Positions 1-64,000 of a DNA stretch of 64,000 nucleotides are shown in pieces. The stretch comes from Guillardia theta CCMP2712 (lineage: Eukaryota; Protista; Cryptophyta). The notes beneath the pieces were generated by a model that worked only from the letters and a program-made list of their open reading frames with translations, did no database searches and was not told where the DNA came from. Made by a program: the position numbers and the translations under genes. Positions within the stretch are counted from its first letter, which is position 1, and every line of letters starts with the position of its first letter. The stretch spans positions 126,760 through 190,759 of the forward strand of contig NW_005434673.1 of the NCBI RefSeq assembly GCF_000315625.1, read 5' to 3'.

Positions 1-856
1 ACTCCATCGAGTCCATGCCCTCAATCTAACTCTTTCACCACCTCTTCTGACTTTTCTCATTCTCCTTCGCGCCATTCATCACCGGACGCTATCTCCACTA
101 CCCACCCACCCACCAATTACTGTATCTAGGTAGAAATATTATGTGGGGGGTGATGAGGGTCATCCGTTTATCCAGTAGTCCGACGGATAGCAAAAAAATG
201 TCAAAAGAACAAAAGAACTTTGACTGCTGAAACCACCTTCAACACACACCAAACCTCAACGATGCCGCTGCCTTGTTCTGTCCGCTTTGTCCCACAACTT
301 TCATCAGATGAGAAAGCGATCACTCGATATGGGTGATCAAATCCTGCTCCTTGCCATCGCGACGTAGAACATATTTGAAGATCTTGTTCATATGCTCCAT
401 AACTAAAGGTTGTGATCAAAATAGGTTGTGATCACATGCAAGACCGTCCCGACGGACAACTCGACAACATCGATTGTCACAATCTTTCCAAATATGATTT
501 AATGAATTGACGAGTCCTTTGACTTCGTTAGAGATGGACTCCTTCAATCTGAGAGAACTTTATCTGGTGTAAACCTACCTGTTTCGAACAACAATGTATT
601 GCCCGACAAACTGGACTTCGTAGTAAATTCCTTGATTCTTTGAACCTATCTCGCCTCGGAAAAGCCTTGACAGCAGTACGAGGAAATCGCTGGGAGTGTG
701 AGGCTTATGGAGATAACCTTTCTTAGCGTCCGTCTGCCATGAGCATGAGTTGCTGGATCTGATGATCCAGATAGGCAGCTAGGGAAGGATTTAGACTCTT
801 CCACAGATTTATGTATGAAGGATTAACTCTAATCAAGCTCATTCTTGTCAACGTAA

Positions 857-2032
857 CTATTCTTTTGCATTAAGAATTCTAGATTTATCCTCGACCAGAA
901 CAAGGTGCCCATCCACCCGCTCAAGGCGGACACTGACGGAATTTCCCCGTGACATAGCAGCCTTCATCGCGGCCTCTTCTTCAGTCTGGTTGTTGACGGC
1001 TCTAAAGATATCACAGGCATGACCATATGGAATGTTGAAGATGTTGCGAATGTCCTGGGGAGAAAGGTCTTTCAGATGCTCAACTGAGATCTTCTCCTGT
1101 TTCATGGTTGCAGCATACTTGTCACAAGCTTCCGCATCGGACTTGATGGCGATTTGAAGGAGCCCCATCAGATCTGAAGGATCCTCGGCTTTGATGTCGC
1201 TCTTCTCCACAGTCTCTTCATCATCCTGGCTTCGACGATAGCGGAGAAATATGTAGACGAGAAGTATGATCGCTCCCCAGAAGACAATGGTGTTGACAGG
1301 AACTGCAATGTACAGCAGACTTCTGAGCATGAAGAATGAGTCGAAGGCGGTGGGGTATCGAATGTAAACCATCGAGACCAGCGCAGACAGGCCGAAGATA
1401 ACCCCGATAGCAAGGCAGAGGTAGCAGATGCCAATGAGCGGAAGTCCGTAAACTAGCCAACGCTTTAGCGCCTCGTCGTTGGTACGCGTGGGTGATAATG
1501 AAAGTGAACAGAGCAAGAACATAGCACCAGCCAGAGCGACCCCCAACATGCATGTGCTTGGAAATCCGAACATAGAAAGATTCTTTGAGACGAAGTTGTC
1601 ATCCCCGTAAAATGCATACATGTATTGTAGCGGAAACACCTTCGACGCGAACCGGGCTGCGCTCATGATTTCTCGACAAGAATCACTCAGAATCAAGGAA
1701 TCGCATTTTTCACTTCTGTTCAAGATAGCCAGTAAATCGAACTTGTTAGACAGGTCAGTTGGTATTTGCACCGAGGTTTTCTCTGCGATAAGAGTGCTGC
1801 GTACAAACTTTCTGAAGTTGGGATCGAAGAATATGGAATACTTCAGGTTTGCGTTGTCAAACTCCAGTTCCTCAATGGTAAAGAAGAGTCCAATAGCAAT
1901 GGAGAAGACTAAGGCGGAAACCACTCCTAGCAGCTCAAGCAACGTGTCTATGTCCTCGAAGGTCGCGTGTCCTAGTGACTGCTCTATCTCCTCTGTTGGT
2001 TTACCTCGACCAACTTTCTTGGGTCGTATCAT
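857..2032 (-). CDS. Multi-pass membrane protein with a C-terminal SAM-like domain
   Basis: 391-aa ORF with about four hydrophobic segments. The C-terminal KYAATMKQEKISVEHLKDLSPQDIRNIFNIPYGHACDIFRAV follows the SAM pattern. Confidence 0.6.
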   Translation of the reverse strand: MIRPKKVGRGKPTEEIEQSLGHATFEDIDTLLELLGVVSALVFSIAIGLFFTIEELEFDNANLKYSIFFDPNFRKFVRSTLIAEKTSVQIPTDLSNKFDLLAILNRSEKCDSLILSDSCREIMSAARFASKVFPLQYMYAFYGDDNFVSKNLSMFGFPSTCMLGVALAGAMFLLCSLSLSPTRTNDEALKRWLVYGLPLIGICYLCLAIGVIFGLSALVSMVYIRYPTAFDSFFMLRSLLYIAVPVNTIVFWGAIILLVYIFLRYRRSQDDEETVEKSDIKAEDPSDLMGLLQIAIKSDAEACDKYAATMKQEKISVEHLKDLSPQDIRNIFNIPYGHACDIFRAVNNQTEEEAAMKAAMSRGNSVSVRLERVDGHLVLVEDKSRILNAKE

Positions 2033-2231
2033 TACGTCAAAGTGACTAGCGTACCTGCAAACTAAGAAATCAGCCGTTGCGGCATCAGACGATCAAGATG
2101 AAGGTTAGGGGGAAATAGGACGAGACAAGAACCATCATCGAAAATCACAGAAGAAATCTAGAGGGAGAACAAGATGTAGTGACATTAAACATTTCTTCTT
2201 CACTATGTTCCTATTAGCCGAAGGCGAGAAG

Positions 2232-2234
<3 letters not shown>

Positions 2235-2290
<56 letters not shown>
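2235..2290. repeat. (CAG)n microsatellite
   Basis: Pure CAG run seen directly. Confidence 0.95.
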
Positions 2291-2291
<1 letters not shown>

Positions 2292-2848
2292 AATATGGCT
2301 GGCAATCCAGGGATGGTGGATGGACTCATGAGGGAGGAGGGGGGAGGGAGGGAGGCTGACGAACAGCGGCAACTGCTTTTAGTAGTGGTTTAGCAAGAGT
2401 ACAGGTATTAGAATGTGTATGTGGTGGAACAAGAGTAGGAGGGAAGAGGGAGGAGGGAGGTTGGGAAGGGAAGAAGGGAAATGAAGAAGGAAATGGAAGC
2501 ATGAAACAAAGCCGACGAGCAGGAATAGGAACACCAGGAGCACCAGGAGCGAGAGCGAGAGCAGGAGCAAGAGCAGGAGGAGTGGGTAAGTTGGGGGTGG
2601 GGGCTGAATAGTCCCGGGTGAACCCGGCGGAACTTCAAACACGAGCCTTGAAGTTAACCATTGCGAAACTCTTATATTACAATACTATGAATAATTACAC
2701 TGCAAAATTCAAATTTGAGAATGGCCTTTCGATAAAAAGCTCTCGGAGAGGACTCAAGGATTGAAAATTCAAAACTGAAAGGCGCCTGCCGTACTCCGAA
2801 ACGAGTACAGTATCTGAATATGGTACCAATGACCAGGGTGGTACCTAT

Positions 2849-3046
2849 GGGTGGTAGCCTAATAATGTGGTAGCCTATGGGTGGGCCTAATAATGTGGTA
2901 GCCTATGGGTGGGCCTAATAATGTGGTAGCCTATGGGTGGTAGCCTAATAATGTGGTAGCCTATGGGTGGGCCTAATAATGTGGTAGCCTATGGGTGGGC
3001 CTAATAATGTGGTAGCCTATGGGTGGTAGCCTAATAATGTGGTAGC
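2849..3046. repeat. 28/30-bp minisatellite, ~7 units (GGGTGG[TA]GCCTAATAATGTGGTAGCCTAT)
   Basis: Units start at 2849, 2879, 2907, 2935, 2965, 2993 and 3021; no spacers between them. Confidence 0.95.
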
Positions 3047-3119
3047 GCTGTAAAGGAAGTCACAAGTCCCTGGTTGAAGTCCGAACTGGCAACTGAACAT
3101 GTCAGTGTACCGTACTACA

Positions 3120-3910
3120 GTTGGACCGGGCCGGCCCGGAGCCGCGGCGGCCCGGCCTGGCATCACCCGAGTCGTCGGATCACGGTCCGGGGCGGCACTG
3201 CCCGGCCGGCAGTGAATTACCGGGAGTCGCCGGCGTACCCGTACCGTGGCCCTGACCGTCGCGACCCGGCTCTAAAGTTTGTCCGGGCCCGGGCAATGAG
3301 TTGTTTAAGTCAAGTTCAACGGTTGGTTGCCATTCAATCATGGCAGTAATCGGACTCACTGAGTCGGCGAGTTTCACCGATCACCGGCGGACGGTCACTT
3401 TGCACTAGCTGAGTGCTTATCGGTGTTCAACCGTGTGAGTGCTTGTCGGTGTCATACAGCGGCCAACTTGGCAAGTTACAAGTTACGTACCCGGGCCCCG
3501 GCAGTGACTCAGCGGGGGCCCACACTCAGCCTGGCAGGTTCGGACTGTGCCGGGGCCGACCGTCGACCGGGTCACCGTCCGAGACCGGCACTGAGTCCCG
3601 AGTCCGGCCCGGGACTCGGGAGACGCCGTCCCGGAACGCGGCGCCGCAGTGCAGTGCAGTGCAGTCACGCGGCGTGCCGGACTCATCTGGCGGCTGCGCG
3701 GCCGCAGACCGTGACCGTGCCTCAGCCTGGCAGCCCGAGACTCGGACGGCGTGGCGCCAGCCCGGGCCGCTGTACTCCGAGGCTCGCCGGCCCATCCCCC
3801 CCCCCCCCGGGGGGCCGGGCCGCCCATGCGCCGCGGCCAGTGACTGAACTTCCAAGTTCGGGGCCCGATCCCCTAGTATCCGGGAGTATCCGGGAGTATC
3901 CGGGAGGATC
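3120..3910. other. GC-rich, CCGG-dense intergenic island
   Basis: Very high GC with many CCGG/GGCCCGGG words. Overlapping ORFs occur in all frames with no recognisable protein. Confidence 0.6.
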
Positions 3911-4559
3911 CGACTTGAGTTTTCAGTTGACAAAATGCCGAAGGTGCGCTTCTGATGCTGGTTGGGAAGAGAAGGAGGTTGTTGGGTGGCGGATAGAGAT
4001 GGAGGAAGGGGATGTAGAGCAAGATTGTAGAGGTGTAGAGCAGAGAGAGTCAAGTTGAGATGTTGTTTGTAAGGATGGATCATGTCATGGTACATCTAAA
4101 CCAGGAGAGCAGCTGGGTGGGATCAATGTATTGTAGTCGAATTGAGATTGAAAGTATATCAGAATGATATGTGAAAAATCTTTATGAATTATTGAAATGT
4201 GGAAGCCTCTGGGATGAGAGAGAGAGAGAGGAGGGAGGGAGGGAGGGAGGGAGGGAGGGAGGGAGGGAGAGTTGTAGTCGATGGTGAACAACTTGTTTCC
4301 TGTGAAAGATTGGAGGGCAGGGGCATACTAGAACGAGGTTTGCTTGCATTCAAGTCACATACAGAAGAGTACGGAGTGAGGGAGTGAGTGAGTGAGTGAG
4401 GGAGGGAGGTAGAGAGGGAGGGAGGGGTTTGCTGGTCCGCAAAGATCCAATTCTTTCGAATTGCACTTACAATTTCTTCAGAAGGGTGGCAAGGGAAAAC
4501 CGAAAGCCAAAGGCGGAGCGTCGGAGGAGGTTAGGGAGTCTCCTGACAGATCTGGCTGA

Positions 4560-5686
4560 CATACTGTGTCCGAAGGGAGCTGAGCTTACAGCGGAAGAAC
4601 GGGAGCAGAAGGCCAAACTTCGTATCGAAGCGCTGGAAAGAGAACTTGGTCCATCTCCCTGGGAAGTCGTTAGTGTGGTGACTTGCTGCTGCAGTTCAAC
4701 GTACAGATGTGATGAATCGAGCTCTGCAAGCGCACAATGAAATGCGTCAAAAACAGGTAAGAGAGAGCAGACCCCGATCTCAATGCCATGCTCCTGGTTG
4801 AATCTTTATGCTGCAGAAAGAGCTCCTGCAGGATTTCGAAAATGAGAAGAACAACACGTTCGCCATCACCGCTGATATGGTCACTGAGGGTGTGTTGTAT
4901 GCCTCTTTGACCTTGAGGGCAGACAAGACAATACAAGAGCATGCAGGAGGAGCTCTTGCGGCGGATCAACACCTTAGAGGTCTCGTCGGTGGTCGACTTT
5001 GTTTGTATACCTCACACGTCAGTGACAGAATAGCATCCAAGAGCTGAAAGATCAGCTGGAACTCGCCCGTCAGGTTGACTTGGCCTGTCAGCACGGCCAG
5101 TAATGACTCCTGTGCTTTCAGGCCAACGAAGATCTGCGAAAACAGAAGGACCAAGTCTGTTGTCCTCCATTGTCGTCCCAGGACACTGACGCCGTTTGGC
5201 CTCAGGAGCTGGCGCTGAAAGATGCACAGATAGCAGATCTCAAACAGAAGATGGAAGATATGGGTGAGAACTGCTCTGTCTATCTTTATCATCGTTCCTC
5301 CGTGCATGCTCTTGTCATTGGTTTATGTGATTTTGGTGCTATTTTTCTTCGTGTGTTTGATTGTTTATGTGTGTTTGCGTGTGTTTTGTGTGTGTGTTTT
5401 TGTATGTATTTGTGTTTGTATGTGTACTGGTCTTCCGTCTTTCTCGGTTCCTCCGTGGCTCTGATGGAATGTCACGATGTTCGCAGCCATCGAGTTCGGC
5501 GACATGCTCAAGGAGACTCTCGACAAGATGAGCGAGAAGATAGAGGCGACGAGGTGAGAGGAGGAGGAAGCGGAGGCAACGTCTCTGAGCATGACCTCCC
5601 TGTGCAGCAACGAATGGGATCATGATGCGGGGGGGGACGTGCAGAAGAAGCTGGAAGAGTTTAACATCGGACCCATCGGGATGTGA
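4560..5686 (+). CDS. Coiled-coil protein CCDC153/DRC12-like (spliced; start uncertain)
   Basis: Joined exons read AITADM|TRQYKSMQEELLRRINTLE ... KDAQIADLKQKMEDM ... IEFGDMLKETLDKMSEKIE, ending KKLEEFNIGPIGM-stop. This resembles protist CCDC153 (recognised from memory). Confidence 0.65.
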
Positions 5687-6899
5687 AGATTTCTCTCTCT
5701 CGTGAATCTCTCGTGTAATATTCAAGTGCTTTAATTTTTCATTACAATCTGTCGAAACCCCTACTGAGGTGACTCTGAGAGGTACAAGGGTAAAAGATTG
5801 CAGCGCTGAGTTTGACTTGGACATCAGCACGTGCTCAGCCCGAAGAATATCGAGGAGACGATCATAACAAGCATCAGAATGCATCCTGAACCTGCAGGGC
5901 CTTATTAGCGAGGCGAAGTCGACAGATTGCTTACCACAGCACATCACTAACACCTTGGCTGCAACTTTGGCACCGTGATCTGCACGGGAGCGTGTTCAGT
6001 CGTCTAGCAGGAGAAGCTGCATGTGATGTCGTACATTTCTTCAGCACGAAGGAGGAGAACGTAGAGAGGCCGAGCATCAGGTCTAGGCCATCGATGCACC
6101 TTCGTGCTGCGTGAGGGAGTACGAGCGCCTTGCAAGACTTCAAGACCTGTTGGGGAAGAAGAGAGTCTTGAAGTAAGTCCAGCAGCAGGCCAAGAGGAAG
6201 AAAGCCGTGATCTGGCCGAGCAAGCATCAACGTCATCGCCGCAAGTTTCTAGCAGAGCTGACCCAGACAAGAGCGGGGAACTTGTTGGAGTTGAAGAAGT
6301 AGGTGAAGTGTAAGGAAGCGAGAGATATCATCGTCTCCCATGCCACCCAGGGCATCCTGTACATGCTCAGCCGTTGGTACATGTAGTAGGATCCAGCCCC
6401 GACGAGAGCGAGGAGGACTAGAAACGTTGTGTCGACCCTGGTCACCGACGAACACTTCCTGGAGTGCCGCATGAAAGTCCGCTGGCGATTTCGCACCAAC
6501 AGAATGATGGAGAGTAGGAGGGCTGCAGGAAGTTCACCATGACAGCAAACAAGCAATATCAGCAGACCCAGGGAGACTGAGGTGATCACGACGGAGATTT
6601 CTCCATGGTATCTCGAGGGTGTGCAAACGTAAGGGATCAAGCATCGGAGGGAGTCCTGCACATTCCAAGGTTTCACAGACTGGAGGAAAGAAACATTCAT
6701 ATCTGCCTGTAGTGGTTGAAGATTCTCAATGATGGGATCAGCGTGCAGGGGAGGATCTTCGCCCTGCAGCGAGGATTCAGCAGCACCGAGCACATGCCAT
6801 GCGTTGCTGACCTGCGTGCTCCCAAAGTGGAGGGTGAGATAACCGATCAGCGGAGCTCGCTCAAAGCAGTTGGTCTCTGTTGACGTGACGTAGCATCTG

Positions 6900-7869
6900 A
6901 ACAGCAGCAGACCGATCACTCCAACGCATAGGGGTGGGACTTTGACATGCCGGCAGACGGTGGCGAACGCCTTGTAGCCGATCCACCTCCTCGCGTACTC
7001 GTTGGCAGAGCTGGCAGACGAATAAACGAGCCTTGAGCCGGCGGGTTTGATCGCGACAGATCTTGACAAGCGTCAGACGGAAGCAGCACCCCTCCACTGA
7101 CCTTGAGATCAACGGGTGGTGGTAGCGATCAGCTGGAAGAAACTGTGGAGCAGCATGGAAATTCAGAGGAGTGGAGTTTGGCCCCAAGGTCAATCCCTCA
7201 CATCCATGATGATCGAGTACTCGGGCATGTCTCGCTGCCGCATCTTGAAACCTTGAGATCCACGACAGTCAGAGGCTGGAGAAGGGGGAGGGGGAGGGGA
7301 AGGGGGAACAGAAGGAGAAATAGCAGGAATTTACGATAGAGTCCAGGAATAGATCGCGAGTCTGAAGTCATGAAGATCTCATAAGGTGTTTGTCGGACAA
7401 GTTCGCCGAGCTGTTTCTCTAGCCCTCGGATTGACAGGTGGGGCGTGTACACAACGTAGATCGTGTACGTGTAAGTCCAACTGGGACGGTGCTGGTACGA
7501 AGCCCGAAGGGTCTCTCCCTTCAAAGTGTAGAGCAAACCAAACCGCTGGAAGAAGACGCTGTCAATGAAGAACAGCATGTCGTCAACGCTCGTCCTCGAT
7601 GACTCGGATGGTCCTGATGACCACGAGCAGTTCAAGCTCTGAAACGACGTCATCAAGGCTGTCGGGTAATCCGCCTGAATGCGCTTGACCCCCTTTGAGG
7701 ATGAGAACTCGTTCCAAAGCACAAGGATGGAGACAGCAAACACGATACGAATCAACCAGCGATACCTCGCCTTGTCCAACTCGCTAAAATTTCCTCTTCT
7801 AACTCCGTATCGCTCCGATCCTTCAGATTCCTCGAAATCCCCGGAAGGGGAAGCGTCGGGATGTACCAT
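6900..7869 (-). CDS. Type II membrane protein, possibly LicD/nucleotidyltransferase-like (spliced, boundaries uncertain)
   Basis: N-terminal TM (WLIRIVFAVSILVLW) followed by DMLFFIDSVFFQRFGLLYTLKGETLRASYQH, weakly LicD-like. Confidence 0.3.
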
Positions 7870-8790
7870 TTATGTCCCTTTGCTACCCCTCGACACGGGA
7901 TCCGAGCCTTTCAGCCAGCCAGCACGAGCGTGTGGACATTCATCTCTGCGCTCGTCATGAAGGGATCACCCAACTCAAACCTCCTCACGCCTTCCAGAAA
8001 GGACAGGTCAAAGTTCCATCACAATTATCAATGGATCCTCATCAGGTAGATCCACACTCGTCCGTGTTATCATCATCATCCTCGTCCTCCTTATCCTCGT
8101 CCTCCTTACCGCACTCGTCATCGTCGTCTTCCTCCTTGACCCCGTCCTCGTCCTTGTCCGCGCTTGTTGGCTCCTGCCATGCTCTCTCCGACAGCAGCTC
8201 CGACAGGGTCTGCGACAGGGTCTTCCTGTAGCATTGAAAGGTAAGAAGGGGTAGGTAGGGTACCACCTTTGGTGGCTGCTTGGTTGTTTTAGTGATTAAA
8301 GGGTGGGTGGTATTGCAAAGGTGTGGGTGAGGTACTTGTCTTTCTGTGGATGGGGGGTGGGGGTGGGGGTTATATTTGAATGAACATGGCGGGAGAGGTG
8401 AGGCAGAGGAGGAGGGGAGGTTAGAGGAAGAAGAGGAGGGGACAGACTTTGCTTGAGAGATTGGAAGACAGGAGGGAGGAGGGAGGAGGGAGGAGGGAGG
8501 AGGGAGGAGAGTGAGGAGGAGAGGGCAGGGACCAGTGGGGAAAGGGCGAGGGAATGGGAGATCAGAGACAGCGAGGATAGTAATCCAAACGTAGTTGGGC
8601 AGGAAGAGAGAAGTGGGAAGTCATGAGTAGCTCGATATCATTCCGTCTGAACTCATGGTTGTCTTCACCGAAAGACCGTCAGTGAGATTTGAGGTTACAT
8701 GACCGTTCTCTCAACCAGGTGAAATTTGAATGCGTGCTGAGAGGACCTCGTCTGTAACATTCTCTTGGGCACAACAGTTCTTTTTGCATT

Positions 8791-11355
8791 TTGATGGATA
8801 CCATGGCAAGCATGAACTCGCCTGAAGAAATTCGCTCCAAGTGCGCGAGTGAAAATGAGAAGATTAAGATCGACATCTGTCAAGAAATAGTGTTTGAGGA
8901 CGATAACAGCGACGATGAAAGGTTTCTCCTGATGGCAAAACCTCAGCAGAATGAGACAGTGATGATACCATCGGTGAAGGTAACAGAGAGGGTTGACCAA
9001 CACTTGGATGCAAGTCAGTCACTGTTTCGGCGTGGCAAGAGCTACATCAAGTTCTCTCCCAAGACGATGGAGGAGCAGGACGAGCTTGTAGATTACGACC
9101 TCGACTCGGATGATGAAGAGTTTGTCAGCCAGCACAAGGGAAGTTTGACCGAAGATGACATGGAAGCCGCAATGCACGCGCTTGAAATCTCTTCTTTCCG
9201 CTTCATGATGTCCAACGTGCGAGTTCCCGAGCCTTTGTCTCCCTCAGATGGCTATGCTCCGGACTTTCTCTTGGCAAACGATCAAGAGGCAGAGAACCTT
9301 GATCCGATGAGCCAACCGAGGAAGCTGGACAAGCCTATGAAAGAAGGCTCTCTAATCTCTAAGTGTAAAAAGAAACACAGCGGTGGAAGGCGTCGGAATC
9401 TGAAATGCCTGCAAAGTCCTCGCTCAGATGCTGATTCGAACCTAGAGCTTATCTCCACTAAGGTGAGCCCGAAGATTAAATGCATTGCAAACTTGTGACA
9501 GGTGGTTCAGGAAAGCGACGATCCCTTTCAAGATGAATCCGACGCCAGGTGTGCGGTATGTCTGAACGATGGGGCCGAAGAGGGAAACATTCTTGTCTTT
9601 TGTGATGGTGAGTCAAATCTAACAGCTGGAACGCGAGGACTGAATTGTTTGTACCTAGGTTGTGGAATAGCTGTACATCAGGTTTGCTACGGGATCATGA
9701 AAGTGCCCGATGAAGACGAGTGCTGGTTCTGCTGCAAGTGCCGAGAACAGAAGGGGGCGCCGGGCGCTGCATGTGACTTGTGCAGCATGCCTGGCGGAGC
9801 CTTGAAGATGACTGACGACGGCCGCTTCGCTCACCTGTCCTGTGCTCTCTGGGTGCCTGAAACGTCGTTGGAGGATGGCTTTCTGCTGGAGCCTGTGATG
9901 GGCATGCGGGACATCAACAAGGCAAGGTGGAAGCTAAGGTGCAGCATCTGCAAGGAGAGGAGGGGAGCGTGCATCCAGTGCTCGAACCGTCGGTGTGCGG
10001 TTGCCTTCCACGTGACCTGTGCTCAGTACGCTCAGCTCTACATGTGGTGGGGGGAGAAACCCGGCAAGGACGAAGTCATCCGCAGTGTTTTCTGCCCAAA
10101 GCATCCCCCGTCTGACGTCCTCCCCAACTTCTCCTACTGCCCCGAGCTGAAGCCGTTTGCTCCCGAACTCCTCCAGGCGCTCTGCGGCTCCGAGGTGGAC
10201 CCGCCCAAGTCCCTGACGAGGCTCTGGAAGAAGCCGGGCAAGGGAACCCCTTTCAAGTCCAGCGGCTCGGAGCATCCGGAGGACCTTCTCTTTAGCGTCA
10301 GCCCGGTTTGCAACTTGCGGGAGGAGGACGACTTCGAGGTGCCTTACCAGCACAAGCTCAGCTGCAGCCCGGTGGCAAACAGGAAGGCAAACGGCCTGGG
10401 AGCCAATCACGCGAGGATCCAGGCGGAGGTTGTCAATGACAAGTTCTCGATGGTCTTTCCTGGGGTCTGCTGCGTCTGCCTCAACGACCTCGACGACGCT
10501 GAGAACCCTCTGCTGGAGTGCTCGGGCTGCAAGCTGACGGTCCATCAGTTCTGCTGCGGTGAGGCGGTGAAGAAGAAATCAGCTTTCTCCTGCTCCAGAT
10601 GCTCTTTGCTGGCTCCGTCGGAGACCCAGTCTGCCCGCTGTTACTTGTGCCCGGTGGAAGGAGGATTCCTCAAGAGAGCGGTGACGGGCGAGTGGCTTCA
10701 CTTGCAGTGCGCGTTGTGGATCGACGAGATCAGGTTCGACCAGCCGGAGAAGCTCGACGAGATTACTGGGGTTCAGGATGTGAGCAAGGACAGGCTGAAG
10801 CTCGTCTGCCAGATCTGCAAGCAGGAGGGACGGGGAGCATGCATCCAGTGCAAGAAGGGCGGCTGCTTCGCTGCCTTCCACGTCACCTGCGCTCAGCTCG
10901 CCGGCTGTCACCTCGCGATCCTCCCGGACGAGGACGATGCTGACACGACCTTCCACTCCTTCTGCTGCCGCCACAGGCCCAAGTACATCTGGAAGGGACG
11001 GTACGTCGACAGCCTCAAGTTCCTCCAAGTGAAGGACTTGCTCCCCCTCTCCATGTTGACCGCCGACGATGCCAACCTGACCCTCTCGGAGCTTCACAAC
11101 AGAAGGATTGACAAGCTCCGGTCGCCCATCTTTGCGCACTGGAAGGCGAAGAGGGAGAGGAGAAACCATTTCCTCATGCCCCGTCACGTAGTGGCCCTCC
11201 AGGACTTGGTCGCCTTCCTACCGGGGGAGCTGCAGCTGCACAAGGACCCCTTCTACATGCCTCCTGCCCTGGTCCAGCCACGGAAGCGGAGGGGCCCCAG
11301 GCTGTCTTCGAGCGGGAAGAGGAAGCAGAGCAAGCTCAAGACGAAGATGCGATGA
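8791..11355 (+). CDS. BRPF/JADE/Nto1-like chromatin protein: EPL1-like motif plus two PHD-Zn knuckle-PHD (PZP) modules
   Basis: EPL1-like VDYDLDSDDEEF. PHD CAVC...FCDGCGIAVHQVCYG...WFCCKC after removing introns 9463-9501 and 9608-9658. GALK...HLSCALWVPE...CSIC...GACIQC...AFHVTCAQ occurs once, and a close variant occurs a second time. Confidence 0.9.
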
Positions 11356-11429
11356 CAGCAAGGGCAGCCTCGTCTCACGCGGCCTCTCGCTCTCCTCCTC
11401 TGATATTCATCTAATTAAAATGAGTTTAA

Positions 11430-13199
11430 CTAGCTCAGTCTACTACTACTACCCCTGCTGAGAATTCCTCCGTCCTCCCTCTTCGCTTCGCCCTCCACGC
11501 AAAAACTTCCTTCACCCCTCCTGCGATCACTTCTTCGGTTTGAAGATGTTGTGTAGCACCTCCGCATTCTTCGCCTCATCCTGCCAGGAGTGTCAGCGGG
11601 AAACCAGCGGCAGTTGCTCAAGACCTCGGCCTTGCGCAGGGCAGCTTCTGCCTTGGCCCTCATCATGGTGCACTTGGAGCGATACGTCATGGTCTTGAGC
11701 CGGTGGGAAACTGCTCTCCTCTCAAATTTCTCCCCCAGCTGCATGACAGCCTGAGCCGCCTTCGACGTTCGATCCGCCTCGGCCTTGCAGAGATAGAGTG
11801 AGCTGGGGCAGAGGGTTGTATGGGGAGGGAGCGAGGGCGACCAAGACACAGGGACGCAAGAAGGAGGGGGAGGGAGAGAGGCAAGGAGAAGGAGAAAGAG
11901 AGGGAGAGGGAGAGGGAGAGTGACAAGGGAGATGGAGGGAGAGAGGGAGAACGAGAAGGGAGAGTGAGAGTGGGAGTGGGAGTGAGAGTGGGAGTGGGAT
12001 TGAGAGTGGGAGTGGGAGTGGGAGTGGGAGGAGGGAAAGGGGGGAGGGAGTGGGAGGGAGGGAGTGGGAGGGAGGGAGGGAGGGAGGGAGTGGGAGGGAG
12101 GGAGTGGGAGGGAGGGCTGATTTCACCCGTAGCTCATCCGCCTTGTTCTTATGCAGTGTGGCCTTCGAGAGGATGACGTGGGCCTGAGCGAGGATCTTCT
12201 TGGCCTTGTCCTCCTTCTCTGTAGCCTCGCGTCAGACCCTCTCACATCACAAGCACAAGGTCAAAGTAGCGCTCACTATCTCCCTCTGTCTTCTCCTTCT
12301 CCTTCTCCTTGCCGTGCGTAGTGGCATTGAGCTGACAAACAGCAGCAGGTCAGCAGAGGCGTCAGCGGAGGAGGATGAGTACCGCCTTCCCCTTGGAGAG
12401 CAACTTTGTGCCGGAGGTCATGAGATTTTGACCTGCTTCCTTGAGAGAAGATCCTTTCTTGTGAAGAGCTTCAAACCTGCCCGAAGCTCGTCAACCTCCT
12501 CTTTCCCCCTTCTATCCTCGTCACGTTTTCTGCTCGATGTTGGCGGCCCCGAGAAGCTCAGCTGCTCTCCCCTCCAGTGACGTCGCGGCTTCTTTCTGCG
12601 TTCTCGCGCGATTCTCCAGCCCATCGTCAGTATTCTGAAGAACTTCCGCTATCTTGCAAGTTCTTTTCGCTTTCGTGTCAAGGGACAACCCTTCATGGCT
12701 CTCCTCATCTGAAAGACTAATCACCAACGAGACATGACAACAGTCCTCAAGTGACATGTGTATGTTGTAATGAGTGCATTTGTGAGGACCCACCTGCATT
12801 CGCCTCCTCCTTCTTCGCGCGTTTCATGAGCTGCCGCATCTGTCGTGAGATTCTGTCTTGGAACTGGCTGTCTTCCTTGTCTAACATCTGCACATCCTGC
12901 GTTGACAAGACAACATCTGAGCCAGTGATCATGTCGGCATCGTTGAACGCCACAAGCGCAACTCCAAAGAGGAGCGCGACAAGCACAGCCCCGCAGACTC
13001 GGAGGGCGGAGCTGTCGCCTCGCAGAAAGGAACGACATGCTCTCTGCGCTGGCCTTGACGAGTCGTCTGAAGTCTGAATAAGAGAGGCTTGAGATGAGCA
13101 AGAGGAGGAGGAAGGGGAGGAGGAGGAAGAGGGGGAGGAAGAGGGGGATGATGATGGGGAGGACGCTGAAACCCCAGCGACTTGCTCCTGCATGGTCAT
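11430..13199 (-). CDS. Hypothetical type II membrane / coiled-coil protein (spliced, 3' end uncertain)
   Basis: TM VCGAVLVALLFGVALVAF followed by charged coiled-coil exons separated by short introns. Confidence 0.4.
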
Positions 13200-13214
13200 C
13201 AGGAATAGACACCC

Positions 13215-13277
13215 CACGTGACACCCCACGTGATGAGAGAATGAGGTCATGTGATAAGTCACATGTTATATCACGTG
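13215..13277. promoter_or_regulatory. E-box/G-box cluster in a probable bidirectional promoter
   Basis: CACGTG at 13215, 13227 and 13272, CATGTG at 13248, CACATG at 13260, between divergent ATGs at ~13199 (-) and 13339 (+). Confidence 0.45.
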
Positions 13278-13338
13278 ATGGACCTTGCAAATTCCAGGGG
13301 GGATGAGGCCCACGGGACGCACAAAAAGAAAGCATCGC

Positions 13339-16100
13339 ATGGCGCTCCTGCAGCTGCTCCTGCTCATGCTGGGATCAGAAGCAGCGATGTCCTCCCTTTC
13401 CTCCTCCTCCTCCTCCTCCTCCTCCTTGTCCTTGTCCTCCTCTCCCACATCTCATCCCTACTCTCCTTCTTTTTGTAATTTGGCCTTTGCATTGCCATCG
13501 GGTCGATCCCTGCTCCCTGCTCCTTGTGCAGCTGGCAGGTCTGGTTCAACAACATTCATGCCAGCTGCTCGATTCCTCACGCGGCATCAACATGTCTTGA
13601 GACCATGCATCTGCCGAACAAGGAGAGGATCGTTGATTCTCCCCGCCATGTCGGCAGCTCGTGGCGACGCGAACTTGGCAGAAGCAGCCAAGGCGCTAAC
13701 AACGTCAAGGTACATTGATGCTCATAATCTGCTTGAAGAAGCAAGGTTCGAGTATCTCAAGGCCGGAGTGACAGACAGGGACGAGCTCATCAAAGCCATC
13801 AGAAAGAGAATAGACGATGCTCTCAACGTCATGTGCTCTTCCAGTGACGCCAAACCAGCACAGCCGTCAGCATCTCAAGCTGCGCCACAGGCCGGGCCTC
13901 CCGGCATGGAGTTGAGTCAGAGATTGAGATTAGCGAAGCAAGAGGGCGACGATCTGATTAACCAGGCATCAAAGGCTCTCGGCAATCGCGAGTTCCTCAA
14001 AGCAAGGTCCCTTGCAGAGAAGGCCAGGGCATCCTTTCAAGCAGCTGGGTCGAGTGTTGCCCGCGAGAGGGAGAATATCGTTGGGAATCTGCTGTCGTAT
14101 ATTCAAGTGGAGGAGGAGAGAGTCGAAGCAAATCGAAGGAGAAAGCTGAAGCAGCAGAAGCAAGAAGAAGAGGTGTGATGATATTCTTGAAATGACCGGA
14201 CCGGTTCCACTGATGCCTTGACGCCCTTTCTCAAGGTCAAGCAAATGGCGAAGAGGGTTGAGGATGCCCTGGACTCATCACTGGCATTTCCCACAGATGG
14301 CGAGCAAGCCAAGACGGAGGAGCCAACGATTGAAAGTTCCCCAAAGCCAGACCTTTGCATCTTGGTGGACAACGGTTCCTCGAGGTGACGTTTGCAGTGA
14401 AAGTCACGTGGAGACTGAGAAGACTACAACTGAAACAGGGCTTCCTCCACGAAGCTGTTGCGCTCGATCGCAGAGAGATTGTCAAAGAGAACAGGTTGGT
14501 AGACAGATGTATTTCTTCATTTCTGATAACATTTCTAACTACATGTACAGGTGTTGATGTCACTGCGGTGTCTCTTGCACATGCAGATAAAACACCAGCT
14601 GAGGTATGAAGATGATATTCACTCCTCGACTTCCTTGCCTTTGTGTCTTTCATGATTATGCGGCACATAGGAACTTGATGGGACTCCTGCCAGAGTTTTT
14701 TCGACGTTCTTGCGGGAGGAAGTTCGGTAAGTGTGCTTGACCATTTATGGTTTTAGTTCAAGTATGACAAGGTATTCAGAGACCGAGACATCAAGACTAT
14801 TCTTGTGTTGCCGTTGTTTCTTGGGCCGAGCAAGGTAGAGTCCAAGATAGCAGCGGTGTACGTTTGCCCCCCCTGACGCGTCAAAAGGCCGTCACGAAGC
14901 GAATACCCGATATCCTCCAAGGGGTCAACGACGGTATTGCATGGCACTGGCAGAATCTTTTGTCCCGACTGATCGTTCCCCAAGAGATCAGCGAAATCAA
15001 GTGGTTCGTTGCGCCCCCTCTATGTCAAGACAACAGATTGGTAAGTCTTGAGCTCAACCCACGTCGGTTTTTACTGACGAGGCAAAAAGGTCTCCCTCAT
15101 GGAAACTGAAGTGCGTCGAACAATCGAGGAGAACTCGCTGGATAAGGAAAATCCCTACATCATACGCCCAAGTCTGACGTGCTTCACAGCCTCACGTGAT
15201 CGTTGTCGATCACGGATCCCCCTCGCCAGAAGTCGTCGCTGTCAGAGATTCTCTGGCTGATCGTCTTCGGTGCCACACTCTCTCTCCCTGCTGCTCCCTC
15301 CTCACCAAACTTACCAGAACTAGCATGATCACTGACGATTGTGTGTCCCAAGTTCACGCTGCGAGCATGGAAAGGTGACCGGAGCTCTACAAATCTTCCG
15401 ATTCTCACGCCATTGCAGGAGACCGGGACCCGAGTATGCATTTTGCGATCCTCTCTTGATCGATTGTATCCCTCAGGTGTAAGCTCCTCTTCTCCCTCGT
15501 CCCGTCACCCCCTTGCTCTCTGCTCCTTTTCCTCCCTCGTCTCCGTCTCGCCATCTTCTGTTTCTTCCTCTCCCTTACAACTTCAAACTCTTCACCCTGC
15601 TCCTGTCTCGTCTCTGTGTGAGCTCCGCATGCAGGTCGGCGGTGGGGACGGCGACATCGTGCTTTCCATGGCGTTCTTGCTGCCAGGCACACACGCAGGA
15701 GAAGGAGGAGACATCGACGAGATCTGCGAGAAGGCACTGATGGAGAGCGGGAGCAGGTGATCACTTCTCGAGCCAACTCACCATGATCAGTCACCCGTGC
15801 TCTGATATCAACGTTGGTAGGAGGAGAGTTTTCAAGACACGTCTGATGGGCGAGAGTGAGCTTCTCCTTGACATCTTGCATCGGCAGTATGAGATGGGCC
15901 TTCCCAAGCTCTTCCCTCTGAGAAATAAGTTGTGAATGAAGTTCTCTCTACCCCTCGCCCTCTCTATCTCAGAATTACATCCAGGGCACTCCATTACAAC
16001 CCATACCAGGCGTGGGATGGCAGTCCCGGTCGTGCAGAGCCTCTGCTCTCTTTACGTGATCCCTTGCAAAATATTCCTTCTCTCTACTCTCCGCTTCTCA
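13339..16100 (+). CDS. Probably plastid-targeted two-domain CbiX/SirB-like chelatase with an N-terminal helical extension (3' end uncertain)
   Basis: Signal peptide MALLQLLLLMLG, a Ser run and an AF motif. Exons carry ILVDNGSSR, LVLPLFLGPS, IVVDHGSPSPEV, AASMER and FLLPGTHAGEGGDIDEIC, typical of CbiX-family proteins. Confidence 0.75.
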
Positions 16101-16941
16101 CTGCTTCGCTCTCGTCTTTCACTCAACCTCCTCCCTCCTCCCTCCTCCTCCTCCCTCCTCCTCCTCCCCCCTCCCCCTTCCTCCTCCTCCTCCCTCCTCC
16201 TCCTCCCTCCTCGCTCGATGCTGCGAGTGGGGGGAACAAGGAAAGTTCTCTTGCGAGCTCGACGACGCGGGATGGCTGACCAGCAGCGTGCAAGGGAGTT
16301 GTCGACTGACGAGAGGAGGAAGAGCTCCATTGCCAATGCACCTCATCTACCATCTCTACCCCCTTGAACACTAATACAGTACCCCACCGTCATAACCCCT
16401 CCTTGTACTCACCCCCGTTGGACATGAGGAATGGACCCCTGTGTCCATCACCTACCCATCATAAACATGAAATCACTCTCAATAACCCCCACCCCCTGAT
16501 AAATACAAGTACCCCCCAAATTTGATCAGAGGATACCAATCCGACAACTTTTTCCTATTGATATGTTGGTAAAAGACCGGTACATTTCACACATTATGTG
16601 ACCCACCCATCTTTCTCTGGCTCCACCCCCGAAAAAGTACCCCACCCTGTTTCCAAAAACTTGTTGGAGATCGCTATGCGGCCAAGATGGGAAAGAAAGA
16701 GACTCTTTACTCAAAGAAAGGATGATGTGATGTGATGTGATGTGATATGATGTGATATGATGTGATATATGATATGAAGTTGGTAATGAAAGCTGCAGAA
16801 TATGTCGCGAACTATGCAGATCTTCGAGACGATAGGTCACGATGGGAGGTGCACAATAGAATTATTTGCTTTCAACATGTTGCACTTGCTCTCACAAGCA
16901 CTTGGTTGGGTATGTGACTCTGCATCTTGACGCAGCACACC

Positions 16942-18225
16942 ATGACCACTCGTCGAGTTCTGCTTCTCGATGGAATTTCTGTCTGCTTACTGGGTCAGCC
17001 TTCCGTCAAGTCCTTGTCAGATGCTAACTCCCGTTGAACTCTCAGCCCTCTCTCTAGGGTCAGGGTCAGCAAACATCTTCCTGTGTAATGATGGGAATGT
17101 TTGGAATAAGCAAGCATGCGACAAAGTTCTTCGGCTGAGAGGAGGAGTGATGTGGGTTGGCGGAGGAAAGACTTTCAACAGGTGTCCTCCCTCACTTTTT
17201 CTCGCCCTCCTCTCTTTCCTGACCCCCTCCATCCTCCCTCCTCGCCACCTCCCTCCCGTATCCTCTGCTTGTGGCCCTTCTTGCTGCCAGCCCCCTGTAG
17301 CCAGTTATGTTGGTCTCACTTGCTCATGTTGATGTGCAGGACTCACGACCCATCGGCAAGTCCGGAAGACGTCGAAGACACGTTTGCTCCTCTGAGATCG
17401 AGGTCAGTAGAGCTCTGCTTCTGACGTGTCTTGAAGTTGTGTCGACGAGGTTCGACCTCTGATGCAAGTTTGCTAGGTCCGAGAGCGCGAATCGTATCAA
17501 GCAGCTGGTGCAGAAGTATGGATCAAAATATCGAACGAATGAGGTAGCGAGAGGCAGAGCGATGGATAGGGGAGAAAGCGCGAGAAGGGGAGGTCAAGGA
17601 GGGAGGGAGGGAGGGAGGGAGGGAGGGAGGGAGGGACAGCATGCAGTAAGTGCTTGTTTGTCTCAGATTGTCAGTCTTGAAGAAGAAGCAAAATATCTGA
17701 TCCGAGCACAAAAGCTTCTGCGAGTGCAGGTGAGTTTGTTTGTATTTCCGTCTCGTTCTCACTTTGAGAGGGTGCGACAACCATGACCATTGTTGTCTAC
17801 AGTCGCTTTCTGTGGAGTTCAGTGCTGCGAGCCAGTTTCAGGTGAGAGAGGAAATGAAGAGTGCGGGGAAGGGTACCTGGGCAGGATCTGGTGGAGGAGG
17901 GGAAGGGAGTGGTGGGGAGAAAATACGTCAAATGCAAATGATGCTGTGATTCTGCAATGCATTCCAGAGTTATGTGGTTGGAGATCTGTCTTTCAAGAGT
18001 CACAGGTAGGCTACAAATATGGAATTGCAGAGAGAATATGAGTTTTGTGCGATGAAGGGTTGGATACATGTTTGGGCATGTCGACAAGAACAGGAACGGT
18101 GAGGCACTCGCTCAAATGGTTGCTGAGAATCTAATTGGTTTCCTTCAAGTGTTCTGCGATGTCATCTATGAGCCTCCACAGCGAGGAGACGAGGAAGCTT
18201 ACAACCTGACGGAGGTGACGGCGAT

Positions 18226-18260
<35 letters not shown>

Positions 18261-20085
18261 TGACGATGGTGGTGGTGGTGGTGGTGGTGGTGGTGGTGGT
18301 GGTGGTGGTGGTGATGATGATGATGATAGAGATCTGATTTGGATCGTGCTTTCATTTTAGTTCAAGCTGAGAGAAATTTGTTCAGGTGGATCCCGATGAA
18401 GAAAAAGTTGAGCGTCTTGCGTCATTGCTGGGGATGCGGATGGTGAGAAGATGACACTATGAAGAGGAGAGGGGAGGAGGGGAGAAGGAGGAGGAATCTT
18501 GGCAAGCGAAGAAGAGAATTTGACGATGATGATACCAGGTTGGGATGGTTTTCTCTGTCAAACCTCGCAAGTCAATTTTTAGTAGTCAGGTACTTCGACC
18601 TTCCTTCCCTCCTAACTTCCCCTCTCTCCCCTCACCTCCCCAATTGCCTTGCTGCTCCTGCCTCCTCCTATCCTTTCTGGTGCTCTGACCATTACACTCC
18701 TCCGATGTCTTTGCGTCCTTCCTTGAATCTACTTCTCCTTCTGTTTGACACGCTTGTGATACTCCAGGACGTCATGCTGGCATGCTCGCTACAACACAAG
18801 GTGACGTTGACAGGGAAAACAAGGGCGAGAAGGAGGAAAGGAGGTGGAGAGCGGAGGTGGGGGTGGATTGGGCGTTAGGCGATAGCGGATAAACTTCAGG
18901 GGAAGGAGGAGGAAGGTTATGAAGTCTGCCTCACATTGATATAGATGGAGAAGAAACATGGATACGACTTTGCGAGCTCCATGGTGTCGGCGGTGATCAC
19001 TCGAAATGGTGCGAGGAGGAGGAGGAGGAGGAGGAGGAGGAGGAGGAGGAGGAGGAGGAGGAGGAGGGGGGGGGGATGATGGTGGGGGTGGTGGTGGTGG
19101 AGGAGGAGGAGTGAAGCGCGTGCAGAGACAACGGACTCTATCGTCTTCGAAGCATATCAGATCAGCGATCTCTGTCTAGACATGTACCGCAGGGACATCT
19201 TGGTCCCTCCCAACAACCCCAACAGAGGATACACAAGTATGATTTGTGGAGCTACTTGTTATGCGTGAGACGTCAACATGTTCAAACATGTCACTGTGTT
19301 GATGCTTTCTGTGTTGTCGTTCTTCCTTGATATGAAATGCCCCAGGAACTGTCCAAGATGTGCTTGTAGAGCGGAAAGACACACAGAAGGTGATGCCGAC
19401 GACGATGATAGACTTCTACTCATCTTCTATCAGGTCGACAACGACTTCTTTATCAACACCGGTGACTTGTCTTGCATTTCTTGCTCCTTTCTGAACATGA
19501 TCCTGCCAACAGTTCCAATCAAGACGCACAATTCTGAGATTTGGGGAAACCGTGAAGTGAGTCACTACTCATTTTCTATCCCCTTTCATCTTCCTTCCAT
19601 CTTCCTCCTGTCGTTGCTATCACTCTCCCCCTCTCCCCTCCCCCCTCCCAGTCTCCGTCACTGATCTCGAGCTCACGTTTCGCTTCCAGGCTTTCTTCCC
19701 TGTCAAGAACCGACCGGGACAAGTACCTTGACATGTCTCAATGCAACATGCACCTGTGACGAGCTGGCAGGATCAGAACAGGATGGAAGTGAAACACATC
19801 CTGCTGTCCCACGAGGAGGTGCCCTTCTGCATCAGAGTAAGAACGCAACGCTACTCCGTCGTGCTCATGCTAACTCCGTCTGCAGATGCGCGACTTTCAC
19901 ATGCTCCTCTACCTGTCGAACATGTTGGATCCTCTTACAGACCTTCCTATCATCTGCAAGGTGAGGGTTAACCTCTGACATCTTGTCCCGCTTTCCCCCT
20001 GACTTGTTCATAGTCGGTCAGGGAGGACGTTGAGCTGCAGCAAGGACATATCGAGCTAGTCAAATCCATTGCCTACATGAAGTGA
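16942..20085 (+). CDS. NPL4: NPL4-like protein with N-terminal signal peptide and LRLRGG leader (multi-exon)
   Basis: Exons VGYMFG, DVIYEPPQRG, VERLASLLGMRM, EAYQISD, VDNDFFI, FFPVKNR, DFHMLLYL; stop at 20083-20085. Confidence 0.85.
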
Positions 20086-20381
20086 AACTGACGAGGTTCT
20101 GCGCTATGTGTCCTTCGCTCCTCCTCAGGTCGGGAAGGAATGTGGAGGACTTGCCAATGAAAAAGCAGGGAGGACCCACGAGGGTTCTCATGTGTTAAAA
20201 AACACATGAGAACCTACGCCCGATGCCTAGTGCAAGCAACGGAGCTGATCGCTACACTTCAACGTCGTTCAAAGTTCTCAACCATTTACAAAGAGTAGAC
20301 GGGATAGCCTGAACAAGCTGAGCTATAGACTTGTGACTGACTAACGGATCTTCCACTGTTCTACATGTCTGGAAAATTTGA

Positions 20382-21029
20382 TCACTGCAAACAACTTGTT
20401 AAACCCACAACCAAGCTTGTATGCAAACGAGATTACCTCAGTATTCGAAGCAGCCTTCTCTCCATCCTCTTCCTCCTCTTCCTTCTTTCCATCCAGTCCC
20501 TCGATGGCTGGCAAACAAATCACCATCCCCAGATTGCAAGGGCAGTCACTTACGTCCATCATCCTCATCCTCGTCGTCAGAGTCAAACCCTCCTGCTCCT
20601 GCTCCTCCGAAGTCAAACTTATCAAATCCGCTCATATCCAGATCGCCCTGTCACCACCCGCAGACGGTCAAATGGAAGCGCAAGATTACAATACATTACA
20701 TCGCGAGCCTCATCTTCGTCTTTCCACTTGTCCCAGTCGACTTTGAGCGTATGGATCTTTTTCCCCTTGTGCAAGGTGTCCCAATAATCCCCAACTTCCT
20801 TCCTCATGAAGACGAAAGCAACGTCACGAGCTCCAACCTTCCATGAGCTCTGCTTTGGATCAACTGTACCGAAGAAATCCAAACTCAACTCATGATCTTC
20901 ACTCTTGAATGTGAACGAAGTCTCGGTAACATTGATGGTTGTCTTATTTGGATCAAGGTTTGGAATGTTGATAGTGAACAAAATCTTATCGTTTCTCTGG
21001 GCCCATTTGCAATCTGGCAATTTGGACAT
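20382..21029 (-). CDS. p23/Sba1 Hsp90 co-chaperone (CS domain)
   Basis: PDCKWAQR...YWDTLHK...LKVDWDKWKDEDE, followed by a spliced acidic/Gly tail (GDLDMSGFDKFDFGGAGAGGFDSDDEDE). Confidence 0.92.
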
Positions 21030-23499
21030 GATGTAGCTGAGGAAAGAGTAGTCAGAGCATTATCCAATCAGGGCCTTCTCCATTATATCGCCACTTTTCA
21101 GGTAAATGAATTCTTCAAACATCAAGGTTCTATGATTACTGCTATTCCTCCTCATCTTTTGAATTCTTCCAACATAATTCAACTCGGTTAATTCCCACTG
21201 ATCCATTATCACAGCTTCACAACCACTTCAAAGAGTTGCAACATTTCCTCTAAATCCTGCACAACCTCCAAGTATCCTTCAAAGAACCAAATAATCTTGT
21301 GTAATATCACTGTGGTACATCAGATCAATCCTGCTGTTTCAATATGGTGATTCATATTCTGTACGATAAAAATACATCATTCTACTCTTCTTCACGATGG
21401 ACCTCCTAATCCCACGTTCTTTCGAAAATTCCACGTCCCTTCGAGAGCTAGCTACCTTGTAAACAAATCATGAATCTTCCCATGATCCGTCCGCCAGTAA
21501 AATTTCCCTCAAGACATAATCCTGCAACATCTCGTCTCCATCTAAACAAAGCAATGTGCTCGCATCAACTTCCATCTGTTGTGAAGATGCCTCAATTCTG
21601 TACGTTTCGTTCTGTCTTCTGTTTTCTACCACTGACCATCAAACTGTTTCTGATTCTCAACACATTAAATCTCCAGGCCTTCTTATCTCTGGTCAAGTCT
21701 CGCCTCATTTTTTCACTCATGCATCAACTGCCGTGCATTGTCCCGCTATCCCTATGACACAAATTGCCCACCACAACTCTCTGAATCTCACGGGAAGATT
21801 GAAGTAGCACTCATCCGATGTCAAAAGGTTCAAGAGTCTTCATGGTCAGATCGAGTCCTCCTCCTCCTCATCCCTTTCCTCAGTCCCCTTCCATCCCACG
21901 CTCCCTCCCCTGCGCCATTCCAAAGGAATTTCGCCGCCCATACACCCGTACTACCCCACCACACTAAGAAACTTGTACCGTACCCCCTCACGTCTTTATC
22001 ACCCCTACCCACCCCTTTTTAGGACATGTGGTCATTCCTTCAGAACATTCTTATATCCACCCTACGTATCATCATTCTCATATGATCTTAAGACTCTAAT
22101 GCACCTTCCAGGCTCAAAAAGGTACCACCCCTCGAAAATATTCATTTTTCCTTTCTATCCCCTCATTTGTGTACCCCCACCCCCTTTTCCAATGACACTG
22201 ACCAACCCCACCCTCATACATCCGGTTGGAAGACACCTGTTTCTAAAATACACATTTTAGTCCTCGTACAGAAAAACCTAGAACATCAATACACTTTAAA
22301 ACAATTTTAGATATCTCTCGTACATGATTTGGTCACTGAACTTTTAGATTTGTACTCAGATTGAGCGAGATAAATTTTTACAATGGGTGTTCTCAAGTCG
22401 ATAAGACCGGGTCATAGCATCATTCGACGGACCTAAACCCATATATAGGACTCCGATATGACCCTACTTTGGACACTAGAAGAATAATGTTATGAGCCTC
22501 GAAAGTCTCGGTCACTGAGTCACTTCACTTCCTTTTGAGTTTCAGGCCCCGATGGACCTCCGATTTTACCCTCATCCCCTCTCGTAATTTTTAGTTAAGT
22601 GTGAGTCAGCGTGCGCCCTCCTAAAAGTGGCGAAAATGTTGGCAAAAAGCGAGGGGAGAGGAGAGGAAGGAAGGGAGGAGAGGAGGAGAGCATGGCAAGA
22701 TAGGAGAGGATAGCAGTGAGAGGGAAGGAAGTCAAGGAAAGAGGGGTGGATGAGAGAATGGTAAGCGATAATGAGACGAGAGGAGGAAAGGAGGAGAGGA
22801 GAGGAGAGGAGAGGAGGACAGGATGAAGGAGAGGATAGAAGGATGAAGAGCGGGGATGAGGTTAGGGTGATTAAATTATGGAAAGAGAATGAGGTGAAGA
22901 GGATATTTGAGACGGACATGAAAAGTGCAATCAAAGGCGATTAGCTCGCGAAGAGAGACGTAGAGAGCAAGAACCTGCTCCCTCTCTTTCGCATCCGCAA
23001 GGAAGGGAATGGATGCGCAAGGAAGGGAATGATGAGAGCAGGAGATGGATTGAATGTGGAGGGATACTGGTAGATAAAGAGACAGGGTGGTTGCAAGTTG
23101 ATATTGGCTAGATAATCCATTCCCTCTTATTTGTCGCCCCCTTTGCGTCTCGTTTCTTATTCTTCCGTTTCTTTGCTGTCAGGACACCACAAGGCTATGC
23201 ACAAAGATAGGAAAGTGGGGGAAAGACAGTTGTGCTCGTGAGTACTTGGACAACCCTCGCGTTCAGAATGTCCGCTTCACCGTGCATCAAAGGTAACTTC
23301 AGCTATTCAACTACTTCCAGTTTGATCCCATGGGCAGCTTCTTTGAAATGCCTTGTTCTCTTTCATCTGATGGTCAACTTGGGGGCAGTACATGATGAGA
23401 TGGTAAGTGACGACTCTTGCTTCTTCTGTCTTCCGATTTTCAACTCGCTGCATTTGTGTCTGAACATTCCTTGCTCCACTTGCTGAGCTTCGTCCACAG

Positions 23500-26400
23500 T
23501 TCCCGCTGTTATGATATGTCTATTGCCTTGTCTCTTAACTGATTTCAACTCCTCGCGTGACAACAGGCCTCCGTGTTGCAGCAACGGCGAATCTCTGCCA
23601 GCCTGCGAGTGGATGAAGCGATGAGGCCGGGGGACAAGGGAGAGCAGGGGCGGGGCACGTGGGGATTCAACCTGATCAAGGATCTGACGAGCACGGAACG
23701 ATGGAGGAGACAAGTCGGCAAGAGATCGCTCTTGCAGGTTGGCATCGACCTCAGCCTCGAGCTTGATGAGCTGACGTATGTCTTGAGCAGGTCAGGGGCC
23801 AGAACTTCCTTCCGCAGTCTCCAATCAGCGAAGACGGGCTGTCGGATGCTACTACAGCTTCCCTTCCCGACACGTCGTCCTCATCAGCCAACAGTGGTGC
23901 CTCGGGCTCGCCAGGAGGATCCTTGACCCTTCCGAAGACACTCGGAGGAGCAGTGCTGTACCCCCGCACGCTGAATCTTGGCAGTCAGGCTGCTGCTGTG
24001 GACAGTCGGGACGGGACTTCGCTGAAAGGCAACGGACCCATGGAAACAGCAGCAACGGAGTCATCGCTCAGCGGGGGAAAGAATTCGGATTCAGTCCTCA
24101 CAGGAACTGGAACGAGCGAAGCTCAAAGTCTTCAAGCTGACTCTCCGACGAATCCTATCACGTCGCAGTCTTCGACTCCCTCCGAGTCCAGCCTTCCCGC
24201 CCAAGGAACCTCACTCTCTGGATCCAAGGCAAGTAGTGCAAGTCCTTCCCTGCTCCCTGGTCGTTTGGAGTTTCACGACGGTGTCCCGACGTCCAGCCAG
24301 CAGGTCACCAGCTCCCGCCCAGCTCAGTCGAGACCTTCGCAGCAGTCGTCAGGCTCTGCTCTTCCTACCCTTGATGATACCGATTCTCAGCTGCAGCAGG
24401 CACCGAGTCAGAAGCCAGCTGGAGGCGTGCAAGATCAGAGGAACGAGAGGTCGGGGCAAGAGGACGCAGGGCCTTCGCTGTCATCCGGCGACCCGGCGGG
24501 GATGAAGTCGTCGCAGTCAAGTGCTGGCACGATGACAGCAGCTGCTCGCCAAACACTTGGAGGGACTGCACAGGAGCTTGTGAGACCGCAACAAGTTGCG
24601 CAAGGAGTCGATGGAGCTGGAGCCGCCCGACCTGCTCGTTCTGTGGCGAACTCAGCAATGGATGTGGCCTCCTCCTCCTCTCCTCCTCCCCCTCAGCCTC
24701 CTCCTCCTCCTCCTCATTCCCAGCGCCTGCGCGACAGAGCAGAAACTCAGCTCAGCTTCCTGGAAATTCAATCCAACAAGCTCCCATGTTTCAAGCTGGC
24801 TCCTCTTACTCGCTGGCTCCCTCTCCCTCCTCTCCTTCACCTTCCTCGCGCCCGACTTCCTTCGACTCATCGTCAACCTCATCCTTCCCTTCCAACACTG
24901 CTTCTTCTCCCTCTTCTCCTTCCTCCTCCTCCTCCTCCCCCCCCCCCTCCTCCTGGTCAATTCCGCACGGGTATGGGTCTCTCANNNNNNNNNNNNNNNN
25001 NNNNNNNNNNNNNNNNNNNNNNNNNNNNNNNNNNNNNNNNNNNNNNNNNNNNNNNNNNNNNNNNNNNNNNNNNNNNNNNNNNNNTCCCCCCCCCCTCCCT
25101 CCTCCTCCCCCCCCCTCCCTTTCTCCTCCTCCTCCTCCCTTTCTCCTCCTCCCCCTCCTCCTCCTCCTCATCGTACTCTTCCCGTCCCTCTTCTTACTCC
25201 TCCCGTCCCTCACCTCAAATCACCATCCTCCTTTCTTCCCCCCCCCCCCTCTCGCTCCTCCTCGTTCTCCCCTTCTCCTCCTTCATCAAACTCTTACAGC
25301 GGGATGCAACGGGACGCTCGGACGCAAGGATCGGACGGCAAGGTGCAGGGCGATTCTCCTTCAATGCCTGCTCAGGGCTACTCGCAACCGATTGCTGCTC
25401 CTTCCGCCCCTCCTCTCTCTAGTCCTCCAAGAGTCTCCTCCCCGACAACCAACCCCCCAGCCCCTCGTTCTCCTTCCTCTTTCCTCTCGCCCACTTCTCC
25501 CTCACCAGCTCCGCCCAGGGCTCCAACCTCCTCTTCCTCCTCTTCCTCCTCCACAGCTTCCTTTGCCTCTCCTCTTGTCCCACCCACCCCTCCCACATCT
25601 GGGAGTTCGGACAACAGAGGGCTCGCCTCCCCGGACCAGCAGCAGGCGACGGGATCCCGTGGTCCTCTGATCAGCTCCTTGCCTCCAATTCCTCAGGGTG
25701 GGACCGGCAGAGGCGGCAACATCGGTCGACCCCCAGCAGCAAGCGGAGGATATCAGCTTCCTGCTCAAGCTCCTCTCATTTCGACGCAAGAGGCTTCGCA
25801 ACCATGTGGAGCGGAAGGGGCGTGCTCGGGCAAGGGCCGGTGTGTCGGGGAAGGAGAGGAGGAGCGATGCCTCTGCGAGCCGGGCTGGGCGGGGAAGCAG
25901 TGTGAGCTCGCTTGCCCTGGCCTGACGCAGGAGGGGATGTATTGCAGCGGTGCTGGGTCTTGCTCGCCTAGTGGGGTCTGCCGCTGCGACAGCGGGAGAT
26001 GGGGGGAGGCGTGCGAGAAGCAATGCCCCGGAGGAGACGTGAACCCTTGCGGAGGGCATGGCGTGTGCAGCATGCACGGGACTTGCTCGTGCGAGGAGGG
26101 ATGGACGGGACGAGACTGCAGGCGGCTGGTCGGATCCCTCGGTGCTGCCGTCCTGTCCCGCGTGGAGGGTCTGTGCGTGGGATCTCAGGTGAACCTGCCC
26201 GAGGGATGGAGCTTGTCGGAGCAGGTGAGGAGCATGAGAGAGAGAGCACGAGGAGAGGGGGGTGGTTGAAGGGAGGTCTGCAGGTGTCGTCCAACGGCAT
26301 CGCTTCCACCCCCCAGGGAGCTGACGGGACGGAGGCGCTGCAGCGAGTGGTGGAAGGCTCCTCCCCCTTCCCCTCCCAGCTGCCAAGCAGAGCGCAGCTG

Positions 26401-27780
26401 AGGTTCTCGCGGGAAAGCAACCAGCTGCAGCTGCGGCTGGGGGACCGGATGGCGTCGGGGACTTTCTACATCTGGCATCCTGCTGATGATGGAGATCATG
26501 GCATGGGCCTCAACGACTCCCCGGCCTCCATCGACCTCGTCCTCACTCAGGTTCCCTCCTCTCACTGCTCCCGCCGCGTCTTCTCCCCCCCCCCCCCTTA
26601 TCCCTCCTCCTCCTCTTCCTCCTCGTCCTCCTCATCTTGTTCCCGTCTTGCCTTTCCCATCCTCTGAATGTCCTTTCTGCCTGCTTCCCTCCCTCCTCCT
26701 CCCCCCTCCTGATCTTCCCCAGGGCTCCATCGTCGGTACCATGCATGGACTGCTCTACTCTAACTCACACGGCAAGCTTGTCCTCGTCCTCGGTGACCCC
26801 GGCGCTCCTCGTCCTCGCCCTACAGCCTCGGGCTTTGACGAGCGCGTCCTCCTCCTCATGCTCACCAAGTCCAACGCTCTCCTCACCTCTCGCTGGCCAT
26901 GGCCGAAGCCAAACAGTATCCCTTCCTTCCGCCAGCCCGTCCCCCTCCAGCTGGACCCCAGCCCGTGGCCCCCTCTCAGCCTCCCAGGGGCAGTTTGACC
27001 CCCTCGGACCAGCTGGGAGAAGGGCAGGGGACGCAGTCACCATCTAGAGCTTCTCAGCTGGGGTCGAGCTCGGGTCAAGACCTCGCGGCACCCCAGCAAC
27101 CGATGGAGGCCGAGCGTGTCCAGAGCCCAGTAGAAGCTCAGCAGGACGAGGCCAACAAGCCGAGCGAGACGGATAACCAGCTTGTGCTGCGAACCTGCTC
27201 ATGCTGCATGCAACAGGGTGACGGGTATAAGGTCAGCACTGACATCCACCTCCTCCCTCCTCCCCCTCCTCTTCCCTCTCTCCGTCCTCCGTCCTCCCTC
27301 CTTCTGGTGTACCTCGTACCTCGTACCTCCTCTCTTCTCTCCCCTTGCACCCTTCCGCTGCTTCCCTCCCCCTTCGATATCCCTTCCTTTTTCTTCCTCG
27401 TCTCCTTTCTCCTCCTTCCCCTCCCCCTCCTCACCGAGACTGCTAGGAATGCTGCGACAAAATCGACCGCAACCTCGTCGAAGCCTTCGCGCTCTGCAGG
27501 CGTTTTGTATCCGCATTCGGACCCTCCTCCTCCTCCTCCTCCTCCTCCTCCTCCTCCTCCTCCTCCTCGAAGGGGAGGCAGAGCTTCGGAGGCTCTGCGA
27601 TAGCAGAAGAGGCTCAGAGGATGCCAGGAGGGCAGCTGGACGTAGGTCGGAGCAGGCAGGAAGAAGCTGGGGAGCGAGGAGGAAGGCACAGGAACGGAAC
27701 GGACAACGTCATCTCGTCCGTGTACGAAATCCTTCGCAACCAGAGCACGGTGAGCTTGTTGTTACTGTTCCCCTCCTCCT
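23500..27780 (+). CDS. Large Ser/Pro-rich (mucin-like) protein with three tandem tenascin-type EGF-like repeats (gapped, boundaries uncertain)
   Basis: At ~25800-26120: CSGKGRC...CLCEPGWAGKQCELACPG...CSGAGSC...CRCDSGRWGEACEKQCPGG..PCGGHGVC...CSCEEGWTGRDC. Confidence 0.7.
24985..25084. other. Assembly gap (other gaps at 27783-28432, 30702-30801, 32429-32528)
   Basis: N runs. Confidence 1.
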
Positions 27781-28935
27781 CCNNNNNNNNNNNNNNNNNN
27801 NNNNNNNNNNNNNNNNNNNNNNNNNNNNNNNNNNNNNNNNNNNNNNNNNNNNNNNNNNNNNNNNNNNNNNNNNNNNNNNNNNNNNNNNNNNNNNNNNNNN
27901 NNNNNNNNNNNNNNNNNNNNNNNNNNNNNNNNNNNNNNNNNNNNNNNNNNNNNNNNNNNNNNNNNNNNNNNNNNNNNNNNNNNNNNNNNNNNNNNNNNNN
28001 NNNNNNNNNNNNNNNNNNNNNNNNNNNNNNNNNNNNNNNNNNNNNNNNNNNNNNNNNNNNNNNNNNNNNNNNNNNNNNNNNNNNNNNNNNNNNNNNNNNN
28101 NNNNNNNNNNNNNNNNNNNNNNNNNNNNNNNNNNNNNNNNNNNNNNNNNNNNNNNNNNNNNNNNNNNNNNNNNNNNNNNNNNNNNNNNNNNNNNNNNNNN
28201 NNNNNNNNNNNNNNNNNNNNNNNNNNNNNNNNNNNNNNNNNNNNNNNNNNNNNNNNNNNNNNNNNNNNNNNNNNNNNNNNNNNNNNNNNNNNNNNNNNNN
28301 NNNNNNNNNNNNNNNNNNNNNNNNNNNNNNNNNNNNNNNNNNNNNNNNNNNNNNNNNNNNNNNNNNNNNNNNNNNNNNNNNNNNNNNNNNNNNNNNNNNN
28401 NNNNNNNNNNNNNNNNNNNNNNNNNNNNNNNNCTGCGTCTACCCGGGGGCTGGTTGTTCTTGGAGATGTAGTTGGGGTTGACAAGGCAGGTGAAGTTGTT
28501 GCGGCTGGTGCCGGACCCCTGGGGTCGGCAGGCGGCAGCTTATACCCGCGTGAGCTAGTCGGGCAGCGCCCCCCGGTGTCGCAGGCCTCGTACAGAATGG
28601 CCGCTCCAACAAAGGAAAGCGACTCTAGTAGTCTAGTCAAGTCGCTCAGTCTGAACTTGGCATTCTCTCGAAATGCTACTAATCTCCTGCCAAGGAATTC
28701 ATTGAAGTGCTTTGAAGAGCAATTCGATCGGAAGCCCATTTACCTTCATTGCAATTCTATACTTGTTTGAGTTCTGGTAACGATTATGCAAACTCTGGTC
28801 ATGAATTCATTCTGGTCTCAGTTCATGTTGTAATGTGCACGGGCTCGATGATCAAGTGACTGATTAGAGAACTGACGCATCGTTATAACGGATGAAGATA
28901 ACGACCGTAACGGATACGGAGGTCAAACTGACACA

Positions 28936-29101
28936 ATGCGGGGGCGAGCGGGCAGTGTCAACATGACGGCGATGCGCGAGAGGGCGGAGGAGGCCAGCAA
29001 GAGAGAGACAAGCCTGGCAAGCCAGGTACGATGTCCTGCTGCTGCTGCTCCCGCTCCCGCTCCTGATGCTGCTCCCGCTCCCGCTCCTGATGCTGCTCCT
29101 A

Positions 29102-29136
<35 letters not shown>

Positions 29137-32100
29137 CGGTCTAATGATACTGGCAGCTCGATCACTACCTTGGGTTAAGGAAAGATGGGTATGGGACCAA
29201 CACAGAAGGATTCTTTCACATCATATTCTTGATAGGTTCCCTTCCCTTCCCTCTCCTCGGTTGTTGTTGTGATCGTTTGTGTGCATCCTCAGTTTTCACC
29301 GCTGTGGTGATGGATCAAGCCGTTCCCAATGAAGAGTTCCACAGCTTTTGTGATAGCTTGAGCACTTTGTTTGTGATAGATAGCATTCCAGGTTGACTAG
29401 AAGTCGATTCTCACCCCTGATGTGACATGCTTTCAGAGAACGACGCAAGGAACGCAACATTGCGATGGTTCAATCAATCCATCGCAACCAAGGTCTCCTC
29501 CCCCTCATTCTGACGTTCTTACCTCTCATTCACACACACAGATCCTCCCTCCTGACGCTCAAGCTGTCGGATACTTTGGAGGAGGAAGCCTGCTTCTCGT
29601 CTCTCACATCCAGGTAGCCGCACTCGCTGCCCTCCCTCACTCCCTGACTTGACGAGCAGGTTCGACAGCTGCGGGTGGTTGCGACCCCCTGCAACAGCCT
29701 CGTGCAGACGATGACAACGAGCAGTCTGCCCTGCTACGGGGGATACACACAGAGCAACGAGTTCCGGTCTCCGCTCACCCTGAGAGCTCCGGGGTCAAAC
29801 TCATCCATCGCCTCCTACTGGGAGCTCGGGGACGGGACGTGGACGCGAGGAAAGTCTGGGACGGCCTACCCGAGCTCAGGGAACATGCTGTACCTCCCGT
29901 TGAACAGAACGGATGCGATGGCAATGCTGAGGTTGATGAGCAGCGGCTGGATGGCGCCTGGGACGCGGGCGATGCTGGTCGACTACCTTGTGATCTGCCC
30001 ATCCCTTCGGCTGTTGGGCACTGTGAGACAGATCGTGGAGTTCCTCCCCTCCGGGAAGGTGGAGACAGACGTGCGGGTGGAGGGGGCGAGGATGGAGCAC
30101 GTGCTGCCGACAGGAGACAAGCTGCAGTCAGCCGGGGTAGCAGGGGAGATCGTCGTGCTCACGTGGATCTGTCTCCTCACTGTGCGGGAGCTCTACATCC
30201 TCTTTCGCATCAGGTGGTGGTACGTGCTGGGAAAGGGGAGGCTGTGGAGGTTGTGGAGCTGGACCGTCTTTGCGCTGGGAGCAGCGAGCATGGCGTACCG
30301 CCTTCAGCCCATTCAGCTGATGAACTCGCAGAAGTATGTATTCCCTCCTACTACCAACAGGTACTTTCCCAGCTTCCAGTCCGTCCTCCTCCTCCTGCAG
30401 ACGTGGAGGACGCTACTGGGGGTGAACCTTGCGCTGTGCTGGCTGAGGAGCCTGCAGTTCATGCACAACATCTCTGTGCTCAGACCGACCCTCGAGGCCA
30501 TGGAGCGCGCTATGCTCGCTGTCATCTCCATCGTGCTCGTCTGCTTCATCCCGTTCCTCGCGCTTGCCATGGTCCACCAGCTGGTTCTCGGGGTTGGGAA
30601 TCGCTCGTTCAGGACGTTTCGAGACACTTGCCTGTCTATCTACGTCTCCATCCTCGGGGGGAAGATCATATACCTGGACTCCTCCTCCTCCTCCTCCTCC
30701 TNNNNNNNNNNNNNNNNNNNNNNNNNNNNNNNNNNNNNNNNNNNNNNNNNNNNNNNNNNNNNNNNNNNNNNNNNNNNNNNNNNNNNNNNNNNNNNNNNNN
30801 NAAAAGGCAGAAGAGAAGATTTTTGCATTATCTGAAATGATTTCGTTGGTAAGTCTTGGGTCGCGCAGACTTTCGATACGTTAAGATCGCCGGCTTGTTG
30901 AGAGTCGAGGGTCTTCTTGCATGGAGACAGGAAGACACGGCCAGCAAAGTTGTCAACACAAACGAAGATCGAGTCGTAATGAGAACGAGTAGACGGGAAG
31001 CCGGAAACAACATCGATGGAGATTGTAGCAATACGATCAGACGGAGCTGCTTGACTGTGCGACGGTCCCATCTGTGGCTTGCGATAAGATTTGTATTGGA
31101 TGCAAGATTGACAGGAAAGGATATAACGTTCGACTTGTTGACGCATAGAGGGCCAATAAACAACAGGAACAAGAGCCAAATATGTTCGAGAGAAGCCGCG
31201 GTGACTGTGAAGGTCATGGGCACGGTATAGAAGTTCTTTGCGAACAGATTGAGGAATGCAAATGCGTTGTCGGTGAAGACTATCTGTTAGAATCAGGAGA
31301 TGATTTTCAATGTGAAAATACTTGTACGATGGGTTGTTTTGAACTGCTTGATAGATTGTAGAAAAGTATAGAGGGAGGTAACATGTTGGCAGTCGATCAG
31401 AAGTTTATTGATGAAGAAGTCGGAGACCTGGAAAGGAGCATGGAAGAAGTAAGACGCAGTTGCTGCTGCTAGTCAAGATCTGATTATGCTTTGCAGGCTG
31501 GATGAGGAGATTTTAGATGAGAAGCTGAAGGTGATGGAGATAAAGATGTTTGGGGGAGAGGACGGAAAGGAGGATTTCCCAGAGAGATGTAGTGCAGCAG
31601 CAGCAGCAGCATTTCTTCTGTTTGGTCTCAATGCTTCTTCAGGTGGAGATGGTCGAGAGGAAGCGGATCGACAAGATCGAGAGCAGCATTGCATTCCTGG
31701 TTGTGAACCTGCGAGCGCTGGCGAGAAACCTTCTTAAGGTGAGGAGGAAGCGACGAGGAGAGGGCGGGGAATTGACGACGATGCGCAGGAGGAGAGGAGC
31801 AACAAGCTGCTGCAGGAACAGTCGTTGCTCCTGCTGGGGATGAAACAAGGAAGCAGCTACCAGAGTCTGAGAGAGATGAGCTCCTTGAAAAGTGAGTGGA
31901 GGAAGCAGGAGGAGGAGGTGAAGGTGGTGGTGGTGGAGGAGGAGGACAGGGAAGCAGGAGAGGGAAGGAGGGGGAAGGGGGTGGGGAAGATGGAAAGGAG
32001 GAGGGGAAGGAGGGAAAAGGCACAAGCTGGCAATGAAGAGCAGCATTGGGAGGGAACAGGGAGAAAGATACAAGAAAAGGAGGAACAGGACGACAGTCGT

Positions 32101-32428
32101 GGTCGGGTAGCGAATGGGGAAGCTAAGTTGTAAGAGGAGCTGAGAGAGCCAGGGAGCCAGGGAGCCAGGGAGCCAGGGAGCCGAGGGGCGAGGAGGAGAG
32201 GCAAAGAAGGAAGCAGCGAGGGGCACTAGGGAGAGGAAGTGACGGCTGACAGCGAGAATCGCAGGCGGGAGATGTTGAAGATGGAGGAGGAGGAGAAACA
32301 AGACCTGAAGAAAATGAAGTCGATCAGAGTCCGGGCAGAGGCAGCAGACGCGTACAACATGTGGAAGAACGGCGCGCTCGACGACCTGCTGCTGACCGAC
32401 AGGACGAACAAGTCCAGCAAGGTACATC
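28936..32428 (+). CDS. Polycystin-2/TRPP-like cation channel (spliced, interrupted by gaps)
   Basis: TOP-domain motifs VRQLRV..PC, PCYGGY, WMAPGTRAMLVDY and VEFLPSG. TM helices including LLGVNLALCWLRSLQFM; pore-helix-like FRTFRDTCLSIYVSILG. Coiled-coil C-terminal exons at ~31500-32400. Confidence 0.8.
30802..31400 (-). mobile_element. Degenerate Ty3/Gypsy LTR-retrotransposon integrase fragment
   Basis: RICIPQSVRKELLYRAHDLHSHRGFSRTY...YWPSM...CQSCIQYK (HHCC) followed by ISIDVVSGFP...YDSIFVCVDNF (start of the rve core). Stops/frameshifts flank it. Confidence 0.88.
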
Positions 32429-32728
32429 NNNNNNNNNNNNNNNNNNNNNNNNNNNNNNNNNNNNNNNNNNNNNNNNNNNNNNNNNNNNNNNNNNNNNNNN
32501 NNNNNNNNNNNNNNNNNNNNNNNNNNNNGCCTGACCAAGAAACGAAAATACCAGGAATAAAAATAGAGGAGGAGGAGGAGGAGGATCTTCACATGTATAT
32601 CTTCATATGTTTCATAATGTCAAGGTGTAAAATCGTTCGAAAGAAACCAGACAAGAAGTAACTACAGGGTTATTTACAACCTATGTACATGAGCATCTCA
32701 CTCAAAGAATAATGCAACCCTCTCGTCC

Positions 32729-34227
32729 TCACAAGCATCGGAACCCTGTCCTCAGCCCGATCGGCGAGCTGAAGGTTGAGGGGAGTTTCGCCGCCATATC
32801 CGATGACATAAACGTCTGCTTCCTCCTCAGCCTCCCGCCGTAAGGGGGGACAGGCAGACTCTCAATGCTACGGATGGATCGCAGTAGACGCTCCCCGCTG
32901 AAGGAGGGAACGAGACGTCCCTTGCTGACCTCCTGCTCGATGCTTTCCTTCAGCTCCTTCCTTGCCTCGTGGCTCGAGTCCAGCTGGGCATGCAAGTCGT
33001 CGGCGGGTCGGTGAGGAGGAGACGGATGGTCTACGGACAGACGGAGGGCAAGCCTGTGGGAATGAGATAAGAGACGGGAGGGGAGAGGGGAGGAACAGGA
33101 AAGAAGATAGAGGGCGTTGGGAAGGAGGGTGAGGGAGGAGGAGGGTGAGGAGGACGAGAAAACGAGGGAGGGGTGAGACGGTCACTTACATCACGTTGAA
33201 AATCAAACCAGCAAGGTTGATGACGACCACTCGCAGCCCGAGAGGCACGATGGTGAAGTTTGCTAAGTGAATCTGAAGGTGAACACGTTAGGAGGACAGA
33301 CGGGAGGGAGAGAGGGGCAGAGAGGAAATTCGAAGAAGAGAGGAGGACGATGCAGATCAGAGAGGAGGGAGGCGAGAGGCTGCAGGGAGGAGCAGAGGGC
33401 AGGGGGAGGAGGGAAAGGAAGCAGAAATGAGAAGAGAAGGCAACTCACAGGTAACCAGAACATCATTCCGTTGCGATGGGTGGGGAGGACTTGCTCCATG
33501 AACAACTTCTTGAAGTTGAGAAACTTGAGGTCCTTCCCTTGCGTCACAAAGTCGTAGAACCCGACGAAGGTGAAGAACAGAGTCAGGAAGCAGGGGCCAA
33601 AGAAAACCTCCAAACAGGTTCAGAAATCTCTCTCCCTCCCTCATCGGGTCTACCTGATCGACTAGGAGTTTCTGCGCAACCACGAGCATATTGGATCCTC
33701 CACCAAACACTCGATCGAGTTGGGTGAGCCTGGCGGCAACAATCAAAACTTGCACTCGAACTGGACGCAACAGACAGCAGGAGGCGGGGTCGTGGCGGAA
33801 CAGCAACGAGCTACTCACCAAGCGTCGATGATGGGAGTGCAGACCAGCGCCCACAGCGCAAACCTCATCGTCGAGAGAGCATCCCAACTCCACTTTTGCT
33901 CTGCGGATCTTCCCGTCACTCCCGATATTCTCTACCTCATCCTCCTTCAACTCATTCCATCCATCTTCCATTTCCCCATCCTCCCCCTTCCTCTCCTCGC
34001 CCCCCCTCTCCTCCCTCGCTCTCCTCCCTCGCTTTCCGTCTCCCTTCCTCCTCTCTTGCTACTTGCAAAGTTGAATCTGACCTTTGCTCCGTACAGATCT
34101 CAGATTCTGTGCAGCAAGATCCGCTGCTACACTCATCATGGATGCCGAGAGCATCTGGATATGAGGTGAGCATGGAGACAAGTTGATGAGGAAGATGTAC
34201 CTTTGCCTCCAATGGTCTTTCTTGCAT
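32729..34227 (-). CDS. Mpv17/PMP22 family membrane protein with C-terminal extension
   Basis: Exons QKLLVDQ, VFFGPCFLTLFF, GMMFWLP and ANFTIVPLGLRVVVINLAGLIFNV. Confidence 0.82.
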
Positions 34228-35489
34228 CCAATTTGAAACTATCAATCCCAAACGTCATGATCATGAAAACACCCAGACTTGCAAACCTGAATTCACTATG
34301 AGCGCTCGAAGAGGTATACTACTGGTCCCCAGTGCGTCGTACTGAACAAGATTGAGAGAGAAAAGACACATAGTTTCTGGAAGATATCTGCAAATCATTG
34401 TCAAATTATGAAACGATATCACATCATGCGATGTTTCATAAGCTCGATCAAGAAGAACTCAAATGTGAATGGTATAGAGGGTGTAACGACTGCATGGCGT
34501 CAGGTACAGCATTTGAATCATGGTAAGGGGAAGGGGATTTCGGTGTTTTGTTGTCACTTCATCTTCCATTCACATCTCAAGTTTAGAATATCAGCATGTC
34601 TTGAGCATGGCGCGCTCACAACAGGTTGGGATCCAAGGGATACAGACTGACACGCCAAGACAGGACGGGGGCGCAAGAAGCGGAGCAGTCAACATGAATG
34701 GTGAAAGTCGGAGCGGTGTGCGGAGGATGAGGAGAGGAAAGTAGGGTGGCTATGAAGAGATGTCACAGGATCATGAAGGGGAAGGGAAATGGGGAGTTGC
34801 GGCATGGCGGCATGGCGACAAGCGACAAGCGGCCATACCGGTTTGTCGTGGGACTTCTCTGATGCGCGGTTGGGGTATCTTTTTGGAATGGTTTGAAATG
34901 TATAGTGTATAAGTCTTTCTTAATATGAAATATAGAGGATAATTGTAAAGTATTTTCTCAAAATACGAAAAGTTTGAACGGGTACGGAAAGCCATCTAAG
35001 GGGAAGGTTCTGGACTTCTGGTCAAATGTTATAAAGAAGTTTTAATTTTATAAAACCGCATAAAACGGTAAGTACCAATTTTTGGCTATACTCTTTGTAG
35101 AACAGTAAATCAACAATAATTATTAATAAGATACAGCAAACAAATTCGTTGACGAGAGCAAGTTTTCATTACCAGGTTTTCAAGCCAGTACCAAGTTCGG
35201 AGGGCCATACAGTACAAAGGAATACTTATCTTCTTTTTAGATTCTACACACGGCCCCTTACAAAAATCTAAATTTATTATTGTTTGACCTCTAGCTAGGA
35301 GTGTGAACAGGTGGTCAAATTTAATAAAGTTTTAAATCTGTACTAGTATTCGCTGTTGTATAACGCTTTATAGAAATCATCTCCTTCATAACACTTTGTA
35401 GCCTCATCACCCATACTACCCAATAATACCCACCCTCATCCAGACCCTCATCCCCGCTCACAACATTGCGCCTACAGCAATGCTCTGAC

Positions 35490-36413
35490 ATGCCGCACTG
35501 TGACCACGAAGCTCCTGCAATGGCGGGGAGAGGATGCCTTGATGATGGAGAGGTGCATCAGCATAGAGGAATCAGGATCAGGATCAGGATCAGCATCAGG
35601 ATCAGAACCTGGATCAGTATCAGGATCGGAGTGGAAGAGAAGAGATGTTTGCGAAAACCTTCACTCACAATCATACAGGTGGAAAAGTTCTTGGGATGGC
35701 GACGCTGGCAAGAAAACGTATACGCTCATTGGAATTCTTCACCACGACTGGTGAGACTCAGTGGGATAATGTAAGGAGGAGCATGGAGGCTTTGGATCGC
35801 TCGCGATTTTCGTCTTGGATCAAGAACCTCTATTGCTTTTTTACCTGCTATTTGACATGCTGTGCAGCAATAGTTTCCTTCCTTGCCCAGTTGGCCGCAG
35901 CCGAGCCTTTAGATACAGAAAACAAGACCCAGCCAGCTGTCGATGCCCTAAAGAAGTTCACGATAGAAGAGTGATGATGATCTTGGTCATGCTCGCCCTG
36001 TACTCACTGGCCCTGCAGATTGCATGATTACAATGGCCAGGACAAGAGCAAGCCCGTGCTCGTTGCACTCAAGGGGAAAGTGTTCGATGTCACCTCAGAA
36101 ACCCGTTTTTATGTCCCAGGAAAACCATACGCACAGTTCTCTGGAAGGGACATAACAAGGTCCACGGCCATGTGAGCGAGGTGACACCTTGAAGGCCCAT
36201 GTGGTGACGTGGTTGGAAGGTTCTCAACAGCTGTTGAGGATCTGGATCGGGTGGACTATCCTAAGGAGAAGGAGGAATATCTTGAGAGTGAGCACATTAC
36301 CCTCAAGTCTGTGCTGTGCCTTTATTATCTGTCTAGAAATATTCCAAAGCACTTATGTACGGAAGTATCCCATAGTCGGGGAACTGCTGCCGTACGAAAG
36401 CAAAATGCCGTAA
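35490..36413 (+). CDS. Cytochrome b5-like heme/steroid-binding (MAPR family) protein
   Basis: FTIEE|LHDYNGQD..PVLVALKGKVFDVT...FY..G.PYAQFSGRDITR...KYPIVGEL. Confidence 0.9.
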
Positions 36414-36991
36414 GAAGCAGTTTGATTAGCCTGCAGGATGTGACAATACATCGCAGAGAGCCTTCAACCAGCAGTGAGCGGCATGAAGTGCCATCGCGTG
36501 CAAGAGGTGAAACTTTGGGTGAAGAAACTTGGGAGTGATGACGATCGCTATGGCAGAGTTGGGATCTGATGTAATCAAGAGTTGGCTCACTTCTCTTTTT
36601 CAATACGTCGGGATCATGAGCTCTGGGGATACAAAGCGTGAGCTTAGACGATAGGCTTGCTATGATCAGATGTAAACAACAGTTGTACATGTTCAATACA
36701 CTTCCACACAAGGGTAATCGGTTATCAACAAAGGAATTTTTATATCGCTTTTGACTATTCACATTTTCTAGTGTTGCAAATACAATACCCTGAGCATTCT
36801 TTGACTCTGGGTGGCTGGATACCTTCATATGGCACGACTGACAGATGCTATGTGCAAGCTGCATTTCTGTCCTCCTCCAACAACACTCGTCGTTTCGTAG
36901 AGGCGGCAGATCTGTCCGTCTCACTCGTTCGTTTTCTGTGACTTTCGGAGGTGGTTCGACTCGATTCTTCCGGCAACAGTCTGAAAGTCAA

Positions 36992-38209
36992 CTATGTCAG
37001 CAAAGTGACAGCACAGACGTTTGCAGCGTACCTGCAAGCCTTGGAGTGACAATTGCACAAAACTTTCTCTGCTACTGAGTCTTCACTCCTATTGCGAGAT
37101 CTCATGCAAGGTGCTTCATCCCAGTCTGCTGCGTCCAAGCTGGAGCGGCAGAAACGCAATCTTGGTATAGCTGGTGCGAAGGAAGGCTTGCTTGAGCTTG
37201 CCTCCTTGACAAGCAGCGGAATGTCGTCGATTCGGGAGCAGAGATCCAAGATACAACTTGCATCTCTGCACATGAGATACTCATGCGAGAACAGCTCAGA
37301 CAGAGATGGCCGCTCGCATGGGTTGCTGCAGAGACATTGCAGTAAAAAATCTATGCACGCAAACGAAACCCCAAGAGGCATCAACGGAGATGACCGGTCG
37401 ACATCATACAACAACCCGATGCAATCTCCACTTCCTCTTGTGCAACAAACTCTGCCCGTAAGCATCTGTATCAGCAGACAACCTACGCTCCAAGCATCCG
37501 ACGAAGGCGAGCATGATGAAGCTCTGTGCGTTTCCGGAACGCAGCAACAACTACGTTCGCGACGACAAGGTGATGAGTTTTCTAATTCTGTGCCAACGTG
37601 CATAGAGCCCCGATTTTGCCCCATTGTCTGAATGTAGACATTATCAAGTCCTAATCTTCCATGGGGTTGACCTAAATCATGTAACTTGACCAAATGGCAT
37701 ATCAGAGTCCTTGTAAGAAATGAAGCTTGAAACTCTGGAATGCATTTGTTTTGTTCAACGACTTTCAACAGAGATATGTATTGGTCATCGTTTTCGCAAT
37801 CCATCTTGAAAACCTAAAACAATGGTGAGACAGAATATATACGTGTGGCAGTGTCATGATAAAACAATTCACCCCGCGAGGAAGGCGTAAGGGAATTAAT
37901 GCAGAGCACATAACCTCGACTCGACTCTAAAACATCAATTCAACTTGCTCAAAGAGACATTGAAGCCGATCGTGTGTATATCTCAATATCCAGACCCGGA
38001 GAATCAAATGCTGAAATATCCTCTACAAGCATCCTCTGCCTGACAGCCAAAGAATCGCTATTTCTATGACACAGATCTGTTCTATGTTTTGAAGCCAACA
38101 TGCTATATTCTTCGCCATAACAAACTAGGGATATTTCAGCCATCACATCTTGTAGAAAGATGACACCCTTTCGGTATCCATCTACTGCCACACCTCGCTT
38201 TCCCTCCAT
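36992..38209 (-). CDS. Protein-kinase-fold protein, probable pseudokinase (5' exons uncertain)
   Basis: C-lobe SDAWSVGCLLIQMLTG...FLLQCL..NPCERPSLSELFSHEYL. Catalytic loop reads HGRLGLDN and no DFG is visible. Confidence 0.7.
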
Positions 38210-39852
38210 AATCTGATTCCTCGTCTATGGCCATGGCCGCTCCCCTTCGCTCAATCCCAACTCCAATCTATCCCCACCCCTACCCAAATGTACCCCACCC
38301 ACAATAGTTTTTTCTACTACCCACCCAGCCCGGTCGATTTTCGGGGTACACCCGTCATATCTGCTAACCCTACCCTTCGTTGCAACATCGAATTCAATGA
38401 TCCCCCTATAATCCATGCACCCTTGCAACAACTCCCACCCTACCCCTCGGCCTCATTAAAAAATCATGACCAGATCCGATAATACTACCCCACCATCCCG
38501 AAATTTGACTACCCACCTATCATGAATATGTGTTCCCACAAAGGATCTCTCATTCCCCTGCAGGAAACTACCCCTTGCACTGTTCACCCCCTGACTCAAC
38601 TACCCCTACCCACATGTGTTCGTTAAGATTCCTAGGTGAATGAACCCATCCAACATACCTCACCCCTTGCTGTGAAACTCCTCACTATTCCCCCACCCCT
38701 CTTTTCCCCAGGGGATGTCCCCTAACGCAGAGCACCCCTACCCACATATGAAGCCACAAACTACCCACCAGTTTCAAATTCACCCCCACCTCTACCACAG
38801 AATTTCATCACCCTACCACTTGCTTATAATCATAATTTTTTTCCTTCCCCCTTTCCCAAAACATGGTACCAAACAGTGTTGAATCGGACGGGGTACTATT
38901 GTACCCCTACCCTTTCATTAGATGTACCCTACCCCCCTCGAAGGGATGCCATTCACTGTTGTCCTCCAATTTGGATTCAATCTCAATTCATAGTACCCAC
39001 CCCCTTATCTGATGAGTTTTCGGTATGAAAGTACCGGTGAAGCGAGAAGAAATTGAGTGAAATTGAGCCTCTTATTGTCCATGACCTATCCCCTGATGCA
39101 CACCCACCCCCTTCAATACCAATGCACCCCGTTGGATGACCTCTTCGTTGATCTGGTATGACCACCCCACCCATAATATCACCACCCCCTCATTTGTCTG
39201 GAATGGACCGTTCCAAACAAGGCTATAAGCACCAACAACAACCACCCCACCCTATGGACTACCCCACCGGTTGCTGACAGCCTGAGCTGATGACATCAGC
39301 AAGTAAAACGAAGAGATGGTAACTTGACTGGATTATGGTATCCTAGCTGGCCATAGTTATTACTCAACTTGCTGGTTCGGGTGCCGTGCCCGGGCCCCGG
39401 CATGCCGGTGATTTATTGTGCGTAACGTAACGTAACGGTGGAATTCCCGCGCTCACAATGAGGGCGAAGCTCTGCGAAACATGTTCCATCCAGCGAGGCT
39501 GACAGTGAGGAGGGGGAGACGAGAGGGAAGAGAGAGGCGAGGGAGGGAGGTAGTGTAGAAGGAGGCAGGGAGGGAGGATTCAACGAGTGGAAGGGTGGTA
39601 GATCGGTGGGGGAGAAGAAGGAAGGGTTCAGTAATCGGGATGGAAGATGGTGGGAGGGGGAGTGACAGCTATAGGTCAACGGGCAGCAGGAAAGCTAGAT
39701 TAGCATTTGTTACTTCCCAGGAGACCACAAGAAGCCCCATGAGAGGATGAAATTGGCACGGCCAATAACAGAATTACGCATGTTATCCTTTCACCTAAAA
39801 ATGTCGTTCACATTCTTTGTGCTATTGCAGTTGATTGGGAGAATATTTGGAC

Positions 39853-41598
39853 ATGAGCACGGCGCAGTCAGAGCTCGCGGACCCGCCACAAGATGGGATA
39901 TCAGCCATTCAGTTTGCTCCCTCCCACAATTTACTGCTGGTCTCTTCGTGGAATACCGAAGTAAGGATGTATGATGTGGTGCAGAATGCCAAACGTGCAC
40001 AATACAATCATCAGGTTTCTCATCGAGCTTCATCACCGGGCTCTGATTCAATCTTTTCAGGCAGCAGCACTGGACTGTTGCTGGGGCACAGACCAAAATC
40101 GATGTTTTTCAGGGGGTGTGGACAAATGTGTCAAGACATACGATTTCGCATCAGAAACAGAATCTGTTAGCTCTGACATGGAATTCATAGATTTTCTCTG
40201 AAGCATGGAACCAGGTGTTGGGGAACCATGACAAGGCAGTCAAGGCTGTATGTTGGCAAAAGGAGTTGGGGTGTTGCGTTTCTGGTAGTTGGGACAAACA
40301 ATTACGAGTGTGGGATCTCCGCCAGACTGCTTGCGTTAATACTACACTCTTGCCAGACAAGGTAACGATCTTCTCCCTGCTTTTCCATCAGTTTGAACCA
40401 CTGCAGGTATTCACGATGTCAGTATCAAGCAACCGGTAGATATCGCTGTCCTCGATCATTGAATTGCAATCTGTGAACTGCATTGGCAGTATTGTAGTCG
40501 GAACAGCTTCGAGGCACGTGTGGATCTACGACGTTCGCAACCTCTCAGAACCCGAACAGAAGGCAGGTGACCTTGCGCATGTGCAGAGACGCTAATAAGT
40601 AATCCAGCGAGAATCTTCCCTCAAATTTCAAACGCGCTGCATTCGGTACGCTCATTGCACAGTCTCCTCACGGAGAGAAATCTTTCATTCGGCTGACTTG
40701 GATAAAAGATGCTATCCTGATGGTACAGGGTATGCCTTGAGCTCGATCGAGGGTCGTGTTGCCATGGTTGGTTTGACTTTGGTCAAACTTTGTTTTATCG
40801 ACATGACGACAATCCTGAACAGGAGTACTTCGACCCAGACGCTGCATCTCAGGTAGGCCTTTCAAGTATTATCTACAGGGTGAGCACTGACCAAGAATAC
40901 AAGGCCAAGAAATATGCTTTCAAATGTCATCGTGCGCAGGTGTGACATGTATAACAAATGGCAGTCTCTGGATTCCAAAATTCAGACAGCAACAATGTGC
41001 TGAATTTCGTGTTTTCCTGTAGGATGAAAAAGGGATCGACACAGTGTATCCCGTCAATGCTCTTGCATTTCATCCAACGTGAGCCCTCACTATTTCAGTT
41101 TTAACTCCGTCCTGATCGTATATGTAGCTATGGAACGTTCGCAACGGGTGGCTGTGACGGCAAGGTACCTAGATTTCTCCAGGACGAGACCATTCATAAC
41201 GGGGTACTGTCTGCTTCCTGATTGTCAGGTGATCATGTGGGATGGTCAGAACAAGAAGAGGCTCCAGGTACAATGTCTCTGCATATGCAGCATGCAGCAT
41301 TGTTGAGGGTCAAATCGCAGGCACCCTGGTCATATCCAACAAGCATCGGTTCCCCCTCATCGTTGCCTCCTTCTGCACCTCAGTAACGACTTTCCTCAGC
41401 TTCCCTGGCCTTCAACCCTACAGGCGCTATGCTTGCCGTTGCGTCATCCTACACCTTCGAGGAAGGAGAGAAGGTTCTTCCTCCCTACCCCCTCCATCGG
41501 TCTCATTGCAATCTCCACAGGATGCTCCGCCGGATCAGATCTTCTTCCGTTCAGTGAACGAGTCAGATGTTCGTCCTCGTGCCAAACAGGCGCAGTGA
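39853..41598 (+). CDS. BUB3: Mitotic checkpoint WD40 protein BUB3
   Basis: [87 protein letters not shown]. Confidence 0.95.
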
Positions 41599-42765
41599 AG
41601 CGAAGCTGATGCTCGTGCTCAAGTCTCTTGCGCTGTGACTCTTTTCTTTATCAACTGTTTACCGACTTACTCTCCCTCCGCACAAGTCACCTCCTTCTTC
41701 TATTCAATCTCCCCAGTCCTTCGCTTCTGTCATTTCACGCTGGTCTTCTCAGCCACGTATCCGTTTATTCGCATGCATGCATCAGCGCCCGACAGGCTCC
41801 TTCCCTTGCGCTCGGCACTCTCAGCTCACTTCACGGACCCTTGCATCTCCTGAATCTCAGCTCCACTCAGTACCTTCATCTACAAAATTACTCAGACTGA
41901 AACGTACTTTCTCGTTTCTTCCCCATCTTCATGCTTCTCGCCGCCGCCCCTACTCCTCTCTCCCTCCCTCCCTCCCTCCCTCCCTCCCTCCCTCCCTCCC
42001 TCCGCCTCTCCTTCGTATCTTTCCTCCCTGTGACCAGATGCCTGGCTCTACCTAGTGTAGGTCACTGGTGTTTCTTTCGAAAGGGGGAAAGGGTAGGGGT
42101 ATAATACTACCCCTTCTTTGAACTCATTCTTGTTGAATAAACTTGGGGTAGTCGATGAGTTGCACTCGAATGGGGGTGGGGTTATTTTAGGACATAATTG
42201 GAGTTTGGGACCCTACCCTCCTTTTGTATTCAATTGGGGGGTATGGAATGGGGCCCATTCTTGGGGGTTACGTGAATCCGATTTATACCGGGTCCTTTTA
42301 GTGAAGATTCGCCCTCAAATATGTGGGTGGGTCCTTTATGAAGGGGTGGGGTACAGGGGGAGTTGAGGACATGAGAGTGGAGTTGGTAGCAGCAACGCGG
42401 CAATGGCAGGGCAGGAGGAGGAGGAGGAGGAAGACGACGACGAGGAGGAGGGGAGTATCAAGAAGAGCCCTGGGGAGAAAGGAGGAAGTGATAGGACATG
42501 ATGTAAATGAGTTGCATATCCGAATATGAAAACTTGAAATTTTCCTTGAGCACCATCACGTACCTGTCCAGTGATGGGTAGGGGACAGGAGCGGAAAGAG
42601 AGAAGGAGATGTGACGAAGGTGGAGATGATGACGATAGTGTTTGCAAATGAGTAGCAACTGCACGTTTGTAGAAGATTGGAAATTATCATCCAATTGCTC
42701 ATGTTGTGTATGGACAGGTCTTTGAAAAACTAGTTCTCCTGCGGGGACATCTTGGAGAAGCGAGG

Positions 42766-44700
42766 ATGAAATGTCTATCAACTCTCTCCCTCCTCCTCAT
42801 CCTCTTCATCGTTATCCTCAACATGGCGTCAACCTCCGCGTTTCTTCAGTCGGCGCTCCCCATGAATCTGCATCGAGCGGGAGCCATGAGCACGCTTGAG
42901 GTCAAGGGTCGGACGGCTGTCCCGCGTTATGCACCTTTCCAAAGATGCTTGTCGAGAAATACATTCTGTGTTGAGATGAAGCAAACAAGCGTCAAGGAGG
43001 CCGAAACACGAGCAAGCGTGCTGCAAGATCTCATTGAGAAGAAGGACATTGACATCTATGTCCGTGATGCCAAAGGTTTGGATGGTACCTTCGTGGCTCA
43101 ATTGAGGTGTATGGCGTTTGATCTGGTAAGCCTCTTGATGATGATAATGATGATATGAGGAGGAGGAGGAGGAGGAGGAGGAGACGGAGGAGGAGGAGGA
43201 GGAGGAGGAGGAGGAGAAAGATCAGGCTGAGGATGGAGGATGGAGAAGATGAGAAAACAATTATCGTTGTGTTAACATTGATGATGATTCTCATACAGTA
43301 ATGATGAGAGTGGAGACGATGTCAATGTGATCGCAACTGAGAGAATGATTGATGGTAAAGGATGGGACCATGTTTCGATCGCAAAGGCGGAAGTTGAAAT
43401 GCTGCCCTCACTACTTCCTTGCGGGTATCTATCATACGACATTCCTGGTAACAGGCGCTCTGCGGGGATGCGAGCAAGTGATGATGATGATGTTCCAGGT
43501 CGCCGTGGCAAGAGCTGTGACAGACAGAGGACAGTTGTTCTGCAAGGTTGGTGTATGATGTGATGTGACGTGACGTGATGGGTCTTGTTTCCCCTCAGAA
43601 CATGATGCTGGATGATCTCAACGAATTGTTGAGGAGAGATTGGATCACGAGCGTCGATCACGAGATGATGAAAGCAGCTTGCCTGGTATTTCCTCCAATG
43701 CCCTCCCCGTCGCTCCGGGAATCCCTCCCCACCTACTCTCCGCTCCTCTCCGCTCCCTCCTCCTCTCCTCTCCTCTCCCCTCCTGATATCCTCAATATTC
43801 ACGCATCGCGTCTTCAGGATAGTTGGAGTCGAAACCCTGAGCTCGTCGTTGGCTCCGTCGATTGTTCGCTCCATGAGTCCATCGGTAGGAGGGAGCGGAG
43901 GAAAGAGGTGGAACATGAACGTTTTGCAGACACGGATCTGATGATCCGCCATTGGATCTACATCTCCTCCATGGCGGTAAGACTCAAATTTGCCGTCCAC
44001 CTCCAATCATCATCATCTCCATCATCTCCTCCCCTCGAGCTCGTCGTCGTCGTCGTCGTCGTCGTCGTCTTCACCATCATCATCATCTCCATCATCGTCA
44101 TCATCTCCACCACCACCATCATCATCTCCACCACCACCATCATCGTCTCATTATTCGTTTCAGGTGCGCGAAGAGTTCAGGAGGAGGGGATGTGGTCAAC
44201 TTCTTCTCGAGGGCTGCGAGGGGATTGCGAGACGAGTGAGAAGAGCAGAGAAGAAGTTCGATTGTCAGCTGAGCCCTGATGCGCAGAATTATGGAGTCAG
44301 CGAGATCTACTTGCATGTTGAGGTGAGGCGATGAATCGATTGGGGAGGAGGAGAGGGAGGGAGGGAGGGAGGGAGGGAGGGAGGAAGAAGGTGACGATGA
44401 CTGACAGGAGGAGAACGCTGGAGCGCTGAAGATGTACAAGCAAAGTGGCTTCACATCATCAGACATGCGCAACCCAACGATCAACAGGATGGACAGGTAG
44501 AGAAGTGTCACATGGAGCGAGAAAGAGAGAGCAAGATGAAACGAGCAGGGTGGGGGAGAGGGAGGGAGGGAGGGAGGGAGGGAGGGAGGGGCAGGCAGGT
44601 AAGCATCAAGGCAGGAGGAGAGGTTTTCATTTACATGAGGTCCATTCAATCTTGTACCATCAGACGTTCTCGTGTTCCACTTGCTCCTCACTTTCTTCTT
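42766..44700 (+). CDS. GNAT-family acetyltransferase with bipartite plastid leader (3' end uncertain)
   Basis: Signal peptide ending ASTSA-F. Exons IYISSMAV, VREEFRRRGCGQLLL, IYLHVE and ENAGALKMYKQSGF. Confidence 0.82.
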
Positions 44701-45445
44701 GTCTCAGACTTCTCCGACTTGTTCTGCGGGTCCCAAAGGCTGCCACGTTGTACAGTAGAAGGTGAGAGGTGCGGGCATGTTTCTTGCCTGATGCCCCCAA
44801 AGGATTTTCAAGGACTTGCTCGAGGAGGAGGACGTGGAATTCCAGTTGGCAGAAGCTATGCTCCCTTGATACACTTGACTTGTAATATACATCATGGCTG
44901 CATGCTCAAGGGCTGGAAGTTTCGGCGCGCAGCAGACTACACGATAGCAGATTTGACGAGTTGAGAACAGTCAGGAGAGGAGGGAGGAGAGGAACCTGAC
45001 AGGGAAGCTGGAGTGAAGAAGAAGGGAGCAAGAGAACAGCCTCCGACGTCATGAGAGAGCGAAGGCATGATGATGAAGTAGCAGGGAGGGGAAACTGGAC
45101 CGAAGCAAGAGCATTCCGGATGAAACAACCAATCCAGCACAACAGGAAAGGAATAGGAACAGGGGAAGGTATGCAGCGATGGCAAGAGAGACAACAGAAC
45201 AGCTTAAAAAAACAACACAACATACCAGGAGAGTGAAGAGGGTGGCGGGGTGGCAACTTGTCATCCGAATTTCAATCCAAATGTTTGAAAAAAATTTACA
45301 AGTGAAGGCTTGTAGGAAAAGCATGAGATCCTCGCCGACGTCTCCTCCTCTCCCCCTGGCCATCCCTTGCTTCCTCCTCCTCCTCCTCCTCCTCCTCCTC
45401 CAGTCAAAATCCTTGCGCCTACAGCACAAGTCCACCTATTCACAC

Positions 45446-45829
45446 TCACTGCCCCTCCATCACGCCCCTCTGCCGCGTCCTCATCACATCCCGTACGTCT
45501 CTGCCCCTGACGTGCATCCTCTGCCTCCCCCCCCTGTCATGGTGCCGCCACTCCGGTCGAGCAGGAGGATGATACCCCGGGTAGCTCATCGACTTGAGCG
45601 CCCACACAAACCCGATGACGGTCGCAAGGAGAATCATGATGCAGCAGCAGCAGGCGCTGAGCATGAAGCGGTTCTCCTGCTTGCCCTTCTTCTTCTTCAG
45701 GAGGGACGCATGCTCGTCCTCGTCCTCCCCGGAGAATGCCTTCGACACCATGGAGACCATGTAGCCTAGCGCCTTGGTGGCGCTGCCATAGGACACGGGA
45801 GTGCGTGATGAAGGATTGTTGAACGCCAT
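45446..45829 (-). CDS. Small hypothetical single-pass membrane protein (may continue through an intron)
   Basis: 127-aa ORF with a basic patch, then CCCC and a TM helix. Confidence 0.4.
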   Translation of the reverse strand: MAFNNPSSRTPVSYGSATKALGYMVSMVSKAFSGEDEDEHASLLKKKKGKQENRFMLSACCCCIMILLATVIGFVWALKSMSYPGYHPPARPEWRHHDRGGRQRMHVRGRDVRDVMRTRQRGVMEGQ

Positions 45830-46659
45830 GCCGGTGATGCTTCACCTTGTTGTTACCTCGTTCGCATCAACCTGATCGTTCATGTTCAGCATGTTGGCAA
45901 CGTGAGCAGAGAGCGCGACTGCAGTTTCTCCATCTCTGACGGAACATGTCTGGTTACTAGTGGCTGCTCTAATCCCCTGCGGGGCGTCTGCTGAAACCTT
46001 CAACTTATCCTCCTCCACGTCAAACACAAGACTGAGGTAACACAACAATACACCCTTCTTCACTCTGATGTGCTTCCTTTCCCACTTGACTTCACTTTCA
46101 CATACATCCGCTCTGCCAGATTCCCATTCCTCTCATTCTCCTCTCTCCCTGGAATCTCCGAAATATCATCCTCCCTCCCCTCCCTCCCCTCCCTCCCCTC
46201 CCTCCCCTCCCTCTCCTCTCCTCCCTCCCTCCCCTCCCTCCCCTCCCTCCCCTCCCTCCCCTCCCTCTCCTCTCCTCCCTTCCCCCCCTCCCCTCCCTCC
46301 TTCTACGTCCCTCCTCTTCCTGCTTCTTCTCCTCCCCTCCCTCGTCCCTCCTCCTCTCCTCTCATCTTCCTATTCCCCATCTTCTGCCATGCCGCGTCAG
46401 CGTCCTCGCCGGACTGTCAAGTTGAGAATGAGGGGGATGAGGACGGGCTCGGCCCTGCCCGGCCGGGCCCCGCGGCGCGGCGCGGGCGCGGGCCCGGCCG
46501 CGGCCCGACTGATGCATGCCAGGGACAAAGTTCACTCAGGAGTCCGAGTCTGATGTGATATTGCCAGTGCCCCGAAGCATTCAGGAGCCAAAGCATTCAA
46601 TGTTGCACGGTAATGAGTTAATGAAAAGTGTTGGTAATGAAATGAATAGATTTGAAGCA

Positions 46660-47750
46660 GAAGTCACAGTAAACATCCGCCGTCTTTACCCTTGGGCGCT
46701 GGTATCAGACGAGTGCTGCCGGCAGCGCAGTCAGTCAGCATGAGATGAGTTGAAAAGAACGAAAATCTTCGTGATATCACCGCCAGCTCGTCGACAGACA
46801 TGTCTGCATTCTGTACCGGCCCTCTGCCATGTAACATCGTTATCACCAAGGATCAAAACAAGCAGCTCAACCTGAAGAGGAGGATTGGGTTCTCAAAGCA
46901 ATTCTTCCAGCAGAGCCGAACTACCCAGTTCCCCGCATGCAGGATCCAGACCATTGACTTGTCGGGGAAGTGAACAGTTACACCTGGCACCCCATCGTGT
47001 CAAAACGTCCTCAACTGACTCCCCAGCTCCTCCCTGACCTGTCGTAAACTTCAAGCCCTTCAGCACTGATACGGTTGGGATGGCGACAGAGCAGACTCGT
47101 AGGACGAGGCAATCCCTCAGGTACACCCGGACGCGGTCCAGGCACCAGTTCATGCTCACCGCACAGATGAGGACGTAGAGACAAGCAGCGGCTACGAAGA
47201 CCTGAAGAAACGCTAGTCAAGCCATGCGCCTGAGTTGAGAAGAAGAGTCAAGTCATTACAGAGCAGAAAGCCAGGCCGAGAAACAACCCTGAGACCCAAA
47301 AGAGAAGCGTCATGCTCGCAATGAGAGCCCCGAGCTCAAGAAATCCGGAGAACCTGTCGTCAAGTATCATTTGACATTCGTCCAGCAACAAATAACAACT
47401 CACAAGTCACCGAACGCTCCGAACAATTTCTTTGCCATCTGAAACTCCAAGGACCCAGACATCGATTTACTCGCTGATCTGCATGAAGCATGGTCACACA
47501 TTCGAAGCTCCAGTGTCGACACAGAAGGCTACCTGATCCCCTTGGCAGACTCCGAGACCATGCTCGAGACGGCTTGAGGAGCATGATAAACCGCAGAGAA
47601 TGCTGCCCAGGGCATGCGAGCTAGAGACGTTGTCATCCTTCTCGCTCCCTTGGAGGCAGATCCGTCGGAGGCCTTCCTCTGCGACGGGTTTGATGCTGCG
47701 TTTGATCGCGATGCATGCGCATGGACAGGTCTTTCCGTGTTTGCCGCCAT
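46660..47750 (-). CDS. Hypothetical spliced protein
   Basis: Several coding-like exons bounded by GT/AG; no family recognised. Confidence 0.3.
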
Positions 47751-48357
47751 GTGATGAGTACAGCTCGATGTCTCCTCCTAGAAGCGAATGATGAGTGAGG
47801 GTGGCTATGACAAGAAATGAGCTGTTTCAATGGGTACACACATTTCCTTCAATGACAAGATTACGTGAAAGGAGGTAAAACAATTCAAGAAGTCAAGAAG
47901 TCAGAGATCGAAAGTGAGGACAAGTACACCAAGGAAACAATCCAAGCATTAAAATTGTGTGGCTTAGCATGACCAAGATCATACAGGACAAAGGCAGGAA
48001 AATCAGCAAGGATACCAAGGAGAAATTGAAAGAAGGAAGAAAAGATGAAAAGAGAACAGGGGAGGAAATCCTAGGATCCTTGTGAGGTGAGCGTTCAGAG
48101 GTTTCCATTGGAGGAGGAGGTGCGTAACTTGCTGTTAATAGAATGTACATCGGGCTAGTGCAGCAGGTAGGACAATGCGGCAAGGTGGAGCAAGAGCAAA
48201 TGGGAAGGAGAGGAGGTGAGAGATATGACAGAGAAGGAGGCAACGAGGAGGAGGAGGAGGAGGAGCTGCGACAGTAGCGACATTGAAAGAGGTACGTAAA
48301 AGGATAAGCCGCCATAGCTATTAGCTAAACGACACAAAACATAAAATTTCAAAATTC

Positions 48358-48479
48358 TAAATTTTCCGTCGAAATTATGGATCATTGAAGACCCACACGC
48401 CAATATTTCCTTGTGTCTGACTCGTACTTCATCCTTTCTATGAAGAACAGGTTGAAGTATAACCAGACCCATGTGTGAT
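48358..48479 (-). ncRNA. Putative Fanzor omegaRNA (scaffold ~48479-48377, putative guide beyond)
   Basis: Immediately 3' of the Fanzor stop. Nested stems TACTTCA/TGAAGTA and GTCTGG/TCAGAC, plus terminal hairpin TGGGTC-TTCAAT-GATCCA. G-U pairs form only on the Fanzor sense strand. Confidence 0.6.
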
Positions 48480-50408
48480 TCAAGGCCGTTTCAGAAAATC
48501 TGGTCGTGCTGGTAGAGACATGTAGCACAATAGAATATTCATAGCAGCATTGACATCACGAGACTTGATACGGTTTTGAACACAATTGGTGGATCTGCAC
48601 CATTTCAAACCCCGCACCACTGACACTTCGTCAGCAAGTATACCATTCTTGTTGATTTGTTTGCGTCTCAAATCATACAATTCTTGATGACATTGATTGC
48701 AACATTTTGTCGTTCTGTATTCATCAACTGCCGTCACCTCGAAGAAGTTCTGACATCGCCTTTTGATCCATTTTACAGGCACTGACTTCTCTCCACGCCC
48801 AGTACAACCGAATGATGCATCACCGTATGCAATTATTGGATTTTGATCTGTCCCATTAAATTTCATCTTCTTGAAGAACGTATCAATCGCCTTGTGTTTG
48901 TGGATGTAGTTATCCATCTTCAGGCGTGCGAACTTGTTTTGACAATTGTGTTCGAACAGGATCTCGCTTAGTCTCACCACGGTGTCGATGTATCTTTCAA
49001 AGTGATCCAACCGAGACGTTTTTGCTGACACTCTTGCAATATCGTTTGATTCTTCTGTTATGCCTTGTCTCCATTTTTCTAACTTGGCGTTATTCCGAGT
49101 AATATGAGACTCATGATAGTACTGCCTTCGAGTATATCGATACTGCTTTGGTTTTTCTTGACCAGGTATTTGCTCGACACCGCATATCAGTACATTGCGA
49201 CCAGGATCGATTGCAATAACTCGTCTTGATGACACATCACAATCTCTTGTTTTGCTTTTCTTTGTAGTAGTATTGTCTGTCTCATTGTGTATTCTCTTCT
49301 TGAACGTCACACAGAGTGCGACTCCGTCAGTCTGTATGCTATCAACTGTCCCTTTCTTTCTCAAATTTGATTGTAGCTTCAACACCGACAAGAATCGCTT
49401 ATGTTTTTGTTGTATGAACTTTTTCATGCATTTGCTTTTCCCACCCTTTGAATATTGCAACAGACCAGATTGATCCATAATGTAGAATAAACCCCAAATG
49501 TCTACGCGAATAAATTGTTTGCGTATCTGAAAAATCGGAGCGATCGTGTATCGATCAGATATATCATGAATCTCCAAAAACCTCAGAACCGAAAAATGGT
49601 ACTTGACAAGATTTGGCATGTGTAATTGCATCCATTTTTGCTGTTCAGGGTTTTTCTTGATTTTGTCACGGGCCCATGACAAGTTATAATGATTGTCCCA
49701 TCCAATGATCTCTTTTTGTTCCCTTATGAAATCAATGACATCCTGTCTTTCGAGAACACGAGTTTTTGGTGGAAAGCTCCATCCGTTTACTGTATTCCGT
49801 ATATCCTGTATCTCCTTTTCTGAAGAAATCCCATTGAGCTTTCCCCATTCCTTTATGTATCTAGTCTGTTTTTGTCCCATCGTATAGAATATGTAATTTT
49901 GGAAATTTGTTGCATATTGATCAGCAGAATAGTACAGTACTCGAATATCCCCTTCTTTCCTGCGTTGTATTGGTAGATACTTGTTCCCTTTTTCTTGCCA
50001 AAACTCGTCTAAAATATCAAACTGAATTGCATTACCTCTGCGTTTTTCACCCATCAGAAAACAGGTCCGAAAGAAAACTTTCTCTCCACCATTGGTCTTG
50101 ACCGTTTCTTCTTGCATCCCTTCTTCTTTTTCTTTGTCTGTTACTTTTCTAGTACGATTGTATATCTGATCAAACAGCCTTGTAATGTACGTATCATCAC
50201 CTTGCATTGAATCCTTCTCAAAACACCATAACAATAGATGATTGAAGATGATGCTACCTCGATGGCTTATTTTGCTTATGTGTTTCACCCAATCATCAAT
50301 CACACCGATCATTGTGTGATGTTTGAGATGTTTTTTCAAACACATCTTGACAGTCGTCTGTGAATCAGAACAAGACTTTCTTTGTTTTCCTCTTTTCCTT
50401 TTCCCCAT
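48480..50408 (-). CDS. Fanzor1 (eukaryotic TnpB/OMEGA RNA-guided RuvC endonuclease), 642 aa, intact
   Basis: RuvC-I VIAIDPGR (D codon 49206-49208), YGDASF, rearranged RuvC-II VDEYRTT (E 48720-48722), Zn finger CNQC...CRSTNC, RuvC-III SRDVNAAMNI (D 48555-48557). Also SIQTDGV upstream of RuvC-I, a basic N-terminus, and an intronless AT-rich ORF. Confidence 0.93.
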   Translation of the reverse strand: MGKRKRGKQRKSCSDSQTTVKMCLKKHLKHHTMIGVIDDWVKHISKISHRGSIIFNHLLLWCFEKDSMQGDDTYITRLFDQIYNRTRKVTDKEKEEGMQEETVKTNGGEKVFFRTCFLMGEKRRGNAIQFDILDEFWQEKGNKYLPIQRRKEGDIRVLYYSADQYATNFQNYIFYTMGQKQTRYIKEWGKLNGISSEKEIQDIRNTVNGWSFPPKTRVLERQDVIDFIREQKEIIGWDNHYNLSWARDKIKKNPEQQKWMQLHMPNLVKYHFSVLRFLEIHDISDRYTIAPIFQIRKQFIRVDIWGLFYIMDQSGLLQYSKGGKSKCMKKFIQQKHKRFLSVLKLQSNLRKKGTVDSIQTDGVALCVTFKKRIHNETDNTTTKKSKTRDCDVSSRRVIAIDPGRNVLICGVEQIPGQEKPKQYRYTRRQYYHESHITRNNAKLEKWRQGITEESNDIARVSAKTSRLDHFERYIDTVVRLSEILFEHNCQNKFARLKMDNYIHKHKAIDTFFKKMKFNGTDQNPIIAYGDASFGCTGRGEKSVPVKWIKRRCQNFFEVTAVDEYRTTKCCNQCHQELYDLRRKQINKNGILADEVSVVRGLKWCRSTNCVQNRIKSRDVNAAMNILLCYMSLPARPDFLKRP

Positions 50409-50550
50409 ATTTGATCAGGGTGAACGCGGGAGCTTCGGAAGGCGGGAATGAGGGAGGGAGGGAGGGAGGGCGGGAAGAAGGGAGTGATGGAAGGCGGGAG
50501 GGAGGATGGGAGGGAGGGAGAGAAGGCGGGAGGGCGGGGAAATCTTTACA

Positions 50551-50733
50551 GAGCCACAAACCTGGTACCCACCCCTACTCAAGTTCGACAGATAAACAAA
50601 CGGGTAGTTAGACTTCGGATGAAGGCGGGAAGGCGGGAAGGCGGGAAATATTCGAAGTTTGTTGAGCCACAAACCTGGTACCCACCCCTACTTCTACTTT
50701 GATAGATAAACAGACGGGTGTTTAGACTTCGGA
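50551..50733. repeat. Two imperfect ~69-bp direct repeats upstream of Fanzor
   Basis: GAGCCACAAACCTGGTACCCACCCCTACT...GATAAACA.ACGGGT..TTAGACTTCGGA at 50551-50619 and 50664-50733. Confidence 0.9.
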
Positions 50734-51170
50734 AGAATTGATTTGTACCGGTGGATTTGCAGGGATGTTCTTTTTTTTTAATCACAACATTCTATATTCT
50801 CGTTGCTCCTTTGTTGTTTTACCGTTCGGGGTTTGCACCACACCGCGATTTCGACTTTTTTTTTGAGATTCTAATTTTTGGGTCACCATTGGTCATAGTG
50901 TGTCACTTAACCACTATGTAAAACGTCACAACCCTACCCGGTCTCCACAATGCTAGGGAAGATTGAGGGTAGGGTCTGATTGTATGAGAGGCCATCGGCA
51001 TGAATGTTAGTACCAATTAAATCAATATGTATGGTACATATATTATTTTAAAATATCTCTATCAATTAAAGTACAATTTGTGATGTGGTACAAAGGGTTA
51101 TACTCTGTAAATGATAAAACATTTAATAAAACTTGCTTGCAAAATAATAATATGAATAATTATTTATACA

Positions 51171-51196
51171 ATATATATATATATATATATATATAT
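51171..51196. repeat. (AT)n microsatellite in an AT-rich spacer
   Basis: Seen directly. Confidence 0.95.
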
Positions 51197-51291
51197 TCCT
51201 AAAAATTGGCAATCAATCTGATCAGGAACAAACATAAAAATAATATGTTTTTGGAGTACATAATTTAAAAACAAATATTTCTCGAAAATAC

Positions 51292-52194
51292 TTGTACGTT
51301 TTTAAAAATTCCAACCCAGTGCCCATGCCCCACTCTTCCCAGCCAGTGGAGGCGATGGCGGTAGCGGCTGGAGATGCAGCTGATCCTCTTCCTCCTCCCG
51401 AGGACTCAGTATGCGACGATGTGAATCCGAAGAAGAAGGCACGGCTGAGGACCATAGGGACGGGCAAGGGTAGGAAGATGTTCAGGCCTCAGGAGCTGGA
51501 TGTCCTGGCAAACGTCGTACACGAGGTCCGGCCGCTGCTGGCCATTCACTGGGACCGTGTTGGGGATGTGTACAACTCCCATCCCTCCATATGCTTTCCT
51601 AGGGATGCACATTCGCTCAGGACCAAGTACATCTCAGTGCTGAGGGACGCGAAGAAGGGTGTCGAGGACGACGAAGCGAAGTCGGCAGTGTACGAGAAGT
51701 TTCTTGCAGCTGAGAAGGCCATTGAAGCGCGAGCAGCTGCAGGTGATATCCGAGACTTGCAGGACGATGATAGCGCCCTCGATAAGGAGCATGCTAGAGC
51801 TTCCGCCGCAATTAAGGGCTGCATGAAGAGTGATGCAGAGGGCGTTTGGGCCATCCTTCAAGCGATCAAGGCCGAGCGGGAAACATGGAAAATTCTTGAC
51901 GAAGCCAGGGAGGAAGAAAGGAAAAAGAGGGAAGATGCAAGGGAGGAAGAGCGCAAGAAGAGAGAGGAGGAAAGGGAGGCAGAGAGGAGAAGACGAGAGG
52001 ACGAGAGAGAAGAGCTGAGAAAGAAGCGAGAAGAAGAGCGCGAGGCACAGAAAAGAAAAGAGCGTATGATCAGAGATGAGGAACGGAGAAAGGATCGGGA
52101 GCTTGAGAGACAGGAGAGACAAGCTCTCTTGAACGTTATGATGCGTCTGATCGGCGAAGATGCGTCAAAACTGGAGTTTGCTAAGCAGAAATGA
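51292..52194 (+). CDS. Intronless Myb/SANT-like (DUF6818-type) protein with long E/R/K coiled-coil tail (true ATG probably slightly downstream)
   Basis: GRKMFRPQELDVLANVVHEVRPLLAIHWDRVGDVYN...PRDAHSLRTKY three-helix pattern, followed by a charged helical tail. Confidence 0.65.
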   Translation: MYVFKNSNPVPMPHSSQPVEAMAVAAGDAADPLPPPEDSVCDDVNPKKKARLRTIGTGKGRKMFRPQELDVLANVVHEVRPLLAIHWDRVGDVYNSHPSICFPRDAHSLRTKYISVLRDAKKGVEDDEAKSAVYEKFLAAEKAIEARAAAGDIRDLQDDDSALDKEHARASAAIKGCMKSDAEGVWAILQAIKAERETWKILDEAREEERKKREDAREEERKKREEEREAERRRREDEREELRKKREEEREAQKRKERMIRDEERRKDRELERQERQALLNVMMRLIGEDASKLEFAKQK

Positions 52195-52539
52195 TGTTGT
52201 GTACAAATTTTGGGATTCAGAACGATCAAAGCGAGTCAGATTGCGTGAAAGATTAATGCATGATGAATGGAACACCTCATGAAAAATCGTGCAGTGCTAT
52301 TAGAAGTCGACTGAGAGTCATCGGATCTGCCGTGGAAGAACGCTACAGGTTATCACTTAGGAGCTGAGCAGCTTCTACTTGATGGTGCGCATGACTCGAC
52401 GGAGAGGAGTTGTATGAAGGTGCCAGTGACATGATAGAATGCTTCAAGACTTGTGAAAAGAATAATCTTCTTCCTACATTCTAGACCTTACATGAACGTT
52501 AACACATGAACAAAATGCCTTTCTCGATCGACATGTCCA

Positions 52540-53530
52540 TCAGGAATCCTCTAATCCAGACTCTTGCAGACTCTCGTTCTTGATGTAATGTTTCCGGAAG
52601 AACAGCGAGCCGTTGGGTTTGAAATCTTCCCGGAAGGGCCCGCTCCTCGTCATTGTTGTGTACCGCACCCCCCGTGGCGCTGTGAAAGGTTGCTCCACGG
52701 ACTTCAAGACCAACCTTCCATGCCTCACGGACATTGCGGACTTGCTTCTTTTCGGAGATGAGCTGTTATGTTTCTCTGCAGCCTGTTCAGGCGTCTGCTC
52801 ATGCTGCTCAAGTCAGGCAAAGTCAGTAGCACTCGCAAGAAGATCTTGCTAGCTACTCACTTTCTCCTCCCTTCGGTGTAACACGTTGTTGGTCTTTTCC
52901 TTGCTCTCAAGGATCTTCATGGCTAGCGATACCTCGTCAGAAAAGGTAACAAGGTTCTCTCAGCTACCTGAAGCCGTCATCGTGAGGTCCATGAAGGAAG
53001 AGGGTGTCGATTCCTTATCTGTGATTCGAGTTTAGCATAGTAGCGTGCAGACATGCTGCAAACCAAAGAAATCCCTTGCGACTCGGCGATCAGGTCTTAA
53101 CGCAATGGTCTTGGGACGAGAAGCCTTGTGAGGAGATGCGTGTTCTAGAGAATCCATGCTGAACAATCCGCTGCATCAAGCATGAGCAAGCACAGAGAGG
53201 AGGGTGAAGGTTGTAACCAGCTCGATATGCCCGCATTTCGATGGCTCTGAACCACTCCTGATCCCTGGGCTTCAAGAGCGCCAGAGCTCTGAGCTGGTTG
53301 GCAGGGAATGACCCACAACGCATCATCGAGTTCAGATTCCTCACCTGACGAGGAACGAAAGTGATCGCGATTGCTCACAGCGAGAAAATCACTTTCCCTG
53401 ATCAAGACTTAATACTTCTTCGATCCTCCCTCCAGGACTCACTGGACGGAAGCTGAGGGGCTGTTGTCCTTGGGCACTCCCGTCCGCGGATACGAAAACT
53501 TCTTGGGAGTTGGGAGGCATCCCCATGAGC
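52540..53530 (-). CDS. Hypothetical spliced protein
   Basis: Series of short coding-like exons; no family recognised. Confidence 0.3.
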
Positions 53531-55173
53531 TGCAGTGAATCTCTCAGTCAAAGATTCATATGAAGCTCGAACAGTTAATCTGAAAAAAAAACATCCTAGT
53601 CCTCATCATTCCCCTTCTCCCTTCCCCCGCCCCCGCCCGCCCCCGCCCCTACCTTCCCCCTTCCCCTCCATATCGTCTAAATTGCTATCATAATCTTTCA
53701 GCAAATGGATGTAATCCTCGCATCATCCTCACAACATCGACCACACGCTCAACTTCCACATCATGGCATATTCAGTCCTACCTGTACTGAATCGATTCAT
53801 ACCCTTGGGCACCTGCATGCAGCTCGTCAAGATGGTCGAGATCAACCTGTCTGGACCTTGGATGTAGTAAATCGCACGAAAATCCGGAATTTCTGCATAG
53901 CTGGACTGCACACTCACAGCTGAATGCCTCGAGTGCCTGGAGGCTTTTGGGCAAGTTACAACAAACAAGGAGTAGAGTTCGAGAGCATGATGATCGTCAC
54001 AACGTGAATTACCTGTCCTGGGTTCTTCCTGAAATCAGCTTGTCAAGGGATGAACAAAGCAAAACAGACTTGAACCTTTTCAACCATGTCGAAGGATCTA
54101 TCAGGCTCATGCAGCCATCTGCAAACAGACATTTAAGGCATACAAGTCAATTCGTCCTCTTAATGTGGGAATCATTTCCTTTTCAGCCAGTTTTTCCTTT
54201 TCAGCTAATTGTACATTCCATTCTCATAGTTGAACCACCCAAATCACAGATTATGCTACTTCACGGCCGACATCCCCAACAGTCATGGCTCACAGTGAGA
54301 AATGAGGAATGATAGGATGAGATGACATCTCCATCTCCATCATCGTCTCCGTCTCCATCATCACCTCAACATCTTAGCTCCACAACATTTACCATCATTG
54401 CATCGTTCATGACCATCATCTTGTCATCTCCTTCTCGCTCTGTCACACTACTTCCACGCCATTGCGACGGTCAACTGATCGGACAAGAGAGATGCGCCGG
54501 TTGTGAGCGGGGAAGAGGGCAAAAGCTGTCAAAGGATTGCTGTCAAGTTTGAAGTACTAATGATTACCGTGAGTGACTTGAAGGAGTATCGGATGATCAG
54601 TTATCGCGGCCGGGCCGGGCCTAGTGCAATCACGGTGAATGATCGGACAGGCTCCGAGCAGTGCGGTAGTAGTGTGTCAGGGTCAAGCCTCCTGAAAGTT
54701 TACCGTGACGGAGTCTCCTGATTGTCCGTGTACTGATTTTAACTTAACTTTCAGTAAACCTCACATGATTGGGAGGAGCGGGGATGAGGCTGTACTTCCG
54801 AGTAACTCGAAAGGCCCGGCGGCCGCACCCGGATTTCCCGGGGCCTGCCGACTCGGATCCTGGCAGGGTGGTCTGAGCGGGGACGAGGCTCTCATCATGT
54901 TCCTAGCTATTCCAGCCACGAACCATCCCACTACCCACCCATGAACAAAAGCATCTTTCAGCCGTACCCCCGCATCAAAATGTACCCCTGCTTGGAAGAA
55001 GCTTTTCTTCTTAATTTCCCGGGTGTATTCGGTCACATGTGAAAAGAAGTAGGGTGGACATAAGGACCCCTTCATGTGTATACCCCCTGCTTCGTACCCA
55101 CAAACTCTGCCCTCATATGAGGCTCCATCGCTGAAGCTCCTTCTCCTCCTCCTCCTCCTCCTCCTCCTCCTCC

Positions 55174-55240
<67 letters not shown>

Positions 55241-55367
55241 CATCCTCCACATCCTCCACATCCTACTCCTTCTCCTTCTCGTCCTCCTCTATTCCACTCA
55301 GTAATATATTGCTCCTCTTCAAGCTCATCCTGTTTTGATCAACCCCTCTGATCACCTACGCAGAAAG

Positions 55368-55544
55368 ATGCATCGATATGCTGGAAATACACCACCTTAT
55401 TTGCCTTCAGAGGAAGAGGACGAGGAAGAGGAAGAGGAAGAGGGAGAGGAAGAGGGAGAGGAAGAGGAAGAGGAAGAGGAAGAGGAAGAGGAAGAGGAAG
55501 AGGAAGAGGAAGAGGAAGAGGAAGAGGAAGAGGAAGAGGAAGTG

Positions 55545-55580
<36 letters not shown>

Positions 55581-56763
55581 TACGAAGTCAATGTGAATGT
55601 AGTAAGCAAAGATGAAGAAGACAAAGATGAAAGCGATGGAGAGAGCACAGAAGATCCAAGGTGAAGAATCTCAAAAGATAGATTTGATGTGACATCTAAC
55701 AACTGAATGCAGCAAAGTAGTAGATGTTCAAGAAATCAAGAGCAGACTTGGCAACTGCATGGGATGCCAGGACGAGATGTCAAGAGACTCGAAGGGCATT
55801 GTATGCATGCAGGGTCATCTTATCTGCAAAAGCTGCAGCGAAGGGTTCCTTGGAGGCATTTGGGAAAACCCAGGGAAGAACTTGCCACCAAAATGTCCCA
55901 TTTGCTCCATAGAGCTCAATGTTGAGGTACCTGCTCGTGAATTTGTTTGTTGGTGTGATGTTGTTTGCCTGCAGATGGTGGAGAAATGTCTTTCTGCAGA
56001 AAAGAAAGAAGAGTTCCAACATCTCATGCTCGTTCACGTATTTTCATCTCAACTTACATCGGAAGGGGAAAAGATCTTCCGCTGCCCTTTCTGTCCATAC
56101 TTTGAGATTCGAGCTTCTACACATGGAAACATGTTCATTGAGTGCAAGTCTATGAATTGCAAGAGAGTGTCTTGCTCCACTTGCATGCTAGAATGCCCTC
56201 GACTGGAAGATGGATACGAAGAAGACGAGGAGAGTCTGGAAGACATCCAGAAGCATTTCAAGTGTGCCGAGCTCGGTGTACAGAAGGAGCGAGTTGAGAA
56301 AGCCCTGGAGCTTGGAATGAAGGTGTCTTGCCCGTCCTGCGGGGTATCTGGCATGAAGGACCACAACTGTACCCATATGGTCTGTCTCCAGTGCAGGCAG
56401 GTCTGGTGCTACTTTTGCGGCAAGAAGGAGGAGGACGCAAACAAGAGTAGGAGCCAGAGAGGAATTTACGGTCACAATGTTAGCTGGCAGACTAAGATTG
56501 GAACTCGCTGTCCCATGTACCTGAGCCAGCTGTCAGAGACGCATCGGTGGCCTGGTGATGAAGACGAGTGCCTGGCCATGTTTCATAGGATACGAACCGC
56601 GACTTTGCTCAAAAAGGTGATGGACGACTTGGGAGAGGACGTCTGCAAGCAGCTAGACGAGCAGTTTTCTGTGTTCAAAGCAAGTGGGTTTGCACCTCAG
56701 GAAATTGAACAGCTATCGTCAAGCCCACTGAGCTCAATCTTGACACATGGCATCAAAATTTGA
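55368..56763 (+). CDS. RBR (RING1-IBR-RING2) E3 ubiquitin ligase with acidic N-terminus
   Basis: CMGC...CMQGHLICKSC...CPIC; CPFC...C...C..SCSTC; CPSC...KDHNCTHMVCLQCRQVWCYFC. Introns at ~55661-55712 and 55927-55974; the poly-E tract comes from (GAGGAA)n. Confidence 0.85.
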
Positions 56764-57168
56764 TCTCTTCTCAGCCTCCGATTCCAAGAAGTCAATCCTT
56801 GGCGAATAGATTGTCGGTGAAGCTTGTTGGTCTGTGAAGCTATTTGTCTGTGAAGCTTGTTTGTTGATGCCGTTTGTTGATTGTCTATCCTTGTTTTGTC
56901 ATGGAGCATTCAATGCTCTGATGAATGGAGCGGCAATGCTCTATCAGTCTTGATAACTAGCGACTGATCTAATTACACACCGCCAGGACTGGAACTTCAT
57001 TCTGGGCAATCCCTCACTATATGAGGGAGGCTGGCCTGATGCGCTTCTTCTCTCGCCTCAGTTTCAGTGAAGGCCAGTGAAGTTAAGTGAACAATAAAAT
57101 TCAATGTTTGTAGAAAATTATGATGGATCGCATGCTAGCCGCGGCCCGGCAGTCAGATGGTGCCGAGT

Positions 57169-57255
57169 TAACAAAAACCTCCTGTGAACTAACTCGGACG
57201 ACTCTTACGTGTTGTGAGGCGGCACAGGAGGTTTTTGTTACAAATACCTCCTGTC
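57169..57255. repeat. Perfect 18-bp inverted repeat plus a third near copy
   Basis: TAACAAAAACCTCCTGTG (57169-57186) pairs with CACAGGAGGTTTTTGTTA (57223-57240); ACAAATACCTCCTGT follows directly. Confidence 0.9.
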
Positions 57256-58399
57256 AGACGGCGAACATCCTAGCATACTGAGTCCGAGCTATCTCTCCTG
57301 AGTCAGGCTCGGATTGGCTCCTCAATCCTTCCGGCTTTGGGCCGATGTGCCCGGCAGTGTTCACTGAGGCAACTTGACTCGGACTTAGAAAAAACTTCAT
57401 CTTTTACTTTGGCATCGAAAAGCGAGTTTTACTTACAAACTAGGCCTTCCGTCAACTTGATACGATCGGACTACTAGTGACACCCGGTGACCGGAGGCTG
57501 GGCCCGGGGCCGGGCCGGGCCGCCGGGGTGCTGTACAAGTATGAACGAAGTTTGTTCGAAGTTAGTTGAGGGGGTGGGGTGGTTTCAGTACACGGTGGGG
57601 GTGCTGGGTGGGGTGGAGTGAAGGGGTCTTTTTGATGGATCTTTCAAGGGTAGAGGTACCATCAGCTTGAAAAGTGTTGTGAACACGTAACAGGGGTACA
57701 TGATTGAAACCAGGTGATGGTCAGTTCTATGGATGGGGGTAGGGGTGGATAACGGTGGTAGAATCTTCTCAATAATTTGTAGGAAATGAGGGGTTCTTGT
57801 AGAAGAAGAAGGGTGGGGGTGCAGGGTGCAGGGGTGGTGAACGGATGGGGTAGTTTCTCCCGCCCGGCATGTCGGAATACATGGACAGGATACGGCATGC
57901 GATGCGAAGCAGAGAAGAAGAGAGGAGAAGACAGGATGGCTGTAGAGGAAAGAAGAGAGGAGAGAGAGGAGAGAAGAGATGGGGGAGCAGTCAAGAAGAA
58001 AGTAGAGATTCGAAAGATAGCAAGAGACAGGACCAGACTGTGAAAGGGACACACGAAGATGAGCAGGAGAAAGCGAAGAGAGAATGCAAGAAGTCAGGAT
58101 CGACAGAACAACGAAGAGGAGTATGAGGTGAACAGGAGAGAGGTAGAGGACGAGGAGGAAAGATCGAGATAGACACTGTCAGCGATTGGCAGAATTTAGG
58201 GTGCTCGGGGTGGAGCAAGGAACGTACAAGATGAGCTAGCCAGCGAGACAGGATCGCAAGGGATGAGTTGGAAAGACGGAGAAGAAATAAGAAAACGTTG
58301 CATTTGGAAGATTGATCATGAATTTCAAACTCATGGGATGTGATAGGCTCAAGCTGTCAATCGCCAGGGACATGAGCTTACAGTTTCTTGGTGGCAGAA

Positions 58400-61300
58400 A
58401 TTGAAGGGACGATGATTTGAACATCAACAGCAACTTCTTCGGGGAAAGGCACTATGCAGGTGATTTGACTCTCCCTCCTTTTTGGAAAGTTTTGAACTTG
58501 TACATAAAGGCTGGTATGGCGGTGGAACATAGTACAGTATCTGCACAGACAGCTGCATTGCCAGCGAGTGTGCAAAATGAAGGACAATGGTGATTTGATT
58601 TCTCTCACATATCAGCTGCTGATTGGGGACAAAGGTTTCACAGCGGAAGTGTTTATATCGGGCAAAAGGTTCGCGTCAATTTGGAAGGGGAGGGAAACAG
58701 CAACCGGGAAGTCGATGGGGTTGTTGTTGCTTGGAAACCTGGAAGACCTCTAGTTAAAGAGAATCAAGAGAACCCAGAAGACTCTCCAGTGTGGAAAGTA
58801 GAGATCGACGATTACAAGATCAAGTGCACAGAGATAGGGGAGTTTGACCTTATTCAAGCGATGGAATCATACCTGCGAAGTCAGCGAGAGAGCTATGTTC
58901 GCAAGCTGAAGTCCCTCAAACAGACCTTCTCGACCGCCAACAGCGAAGTCAAGGAAACAACCAGACCTACTAGAGGCTTTGGCGGGCAGTCACGAAACAG
59001 GAGTAATGCTTTGGAATTGAAAGATCTCTTTGGGATCAAAATCCCTGAGAACGCAAACCTAGTCTGCAAGAATCAAGTGGGAACTGTTCGCGATGGCAAA
59101 ATCATCTGCCGGTATTCCTTGGAGATTTTCTTTTTTCATTGTAATTTTTGTGCAGAGGAAAGACATATGAGACCATAACTGCATTTGCGCATAAATGTGG
59201 GGTTTCCATCGAATTGAACGGATGGGATGCGGTTTGGTGTGGAACTAGGAAAATGTCAGATATTAGAGAAGAGTTTTTCAAGGAGCTCCACTCAGAGTCG
59301 AACATTGAAAAGATTCTGACAGTCAAGACTGAGGCCTCCGCACAATCTCTCTTGAACAAGCTGCAGACTGAGAAATCAAAGGACGAGTCGTCGCTCAAAA
59401 GAATTGCTTCCCCATTCGAATACGACAAAGGCATGAAAGAGTTCAAGAAGCTGAAACGCTCCATGCAAAAGATCAACCCTTGCAACTCTGCTTTCAACAC
59501 ACAAGGGGCCAAATCTGATGGGAAGGGGAAGTTCTCTTCACTAGACACACACGAAAAGAAGTCATCAAGGAGCAATGGAGACTGTAAGGAAAATCCTGCA
59601 AGCAATCCGTCCAATGGCTCGGAAGACTCAGAAGAGGATTGGCTGTGCACAGGAAGCATCTACTTGGGGCTGAGGATCAGTCGATTCGCCTACTCTGAAG
59701 GCGTTCAGACAACAAATCTCCTGAATGCCACAGTGATCAAGTGGCTTCCAGAACACCTTGCGGATTTCACCTCGTCCATGACAGGAAAGTCTGCAGCCCT
59801 CTGGAAGATCCGATTTGACGATGACGCATACTTTCAAGAAGACCTTGAGGAGTATGAGCTCATCGAGGCTCTGATCTTGTTCCGCAAGAAGTACTGCCAA
59901 GACTGGCTGGGGCATAGGATACTGCGGACTTTGCACGGTTATGGAGATCTTGTTGGGGAGGTGGTTGACTTCGAGAGGAACGAGGAGGTCTGGCAACTTG
60001 AGATCGACCCGGAGGACATCGACGTAACCAAGCTGCAAGGGATCCCACACATTGGTCTTTTCCGTGTTACCTATGAGAATGGTGTGTTAGAAGAGCACCT
60101 GACGTGGGATGAAGTTGTGTCTTGCTGCATGAAGGGCCCATTCGCGCACAAGGATGGGTGCGATTCATCTGCAATCGCCAAGGGATTAGTAGCAACATTC
60201 GATGCAAAGAAGCAATCAGTAGAGAAGGAAAAGTTCAACACTTACAAACTCGTAGAGCAAACCTCGAACAAAGTAAGTTCTTTCCTCGTCCTCCTTCATC
60301 TCTTGTAAAGGAGATGCTCCTTACAGGTTGTCTGCAATCTGATACCCGACATTTTCTCAACCGCTTTCAAGAAGGTGACGTCTTGCTGTATCCTTGAGAG
60401 AGGCTGATGTAATGTCGGCCAGCCACAGGAAGACACACTACTTTCCTCTCCTTCCCTGACCTCGACTGTCACCGACATTGGAGAGCAACTCAGTCAGGAA
60501 AGGTCTCATGAAACAGCGAATTCTTTGGAATCAGGAGACGAGCTTGATGACGAAGCGAAGTTCAAAAAGGGGGAGGAGAAGCAAGATGAGGATGAGGACG
60601 AGGACGAGATCTCACTACAGAAAGTCAACGAGCTCATCCTACTTCAACCCACTCCTCCCATGATCGTGGAGAACAATCAGCTCATTGAATGTGAGGACAA
60701 CGGAAGCTTCCTCCCGGCCCGCATCGCGCAGATCGACGAAGCAGAGGAGAGAGTGAAAGTTCACTTCCTCGGTTGGAACTCCAGGCACGACCAGTGGGTC
60801 CCCATGAGGACCAGACGCATCCGTCTCCCTCCTGCCCTAGGGGGAGGCGATCCCAACGATGGAGTTTTGGAGGCTCCTTCCATGCTCCCCCCGGACCTCC
60901 AGACTATCGCGGACATTCAGCGCTTCAAACGTCAGGCAGACGCACTGGGAGGGTATGGGACGAGAAAGTCCAAGAGGCTGGCGAGCAGCTCGGCCCCAGC
61001 TGAGAGGAGCGACGAGTTGCACACGTACCTCAACTCGGGAGGTTGCCGCATCCCCGCAGCAAAGAAGGTAGCGCTCCCAGCCCTCCTCCTCTCTTCCATT
61101 GGTCTTCCTCGCAGCGCCATGGCGGCTACTCAGCGCATGCTAGCAAGGACCAGCGACTTGAGCTTAATGCCCATCATGGCAGGAGAAGTATTTGAAAGCA
61201 GTGGAAAGGAGGACAACGCTCCGGTGGGCAGGGGAAGCGAGTCTGGAGGGAAGAAAGGAGCAGGAACAGGAACTGGGGGTGGTAGTGGTGGAGCAGCTCC

Positions 61301-61722
61301 AGCTCCAGCTCCAGCTCCAGCTCCAGCTCCAGCTCCAGCTCCAGCACTAGCACTCGCACCCGCACCAGCATCAACAGGAGAGATGGCACTGCAGCAGCAG
61401 CCGGCGGGAGCTTTCGACAACTCGCTGAACAAGATTCGCTCGTTGGCACCACAGCTGGAGATGGCAGCCGAGCAAGGCCGCATGACCAAGTCGAGCACAA
61501 AGTCTAAGGTGAGATATAGCAGGTCATGTGCTGGATCCTAGAGAGAGGGAGGGAGAGCGGGTGGTCAGAGGGGTTGTTTCACTAAGTAGCAACGGGAGAT
61601 GGAGGGGGTGGTTGACTGACCAGGGGCCCCAGAAGAGGAGAAGGGAATCGCAAAGTACTGAGGAGGGGAGTGACAAGCTAGAGGATAGAGAAAATACTCC
61701 TACTCCTCCCTCCGGTCAGTGA
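58400..61722 (+). CDS. Multi-Tudor / chromo-barrel chromatin-associated protein (spliced, ends uncertain)
   Basis: Tudor-knot-like FLPARIAQID...VKVHFLGWNSRHDQWV. Tudor-like LWKIRFDDD..QEDLEEYEL and WLGHRILR...GEVVDF...LFRVTYENG..EHLTWDEV. Confidence 0.65.
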
Positions 61723-62399
61723 CTCCCCTTCGCTCGAACTCTTCTCTTGCTTCCCTTCTCCTCCTCTCTTGCTCTTCTCTTCTCTCTTCCAACCTTCTCT
61801 CGCTCTCCCTCTCTCTTCCTGTTTCCTCCCTCCTTTCTTAATTTTTCTCCCTCTGCATGCTTTCTTGCGTTTACCCTCACTCCCCACTCTCAACTTGGTT
61901 TCTCCTCCTTTCTTGTCTTTCCCCCTGATCGGTCGTCGCTTCCCCTCCCTCCCTTACATCTCTCCTCTCTGCTTCCACACACTTCATCTCCTCCTTTTCC
62001 TCCGTCTTCTCACTTTTCCACCAGGTCAGTGACTGCGAAATGAGGAAACTCAACCAAGTTGCAACAGCAGACAATTATTCTTTACACACACAAGACGACC
62101 CTGTCTTGTTTCTTGTTCTTTTCTCTTTCAAATCCTTCTACAACGTGTTGTTTTGACAACTCGTAGAAATTCAACAAGACTTCCCACAGGGGAATTTCTC
62201 TTTCTTGCTCGAACATGTCTCTATCAGTGTCTGAGAATGAGAAATCAGCAAGGTTCTTCCGCCATCGCAAATATCCACCTGAACCAGATCTGAAATCCTT
62301 TCATAGTTCTTGTTGAGGTCGCTCTTTCCTATCCTTGACTGTTGTCGTCATCGTCAGATTATGACATGGGTGGAAGAAGGGACGACTTGACTCTGCATG

Positions 62400-64000
62400 T
62401 TCACATTCACGTTGCCGTCCTTGTCGCAGAATGAGTAGGTTGCAAAGTCGTCGAGGTATCCCATGAGGAGAGTGACGAACCTGTAAAATCAACATCTTCA
62501 TCGTCCAGAAATCTCATCTCGTCTGCCAACTCCTCCACCTCAGACCACCTACTCATCATCATTATCATCATCATCATCATCATCATCATCAATTCGTCGT
62601 CGTCATCGTCGTCGTCAGCATTATCATCCCCATTTCCATCCCCATCACCACCACCAGAGTTTTCATTTTGGTCACCTTGCTCGGATCAAGTGCTCGTCCC
62701 TGAAGGTTACAGTCCCGCCATGGCTATTGATCCAATCTGTGATCCCTTGCTGAACCTGGACAACTGCTCGTTACTTTTACTCCACAGCTCTCTGTCGATC
62801 AAGACATCGTTCTCATCATCGTTCTCATCATCGTTCTCATCATCATAATCTCCTTCAACATTTCATTGTCATCATCATCAAAAACCTGATGACTCGAACA
62901 AGAATGATCAAAGTCTCGCATGCAAAAGTAACAGCAGACAGCAACACTTTCAACAACCATTCTAACAACAACATCATCATCATGTCATGAATCAATCCAC
63001 AAGACAAGTGACCATTTTCGCACCTCCTTCAACCCTCCTGGGACCTTCGGACTCCTAAGCGAGCCTGCCCTGTAAGTGTCTGTGTTGTTCCCTGCAAACG
63101 TCGCCATGTTACACGCATGACTCCCCAGCATAAGTCAAGTGAAGAACCGAGTCGAACGCAGTTGATCGAGTCTGGTGGACAAGATGCTGGGAAGCCGACG
63201 GAGTTGAAGTCGACGAACGATGATCTCCTCATCTAGAAACGCTCTCAACAAGAACAAGTCAAGTCTGCAGTGCTCGACCTGAGGGATCAGCTGTATGATA
63301 ACTGTCATCAGCATGTACCAGAACAGAACGTTCGCTGTAAGGACAAGGACGTTTTGAAGCTTCACAGTCCTGGCGAAAAAGTCTTGTGAAGGACAGAGAA
63401 CAGGGAAAGAGGAGGAGGAGGAGGAGGAGGAGAGAGACGAGAAGAGTGGGGAAATGGAGAAAGTAGAGGAGGAGAAGGGGGAAGTAAAGAAGGAGGAGGA
63501 TGAAGTGGAAAGGGCAACTGAGGCAGGTGGTGGAGGAAGACCAAACAAGAAAGAGAAGAACCTCGAGAGAACTTTGACCGATCGATTCATCCTCATCCTC
63601 ATCCTTGGGAAGTAGCTCTGAGCAAGACAAAGTATTCCCTCGGCTGCTCCGATGACCTGCGCGTCAAGAGTTTGACATGCGGCGTCAACGGCAGGGTAAA
63701 GGCGCTCACTGCTATCGACATGCCCCAACGCCAGTTGATCTGAGACGCCAGGATGAGCTGAGAGAGGGAGATGGGGGCGAGGCCGAAGGCGGCGAGAGAC
63801 TGCCAAGAATTTGTAGGATGAGGCGGAGAGGGAGAGGAGGAGAGGGAGGAGGAGGAGGAGAGGGAGAGGAGGAGAGGGAGGAGGAGGAGAGGGAGGAGAG
63901 GGAGAGGGAGGAGAGGAGGGAGAGGGAGGAGAGGAGGGAGAGGGAGGAGGAGGCGGAGAGGCAGGAGCAATGATAGATGGACGGACGCAAGGACAAAGTA
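62400..64000 (-). CDS. Hypothetical spliced protein, partial (5' end likely outside the window)
   Basis: Coding-like exons (HPGVSDQLALGHVDSSERLYPAVDAAC..., VLFWYMLMTVIIQLIP) between microsatellite-filled introns. Confidence 0.35.

Follow-up and report, generated by a model that had tools for sequence, protein, structure and literature searches.

A Fanzor1 nuclease gene carried by a recently spread, multi-copy mobile element in nuclear contigs of Guillardia theta

A Fanzor1 gene in nuclear contigs of Guillardia theta CCMP2712 is carried by a multi-copy 2.6-kb mobile element with defined ends. The copy described here lies in a window of 64,000 nucleotides (contig NW_005434673.1), by which we mean the whole stretch of DNA that was analyzed. 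Positions 48319-50913 of this window are very probably one copy of a young multi-copy element whose sole gene encodes a Fanzor1 nuclease, paralogous to the published GtFz1 and structurally closest to SpuFz1. Comparison of the copies revealed an element with defined ends, a Y-ATA target and recent spread, which keeps its 3′ end while frequently losing its 5′ end.

The gene and its characteristic features are positioned as follows.

48480-50408, minus strand: Fanzor1 ORF, 642 aa, intronless, supported by an uninterrupted ATG-to-stop translation, alignment, profile, model and fold match
50376-50408, minus strand: basic N-terminus MGKRKRGKQRK, NLS-like and disordered in the model; a putative NLS
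49206-49208, minus strand: codon of D401, RuvC-I (IDPG), invariant in 79 sequences
48720-48722, minus strand: codon of E563, the relocated RuvC-II Glu (VDEYRT), invariant in 79 homologues
48582-48701, minus strand: zinc-finger/TNB region C570-x2-C573 ... C604-x4-C609, recognized from sequence and a weak PF07282 match
48555-48557, minus strand: codon of D618, RuvC-III (RDVNAA), invariant; the canonical Asp, versus N658 in GtFz1

Translation of the ORF bore out what an earlier note on this DNA had read from it: an uninterrupted 642-aa frame starting MGKRKRGKQRK and containing IDPG, VDEYRT, RDVNAA and four cysteines. Residues 1-11 have a pLDDT below 50 in the AlphaFold model, which otherwise covers the ORF with high confidence along its whole length, so that no intron needs to be assumed and the gene can be taken as intronless, as the note had proposed. 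The ORF is likewise AT-richer than its neighborhood, with a GC content of 0.37-0.42 compared with about 0.50-0.58 over most of the sequence around it. A 300-aa ORF neighboring the element matched no Pfam family.

Alignment of 79 homologues revealed that D401, G403, G529, P544, E563 and D618 are invariant, which argues that the RuvC motifs are no chance matches. D401 aligned with the DPxK/R motif of SpuFz1, PpFz1 and GtFz1 in both the profile match and BLASTP. The canonical RuvC-II position is occupied by the invariant G529, and E563 directly precedes the zinc finger. The zinc-finger/TNB region, located between RuvC-II and RuvC-III, was modeled with high confidence and matched Pfam PF07282 at an E value of 2e-4, below the cut-off. 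The protein possesses a complete Fanzor1 architecture and, as judged from sequence, an intact D401/E563/D618 center. The earlier note had also treated the shifted RuvC-II Glu as the mark of Fanzor1. This part did not hold: the rearranged residue, with Gly or Pro at the canonical position, occurs in every Fanzor and in some TnpBs (PMC10530073) and is therefore not specific to Fanzor1.

Assignment to Fanzor1 was instead confirmed by profile-to-PDB search and fold comparison. An exhaustive search recovered 1,756 relatives of the ORF, 632 of them at an E value of 1e-10 or better, and both the profile and the AlphaFold model were built on an alignment of 79 relatives. Searched against the PDB, this profile retrieved only PpFz1 (5e-30), SpuFz1 (6e-28) and GtFz1 (1e-19), with the DPG, DE(Y/F)xT and RD(x)N motifs in register with the Fanzor1 chains. 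The family profile alone reached these chains; a single-sequence search of the PDB with the window protein gave no match, an NCBIfam search gave none either, and Pfam returned only the sub-threshold TNB-domain match. The AlphaFold model (mean pLDDT 90.8, pTM 0.89) was most similar to Fanzor1 structures, which accounted for all of the best seven PDB matches in Foldseek (E 1e-19 to 8e-17, TM 0.54-0.72), led by SpuFz1 (TM 0.67-0.72) and followed by PpFz1 and then GtFz1 (TM 0.54-0.57). Beyond these seven, Cas12f, Fanzor2 and TnpB matched at TM 0.34 or below (Fanzor2 9b0l, 0.20; TnpB 8h1j, 0.21), so that in the structure comparison the Fanzor1 chains matched best, with TnpB far behind. The modeled bilobed WED/REC/RuvC/TNB fold is nearer to Fanzor1 than to Fanzor2, TnpB or Cas12, and on this basis the 642-aa protein is assigned to Fanzor1.

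The earlier note had left undecided whether this gene is GtFz1 itself or an unstudied paralogue, and locus comparison answers for the paralogue. The published GtFz1 locus lies on scaffold 7 of G. theta CCMP2712 (PMC10432273), and its gene was located in the same genome at G000:C7:894431-896503 as a 690-aa ORF starting MSNIRIVKRKAKGFF and containing WWNRNVAGAF. The TAM of GtFz1 is TTAAN, its third catalytic residue is the non-canonical N658, and its omega RNA overlaps the final 17 codons of the gene (PMC11423790, PMC10432273). BLASTP aligned the window protein to it with 22% identity over 320 residues, placing D401 on the Asp of DPGK and D618 on N658. That the window gene might be the characterized GtFz1, or else a domesticated single-copy host gene, is suggested by the shared organism and protein family. 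The first version founders on the separate locus, the 690-aa length, N658 and the 22% identity, and the second on multiple copies, transposon ends and neutral evolution; copy number and locus comparison together refute this reading, which we regard as almost certainly wrong. The published supplement lists only two G. theta Fanzor loci, on scaffolds 7 and 348 (PMC10432273), and the 90%-identity cluster of the window protein holds members from ENA, Logan and JGI only, none of them named. Because the published loci lie elsewhere and the cluster is unnamed, the window's Fanzor1 family appears to be an uncharacterized paralogue, distant from GtFz1, the sole Fanzor studied in G. theta.

The element, which we call family A, was delimited by comparison of its copies and comprises a 5′ non-coding region, the Fanzor1 ORF and a 161-nt 3′ region.

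48319-50913, minus strand: whole mobile element, family A, 2,595 bp, bounded where at least seven copies cease to be alike
50914-50918, minus strand: target motif C-ATA-G beside the left end, the predicted TAM; Y-ATA-N in 7/7 copies
50898-50913, minus strand: left end TGGTTAAGTGACACAC, from comparison of copies
50409-50897, minus strand: 5′ non-coding region with short repeats, whose units of about 90 bp differ in number among copies
48319-48337, minus strand: right end ...GTGTCGTTTAGCTA + ATA, the same in 17 copies and with one mismatch in 4 more

Within 48319-50913 we found no second gene, that is, no transposase and no other ORF with a family match. A short AT-rich flank adjoins the 5′ side of the element. 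In the sense of the ORF, the left (5′) end opens with TGGTTAAGTGACAC and the right (3′) end reads ...GTCGTTTAGCTAATA; the latter is sharp, with a different flank at every copy. We rejected a viral insert as the source, since the low-GC ORF lies inside a 2.6-kb unit with copy-defined ends and a new flank at each locus. All 21 right ends read A-ATA, and this right-hand ATA may belong either to the element or to the target. A related terminus extends to other Fanzor1 elements: the terminal motif GNCGTTTA-NNNN-WTA is present in a second family of this genome (family C, ending GGCGTTTATCTATTA) as well as in a relative of 37% identity that comes from a different sample (ending GTCGTTTAAAGGTTA), indicating that the motif is conserved beyond family A.

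These ends bear on one alternative, namely that family A is an ordinary non-autonomous cut-and-paste element, mobilized by a DDE transposase that acts in trans and leaves ATA(N) target duplications of 3-4 bp, with 5′ truncation arising by later decay. With the terminus placed at ...GCTA, the left and right ends of the element form an imperfect terminal inverted repeat, matched by eye and weak (11/16), and ATA(N) then resembles a 3-4-bp duplication: ATA stands on both sides of full-length copies, with the fourth base matching in 4/6. The inverted repeat is clearer in the 37%-identical relative. Against this reading stand the failure to link any transposase to the element ends and the copy pattern described below.

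A genome-wide copy search revealed seven intact copies at 99% identity or more (the window copy, C1; two on C26; and one each on C30, C14, C78 and C6), two otherwise full-length copies that are frameshifted (C62 and C64) and many fragments. At least two other Fanzor1 families reside in the same genome, family B at 42% identity and family C at about 46% in the C-terminal half. In ENA metagenomes, 99%-identical copies occur on two contigs of a single project, next to right-end flanks not represented among the reference insertions. These flanks map to C102 and C47, both of which are without the element in the reference. The unoccupied sequences, ...GCC-ATA-AAAG... and ...TGT-ATA-ATGT..., place CATA and TATA precisely at the insertion junction. 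The 5′ junction of one of the contigs maps to C46, also empty in the reference, with the join 9 nt past ATA. This contig (L061), which joins C46 and C102 flanks, may have been chimerically assembled from two insertions; counting its junctions separately, the environmental contigs hold two or three insertions. The flank of contig L068 had no match in the reference. Flank identity to the reference was about 98% for C102 and C46 and 86% for C47, including an 8-nt gap, so that the environmental samples represent related strains or species. Insertions at sites unoccupied in the reference indicate that family A moved recently and, with the seven intact copies at 99% or more, uphold the recent insertion that the earlier note had proposed.

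Variation among the copies is unevenly distributed. In the ORF, eight aligned copies differ by 34 substitution events, of which 23 are non-synonymous and 11 synonymous; these substitutions are close to neutral, as expected of transposon copies after insertion. By position, 38 variable sites fall in the first 1,704 nt and 1 in the last 392 nt, where about 7 would be expected, and a subfamily of 94% identity shows no difference in the last 57 nt. An 87%-identical protein (P0002), tried for RNA comparison, was rejected because it stems from a copy that is frameshifted and has a shorter 3′ region.

The nearly invariant 3′ portion overlaps the predicted RNA-coding part of the element.

48319-48545, minus strand: predicted omega RNA scaffold, from the last part of the ORF to the right end with a provisional 5′ limit, proposed from its fold and low variation
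48299-48318, minus strand: predicted guide-encoding flank, the first 20 nt past the right end, by analogy with SpuFz1 and GtFz1

The 222 nt from the last codons of the ORF to the right end fold better than shuffled sequences (z -3.2). Two consensus folds of the 3′ region contained no compensatory pairs, since the copies differ too little, and Rfam returned only a chance-level snoRNA match on the element. The omega RNA scaffold of GtFz1 is unrelated to the scaffold predicted here.

RNA data bear on whether the family still functions. Two assembled runs labeled probable RNA (X1 and X2) held no RNA over 49494-50945, although contigs cannot show absence, and in the raw-read RNA run X17, of which about 6% was read, this interval was empty except at 49494-49614, where a trace of reads reached a depth of 0.15. 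No omega RNA reads in the ORF sense occurred in X1, X2 or X17, the sampling being thin with only about 6% of X17 read. A strong read pile at 48319-48361 was considered as omega RNA and rejected: it lies on the plus strand, opposite to the ORF, carries poly(A) after 48361, continues into the flanks of other copies and derives mainly from a truncated copy on C82. The reads represent host transcripts that terminate within the antisense right end.

These observations lend some weight to the view that family A is young but already a silent fossil, its ORF intact merely through youth, with neither transcription nor nuclease production today. The near-neutral substitutions among copies (23 N to 11 S), the frameshifts in the otherwise full-length C62 and C64, the 5′ 0.9 kb of the ORF without RNA cover (49494-50408) and a private change in the window copy (G517F, located in a loop and caused by the double substitution GG>TT) are all compatible with it. 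Seven copies are nevertheless intact, the 3′ region is nearly invariant, insertions polymorphic between the reference and environmental samples attest to recent family activity, and the RNA sampling is thin (6% of a single raw-read run, alongside contigs that cannot show absence). We therefore consider silence today the less probable state, though it is a serious contender.

The copies are also strikingly one-sided. Exact right ends number 21 in the genome versus 7 left ends, and probes of 150 nt gave 23 versus 12; this excess of 3′ ends arises because many copies are 5′-truncated. At least 12 loci retain the right end and are truncated at scattered points, with a kept length from 26 nt to 1.1 kb; a solo left end occurs at one locus only, and three "full-length" copies lack the first 7-21 nt. 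Some truncated copies are bordered by target duplications: 11 bp directly flanking L055 after CATA, 9 bp after GATA around only 47 nt of right end in L058, and a less clean 9 bp in L056. L039 has a microhomology junction. Such duplications occur in just 3-4 of about 12 truncated copies, with a chance expectation of about 0.03 per locus.

This pattern weighs further against the cut-and-paste reading, which we regard as unlikely. Right ends strongly outnumber left ends, and the 9-11-bp duplications that flank truncated copies are not of a kind made by a transposase with a fixed stagger. The same pattern invites another reading, in which a LINE reverse transcriptase copies transcripts of the element back into the genome: target-primed reverse transcription classically leaves 5′ truncation, duplications of variable length and microhomology at a junction, all of which are seen here, and the ORF is intronless. 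Copying via RNA is nonetheless very improbable, given that poly(A) or a simple repeat was present at 0/21 3′ junctions, that the 3′ end always falls on the same base, that the ATA target is specific and that the 5′ end is defined.

A parallel to the one-sided pattern is provided by the Fanzor1 elements CRe-1,2,3 of Chlamydomonas reinhardtii, non-autonomous Helitron2 elements whose copy pattern Bao and Jurka interpreted in 2013 as one-ended rolling-circle copying by a Helitron2 (PMC3627910). As in CRe-1,2,3, 3′ ends are overabundant and 5′ truncation is frequent, insertion occurs directly after a fixed short motif, and full-length copies show no long duplication while truncated ones carry variable duplications (about 7-19 bp in CRe-1,2,3). 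The motif is ATA/YATA here versus TTTT there, the ORF here is intronless, and the Helitron likeness of family A rests on its copy pattern, not on end similarity to a verified Helitron. A genome search for the Helitron Rep domain PF14214 returned no match, as did its controls; with a search of such uncertain sensitivity, the Helitron2 analogy stands without its enzyme.

We favor the young multi-copy Fanzor1 element and propose that it would operate as follows. An omega RNA would be transcribed from the 3′ end of the ORF through the right end (48319) into the flank and bound by Fanzor1. Since the guide of SpuFz1 and GtFz1 is the 3′ flank (PMC10432273), the guide of the window copy would correspond to 48318-48299. 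The RNP carrying this flank guide would then cut double-stranded DNA beside a YATA-type TAM, which we predict as approximately YATA by analogy with the CATA of SpuFz1. Its substrate would be the empty allele, YATA plus the former flank, and the occupied site would be spared because its right end reads A-ATA. Cutting of empty sites may help the element to persist or spread. Copying itself seems to begin at the right end and frequently to abort, as in the "one-ended" CRe-1,2,3.

A bolder version of this proposal would assign copying to the nuclease as well: the Fanzor1 RNP itself breaks YATA targets, host repair copies the element from the right end without any transposase and frequently stops short, producing 5′-truncated copies with variable duplications, right-end fragments serve as extra guide loci, and A-ATA protects occupied sites. 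The "ghost" loci of S. punctatus could serve as a model for right-end-only fragments acting as extra guide-RNA loci. We rate this extension as distinctly improbable.

Among known systems, family A resembles SpuFz1/Spu-1 from Spizellomyces punctatus (PMC10432273; PDB 8gkh, 9ceu-9cez), the best structural match of the window protein (TM 0.67-0.72). SpuFz1 has a CATA TAM and resides in a single-ORF element without a transposase (PMC10432273). Both elements are single-ORF and transposase-free, measure about 2-2.6 kb, have short inverted ends and are accompanied by many ORF-less loci that keep the 3′ RNA region ("ghost" there, 5′-truncated here), and a CATA-type motif stands beside the left end here as CATA serves as the TAM of SpuFz1. 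The two differ in that the proteins share just 16-17% identity, the inverted repeat is much weaker (11/16 here versus 30 nt there), the ORF-less loci are one-ended truncations here and two-ended ghosts there, and the omega RNA and TAM of family A are predictions.

With GtFz1 (PMC10432273, PMC11423790; PDB 9cer-9cet), the window protein shares the genome, the Fanzor1 architecture and the rearranged RuvC-II Glu, and four bases plus N are plausible as a TAM for both. The two diverge in length (642 versus 690 aa), in the RuvC-III residue (D618 versus N658) and in the TAM (predicted YATA(N) versus TTAAN). More distantly, TnpB of IS200/IS605 (ISDra2; PDB 8h1j) has the same RuvC and zinc-finger core, takes its guide RNA from the right end of the transposon and recognizes the left-end flanking motif as its TAM, and an analogous homing logic is proposed here. 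The fold match to TnpB is distant (TM 0.21-0.34), and the window nuclease has no TnpA partner, a eukaryotic nuclear host, a larger REC domain and a basic N-terminus.

It is still debated what role Fanzors play for their elements in eukaryotes and by what route Fanzor elements without a transposase move (PMC10432273). As a nuclease, the window protein is a further candidate editor with a predicted SpuFz1-like TAM, and represents neither a new type of system nor a new principle. Family A provides a compact case for these questions in a culturable alga from which one Fanzor has already been purified. It offers seven intact copies, a predicted YATA TAM and a predicted guide for each copy, together with a canonical Asp in place of the Asn of GtFz1, occupied and empty alleles, and a one-ended insertion signature. 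Its value lies in this tidy natural history, in which a predicted TAM and guides, empty sites and one-ended copies come together in a single family.

Beyond the 2,595-bp Fanzor1 mobile element in the window (family A; 48319-50913, minus strand), the Guillardia theta genome holds further Fanzor1 genes, including an intact family A copy and the published GtFz1, a different protein from that of the window:

G000:C30:445891-448609, intact family A copy L003
G000:C7:894431-896503 (= L065:2932-5004), published GtFz1 gene, 690 aa, N658

The left end of the L003 copy is a variant, ATAT followed by CGGGAGGGTGACC..., and its right end lies inside a run of N that marks an assembly gap. At the GtFz1 locus, the omega RNA start taken from the supplement of the published work falls 52 nt before the stop codon, in agreement with the reported 17-aa overlap.

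Two other families were also observed. Family B comprises two open copies, L012 (G000:C201) and L013 (G000:C72), encoding 594 and 640 aa, which are 80% alike in DNA, retain a canonical RDVNA motif and encode a protein 42% identical to the window Fanzor1; a hairpin, CAATAGTCA.TGACTATTG, lies close to the point where the similarity between the copies stops. The third family, C (loci L024-L030 on G000:C38, C57, C244, C98, C23, C99 and C87), is present in at least six near-complete copies of 97-99% identity, and its sharp 3′ end, GGCGTTTATCTATTA, is similar to that of family A. Because the C-terminal motifs of family C are split over more than one frame, its gene probably contains an intron. Separately, a 2,276-nt contig from Logan SRR20069373 (L060) carries a 37%-identical Fanzor1, and its two ends are mutually inverted repeats (CCTTTAAACG.C). 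The contig appears to hold a complete element, whose inverted ends are clearer than those of family A.

The window also holds the following reading frames:

46068-46558, plus strand, GC-rich stretch (0.60-0.62) whose overlapping ORFs abound in PPSPPS repeats
51292-52194, plus strand, 300-aa ORF ending in a long repeat tail rich in Arg, Glu and Lys

Just past the left end, a (TA)n microsatellite (51160-51205) and a very AT-rich stretch (50930-51290; GC about 0.32) separate the element from the 300-aa ORF, for which no Pfam family was found. This ORF is probably expressed, since contigs of X1 and X2, two assembled runs labelled probable RNA, begin within it at 51345.

Within the element, a 54-nt GT..AG joint at 48905-48960 lies on the plus strand, opposite the Fanzor ORF, and is represented by a single raw read and by one X1 contig at depth 61. 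The joint resembles an antisense intron, and the transcript carrying it probably crosses a truncated copy elsewhere. Plus-strand RNA reads at 48319-48361 enter the right end (the 3′ end of the element) in antisense, from the flank of a copy. Their main source is a 5′-truncated copy, L053 (G000:C82:64573-65465), and poly(A) follows position 48361 on these reads. A host transcript seems to use the family A right end as a polyadenylation site.
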